Program-made: the position numbers and the translations under genes | Notes under the pieces: generated by a model | The model's input: only the letters and a program-made list of their open reading frames with translations | Databases searched by the model: none | Told to the model about the DNA's origin: nothing | IMG/VR virus record: IMGVR_UViG_2617270997_000007 | Location: 1-12,167 of that record | DNA from: a virus | Taxonomy: Duplodnaviria; Heunggongvirae; Uroviricota; Caudoviricetes | DNA: 12,167 nt | Strand: one strand, 5' to 3' | Part shown: positions 1-12,167 of the stretch, piece after piece | Position numbering within the stretch: position 1 is the first letter of the stretch | Layout: every line of letters starts with the position of its first letter

Positions 1-31
1 GGTAAATCTTTAAATTCCATCGTCAACCTCA

Positions 32-184
32 TCAGTCGGAGTTTCTTGCTAACCAGCGACGCGCGCCAGCTTCGGTTTTAAACGTTTTGCTTTTGGTATA
101 TGTCATGGCGGTGAATGTGCCGTCCTGGTTGGGGAACACACCACATACCAGAGATTCGCTGTTGCCAAGATCGATAGTATCCAT
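32..184 (-). CDS. Small hypothetical protein (50 aa) downstream of the repressor gene, at the position lambda uses for rex-type accessory genes
   Basis: The track ORF 32..289 begins with TTG and has no Shine-Dalgarno. The in-frame ATG at 184 is preceded on the - strand by GAGG with about 6 nt spacing, giving MDTIDLGNSESLVCGVFPNQDGTF... The longer TTG form cannot be excluded. Confidence 0.35.
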   Translation of the reverse strand: MDTIDLGNSESLVCGVFPNQDGTFTAMTYTKSKTFKTEAGARRWLARNSD

Positions 185-373
185 GCTGACCTCATTACCC
201 CTTAACGCCGGGTAGCGGAACTGTTTGCTGAGAACACCGTGCGGTGTCTTGATGGGTGGTAATTTAGTTTTATCATGAATGTTGGTCAAGCATTTTTAAT
301 GAGAAAACTCAATATTTAATGCAAAATAAAGCCAATACATTGAAATGTAAGGCTTTAAAATTTGTGAAGGGGG

Positions 374-781
374 TTACTGATGTTTGTTACGTTTGCGAGC
401 TTCTAGTAGCTCGGTGAATAGGCGATTAAAATTCTCAACGCGGGCACGGAGTTCGCTGATTTGTGCTTGCTGCTCTGATTTTGGAAGTGCGCGATACAAT
501 CGCAACATCTCCAACTCATCTTCCGATAAGTCTAAGGCGCTGTTGAGTGCTACTGGTGGATCTGGTGTTTTATCCTCGTCACCAAACAGTATCCAAGTTG
601 GTGAACATTGCAATACCTCAGCCAGGCGATGCAAATTTTGCCCGCGCGGGGCTGTATGGTCGCTTTCCCATAGTGAAATTGATGAGCCAGATACGCCAGC
701 GGCTTTGCTTAAATCGTTTTGACTTAAACCAACCTGTTTGCGTCTTTCTCTAATTCGTTGACCTAAAGTTTTCTCGTTCAT
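374..781 (-). CDS. dicA: HTH (XRE-family) prophage repressor, DicA-like, 135 aa, no peptidase S24 domain
   Basis: Complete ORF, MNEKTLGQRIRERRKQVGLSQNDLSKAAG... with the motif LQCSPTWILFGDEDK that I recall from E. coli DicA (also 135 aa). Divergent from a Cro-like gene. Too short to carry a LexA-like autocleavage domain. Confidence 0.8.
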   Translation of the reverse strand: MNEKTLGQRIRERRKQVGLSQNDLSKAAGVSGSSISLWESDHTAPRGQNLHRLAEVLQCSPTWILFGDEDKTPDPPVALNSALDLSEDELEMLRLYRALPKSEQQAQISELRARVENFNRLFTELLEARKRNKHQ

Positions 782-858
782 ATTTAGATATCTTAATAAC
801 CCTTGACTTGAGATTCCTTGAATGATTACTATTGAGAAAACTCAACTTTGGAGGGGTG
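782..858. promoter_or_regulatory. Divergent promoter/operator region between the repressor and Cro-like genes
   Basis: 77-bp intergenic spacer between divergent start codons. TTGACT at 803-808, an 18-bp spacer, then TACTAT at 827-832 could drive the Cro-like gene. GGAGGGG at 850-856 is its ribosome-binding site. Operator half-sites were not resolved by eye. Confidence 0.45.
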
Positions 859-1086
859 ATGTTTAAATCAGACGTAATTAATTTTTATGGGACGAAAGCC
901 AAAGTAGCGAAAGCTGCTGGTGTTGATCCATCTGCTGTTTCTCAATGGGGGGAACTGGTTCCTGAAGGTCGCGCGATGCGCCTGCAAGAGGCATCCGGCG
1001 GGGAACTTCAGTACGACCCCAAAGTTTATGACGAATATCGTAAGGCAAAGCGGGCGGGGCGGTTGAACAATGAAAATCACCCCTGA
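859..1086 (+). CDS. dicC: Cro/DicC-like small DNA-binding protein (75 aa)
   Basis: ATG 859 preceded by GGAGGGG; the track ORF starts further upstream at a TTG (832). Small basic protein divergent from the DicA-like repressor, the classic cro position. Sequence MFKSDVINFYGTKAKVAKAAGVDPSAVSQWGELVPEGRAMRLQEASGGELQYDPKVY... The symbol is from memory of DicC and is not verified. Confidence 0.55.
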   Translation: MFKSDVINFYGTKAKVAKAAGVDPSAVSQWGELVPEGRAMRLQEASGGELQYDPKVYDEYRKAKRAGRLNNENHP

Positions 1087-1621
1087 ACAGGTTTGTGAGG
1101 CTCTGGATGCCTGGGTATGTCGACCAGGAATGACACAGGAGCAAGCGACGATATTAATCACGGAAGCATTCTGGGCTCTGAAAGAACGCCCGAACATCGA
1201 TGTTCAACGCGTCACGTTTAATGATGGCGAGGTTGATCAACGGGCGCTGGGCGTTAACCGGGTGAAGATATTCGAACGCTGGAAAGCTATCGACACCAGG
1301 GATAAGCGGAAAAAATTCACGGCGCTGATTCCGGCAATTATGGAGGCTATCCGAATTAGTGATTTCAGGTTGTATCGTGAGATCAGTGATGGAAAAAGCA
1401 TTACGTACATGATCGCCGGATTAAACAAAGAATATGGCGATGTGGTGGAGTCCGGGCTGCTTTTTGCGGATCCAGCTGTTGTGGAACGTGAGACTGACGA
1501 GCTTATAGAAAAAGCTATTGCTTTCAAGCATGCGTATCGTCAGCAATATCAATATTACTTTGCAGATAAACAAATGTCTGCCAGGGGTTTGTATGAGTAT
1601 CGATGCACTACGATGGGCTAA
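1070..1621 (+). CDS. YdaT-like / CII-position early regulatory protein (183 aa)
   Basis: Complete ORF immediately after the Cro-like gene, overlapping its end by 17 nt. Lambda cII and Rac ydaT occupy this position. The family assignment rests on position and memory, not on a search. Confidence 0.45.
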   Translation: MKITPEQVCEALDAWVCRPGMTQEQATILITEAFWALKERPNIDVQRVTFNDGEVDQRALGVNRVKIFERWKAIDTRDKRKKFTALIPAIMEAIRISDFRLYREISDGKSITYMIAGLNKEYGDVVESGLLFADPAVVERETDELIEKAIAFKHAYRQQYQYYFADKQMSARGLYEYRCTTMG

Positions 1622-2633
1622 AAAGGTGAAAACCGGCAGTTCATCCAGTAAGTCTGTATTGACCTGGCTTGCTGATATGTGCGGTGCCGATTTGTGTGCA
1701 TACCCGTCTGTATCTGCACTGGCAGAAGTAACGGAACTAAACAAAAAGACTGTGCAGGACAGCTTACGACACCTGATGGAGATTGGGTTAATTGTTGATA
1801 CCGGTGAGAGAAAAGGCAGAACAAAGCAAATTGTGGTGTACCGACTTATCGGTGTAGAAGAAAGTGTTGCCGAGCCTGAATACACCCAAAAACGGGAGTC
1901 TTTAAAGGTGGGTAAAATTGGTGCTGTTAATAAAAACAGTACCGAAAATGGTTATGTTTCAGCACAAAACAGACCCAAAAACGGAACTCTTAGCTGCATG
2001 GAAAATAACCAAAGACACCCAAATTTTCCATCAAAGACACCCAAAAACGGATCACGGAACCCAAAGGAACCCAAAGATCTAAACCCCACACATAACGCAC
2101 GCGAGAGTGCTCCGACCAGTGAGCAGGAAGTTTTGTCGTTACAGGCAGCACCCCTTGTATTCCTGGATGGCCTGAGCGAACCCATCGGAAAATTACCGAT
2201 GACCGATAGCTGGTATCCGTCACGGGATTTTCGACGACGGGCTGCGTTGTGGGGGATGGCTTTGCCGGAGACAGAATTTACACCTGCTGAACTTGCCGCC
2301 TTCCGGGACTACTGGGCAGCGGAGGGGAAAGTGTTTACGCAGATTCAGTGGGAGCAGAAATTCGCCCGTCACGTAAATCACGTCAGGGCGCAGGTTAAAC
2401 CAGTCAGCAAGGGGGTAAACCATGCAGCAGCACCAGGTGGCACCGCATCACGGGCAGTTCAGGAAATTCGGGCAGCACGTGAGCAGTGGGAACGTGAAAA
2501 CGGATTTATCAGCGACGGAAACGGTCTGGAAGCTGTGGGAACTCATGGGGGAGGTTTATTCGAACCGCTGGACCCAGAAGAACGGGGCCGCACCTTCGAA
2601 GCTCTGGATTGCACAGATTGGCGCGATGACTGA
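1593..2633 (+). CDS. Phage replication initiation protein (O-like): N-terminal HTH/winged-helix domain, low-complexity linker, C-terminal domain
   Basis: ATG 1593 (MSIDALRWAKK...) chosen over the longer track start at 1518. N-terminus has an HTH-like segment (SVSALAEVTELNKKTVQDSLRHLMEIGLI). The linker is encoded by iteron-like DNA repeats. It lies immediately upstream of a lambda-P-like gene. Confidence 0.6.
   Translation: MSIDALRWAKKVKTGSSSSKSVLTWLADMCGADLCAYPSVSALAEVTELNKKTVQDSLRHLMEIGLIVDTGERKGRTKQIVVYRLIGVEESVAEPEYTQKRESLKVGKIGAVNKNSTENGYVSAQNRPKNGTLSCMENNQRHPNFPSKTPKNGSRNPKEPKDLNPTHNARESAPTSEQEVLSLQAAPLVFLDGLSEPIGKLPMTDSWYPSRDFRRRAALWGMALPETEFTPAELAAFRDYWAAEGKVFTQIQWEQKFARHVNHVRAQVKPVSKGVNHAAAPGGTASRAVQEIRAAREQWERENGFISDGNGLEAVGTHGGGLFEPLDPEERGRTFEALDCTDWRDD
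1966..2078. repeat. Iteron-like direct repeats with an adjacent AT-rich tract inside the O-like gene (candidate replication origin)
   Basis: The 13-mer acccaaaaacgga occurs at 1973-1985 and 2039-2051; caaagacacccaaa at 2010-2023 and 2032-2045; ggaacccaaa in tandem at 2056-2065 and 2066-2075. An AT-rich stretch lies just upstream (1921-1972). Confidence 0.4.
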
Positions 2634-3087
2634 GCAGCAAATCCGACAGGTCTGCCGCCAGTGCATGGACCGCTGCCGGGCGGGTGAAACATGGCCTCCG
2701 GACCTGGCTGAGTTTGTGGCGCTGATTTCAGAAAGCGGGGCCAATCCATTTGGCCTGACGGTGGATGCTGTGATGGAGGAGTACCGCCGCTGGCGTGATG
2801 AGTCCTGGCGATATGACGGAAGCGACAAATATCCGTGGCCTCAGCCTGTGCTGTACCACATCTGCCTCGAAATGCGTACCAGAGGGATTGAGCGCCAGAT
2901 GACGCAGGGTGAGTTAAAACGACTTGCGGAACGGCAACTGACGAAATGGGCAAAGCATGTTGGTAACGGGATGAGTGTTCCGCCAGTGCGACGACAACTG
3001 GAAGGGGCGAAACACCCGCAAGGGCCAACGCCAATTGAACGGCTGAAACAGGAATACGAACGCCGGAAGGCAGCTGGTTTTATTTGA
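2422..3087 (+). CDS. Replication protein P-like (DnaB helicase loader), 221 aa
   Basis: C-terminal two-thirds aligns by eye with lambda P as I remember it: PPDLAEFVALISE to PSPGQFVAWCREE, and YDGSDKYPWPQPVLYHIC...GELKRLAERQL to YPDAESYPWKSNAHYWLV...AELRRKAADEL. ATG 2422 has a strong AGGGGG site 7 nt upstream. Alternative starts are 2545 and 2626 (ATGACTGA overlapping the O-like stop). Confidence 0.7.
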   Translation: MQQHQVAPHHGQFRKFGQHVSSGNVKTDLSATETVWKLWELMGEVYSNRWTQKNGAAPSKLWIAQIGAMTEQQIRQVCRQCMDRCRAGETWPPDLAEFVALISESGANPFGLTVDAVMEEYRRWRDESWRYDGSDKYPWPQPVLYHICLEMRTRGIERQMTQGELKRLAERQLTKWAKHVGNGMSVPPVRRQLEGAKHPQGPTPIERLKQEYERRKAAGFI

Positions 3088-3120
3088 ATCTGAGAAACGA
3101 TTTTGTCGGAGGAAATTTTA

Positions 3121-3891
3121 ATGGAAACCGTATTTGACGCACTGAAAGCAATGGGAAAAGCCACATCGGTAGAACTGGCCGCGCGACTTGATATCAGTCG
3201 TGAAGAGGTTCTCAACGAGCTGTGGGAACTCAAAAGAAATGACGTCGTTGATAAAACTGGTCACACCTGGTTTCTGGCTGGCGAAGGTGAATCCCGGGTA
3301 ACCGAAGAGCGGCCAGTAAAATCTGAAGCACAGGATATGCTGACCGGAGAGGTCGAACAAAAAGTTACCGCAGACATGATGATTGAGTTTATCGGTCAGG
3401 ATGGTGCTAAAACGTGTGAGGAACTGGCGGGTAAGTTCGGCGTCAGTACTCGCAAGGTTGCCTCCACGCTGGCGGTGGTAACCGCAATGGGGCGGCTGGC
3501 ACGCGTTAATCAGAACGGTAAATTTCGTTACTGCATGCCGGGCGATAATTTACCAGCAGAGCCGAAAGCCGCGCTGGTAACGGAAAGTGATGGTAAGGCC
3601 TTTCCTCAGCCAGCAGGTGCTGCGTTACCAGTCCGGGAAGCCGCAACACAGGAAGAAATTAAAACAGAAACTGTGGCGGACATTGTGCAGCCGTTGCCAT
3701 CGTTTACCGAAACGCAAGCAGATGAGCTGATTTTTCCGTCCCTTCGCAGGGCAAACCTGGCGCTGCGCAGGGCGAAAAGTGATGTTCAGAAGTGGGAGCG
3801 AGTCTGCGCCGCGCTGCGGGAGCTGAACAAGCACCGGGATATTGTTCGACAGATTACTGATTCTTCCCGCCGTGTTGTATCGGAAAAGTGA
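3121..3891 (+). CDS. Hypothetical protein with two winged-helix-like segments (256 aa)
   Basis: ATG 3121 with GGAGG 8 nt upstream; the track ORF starts at TTG 3103. Two HTH-like stretches: [26 protein letters not shown] and [31 protein letters not shown]. First gene of a coupled operon. Confidence 0.6.
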
Positions 3892-3906
3892 TTGCCGGAG
3901 GCGCTT

Positions 3907-4299
3907 ATGGCAAAAGTATTTACACCAGAAGAGCGGGAAGAAGTGAAGGCGCGCATTGTGGAATTCGTGCGCCTGAGCGGACGAGAAACTTTTCGACAAC
4001 TGGCAGATAAAACGGGTGTCAGTAAGACCGCTATTCGTCGTTTATCTGGTGCGCTTGCGGCCAGTGGTGATGTCTGGCTCTCTGGTTGCGGGGTATTTCC
4101 ATCAGAGCAGGCGTATCGCGTATGGCGTAAGACACCGGAGAAGGCTGCTGACCCGACACTGATTCGAAAGTTACCTGACGGAGAAATACGTCGTTACAAC
4201 AGACGGCAGAACATAATTTTTCGTGAGTGCCGCCAGAGCGAAGTTATGCAGCGTGTGCTGGCGTTCTATCGGGGAAACTTTCAGGAGGTGATGGAGTGA
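3907..4299 (+). CDS. Hypothetical protein with an HTH-like segment (130 aa)
   Basis: ATG 3907 with GGAGG 5 nt upstream; the track ORF starts at TTG 3892. Contains FRQLADKTGVSKTAIRRL. Its stop TGA 4297-4299 overlaps the next gene's GTG start. Confidence 0.55.
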   Translation: MAKVFTPEEREEVKARIVEFVRLSGRETFRQLADKTGVSKTAIRRLSGALAASGDVWLSGCGVFPSEQAYRVWRKTPEKAADPTLIRKLPDGEIRRYNRRQNIIFRECRQSEVMQRVLAFYRGNFQEVME

Positions 4300-4592
4300 G
4301 GGTCAGAGTTTATATTGCCGGTCCAATGACGGGATATGAAAATTTCAACCGTGAGGCGTTTCACAAGGCGGAAGAGGAACTGAAACGGGAAGGGCATACC
4401 GTCTTAAACCCGGCAGTACTTCCGGACGGGCTGACACAGCCGCACTACATGGATATTTGCATGGCAATGATTCGTTGTGTGGATGCGATTTACATGCTGA
4501 ATGGCTGGCAGCGGTCAGCGGGCGCTAAGGCAGAGCTGGCACTGGCGGAGAAACTGGGGCATGCAGTGATTTATCAGGAGGTGGCTCAATGA
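4296..4592 (+). CDS. DUF4406 / nucleoside 2-deoxyribosyltransferase-like small protein (98 aa)
   Basis: GTG 4296 with AGGAGG 7 nt upstream and a GTGA start/stop overlap. Motif VYIAGPMTGYENFN, then a conserved acidic region, as in the deoxyribosyltransferase/Rcl-like fold. Assignment is from motif memory. Confidence 0.55.
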   Translation: MRVRVYIAGPMTGYENFNREAFHKAEEELKREGHTVLNPAVLPDGLTQPHYMDICMAMIRCVDAIYMLNGWQRSAGAKAELALAEKLGHAVIYQEVAQ

Positions 4593-5056
4593 GAGAGGTT
4601 AACTATGAGGCGCTTCGTGAGGCAGCACAAAACTATCAGTCGACGCTGGCGTGGTATCAGGCTATCCCGGACAGCCCAAATGCTGAACGGGATTGTGATG
4701 CGGCTCTTGCTGCATTTAAGCGTCACATCCGTCATCGGGAAGCGGATATTATCGCTGATTTGCTGGATGGACTGGAAGAAGCAAAATCACAACTCAAAGA
4801 GCAGCGTGAGTATTACGAAGGCGTTATCTCTGATGGGAGCAAGCGTATTGCTGAACTGGAAGCGCGGGAAGTTCAATTACCGACTCGCTACGACCTTCGA
4901 TATGGACACCCGATAAATGCAGATGAGCGACATGTCATGATACCTAAAGAAAATGGCAGTTGGCTTTACCTGATTGACCTAGAACACGCATTACGCGTCT
5001 CTGGCATTCGCATCAAAGGAGAGGAGCATGGAAATAAAACCCAGAGGATGAGTTAA
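4589..5056 (+). CDS. Hypothetical phage protein with a predicted coiled-coil region (155 aa)
   Basis: ATG 4589 overlaps the upstream stop (ATGA), with GGAGG upstream. No recognisable catalytic motif. Confidence 0.6.
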   Translation: MREVNYEALREAAQNYQSTLAWYQAIPDSPNAERDCDAALAAFKRHIRHREADIIADLLDGLEEAKSQLKEQREYYEGVISDGSKRIAELEAREVQLPTRYDLRYGHPINADERHVMIPKENGSWLYLIDLEHALRVSGIRIKGEEHGNKTQRMS

Positions 5057-5086
5057 GCAATATCGTTTTATTTCCGGTAAAAGAGG

Positions 5087-5385
5087 ATGACCCTCGTAAT
5101 CAGGTTAATTTTCTTTATGAGCCATCGGAAAGACCATATTGTCATCACGCCTCTGTCCGGGTTGACGAAAAAGAGCGTCAGGTCCGCTGTAAAATCTGCG
5201 GTGCAGTTGTGGAGCCATTTGACTGGATGCTCTCTGTGGCGAAAAGAGAAACCAGACTGGCAGATGATGTAAGGCACTTGCGCCAGGAGGAGCGGGAAAG
5301 GCGAAAAAATATAGAAAAGCTAATTCAGATTGAGCGTAACGCGAAAGCGCGGATACGCAGGGCGACAAAATCCAGAACTGAATAA
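5087..5385 (+). pseudogene. Zinc-ribbon/coiled-coil ORF with a disrupted start: open frame 5038-5385 has no ATG/GTG/TTG before 5209. Possible frameshift at the T-run 5109-5116 or non-canonical initiation
   Basis: Frame-1 translation is protein-like over about 115 codons: ...NQVNFLYEPSERPYCHHASVRVDEKERQVRCKICGAVVEPFDWMLSVAKRETRLADDVRHLRQEERERRKNIEKLIQIERNAKARIRRATKSRTE*. It fills an otherwise empty 420-bp gap in a tightly packed operon. The only upstream ATG (5087) is in another frame. Confidence 0.3.
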
Positions 5386-5454
5386 TTAAATTTAGCTCTG
5401 TTAAAAATTTAATCCTTAACCGGAGGGATTTCTGCACCCTCAGAACATCAGGAG

Positions 5455-5472
5455 GCCGCCCGAAAGGGCGGT
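5455..5472 (+). promoter_or_regulatory. GC-rich hairpin with GAAA loop between the Shine-Dalgarno AGGAGG (5450-5455) and the ATG at 5479
   Basis: Stem ccgccc (5456-5461), loop gaaa, stem gggcgg (5466-5471), plus a possible G-U closing pair 5455/5472. No U-tract follows, so it is not a typical terminator. Folding would bring the SD from 23 nt to about 7 nt from the start codon. Confidence 0.35.
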
Positions 5473-5478
5473 AGTTAA

Positions 5479-5661
5479 ATGCGAAAGTTTAAAATAATTA
5501 TTGAAACGGGAATAGCCGGTGGAGATTTCGAGGATGAATTCGAAGTGGATGATGATGCGACGCCTGATGAAATACATGACGAAGCAAAAGATATTTTCTT
5601 TAACTACTGCAATTACTCATATCACGAAATAAAAGACGAAGAGGAAGAGCAAAATGGCTGA
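5479..5661 (+). CDS. Small, highly acidic protein (60 aa)
   Basis: MRKFKIIIETGIAGGDFEDEFEVDDDATPDEIHDEAKDIFFNYCNYSYHEIKDEEEEQNG: about 40% Asp/Glu. Complete ORF in the coupled operon. Confidence 0.55.
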   Translation: MRKFKIIIETGIAGGDFEDEFEVDDDATPDEIHDEAKDIFFNYCNYSYHEIKDEEEEQNG

Positions 5662-5830
5662 TTTTGGTTCAACTAAATACAACGTCAGTTTTGAAGCATG
5701 GCATGAACTGTTAATGGACTATGCAGAGTTACGTGGTGGCAGTGCTGCTGATGCTGAAGCATGGCGTGATGATTATGAAGCAGGAAAAACTCCGGTCGAA
5801 GCATATTGTGATGAGTGGGGCGATGAATGA
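5654..5830 (+). CDS. Small acidic protein (58 aa), not in the supplied ORF track
   Basis: ATG 5654 with GAGGAAG 6 nt upstream, overlapping the previous stop. Translation MADFGSTKYNVSFEAWHELLMDYAELRGGSAADAEAWRDDYEAGKTPVEAYCDEWGDE*. Its stop TGA 5828-5830 overlaps the next ATG at 5827 (ATGA). Confidence 0.45.
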   Translation: MADFGSTKYNVSFEAWHELLMDYAELRGGSAADAEAWRDDYEAGKTPVEAYCDEWGDE

Positions 5831-6342
5831 GCGAGATTAATTATCAGGAAGGGCATGAAACGGCAGGGCAGGCAAAACCAGTTGCATGGCGATATCGCTA
5901 CGTGAAAAAAGACGTTACAGACTTTCAGGGGAAGCCGTGGGCTGGTGACTGGAAATATGTACCGACAAAAGAGGATTGTAACGACAGGCCGAACTATGAA
6001 ATTCAGGCCTTATTCATCGGCCCGCCAGTCCCGGTGACATCAGAAGGACTGGTTAAAGCCGTGCGCTTTTATGAACAGGTAAAGCGTGAGAATCCGCCAG
6101 TCGAAACAGGAGCATGGAAGGATGCTGTTGACTGGGTGCTCAGAGAGGCCTGCTGCGCTGCCATTCTGGGTAAAGCCGACAATCCACCAGCATCCGGCAA
6201 TCAGGTTAGCGAATTAACAATGTGGGTTAAACGACTGGTCAGTCAACTGAAAAAAGCTCAGCCGGACTGCAAATTACCGGAGAAGGCGATGGATTACCTG
6301 AAACGAAATGGACTGATAAGCGTGGAGGATGTTTTACGATGA
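5827..6342 (+). CDS. Hypothetical phage protein (171 aa), last gene of the coupled operon
   Basis: Complete ORF with ATGA coupling to the upstream small ORF. No recognisable motif. Confidence 0.6.
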   Translation: MSEINYQEGHETAGQAKPVAWRYRYVKKDVTDFQGKPWAGDWKYVPTKEDCNDRPNYEIQALFIGPPVPVTSEGLVKAVRFYEQVKRENPPVETGAWKDAVDWVLREACCAAILGKADNPPASGNQVSELTMWVKRLVSQLKKAQPDCKLPEKAMDYLKRNGLISVEDVLR

Positions 6343-6462
6343 ATATTTAGACTAAAGAGTTTGTAACGCTATGTAAGTGATTTTTTCTGGTTTAGATATT
6401 TATATGTTCGGCCAAATTGAGGTGTGTTTAAATGTTATTGCACATTGATTGTAGGGGGAATA

Positions 6463-6642
6463 ATGAAAAACGCATTGCAGTTTTTGTTTGTTGCGTTCTG
6501 GTTGTTCGCATCATGTATGCCCATCATCTTCACAGCAAGGTATATGGAAAAAATTGATGTTTTGATATTAATGTTTGGACATATAAATGCCCTTTTTTTA
6601 GGGGTGTTCATGGCGGTCATGTGCATTGAATACTGGCGGTAA
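6463..6642 (+). CDS. Small hydrophobic membrane protein (59 aa, two predicted TM helices) in an AT-rich moron
   Basis: ATG 6463 with GGGGGA just upstream; the track ORF starts at GTG 6424. Sequence MKNALQFLFVAFWLFASCMPIIFTARYMEKIDVLILMFGHINALFLGVFMAVMCIEYWR. The surrounding region 6343-6660 is visibly AT-rich compared with its neighbours. Confidence 0.45.
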   Translation: MKNALQFLFVAFWLFASCMPIIFTARYMEKIDVLILMFGHINALFLGVFMAVMCIEYWR

Positions 6643-6784
6643 ATACAGCGAACGCCATTGGTTTAGTTGGATATTTACTGTGCCGGACAAAAACGGTTTG
6701 CGGGGAAATCTTAGTTAAGTAGAATAACTGCGGGTGCTTGAGGCTATCTGTCTCAGGCATGAACACCAAAAGGCAGATAGAGAA

Positions 6785-6851
6785 AAGCCCCAGTTAACAT
6801 TACGCGTCCTGCAAGACGCTTAACATTAATCTGAGGCCATATCTATGCGAC
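6785..6851 (-). ncRNA. sok: Sok-like antisense RNA of the hok locus (approximate position)
   Basis: Expected by analogy with hok/sok loci. A candidate - strand promoter has TTGACC (complement of 6882-6887), an 18-bp spacer and TAATCT (complement of 6858-6863), directing transcription leftward across the hok leader. The 3' end is not defined. Confidence 0.25.
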
Positions 6852-6904
6852 ACATAGAGATTAGCCTCTTACGGACCGAAAGGTCAAGGAGAAGCAGGCT
6901 ATGA
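6845..6904 (+). CDS. Mok-like short upstream ORF (19 codons) coupled to hok
   Basis: ATG 6845, translation MRHIEISLLRTERSRRSRL*, with stop TGA 6902-6904 overlapping the hok ATG (ATGA). Too short to judge on composition alone. Confidence 0.25.
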   Translation: MRHIEISLLRTERSRRSRL

Positions 6905-7056
6905 AGCAGCAAAAGGCGATGTTAATCGCCCTGATCGTCATCTGTTTAACCGTCATAGTGACGGCACTGGTAACGAGGAAAGACCTCTGCGAGGTACGAA
7001 TCCGAACCGGCCAGACGGAGGTCGCTGTCTTCACAGCTTACGAACCTGAGGAGTAA
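6901..7056 (+). CDS. hokD: Hok/Gef-family type I toxin (51 aa), HokD/RelF-like
   Basis: Translation MKQQKAMLIALIVICLTVIVTALVTRKDLCEVRIRTGQTEVAVFTAYEPEE*, which matches Hok-family toxins and, as far as I recall, E. coli HokD closely. AAGGAG lies 9 nt upstream. Absent from the ORF track because it is under 60 aa. Confidence 0.85.
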   Translation: MKQQKAMLIALIVICLTVIVTALVTRKDLCEVRIRTGQTEVAVFTAYEPEE

Positions 7057-7126
7057 GAGACCCGGCGAGGGAGAAATCCCTCGCCACCTCTGATGTGGCA
7101 GGCATTCTCAACGCACCCGCACTTAA

Positions 7127-7150
7127 CCCGCTTCGGCGGGTTTTTGTTTT
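7127..7150 (+). terminator. Rho-independent terminator at the 3' end of the hok transcript
   Basis: Stem cccgc / loop ttcg / stem gcggg followed by tttttgttttt. A separate perfect 9-bp hairpin (ggcgaggga-gaaa-tccctcgcc, 7064-7085) lies just after the hok stop and may be the 3' fold-back element of hok mRNA. Confidence 0.75.
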
Positions 7151-7272
7151 TATTTTCAACGCATTTGAAGTTCTGGACGGTGCCGGAATAGAATCAAAAA
7201 TACTTAAGTAGCGCGCAGGGATAAGAGGGATGGTCCCTTAAAGGGGAGAGCTAATTATCCGGAAGGATTCTG

Positions 7273-7524
7273 ATGATGAACATCGAAGAACTGCGTAAAA
7301 TTTTTTGTGAAGATGGCCTCTATGCTGTGTGCGTTGAAAATGGAAATATTGTTAGTCATTACCGCATTGTGTGTTTGCAAAAAAATGGGGCTGCGTTAAT
7401 TAATTTTGTGGATGCCCGAGTGACGGACGGATTTATCTTGCGCGACGGTGAGTTTGTCACTTCATTACAGGTATTGAAAGAGATCGGAATAAAAGCTGGC
7501 TTTTCTGCTTTTTCAGAAGAATAA
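7273..7524 (+). CDS. rem: Rem-like small protein (83 aa)
   Basis: Complete ORF with GGAAGGA 5 nt upstream of ATGATG. Same size and position (between hok and the DUF968 gene) as rem in the K-12 Qin prophage. Symbol is from synteny and size, not sequence recall. Confidence 0.4.
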   Translation: MMNIEELRKIFCEDGLYAVCVENGNIVSHYRIVCLQKNGAALINFVDARVTDGFILRDGEFVTSLQVLKEIGIKAGFSAFSEE

Positions 7525-7590
7525 ACTCATCTACAATCTTGCGCGGGGCTGAACTCCCGCTGAGTAACACCGTGCCACCGGAGAAAACCG

Positions 7591-7869
7591 ATGGCACGCA
7601 ACGCAAAATATTACAAACATGATAATTCGACCGTTCTTGCCCACACGCACGAGCGGTATTCTCACGCATTTAAGTCAGACTGGTACCAGCATCCCCCATG
7701 CACTGAAGAACAGGCCGAATGGCTCATTCAGTGTTACCGCAGGCGCGGATGCGAGGTTAAAAAAGCCCTTAGCCTCGACTACCGTCACTGGATAATCTCC
7801 GTCAGGCTTCCTTACTCCGAACGCCCACCGCGTCTGTCCCGCACATTCCAGCAACGCATCTGGAGGTAA
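7591..7869 (+). CDS. Hypothetical phage protein (92 aa)
   Basis: Complete ORF with GGAG 8 nt upstream. Its stop lies 1 nt before the GTG start of the DUF968 gene. Confidence 0.55.
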   Translation: MARNAKYYKHDNSTVLAHTHERYSHAFKSDWYQHPPCTEEQAEWLIQCYRRRGCEVKKALSLDYRHWIISVRLPYSERPPRLSRTFQQRIWR

Positions 7870-7870
7870 C

Positions 7871-8917
7871 GTGCGGGTATTACTTCGACCTGTTCTGGTA
7901 CCGGAACTCGGGCTGGTGATCGTTAAGCCGGGCCGTGAATCCATGCCGGTATTCCACAATACCCGGGTACTGGTGGAGCCGGAACCGAAAAGCATGCGTA
8001 ATCTGCCGTCCGGGGTCGTTCCTGCCGTTCGCCAGCCGCTGGCGGAGGATAAATCATTACTGCCATTTTTCAGCGACGAACGAGTGATTCGTGCTGCTGG
8101 TGGCGCTGGCGCATTGTCTGACTGGTTACTGCGCCATGTTAAATCCTGCCAGTGGCCACACGGCGATTATCACCACAGTGAAACCGTCATTCACCGTTAT
8201 GGTACCGGCGCAATGGTGTTGTGCTGGCACTGCGACAACCAGCTGCGCGACCAGACCTCCGAATCACTCGGGCAACTTGCTCACCAAAACCTGTCTGCAT
8301 GGATGATTGACGTCATACGCCATGCAATGAATGGCTCGCAGGAACGGGAATTATCGCTGGCTGAATTATCCTGGTGGGCGGTCCGCAATCAGGTGGCGGA
8401 CGCGCTACCGGAAGCGGTATTACGTCGTTCGCTGGGGTTGCGTGCGGAAAAAATCCGCTCAATGTACCGTGAAAGCGACATCGTACCGGGAGAGCAGACC
8501 GCCACCAGCATACTGAAGCAGCGCACAAAAAATCTTGCGCCGCTGCCTCACGCCCACCAGCAAAACCCGCCACAGGAAGAGACGGTGGTCAGCATTGCCG
8601 TTGATCCTGAGTCTCCGGAATCTTTCATGAAACGACCTAAACGTCGCCGCTGGGTTAACGAGAAATACACACGCTGGGTGAAGACACAGCCGTGTGCGTG
8701 TTGTGGTAAGCCAGCCGACGATCCCCATCACCTGATTGGTCATGGTCAGGGCGGAATGGGGACAAAATCTCACGATATTTTCACGCTACCGCTGTGTCGG
8801 GAGCATCACAACGAGCTTCATGCGGATCCTCTGGCGTTCGAAGAAAAGCATGGTTCTCAGGTTGATTTAATTTTTCGTTTTCTTGATCACGCCTTTGCAA
8901 CTGGCGTGCTTGGGTAA
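7871..8917 (+). CDS. ydfU: DUF968-family protein (YdfU-like, 348 aa) with a C-terminal HNH-like zinc-finger motif
   Basis: GTG 7871 with GGAGG upstream. C-terminus CACCGKPADDPHHLIGHGQGGMGTKSHDIFTLPLCREHHNELH has the CxxC...HH...H...C..HH..H pattern of HNH nucleases. Size and position match Qin YdfU from memory. Confidence 0.6.
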   Translation: MRVLLRPVLVPELGLVIVKPGRESMPVFHNTRVLVEPEPKSMRNLPSGVVPAVRQPLAEDKSLLPFFSDERVIRAAGGAGALSDWLLRHVKSCQWPHGDYHHSETVIHRYGTGAMVLCWHCDNQLRDQTSESLGQLAHQNLSAWMIDVIRHAMNGSQERELSLAELSWWAVRNQVADALPEAVLRRSLGLRAEKIRSMYRESDIVPGEQTATSILKQRTKNLAPLPHAHQQNPPQEETVVSIAVDPESPESFMKRPKRRRWVNEKYTRWVKTQPCACCGKPADDPHHLIGHGQGGMGTKSHDIFTLPLCREHHNELHADPLAFEEKHGSQVDLIFRFLDHAFATGVLG

Positions 8918-8929
8918 AAGAGGTGACTG

Positions 8930-9304
8930 ATGCTCATAGATTTGGTTTTACCTTACCCGCCGACGGTGAACACTTACTGGCGACGCCGTGGCAGCACATA
9001 TTTTATCTCGGAGGAGGGAAAGCGTTATCGCCGGGCTGTGGCGCTTATTGTTTGCCAGCAGCGGCTGAAATTAAGCCTGTCCGGAAGGCTGGCGATAAAG
9101 GTGATTGCAGAGCCACCGGATAAGCGTCGTCGCGACCTGGACAATATCCTGAAAGCACCGCTGGATGCGCTGACGCATGCGGGAGTGTTAATGGACGATG
9201 AGCAGTTTGATGAAATCAATATCGTTCGTGGTCAGCCAGTATCTGGTGGACGTCTGGGGGTGAAGATTTACCCCATAATGCATGAAGAGCAGGTCAAAAA
9301 ATGA
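8930..9304 (+). CDS. rusA: RusA crossover-junction endodeoxyribonuclease (Holliday junction resolvase), 124 aa
   Basis: Motifs PYPPTVNTYWRRRG, RRRDLDNILKAPLDALT and MDDEQ line up with the RusA signature (WPPSNNRYY, RRRDLDN, DD.Q). AGAGGTGA upstream. Confidence 0.85.
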   Translation: MLIDLVLPYPPTVNTYWRRRGSTYFISEEGKRYRRAVALIVCQQRLKLSLSGRLAIKVIAEPPDKRRRDLDNILKAPLDALTHAGVLMDDEQFDEINIVRGQPVSGGRLGVKIYPIMHEEQVKK

Positions 9305-10122
9305 AACTGGAAGATTTACCGAAATACTACTCCCCAAAATCCCCTGGCCTGACCGATGCATCGGCCTCAACGTCAAAAGATGCGCTGAGTATCACTGATG
9401 TGATGGCCGCGCAGGGCATGACACAGAATCGGGCTGAGATGGGTTTTTCTGCGTTCCTGGGGAAAATGGGCATCAGTATGAATGACAGGGTGCGGGCAAC
9501 AGAATTACTGGCAGATTATGCACTCAGTCGGTGCGATCGTGTGGCGGCGTTGAGAAAACTTCCGGCAGAAATAAAACCGGTAGTGATGCGCATTATGGCT
9601 TCGTACGCTTTTGAGGATTATGCCCGCAGCGCAGCGAGTAAAAAGCAGTGCCCTTGTTGCTATGGGGAAAAATTTATTGAAAGCATAGTTTTTACAAACA
9701 AGGTCCAGTATCCGGATGGTAAGCCGCCGGTATGGGCAAAGTGTACGAAAGGTGTGTATCCGTCTTACTGGGAAGAATGGAAAAAAGTCAGGGAGGTGGT
9801 AAAAGTTGCCTGTCCGGAGTGTGGCGGAAAGGGTGAGGTTTCCACCGCCTGTAAGGATTGCCGTGGGCGTGGTGTCGCCATTCACCGTGAAGAGTCGGTA
9901 AAACGTGGTATGCCTGTTATCAGAGACTGCCAGCGTTGTGGTGGTCGTGGCTATGAAAGACTACCATCAACGGAGGCATTTAATGCTATATGCGAGGTGA
10001 CAAACCAGATAACACGCGCGTCATGGGAAAAAACAGTTAAGAAATTCTATGATGCGCTGGTGACCCGGTTTGATATTGAAGAAGCATGGGCTGAGCGGCA
10101 GTTAAAAAAGGTAACTAGGTAA
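9301..10122 (+). CDS. Late-gene antitermination protein Q-like (273 aa) with CxxC zinc fingers
   Basis: ATG 9301 overlaps the rusA stop (ATGA). Cys-rich C-terminal region CPECGGKGEVSTACKDCRGRG...CQRCGGRGY. Sits directly upstream of a lambda-type PR', the canonical Q position. Confidence 0.6.
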   Translation: MKLEDLPKYYSPKSPGLTDASASTSKDALSITDVMAAQGMTQNRAEMGFSAFLGKMGISMNDRVRATELLADYALSRCDRVAALRKLPAEIKPVVMRIMASYAFEDYARSAASKKQCPCCYGEKFIESIVFTNKVQYPDGKPPVWAKCTKGVYPSYWEEWKKVREVVKVACPECGGKGEVSTACKDCRGRGVAIHREESVKRGMPVIRDCQRCGGRGYERLPSTEAFNAICEVTNQITRASWEKTVKKFYDALVTRFDIEEAWAERQLKKVTR

Positions 10123-10128
10123 CAAGGT

Positions 10129-10156
10129 TGATTTTTCCGGAATCTGTGGTAAATTC
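10129..10156 (+). promoter_or_regulatory. Late promoter PR' (lambda-type), with the downstream pause-region motif
   Basis: -35 TTGATT (10129-10134), 16-bp spacer containing TGg, -10 TAAATT (10151-10156), then cgtcataacgATGGG. Lambda PR' as I recall it is TTGACT ... TAAATT tgactcaacgATGGG, so the -10 and the aacgATGGG block are shared. Confidence 0.6.
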
Positions 10157-10204
10157 GTCATAACGATGGGCCTTTTATGCCTGACGTTAGAAGAGTTTCT
10201 ACAA

Positions 10205-10229
10205 CCCGCCGCCGAGCGGGTTTTTTATT
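10205..10229 (+). terminator. Rho-independent terminator about 50-65 nt downstream of PR' (tR'-like)
   Basis: Stem cccgc (10206-10210), loop cgccga, stem gcggg (10217-10221), then tttttt. Confidence 0.6.
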
Positions 10230-10264
10230 GCGGAATTAATTACGGACCGTTATTATTCTGCTCC

Positions 10265-10340
10265 CGGCCCTTTAGCTCAGTGGTGAGAGCGAGCGACTCA
10301 TAATCGCCAGGTCGCTGGTTCAAATCCAGCAAGGGCCACC
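10265..10340 (+). tRNA. ileZ: tRNA-Ile2 (anticodon CAU, lysidine type; formally also readable as Met), 76 nt with encoded CCA
   Basis: Cloverleaf folded by hand: acceptor ggccctt/aagggcc, D-stem gctc/gagc, anticodon loop ctCATaa, T-arm gctgg-ttcaaat-ccagc, discriminator A, CCA. Near-identical to E. coli ileX as recalled. Confidence 0.85.
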
Positions 10341-10347
10341 ATCACAT

Positions 10348-10424
10348 ACCGCCATTAGCTCATCAGGAAAGAGCGCCAGCCTTCGAAGCTGGTTGCGCGG
10401 AGTTCGGGTCCCCGAAGGCGGTCC
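10348..10424 (+). tRNA. argN: tRNA-Arg (anticodon UCG), 77 nt, with non-canonical features
   Basis: Anticodon arm ccagc-ctTCGaa-gctgg is perfect and D-stem gctc/gagc is good. The acceptor stem has one A-A mismatch at pair 6, the T-stem has one A-C mismatch, and the T-loop is ttcgggt (G where the conserved A58 is expected). CCA is encoded. Confidence 0.6.
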
Positions 10425-10437
10425 ATTATCTGTATCC

Positions 10438-10514
10438 TGCGTTGTTAGCTCAGCCGGACAGAGCAATTGCCTTCTAAGCAATCGGTCACTGGTTCGAATC
10501 CAGTACAACGCGCC
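10438..10514 (+). tRNA. argO: tRNA-Arg (anticodon UCU), 77 nt with encoded CCA
   Basis: Clean cloverleaf: acceptor gcgttgt/acaacgc, D-stem gctc/gagc, anticodon arm attgc-ctTCTaa-gcaat, T-arm actgg-ttcgaat-ccagt, discriminator G, CCA. Confidence 0.85.
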
Positions 10515-10529
10515 ACACTTATTTTCCCT

Positions 10530-10552
10530 GGCTCGCTTTTGCGGGCTTTTTT
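10530..10552 (+). terminator. Rho-independent terminator after the tRNA cluster
   Basis: Stem ggctcgc (with one G-U pair), loop tttt, stem gcgggc, followed by a 7-nt T-run. Confidence 0.6.
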
Positions 10553-10557
10553 TTAAA

Positions 10558-10770
10558 TGTCTCACAATTCAGGCGGTTGACTGTTGTCTGGTTTGCGGGG
10601 AGTTTGTTAAAAGAAACTGGCATGGTGAATCCCCCTGTGCGGAGGGGCAATCAGCGAGTAGGTATATGGGATAATCGCGGATTCAGGTGCTGGTACTGAA
10701 TTCACCGGGAGGCACCCGGCACCATGCAATGGCACATAGCGCCACTCTCCAGCCCCTCTCCGGAGGGGCT
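10558..10770 (+). repeat. Structured repeat module A: promoter-like -35, two conserved GC hairpins and a terminal terminator hairpin (candidate small RNA or leader cassette)
   Basis: Shares ordered blocks with module B: ctcacaattcag; TTGACT (10574-10579); tttgttaaaa; hairpin cccct-gtgcgg-agggg (10629-10644); hairpin ccggg-aggca-cccgg (10702-10716) followed by ATG; terminator gcccctc-tccg-gaggggc (10749-10766) plus tttt. Confidence 0.6.
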
Positions 10771-10964
10771 TTTCTGTGCCGGATACATCACAGTTTCTGG
10801 AACCTTAGGTACTACAGTATCAGTCAGGGTGCTATATTTTCAGATGTGATGAAAGCCTGTCAGCAGGCAGGGCGTATCGGAAATGACCCAGTAGAGAAAA
10901 CGTTGACTCAGATACCGGTGCTGAGTTACCGGGAAACCGGCATCACATGACCGCTATCCTTCCA

Positions 10965-10991
10965 GGCCCATCCGCTCCGGTGGGCCTTTTT
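10965..10991 (+). terminator. Rho-independent terminator between the two repeat modules
   Basis: Stem ggccca (10965-10970), 10-nt loop, stem tgggcc (10981-10986), then ttttt. It closes a short unit containing a possible 33-codon ORF at 10849-10950, which has no convincing Shine-Dalgarno and is not called. Confidence 0.45.
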
Positions 10992-11028
10992 ACTGCAGAA
11001 AACAGGTTCCCCGTTAAATGCTATGTTG

Positions 11029-11262
11029 CTCACAATTCAGTAAGTTGACAGTTGCCTGTCAGACTGGGCATTTGTTAAAAAAATTTCGCATGGTGAATCC
11101 CCCTGAGCGGAGGGGCGACTGGTGACGGTATAATCTCTGATTATCAAAACGAGAATGACGCGGGTTTAGTGGCACCGGGCTGAACTCACCGGGAGGCACC
11201 CGGCACCATGTGCATGATGATACAGATACGCGGCTTTAGCCCCTCTCCGGAGGGGCTTTCTT
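11029..11262 (+). repeat. Structured repeat module B, paralogous to module A
   Basis: Same blocks in the same order: ctcacaattcag (11029-11040); TTGACA (11045-11050); tttgttaaaa; hairpin ccccctgagcggagggg; a TATAAT at 11129-11134; caccgggaggcacccggcaccATG; terminator gcccctc-tccg-gaggggc (11239-11256) plus T-tract. It has about 20 bp of insertion relative to A. Confidence 0.6.
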
Positions 11263-11267
11263 ATGGA

Positions 11268-11297
11268 CAAAAAAAGCCCGCGCTGGGAGACGCGGGC
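11268..11297 (-). terminator. Minus-strand intrinsic terminator immediately after module B
   Basis: On the + strand an A7 tract (11269-11275) precedes the hairpin gcccgcg-ctgggaga-cgcgggc (11276-11297). Read on the - strand this is hairpin plus U-tract. No convincing - strand gene lies upstream of it. Confidence 0.4.
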
Positions 11298-11490
11298 GGC
11301 AAGGAATAAACAATAAAACGTGAAGTAATATTTCAGCTGGCGAATAATACCCCATAGTAATCACTCTGCGCAACTGCGCGGTCTTTTTCGAATTGCGGGC
11401 TGTAGTCTCCCTTCTGCCATTGTCCTGTAACTTCCGGACTTCAGCCTGCTCCTTATCTGACTCACAACATTATCCCGCCCGGGAGGATTC

Positions 11491-11679
11491 ATGGCATTTA
11501 AACACTATGACGTGGTCAGGGCGGCATCGCCGTCAGACCTTGCGAAACGACTGACACAAAAACTGAAGGAGGGCTGGCAGCCGTTTGGTAGTCCGGTGGC
11601 CATAACCCCTTATACCCTGATGCAGGCGATTGCAGCAGAAGGTGATGTGGTGGTCAGTGGTGCAACTGAGCCGGAGTGA
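11491..11679 (+). CDS. DUF1737-like small protein (62 aa), commonly found just upstream of lambdoid lysis cassettes
   Basis: Complete ORF with GGGAGG 5 nt upstream. Translation [62 protein letters not shown]. Family assignment is from memory of position and size. Confidence 0.55.
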   Translation: MAFKHYDVVRAASPSDLAKRLTQKLKEGWQPFGSPVAITPYTLMQAIAAEGDVVVSGATEPE

Positions 11680-11837
11680 TACTACGTCATCGTACTGGCC
11701 CGGCATTCCAGGCCATAAAAGACGGTCTGGCAGTGGGACTAAATGCACTGACGCTGACGGATATTACCAAAAATGCAACGTATGGCGTTGAGATAGAAAG
11801 TCTGGTGCTGGAGATAAATGCACCGGCATCATCATAA
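11676..11837 (+). CDS. Possible small ORF (54 codons, GTG start) coupled to the DUF1737-like gene; not in the ORF track
   Basis: GTG 11676-11678 overlaps the upstream TGA (GTGA). Translation [53 protein letters not shown]. The upstream ribosome-binding site is weak. Confidence 0.3.
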
Positions 11838-11921
11838 AAAGTGAGCCAGTCAAATGGAAGGTATCGTTAAACTCACCGGTAGTGTCAGTGGGTCGTCTGA
11901 GACGCCTGCATGAGTTATCAG

Positions 11922-11950
11922 AGCCATCAGTACTTAACTGGTGGCTTTTT
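11922..11950 (+). terminator. Rho-independent terminator 28 nt upstream of the holin start
   Basis: Stem gccatcag (11922-11929), loop tacttaa, stem ctggtggc (one G-U pair), followed by ttttttatt. Confidence 0.55.
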
Positions 11951-11977
11951 TATTGTTGTCAGCTTCCGGATAACGGG

Positions 11978-12167
11978 AGACGGGGTATGTACCAGATGGA
12001 AAAAATCACAACAGGTGTGTCATACACCACGTCAGCGGTGGGAACGGGCTACTGGTTCCTGCAGTTGCTGGACAGGGTTTCCCCGTCTCAGTGGGCGGCA
12101 ATAGGCGTGCTGGGGAGTCTGCTGTTTGGGCTGCTGACATATCTGACTAACCTGTATTTCAAAATCA
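11978..12167 (+). CDS. S: Class II holin (phage 21 S21-type pinholin), 3' end cut off by the window
   Basis: Translation [60 protein letters not shown]... resembles S21 as recalled ([63 protein letters not shown]...). Two in-frame starts at codons 1 and 4 (ATG 11978 and 11987). No stop before position 12167. Confidence 0.8.

Follow-up and report, generated by a model that had tools for sequence, protein, structure and literature searches.

The window considered here, by which we mean the whole stretch of 12,167 nucleotides that was analysed, ends in a region where a lambda-family Q gene is followed by the late promoter PR', the terminator tR', three tRNA genes of the ileZ-argN-argO type, a series of STnc100 modules, a convergent small RNA (sRNA), a remnant of nanS-p, a terminator and a holin gene. 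This region very probably represents the 'moron' slot of a lambdoid E. coli prophage together with the control region of its late genes, with the layout of an Stx2 phage in which non-coding RNA cargo replaces the toxin genes. An Stx-phage-like layout of Q, PR', tR' and Ile/Arg/Arg tRNAs had already been claimed in a preliminary description of this DNA, and every element named there has been found in its place. The arrangement itself is known and very common: earlier work has covered the tRNAs and sRNAs of the PR' moron site as well as the site itself, including the description of the site and its convergent sRNAs in Tree et al. 2014. What is new lies at the level of annotation, namely a middle STnc100-like module and a minus-strand RNA at the position of AsxR, both of which are widespread and carry no annotation in RefSeq.

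Q, the late promoter and tR'

The Q gene (9301-10122, plus strand) encodes a late-gene antiterminator of the lambda-Q family, as indicated by its PF03589 match (E=2.2e-54) and by BLASTP against lambda Q (31% identity, E=4e-41). The protein is 273 residues long and contains, relative to lambda Q, an insertion of 66 residues that is rich in CxxC motifs, the extra pairs of which suggest an additional zinc-binding element. This Q also gives a weak match to the DnaJ CXXCXGXG motif, which at 28 bits lies below the cut-off. Sequence comparison with the Q protein of Sp5, the Stx2a prophage of O157:H7 Sakai, which is 933W-like, detects no similarity between the two, the Sp5 protein having 144 residues. 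The proposed likeness to the 933W/Sakai phages is thus borne out by the tRNA trio and not by Q, which is of the lambda type and unrelated to that of 933W/Sp5.

The late promoter PR' (10129-10170, plus strand) begins seven bases past the Q stop codon with the -35 element TTGATT (10129-10134), which is followed by the -10 element TAAATT (10150-10155) and by the -10-like, sigma-dependent pause element AACGAT(GGG) at 10162-10170. The stretch TAAATT-N6-AACGATGGG (10150-10170) has the same sequence and spacing as the -10 element and initial transcribed region of lambda PR', and it occurs once in the window against an expectation of 0; the resemblance to lambda PR' noted earlier therefore extends to a -10 and a pause element that are identical in sequence and in spacing. 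Transcription is predicted to start at about 10162, and a pausing role for AACGAT at this promoter is inferred from the established biology of lambda. A simple sigma-70 scan detected neither PR' nor the promoter of the tRNA genes, since both score below 9 of 12, so homology to lambda and Sp5 was used for both.

The intrinsic terminator tR' (10203-10229, plus strand) was located by a terminator scan and consists of a G+C-rich hairpin of 20 nucleotides followed by a T run, folding into a 7-bp GC hairpin with a U run. A short PR' transcript ended at this site would be about 67 nt long, against the 194 nt of lambda 6S RNA. As regards lambda-Q-type late control, the region shows a homologous Q, a promoter with a pause element after Q, and tR' with a lysis cassette downstream of it. 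The lambda series of Q, PR', 6S RNA and tR' shares with the window the homologous Q, the identical -10 and pause elements and their identical spacing, but lambda, unlike the window, has neither tRNAs nor sRNA cargo ahead of S.

The tRNA cassette

Downstream of tR' lie three plus-strand tRNA genes, all found by ARAGORN and Rfam: a tRNA-Ile2 with anticodon CAU, of the ileZ type (10266-10341), a tRNA-Arg (UCG) of the argN type (10349-10425) and a tRNA-Arg (UCU) of the argO type (10439-10515), the last of them also identified by homology to Sp5. These names follow the Sakai annotation. Taken together with the promoter region 5' of it and its terminator, the cassette shows 92.4% identity over 330 bp to those of Sp5 and Lyz12581Vzw, and 92.7% to that of Stx2_EH1910. 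The anticodons CAU, UCG and UCU follow one another in this order between Q and the slot, so that the trio is indeed the Stx-phage arrangement, as the preliminary description held, with 92.4% identity to Sp5.

The tRNA with anticodon CAU was labelled Met by ARAGORN, a label that has been set aside, as the gene is 100% identical to Sakai ileZ2 and far from metT. It agrees with K-12 ileX at 68 of 76 positions, is annotated as tRNA-Ile by PGAP in the relatives of the window, and keeps the pairs C4-G69 and C5-G68, which are TilS determinants. On these sequence features it is an Ile2 tRNA of the lysidine type and not a Met tRNA, and it is predicted to read AUA after lysidine modification. The argN-type tRNA, with one non-canonical pair in its acceptor stem and another in its T stem, scores 43.4 bits, whereas the copy in Sp5 reaches 54.8 bits, and may be decaying. 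Next to the anticodon of the argO-type tRNA, position 37 is A, in contrast to the G of Sp5 and Lyz12581Vzw (CTTCTAAGC versus CTTCTGAGC).

Directly 5' of the tRNA genes lies the promoter-like sequence TTGCGG-N17-TATTAT (10228-10256, plus strand), which is conserved in Sp5. It has been shown by Sy et al. 2020 (PMC7547250) that a primary transcription start maps in Sp5 between tR' and stx2AB, driving the tRNAs, and by analogy a tRNA promoter is inferred at 10228-10256 of the window. At its other end the cassette is closed by a plus-strand terminator (10530-10555), recognized by the terminator scan and by homology, which is the final sequence common with the Stx phages ahead of the slot. A 1.5-kb module with a hypothetical gene and a DNA methyltransferase gene, present in the prophage of strain DP051 and in Stx2_EH1910, is absent at 10226-10228 of the window; its breakpoint falls exactly between the T run of tR' and the tRNA promoter, the -35 element of which overlaps the tail of the terminator.

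The codons that these tRNAs could serve are frequent in the open reading frames of the window, where ATA occurs 10.7 times per 1000 codons, AGA 5.2, AGG 6.5, CGA 12.4 and CGG 14.1, the typical values in E. coli K-12 being about 2-5 times lower. This usage is consistent with the usual idea that such tRNAs support the translation of phage genes.

Content of the toxin slot

Three alignment blocks with Sp5 fix the position of the toxin genes. The first (10226-10553 of the window) covers the tRNA cassette and its flanks at 92.4% identity, the second (11030-11598) corresponds to the region past stx2B at 77%, and the third (11918-12165) comprises the sequence just upstream of the holin gene and the start of this gene at 94%. 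From these blocks it follows that stx2AB corresponds exactly to 10554-11029 of the window, a slot of 476 bp that is bounded on the late strand by PR'/tR' on one side and the holin gene on the other. Its boundaries are the same in the two Stx2 phages, where stx2AB occupies positions 4055-5393 of the Sp5 sequence (L004) and 5287-6625 of the Stx2_EH1910 sequence (L010). In this comparison stx2AB appears as an exchangeable cassette, the exact position of which is between the argO terminator and an STnc100 module.

There is no stx remnant in the window, as searched by tblastn with Stx2A and Stx2B (best E=0.17), and a sensitive blastn comparison with the stx2 operon gives a match limited to the 31-nt argO terminator, in agreement with the earlier view that no toxin genes are present. 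The accompanying statement that no ORF of StxA or StxB size follows needs to be qualified, as ORFs of StxB size do exist in a mechanical sense, one of 87 aa at 10687-10950 and one of 93 aa at 10393-10674; both overlap tRNA or sRNA genes. The 87-aa ORF has been treated as spurious, for it has no Pfam match and overlaps the sRNA modules.

The slot itself carries one STnc100 sRNA gene and one diverged STnc100-like module, so that the alternative cargo of the toxin slot is regulatory RNA. STnc100-a (10561-10781, plus strand) occupies the first part of the slot and matches RF02076 at 10591-10781 with 136.3 bits, against a gathering score of 47 bits for this Rfam family, and it has a terminator at 10751-10770. 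The middle module (10820-10993, plus strand; terminator 10964-10987) reaches 30.1 bits in a local search (E=4e-5), which is below the gathering score, and it is regarded as a diverged relative rather than as a scored member. Past the slot lies STnc100-b (11059-11268, plus strand; 165.4 bits), which is orthologous to the STnc100 gene located after stx2B in Stx2 phages, with 77-87% identity to the post-stx2B region of Sp5, Lyz12581Vzw and EH1910; STnc100 has been located 75 nt after stx2 (PMC12370729). The preliminary description spoke of structured repeat modules and a DUF1737-like gene in the slot; the former can now be identified as STnc100 sRNA genes, and the latter is the 5' stump of nanS-p.

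The fold of the middle module has the STnc100 architecture, with a closing helix, three internal hairpins, a linker and a terminator (z=-2.7), its closing helix AUGUGAUG/CAUCACAU replacing the GCAUGGUG/CACCAUGC of STnc100. The module is found at 704 places in 673 of 5426 complete E. coli genomes (about 12%), has no annotation in RefSeq, and occurs as two alleles, of at least 99% and about 90% identity. Comparison of the alleles reveals one-sided changes only and no compensatory ones, and some substitutions break predicted pairs. The extended -10-like sequence TCAGGGTGCTATATTTTC located 5' of the module is fully conserved between them, and the sequence farther upstream diverges. Putative promoters of the modules are TGTTAAAA at 10605 and 11073, and TGCTATATT near 10830-10838, all of which are guesses at the level of sequence. 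Rfam matches to Trp_leader, isrK and OmrA-B in this part of the window are weak, score below threshold and are attributable to terminator hairpins.

It has been reported that PasD resembles STnc100 and adjoins a PF03589 Q gene (preprint 10.64898/2026.05.13.724894), and that it is abundant and Hfq-dependent in uninduced EPEC (PMC8550237). Like the modules of the window, PasD1 and PasD2 of EPEC E2348/69 follow a PF03589 Q and consist of a GCAUGGUGAAUCC...CCAUGC scaffold and then a linker and a terminator, but they have another linker or seed, and the divergence is too great for BLAST. No homologue of PasA or PasC was found in the window, and the PP2 intergenic region of E2348/69 has no match to it. 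The three modules differ most in the linker before the terminator, which is where the seed of PasD sits, and distinct target sets are therefore plausible by analogy. The motif CTCACA is present only three times on the plus strand of the 12-kb window, at 10561, 11029 and 11461, all in the moron slot; two of these sites open STnc100 modules, and the nanS-p remnant has the third just 5' of its ribosome-binding site. The seed of PasD is reported to target CUCACA, but three sites are as many as chance predicts, and the coincidence may mean nothing.

Facing STnc100-b is a short convergent sRNA candidate on the minus strand (11270-11330; z=-3.6 for its fold; 5' end uncertain), the terminator of which (11297-11276) abuts that of STnc100-b. 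It has the position and orientation that AsxR has in Sp5, with a different sequence. Membership in the AgvB/AsxR families (RF02702/RF02703) was rejected, because a 1.4-kb search returned no match at E<=10, the Sp5 control scoring 88 bits. Sp5 and seven further Sakai prophages are reported to carry, at their PR' moron sites, convergent sRNAs that bind Hfq (PMC4104026). The candidate matches at 48 of 54 aligned positions an RNA from Hfq RIL-seq in EPEC, "E2348C_1409.E2348C_1408.IGR" (PMC8550237 supplement), the targets of which share a motif complementary to CUUGCG (PMC8550237). A more far-reaching reading, which we put forward only tentatively and would not yet favor, is that the three-module STnc100-family array, with its common structured scaffold and differing single-stranded linkers, constitutes a multi-seed set of Hfq-dependent sRNAs, with the middle module as a new expressed subfamily and the RNA at 11270-11330 as a third family at the anti-sRNA position, next to AsxR and AgvB.

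A terminator-like hairpin on the plus strand (CTGCGCAACTGCGCGG and a T run, 11366-11381) separates the two convergent sRNAs from the nanS-p remnant and is conserved in Sp5 and Lyz12581Vzw. The remnant of the nanS-p esterase gene (11491-11837, plus strand; Pfam DUF1737) consists of two gene ends: ORF62 (11491-11679) corresponds to NanS-p residues 1-61, the DUF1737 part, with 88% identity by BLASTP, and ORF53 (11676-11837) to the last 45 residues, with 82%. The SASA catalytic part between them is deleted, and in strain DP051 RefSeq annotates the remnant as a pseudogene. Part of the region may thus be decaying, with argN carrying two mismatched stem pairs and nanS-p deleted. A strong intrinsic terminator (11920-11954, plus strand; 12-bp stem and T run, z=-3.9 for its fold) lies directly 5' of the start of a phage 21-type class II holin S gene (11987-12167, plus strand; PF04971, E=2e-28), a marker of the lysis cassette, which runs off the window.

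Expression and origin of the cargo

The region from 9800 to 12167 holds 15 terminator-like sites, against 2.4 +/- 1.5 expected, a density in keeping with self-contained modules whose transcription has to be kept out of the lysis genes. In the model proposed here, PR' would fire constitutively in the lysogen and transcription would stop at tR', as constitutive PR' transcription halted at tR' has been described (PMC7547250). The tRNA cassette, and probably the sRNA modules too, would be transcribed from their own promoters, and the terminator of each module would halt its transcript, so that there is no read-in to the lysis genes. Upon induction, Q would load onto RNA polymerase paused at +16/17 by the AACGAT element, and the modified polymerase would pass all seven plus-strand terminators, tR' and six further ones, into S. 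This read-through would raise the levels of the tRNAs reading AUA, CGA/CGG and AGA/AGG. For the sRNAs the most likely role would be Hfq-dependent regulation of mRNAs from both host and prophage; as in their relative PasD, base-pairing would involve the variable linker that precedes the terminator of each.

It had been emphasized earlier that whatever sits in the slot is placed for expression on Q-dependent late transcription. As far as placement goes this is correct, the slot being on the late strand, but expression is probably not only Q-dependent, since the tRNA promoter region mapped in Sp5 is kept and the modules have promoter-like sequences and terminators of their own. The stricter form of that idea, namely that the cargo is expressed solely on the late transcript and plays no part in the lysogen, draws on everything lying on the late strand, 3' of PR' and tR'. 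It is unlikely, because every module ends in its own terminator, one element lies on the opposite strand, and PasD, the convergent sRNAs adjoining AsxR and the tRNA transcription start have all been detected in uninduced cultures. Judging from the sequence, lysogens probably express the tRNAs and the sRNA modules, with Q enhancing this expression.

Alignment to the Sakai-type Stx prophage and to stx-negative relatives, which the preliminary description had proposed, finds the tRNA trio homologous and the slot occupied by the sRNA modules. Sp5 shares with the window the tRNA cassette (92%) and the STnc100 gene after the slot (77%), as well as a convergent short sRNA, then the 5' end of nanS-p and a class II holin; it differs in its unrelated Q, a longer PR'-tR' segment, stx2AB in place of two sRNA modules, AsxR instead of the minus-strand RNA of the window, and an intact nanS-p. 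The Stx2a-converting phage Stx2_EH1910 (LC567834) is even closer than Sp5, as it has the same rusA, the lambda-type Q of 273 aa, PR' and tR' (90%), the tRNAs (93%), STnc100-b (87%), the start of nanS-p and the holin. It differs by a 1.5-kb insert with a hypothetical gene and a DNA methylase gene between tR' and the tRNAs, by stx2AB in the slot at the same breakpoints, by iraM on the minus strand and by a full-length esterase.

Among the toxin-free relatives, the DP051 prophage is 99.8% identical from the tRNAs through the holin, differing by the methylase insert upstream of the tRNAs, and the E. coli type strain ATCC 11775 is 100% identical over 10470-11028. Identity to strain 266917_2 is 99.5% from the immunity region up to and including the tRNAs, past which this strain has DUF3927, iraM, a full esterase, DUF1378 and DUF826. 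The toxin-free phage vB_EcoS-813R8 has tRNA-Ile alone annotated, plus iraM, and in ECONIH6 the only tRNA is tRNA-Ile, accompanied by the second allele of the middle module. As these relatives show by their sequences, the slot is mosaic. The whole window, taken without interruption, is matched by no genome of the collection.

Among the 5426 complete E. coli genomes the junction of argO to STnc100-a as in the window (at least 80% covered) is found in 1632 genomes (about 30%), whereas stx2AB is present in 602 genomes (743 places) and stx1AB in 349 (360 places). The toxin-free layout is therefore the usual state, and the Stx phages are the special case. It could be argued that the window descends from an Stx phage in which stx2AB or stx1AB was deleted, the region being the scar, given that both flanks of the slot are common to Stx2 phages and that a deletion is evident in nanS-p. 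The chances of this are slim, as the slot is filled by 476 bp of alternative cargo without similarity to stx, and the junction occurs, type strain included, in more genomes than all the stx-positive ones together. Exchange of cassettes fits better.

The tRNA cassette (at least 80% covered) is present in 2291 of the 5426 genomes and, counting all matches, at 7597 places, up to 13 per genome. A preprint on the Pas sRNAs has read tRNA matches near them, which lie mainly in prophage regions, as marks of integration sites, and has detected no unambiguous tRNA matches near these sRNAs in bacteriophage genomes (10.64898/2026.05.13.724894). Prophages do often integrate at tRNA genes, but that the present trio is a remnant of a chromosomal integration site rather than phage cargo is extremely improbable, as it lies between Q and the holin gene with phage genes on both sides, recurs so often within single genomes, has retained the promoter region that was mapped in Sp5, and appears at this same position in the annotation of the phage genomes Lyz12581Vzw and Stx2_EH1910. 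With the annotated trio in sequenced Stx2 phage genomes (L003, L010), the integration-site reading of the preprint does not hold for this cassette.

Elsewhere in the window, a hok/sok type I toxin-antitoxin locus is present at 6732-7146, with HokD at 6901-7056 and an Rfam match to sok of 107 bits (6732-6903). After it come a weak isrK-like match (7065-7146; 26.6 bits, below threshold) and then rem.

Follow-up and report, generated by a model that had tools for sequence, protein, structure and literature searches.

STnc100 ('Gammaproteobacterial sRNA STnc100', RF02076) is among the most frequently annotated bacterial small RNAs (sRNAs), and one copy lies directly after stx2; clues to its working are useful, as neither a function nor direct targets have been established in the literature (PMC9029176; PMC7873438). 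The family is multi-copy in Salmonella LT2 as well as in EDL933, where RNA-seq reads fall on all 11 copies, STnc100_4 is Northern-positive, and several copies carry ribosome footprints with RCV values of up to 3.2 (PMC5331693). EcOnc27/sRNA103 of EHEC Sakai and EDL933, located directly 3′ of stx2B, belongs to the same family and partially overlaps the STnc100 annotation (PMC12711010); it has been confirmed by Hfq-CRAC and Northern blotting (PMC7873438; PMC4104026). PasD1 and PasD2 of EPEC E2348/69, whose EHEC homologues are called EcOnc13, form many RIL-seq chimeras with mRNAs and are Northern-verified, with a seed immediately before the terminator and a linker complementary to a motif in their targets; the Pas sRNAs as a group showed Hfq-dependent stability on Northern blots, and RNA-seq levels of pasD1/2 were barely altered in an hfq mutant (PMC8550237). 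The published relatives are discrete Hfq-bound sRNAs of ~160-210 nt at the moron site between Q/pR′ and the lysis genes, and convergent sRNA dyads have been described at this site 3′ of pR′ (Tree et al. 2014; PMC4104026).

The window analyzed here, a 12,167-nucleotide stretch of viral DNA, very probably carries a head-to-tail array of three STnc100-family sRNA genes, units A, B and C, at the lambdoid moron site between Q, pR′ and the tRNAs on one side and the DUF1737 and P21-holin genes on the other (Table 1). Units A and C are copies of STnc100, a catalogued family of lambdoid and Shiga-toxin-type prophages, and unit B is homologous to that family; among named RNAs, EcOnc27/sRNA103 is related to it and PasD1/2 more distantly so. 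For such a prophage the region is ordinary and holds no new element, the family being already known, and its additions are minor: a tandem triplet, a hidden copy and the swapping of 3′ modules. Q (PF03589, 9301-10119), DUF1737 (11491-11676) and the P21 holin (from 11987) flank the array, which therefore occupies the interval from Q/pR′ to the lysis genes of a lambdoid prophage.

Table 1. Features of the sRNA array and its surroundings (window coordinates).
Feature	Position	Strand	Basis
tRNAs	10266-10515		ARAGORN
Intrinsic terminator closing the tRNA cluster; upstream boundary of unit A	10530..10547	+	terminator scan, ARAGORN
Unit A putative promoter region	10561..10613	+	sequence; conservation in 35 distinct family upstream regions
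Unit A conserved upstream box CTCACAATTCAG	10561-10572
Unit A TTGACT (wrong spacing)	10577-10582
Unit A -35-like TTGTCT	10584-10589
Unit A extended -10 TG	10605-10606
Unit A -10 TAAAAG	10608-10613
Unit A, STnc100-family sRNA, ~155 nt	10620..10774	+	RF02076, own model R1, fold, primers
Unit A closed structured core	10620-10727
Unit A single-stranded linker (contains CUCUCC)	10728-10750
Unit A terminator stem, then UUUUC	10751-10770
Unit B promoter-like region	10788..10838	+	sequence; conserved in the diverged cassette of L112
Unit B box TCACAGTT	10788-10795
Unit B extended -10 TGcTATATT	10830-10838
Unit B, diverged third paralogue, ~149 nt	10844..10992	+	covariance models, fold
Unit B core	10844-10948
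Unit B linker (UCCUUCC)	10949-10963
Unit B terminator, then U5	10964-10987
Unit C putative promoter region	11029..11081	+	sequence, block comparison, family conservation
Unit C box CTCACAATTCAG	11029-11040
Unit C TTGACA (wrong spacing)	11045-11050
Unit C -35-like TTGCCT	11052-11057
Unit C TG	11073-11074
Unit C -10 TAAAAA	11076-11081
Unit C, STnc100-family sRNA, ~175 nt	11088..11263	+	RF02076, R1, fold
Unit C core	11088-11211
Unit C linker	11212-11237
Unit C terminator stem, then UUUCUU	11238-11257
Candidate convergent small RNA facing unit C, 5′ end approximate	11269..11340	-	terminator scan, fold

The initial annotation had described two paralogous promoter-to-terminator modules at 10558-11297, built from ordered blocks about 471 bp apart. 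The repeat is indeed located there, far beyond chance, and its blocks are shared in order; their offset is not fixed and runs from 468 to 487 bp depending on the block, being 468 for an 88-nt 5′ block (80% identity, 10561-10648 vs 11029-11116), 484 for a 31-nt block (97%, 10696-10726 vs 11180-11210) and 487 for the 22-nt terminator block (100%, 10751-10772 vs 11238-11259). Every hairpin that had been named is present, and terminator-like sites are strongly enriched at 10000-12167 (15 observed vs 2.3 expected). The count of two units has to be raised to three, because a diverged third copy lies between A and C, and while each unit does possess an intrinsic terminator, the one assigned upstream of the second module is that of unit B. 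The view of these modules as paralogous small-RNA genes with promoter-like and terminator elements, in a moron region between the tRNAs and the lysis genes and conserved in structure and not in coding frame, holds.

The modules had also been said to correspond to no named element, a statement against which a confident match to a described sRNA was itself named as counting. The Rfam search returned exactly such a match: units A (136.3 bits, 10591-10781) and C (165.4 bits, 11059-11268) each span model positions 1-206 of 206 in RF02076 and exceed its curated gathering score of 47 bits, which unit B does not reach. The model begins ~29 nt upstream of the probable +1, so promoter sequence is included in it. 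Both published STnc_100 qPCR primers match unit A, yielding a 93-bp amplicon at 10621-10713 with the published spacing; the pair was designed on the copy of hlyF-positive STEC strains, which have one copy on their Stx2 phages, and qPCR has been reported for that primer-sharing copy (PMC12370729). Closing helix, hairpins, linker, terminator and prophage context are common to STnc100 and units A and C, with nothing essential different. Weak Rfam matches elsewhere (Trp_leader at 10123-10229, Plastid-ycf2 antisense to a tRNA, and similar) were treated as chance.

The array has the location of EcOnc27/sRNA103 relative to pR′ and the lysis genes and, like it, faces a convergent minus-strand sRNA candidate; it differs in that the prophage here lacks stx genes, that three copies stand in a row instead of one, and that the convergent partner is not recognized as AsxR or AgvB by Rfam. 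PasD1/PasD2 share the overall fold, the first bases GCAUGGUGAAUCC…, the promoter layout, the position after Q in lambdoid prophages and the placement of the seed, predicted for the units, in the linker before the terminator, but they reach only 38-41 bits against RF02076 versus 136-165 for units A and C. Near-identity to PasD, including its seed UGUGAG and Northern-probe region, was not observed, the alignment sharing only core motifs, and the PasD probe/seed sequence CCTTGTGAGTTCTGGCTGCGCATG is absent from the window even with three mismatches allowed. We therefore rejected an assignment of the units to PasD, given PasD loci below the RF02076 gathering score, the missing probe sequence and the canonical STnc100 identity of A and C. 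PasA and PasD copies are moreover reported as distal, whereas the array here is tandem.

Unit B scored 30.1 bits (E = 3.5e-4) against RF02076, below the gathering score, and lacks the invariant motifs of the family. With R1, our own covariance model built from 35 distinct family cores and leaving unit B out, it reached 33.8 bits (E = 3.7e-7), the next best hit in the window being 9.8 bits and units A and C scoring 119 and 104 bits. Its core contains the compensated helices AUGUGAUG/CAUCACAU and UGACUCAG/CUGAGUUA, and hairpins of different sequence occupy the family positions (GCCUG/CAGGC and CCGG-GAAA-CCGG). The fold topology is that of A and C (z -3.1), and an extended -10 and a terminator of its own are present. 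Among 5426 E. coli genomes, 673 carry unit B, as two alleles, which corresponds to about 12% of complete E. coli genomes. Since a diverged paralogue of this kind escapes the Rfam gathering score, copy numbers of the family are underestimated.

Single-sequence folds of A, B and C share one common topology, with energies of -66.5 kcal/mol for unit A (z -2.8) and -64.7 kcal/mol for unit C (z -1.9). The long-range pairing GCAUGGUG/CACCAUGC forms an 8-bp helix that closes off a multibranch domain; the modelled RNA would consist of this closed 5′ domain, with the helix drawn around three hairpins, then a 15-26-nt linker predicted to be single-stranded and a terminator hairpin. RNAalifold on 37 sequences recovered two hairpins and an 8-bp helix in addition to the closing helix, with double changes in 10 of the 27 consensus pairs; 97.6% of cells pair, compared with 38-48% in slid registers, and none of 500 shuffles reached any of the measures. 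The architecture is conserved and covarying, the consensus structure being kept across homologues with compensatory changes. Covariation is concentrated in GGAUUCAG/CUGAAUUC; in this helix, 85-92/104-111, covariation is seen at seven of eight pairs. Across 35 distinct cores, the closing helix is near-invariant, as are the hairpins CCCCU-GUGCGG-AGGGG and CCGGG-AGGCA-CCCGG, with essentially no covariation, so the two small hairpins are uninformative on this point, and the near-invariance indicates sequence-specific constraint or frequent recombination instead of simple structural selection. Compensatory change, which the initial annotation had proposed to test for in three listed stems, is found in a helix outside that list. 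The long-range helix, the covarying helix and unit B had all been overlooked.

A separate sigma-70 promoter appears to serve each gene, with an extended -10 (TGnTAAAAR; TGcTATATT in unit B) and a weak -35 18 nt upstream; each gene would end at its own intrinsic terminator, giving expected transcripts of ~150-175 nt. Comparison of 35 distinct upstream regions from the family showed conservation of TTTGTTAAAA/TTTATTAAAA at -17..-8 and of TTGyCT at -36..-31. TTGACT/TTGACA were rejected as -35 elements, lying 25 nt from the conserved TAAAAR -10, while TTGTCT/TTGCCT are properly spaced (18 nt). A generic promoter scan found neither promoter because the -10 lacks its final T. Family-wide, a constant distance separates the -10/extended -10 from the base at which the closing helix begins, and this element is stronger still in unit B. 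The 5′ end derived for PasD2 from RNA-seq coincides exactly with the G of GCAUGGUG (PMC8550237 Table S6), and it is from this that the +1 of unit A was placed. RpoD binding at STnc100 promoters has been reported in Salmonella LT2 (PMC10794520). The units have weak -35 elements, and A and C have short U-tracts (UUUUC, UUUCUU), suboptimal for both termination and Hfq binding. Many family members have TGTTA-N6-TCACA centred near -61.5; its left half is poor here (TTTTA, TGCTA, TGCCG), and we do not claim a CRP site.

Other prophages carry an identical 781-bp cassette between different flanks, and 352 of 5426 E. coli genomes contain the cassette. E. coli ML35 (NZ_CP025747.1, 2089869-2090649) and ATCC 11775 are among the strains with the identical version. 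Predicted promoter elements conserved throughout the family, an intrinsic terminator for each unit, variable presence and different flanks together characterize a moron. Tandem arrays comprise three units here and four in a row in another locus (L089). Across the family, the 5′ scaffold is retained and the 3′ tail, of which there are about a dozen classes, is exchanged, the linker-terminator modules being interchangeable and including chimeras with PasD-type tails.

By analogy with published family members, the units are most likely three sibling trans-acting sRNAs whose differing single-stranded linkers serve as seeds. Expression in lysogens, Hfq binding and base-pairing in trans would follow the pattern reported for those relatives; as in PasD, the linker immediately before the terminator would hold the seed, and the siblings would have different targets, given the differences among the three linkers. 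In lytic growth, a Q-modified late transcript would be expected to read through all three units. OmrA/OmrB, PrrF1/PrrF2 and Qrr1-5 are likewise adjacent paralogous Hfq-type sRNA genes with one part conserved and another variable, and overlapping but distinct target sets are a likely consequence in both cases; those siblings, however, are core-genome encoded, with known regulators and targets and a 5′ seed, whereas the present array is prophage-borne, with a large conserved 5′ scaffold and a variable 3′ part. More tentatively, the locus could be a three-sibling array on one scaffold in which unit B is expressed and functional though unannotated, and in which 3′ seed-plus-terminator modules have been swapped onto an invariant, partner-binding 5′ domain.

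It is unlikely that the conserved 5′ scaffold is itself the functional part, acting as a protein or ribosome decoy or sponge or as a stability/processing module, with linker pairing not its main activity. The near-invariance of two hairpins and the closing helix implies sequence-specific constraint, but it may instead reflect recent spread and recombination among prophages, and unit B retains the fold without the invariant sequences. Retention of the scaffold beneath a dozen or so classes of tail and ribosome footprints on some EDL933 copies (PMC5331693) are consistent with a scaffold function, whereas the PasD1/2 chimeras with mRNAs, their linker-complementary target motif (PMC8550237) and Hfq binding by EcOnc27 (PMC7873438) argue against it.

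Independent transcription of the units can also be questioned: they might be segments of a Q-antiterminated late transcript or of the tRNA transcript, with sRNAs arising by processing, or unit B might be a decaying pseudogene. All three units are downstream of, and co-oriented with, Q, a pR′-like promoter and the tRNAs, yet a terminator stands between the tRNAs and unit A; their -35 elements are weak, yet the -10/extended -10 keeps its fixed distance from the closing helix throughout the family and the PasD 5′ end maps to the first base of that helix. Unit B, for its part, lacks the invariant motifs and falls under the Rfam threshold, but all its helices are kept by compensatory changes, its terminator is good, and it persists in 673 genomes as two alleles. 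On this evidence we judge processing or decay improbable and retain the reading of three sRNA genes.

Coding constraint is absent. The ORFs that had been proposed to run through the terminators measure 41 codons in the first unit (10724-10849), as given, and 33 in the second, not 32; GGGAGG does precede the ATG, at a gap of 11 nt where 10 had been stated. Among 47 distinct 3′ tails, the peptides read from the conserved AUG are unrelated, range from 4 to >42 codons and cross the terminator in at least three frames (SPSPEGL, APLRRG, PLSGGA); almost every stop falls past the terminator, so that a terminated RNA would carry a non-stop ORF. A leader peptide or small protein was rejected on these grounds, and coding on either strand because the cores, 103-129 nt long, vary in length by amounts that are not multiples of 3; neither was a conserved short ORF governing terminator/antiterminator pairing upstream of a regulated gene, the mark of an attenuator, found. 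Cis-acting leader or attenuator cassettes, in which translation of a GGGAGG-N11-AUG peptide would control read-through into downstream genes, are thus highly improbable even though GGGAGG and the AUG are invariant in 35 of 35 distinct cores, the unit A and C ORFs share one frame across the terminator (…SPSPEGL…) and some EDL933 copies have ribosome footprints (PMC5331693), for the ORF is conserved in neither sequence, length nor frame, the AUG would be sequestered in the 8-bp closing helix with GGGAGG spanning a hairpin 5′ arm and loop in the modelled fold, no alternative antiterminator pairing is apparent, unit A precedes unit B and not a gene, and units in other prophages precede different genes (SASA esterase, holin, DUF1737). 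The sole PGAP annotation is an opposite-strand pseudo gene labelled 'hypothetical'.

Beyond the repeat, plus-strand unit C is immediately faced by a minus-strand terminator (11297->11276, then U7) and candidate sRNA (11340->11269; fold z -3.15), resembling the convergent dyads of Tree et al.; those have one plus-strand sRNA, whereas three plus-strand siblings precede the convergent partner here. AgvB and AsxR are defined by RF02702/RF02703 matches and a length of 51-60 nt with a conserved ~42-nt 3′ region; neither model matched 11255-11400 even at E up to 10, and both identities were rejected for the neighbour. The best Rfam match in that interval was OmrA-B, at 25 bits and below its gathering score. 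The 3′ half of the candidate resembles an EPEC RIL-seq candidate, E2348C_1409.E2348C_1408.IGR (supplement, PMC8550237).

At the position where the initial annotation had described two repeated promoter-to-terminator units (10558-11297), we found the repeat with the sequence described, subject to small numerical corrections. A repeat finder placed three blocks in register between units 1 and 2, here called units A and C, and terminator-like hairpins were enriched across 10000-12167 (15 observed versus 2.3 expected). A gathering-threshold scan against Rfam 15 identified both units as full-length matches to RF02076, "Gammaproteobacterial sRNA STnc100" (gathering score 47). The initial annotation had not recognised the units as any named element and had stated that a confident match to a described sRNA would refute its proposal; both matches are of that kind. 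Furthermore, the two primers of a published STnc_100 qPCR assay both match unit A and give exactly the reported 93-bp spacing (PMC12370729).

Features of the array and its surroundings (R1, covariance model built without unit B)
Feature	Position	Strand	Evidence
5′ repeat block	10561-10648; 11029-11116		88 nt, 80% identity, spacing 468
Middle repeat block	10696-10726; 11180-11210		31 nt, 97% identity, spacing 484
Terminator repeat block	10751-10772; 11238-11259		22 nt, 100% identity, spacing 487
Unit A	10620-10774	+	RF02076 at 10591-10781, 136.3 bits, E 1.4e-30; R1 119 bits, E 1.3e-28; MFE -66.5 kcal/mol, z-score -2.8
Unit B	10844-10992	+	R1 match 10844-10948, 33.8 bits, E 3.7e-7 (rough); MFE -54.9 kcal/mol, z-score -3.1
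Unit C	11088-11263	+	RF02076 at 11059-11268, 165.4 bits, E 4.7e-38; R1 104 bits, E 8e-25; MFE -64.7 kcal/mol, z-score -1.9
TCACA(A/G)TT boxes	10562-10569; 10788-10795; 11030-11037		~52-58 nt upstream of putative +1 of units A, B, C
Candidate convergent small RNA facing unit C	11269-11340	-	Strong terminator 11297->11276, then U7; possible upstream promoter TTGCGC-18-TATTAT; fold z -3.15
tRNAs (three)	10266-10515
Extended -10 promoter directly after Q	~10128-10155	+	TTGATT-16-TGgTAAATT
Terminator after this promoter	10203-10222	+	~50 nt downstream
sok (RF01794)	6732-6903	+	106.7 bits
51-codon ORF	6901-7056	+	Starts at 3′ end of sok match
Terminator-like hairpins	11366-11381; 11920-11948	+	Between unit C and holin gene
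DUF1737 gene	11491-11676
53-codon ORF	11676-11834
PasA antisense target motif	11793-11823		GAUAGAAAGUCUGGUGCUGGAGAUAAAUGCA

In EDL933, all 11 STnc100 copies carry RNA-seq reads and one was verified by Northern blot (PMC5331693), and a copy directly 3′ of stx2B partially overlaps EcOnc27/sRNA103 (PMC12711010), an Hfq-bound sRNA (PMC7873438). According to Tree et al. (2014), at least eight Sakai prophages have such sRNAs as members of convergent dyads, located at the moron site 3′ of pR′ (PMC4104026), and Boutet et al. listed STnc100 among the most frequently annotated sRNAs, without known function (PMC9029176). A 2026 preprint linked STnc100 to the EPEC RIL-seq sRNAs PasD1/PasD2 (10.64898/2026.05.13.724894). 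Because PasD1/2 reach no more than 38-41 bits with RF02076 and the window lacks the PasD probe sequence, we rejected an assignment of units A and C to PasD and class both as canonical STnc100.

A permissive Rfam scan of 10100-12167 returned a third full-length STnc100 alignment between units A and C (10820-10993, 30.1 bits, E 3.5e-4). It ends at the terminator at 10964-10987, which thus belongs to this third copy, unit B, rather than serving as the "upstream terminator" of unit 2. As a non-circular test, R1 was built from 35 distinct cores (the closed structured 5′ domain) without unit B and run over the whole window with filters off; after the three units, the next-best match scored 9.8 bits (E 0.41). 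Folded alone, each unit adopted one common topology of closing helix, internal hairpins, single-stranded linker and terminator. Unit B keeps the main helices despite its changed sequence: compensatory changes replace GCAUGGUG/CACCAUGC with AUGUGAUG/CAUCACAU in the closing helix and GGAUUCAG/CUGAAUUC with UGACUCAG/CUGAGUUA in the covarying helix. Its first hairpin has the same position but a different sequence (GCCUG/CAGGC for CCCCU/AGGGG), and R1 could not align these pairs; in its last hairpin, CCGG-GAAA-CCGG replaces CCGGG-AGGCA-CCCGG. Upstream, unit B shows a good extended -10 (TGcTATATT, 10830-10838), and its TCACAGTT box resembles CTCACAATT, the corresponding box in units A and C. Among 5426 complete E. 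coli genomes, 673 carry unit B, as two alleles. Five phage records also contain it, all within ~100 bp of a unit A-type copy and one with the upstream copy also visible, and a diverged cassette (IMG/VR loci L112/L012) retains it with ~90% identity.

An exact-pattern scan of IMG/VR with CATGGTGAATCCNCC yielded 100 family copies; distinct cores numbered 35, as did distinct 60-nt tails (the sequence 3′ of the core), which group into about a dozen classes. RNAalifold independently predicted four elements from 37 sequences, namely an 8-bp closing helix, a CCCCU/AGGGG hairpin, the 8-bp helix GGAUUCAG/CUGAAUUC and a CCGGG/CCCGG hairpin. In the consensus structure 97.6% of cells were paired, with both-sided changes in 10 of 27 pairs; none of 500 shuffles reached any structure measure, and slid registers were 38-48% paired. 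The CCCCU/AGGGG and CCGGG/CCCGG stems, both listed in the initial annotation, gave no covariation signal because they are almost invariant; it lies in the GGAUUCAG helix (7/8 pairs).

The initial annotation had also suggested that each unit could be an attenuator-type cassette encoding a short leader peptide. Both ORFs exist, the first with the 41 codons reported (10724-10849) and the second, from 11208, with 33 rather than 32. Translation from the invariant AUG, formed by the last bases of the closing helix, gave unrelated peptides among 47 distinct tails, from ORFs of 4 to >42 codons that run through the terminator in three or more frames. A stop almost never precedes the terminator, and the ORF on a terminated RNA would therefore lack a stop codon. 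The differences in core length are not multiples of three, and the genes after the same units vary by prophage (SASA esterase in ML35, esterase or holin in E2348/69); we therefore rejected the leader or attenuator reading. Unit A is itself followed by another sRNA unit. Since some EDL933 copies carry ribosome footprints (PMC5331693), ribosome engagement retains a small residual probability.

Units A, B and C are thus homologous, structured, non-coding units arranged head to tail, each with promoter-like and terminator elements, within a lambdoid prophage in its Q-tRNA-(moron)-DUF1737-holin region. Of 5426 genomes, 352 contain an identical 781-bp cassette and 2869 have some match to it. The conserved TTTGTTAAAA block, at -17..-8 counted from the G of GCAUGGUG, reads TGn plus TAAAAR at -15..-7, with TTGyCT at -36..-31, and the RNA-seq-derived 5′ end of PasD2 (741157; PMC8550237 Table S6) falls exactly on that G. 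At 25 nt from the -10, the TTGACT/TTGACA hexamers are unlikely to be the -35. Many other family members carry the TCACA(A/G)TT box as TGTTA-N6-TCACA, a CRP-like site centred near -61.5; we claim no regulator because its left half is poor in the window units.

By analogy with their relatives, the units would be transcribed from their own promoters in the lysogen, and their RNAs would bind Hfq and base-pair in trans; the pairing region would be the single-stranded linker immediately 5′ of the terminator, where PasD has its seed, UGUGAG (PMC8550237). The three linkers differ (unit A, …CACUCUCCAG; unit B, …CUAUCCUUCC; unit C, …AUGAUGAUACAGAUACGCGG…), and we infer that the CU-rich stretches of units A and B could base-pair with Shine-Dalgarno regions. 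In the lytic cycle, read-through of all three units by the Q-modified transcript is expected.

The array is an already known family in a known location with a known dyad architecture: the reading as paralogous structured sRNA units stands, and those as an unnamed element or leader cassette do not. Two small points are added to what is known: the third paralogue, which scores below threshold, and the mosaic exchange of 3′ modules, whose linker-terminator segments appear to be swapped through recombination. Seven IMG/VR loci (L017, L020, L054, L064, L073, L079, L082) are chimeras in which a canonical STnc100 core is followed by a long U-rich linker and then a PasD-type terminator (GGCUGCGCAUGGCGCGGCC), and the unit A tail occurs on several different cores (e.g., L122, L071, L104). 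Tandem copies were found in 7 of 87 IMG/VR loci having a canonical copy; the triplet is a minority arrangement. For the related PasA/PasD, only distal copies are reported (10.64898/2026.05.13.724894). On one viral contig (L089, 4984-7937, plus strand), five STnc100 copies reach full score, and four lie head to tail downstream of tRNAs at 261-271-nt spacing (6956, 7217, 7488, 7748); arrays larger than that of the window therefore exist.

The minus-strand candidate facing unit C is consistent with the published convergent-dyad layout; in its 3′ half it is very similar to "E2348C_1409.E2348C_1408.IGR", an sRNA candidate from EPEC RIL-seq, and Rfam did not recognise it as AgvB or AsxR. The two hairpins beyond it flank the DUF1737 gene and the 53-codon ORF, and given the PasA motif there, the PasA-type regulatory context of E2348/69 may be partly conserved. 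The region 10128-10228 (plus strand) looks like pR′/tR′ giving rise to a short terminated RNA, comparable to 6S RNA in lambda or StxS in Stx phages, and a weak Rfam "Trp_leader" match within it (25 bits) is probably a chance match. Farther upstream, the sok match marks a hok/sok-type type I toxin-antitoxin locus, and the ML35 prophage has an annotated hokD at the corresponding position. Finally, the first tRNA (10266-10341) is Met (anticodon CAT) by ARAGORN and an identical gene is tRNA-Ile in RefSeq, a trivial annotation difference: it is an ileZ-type tRNA like those of Stx-phage tRNA clusters, which is read as Ile once modified with lysidine.
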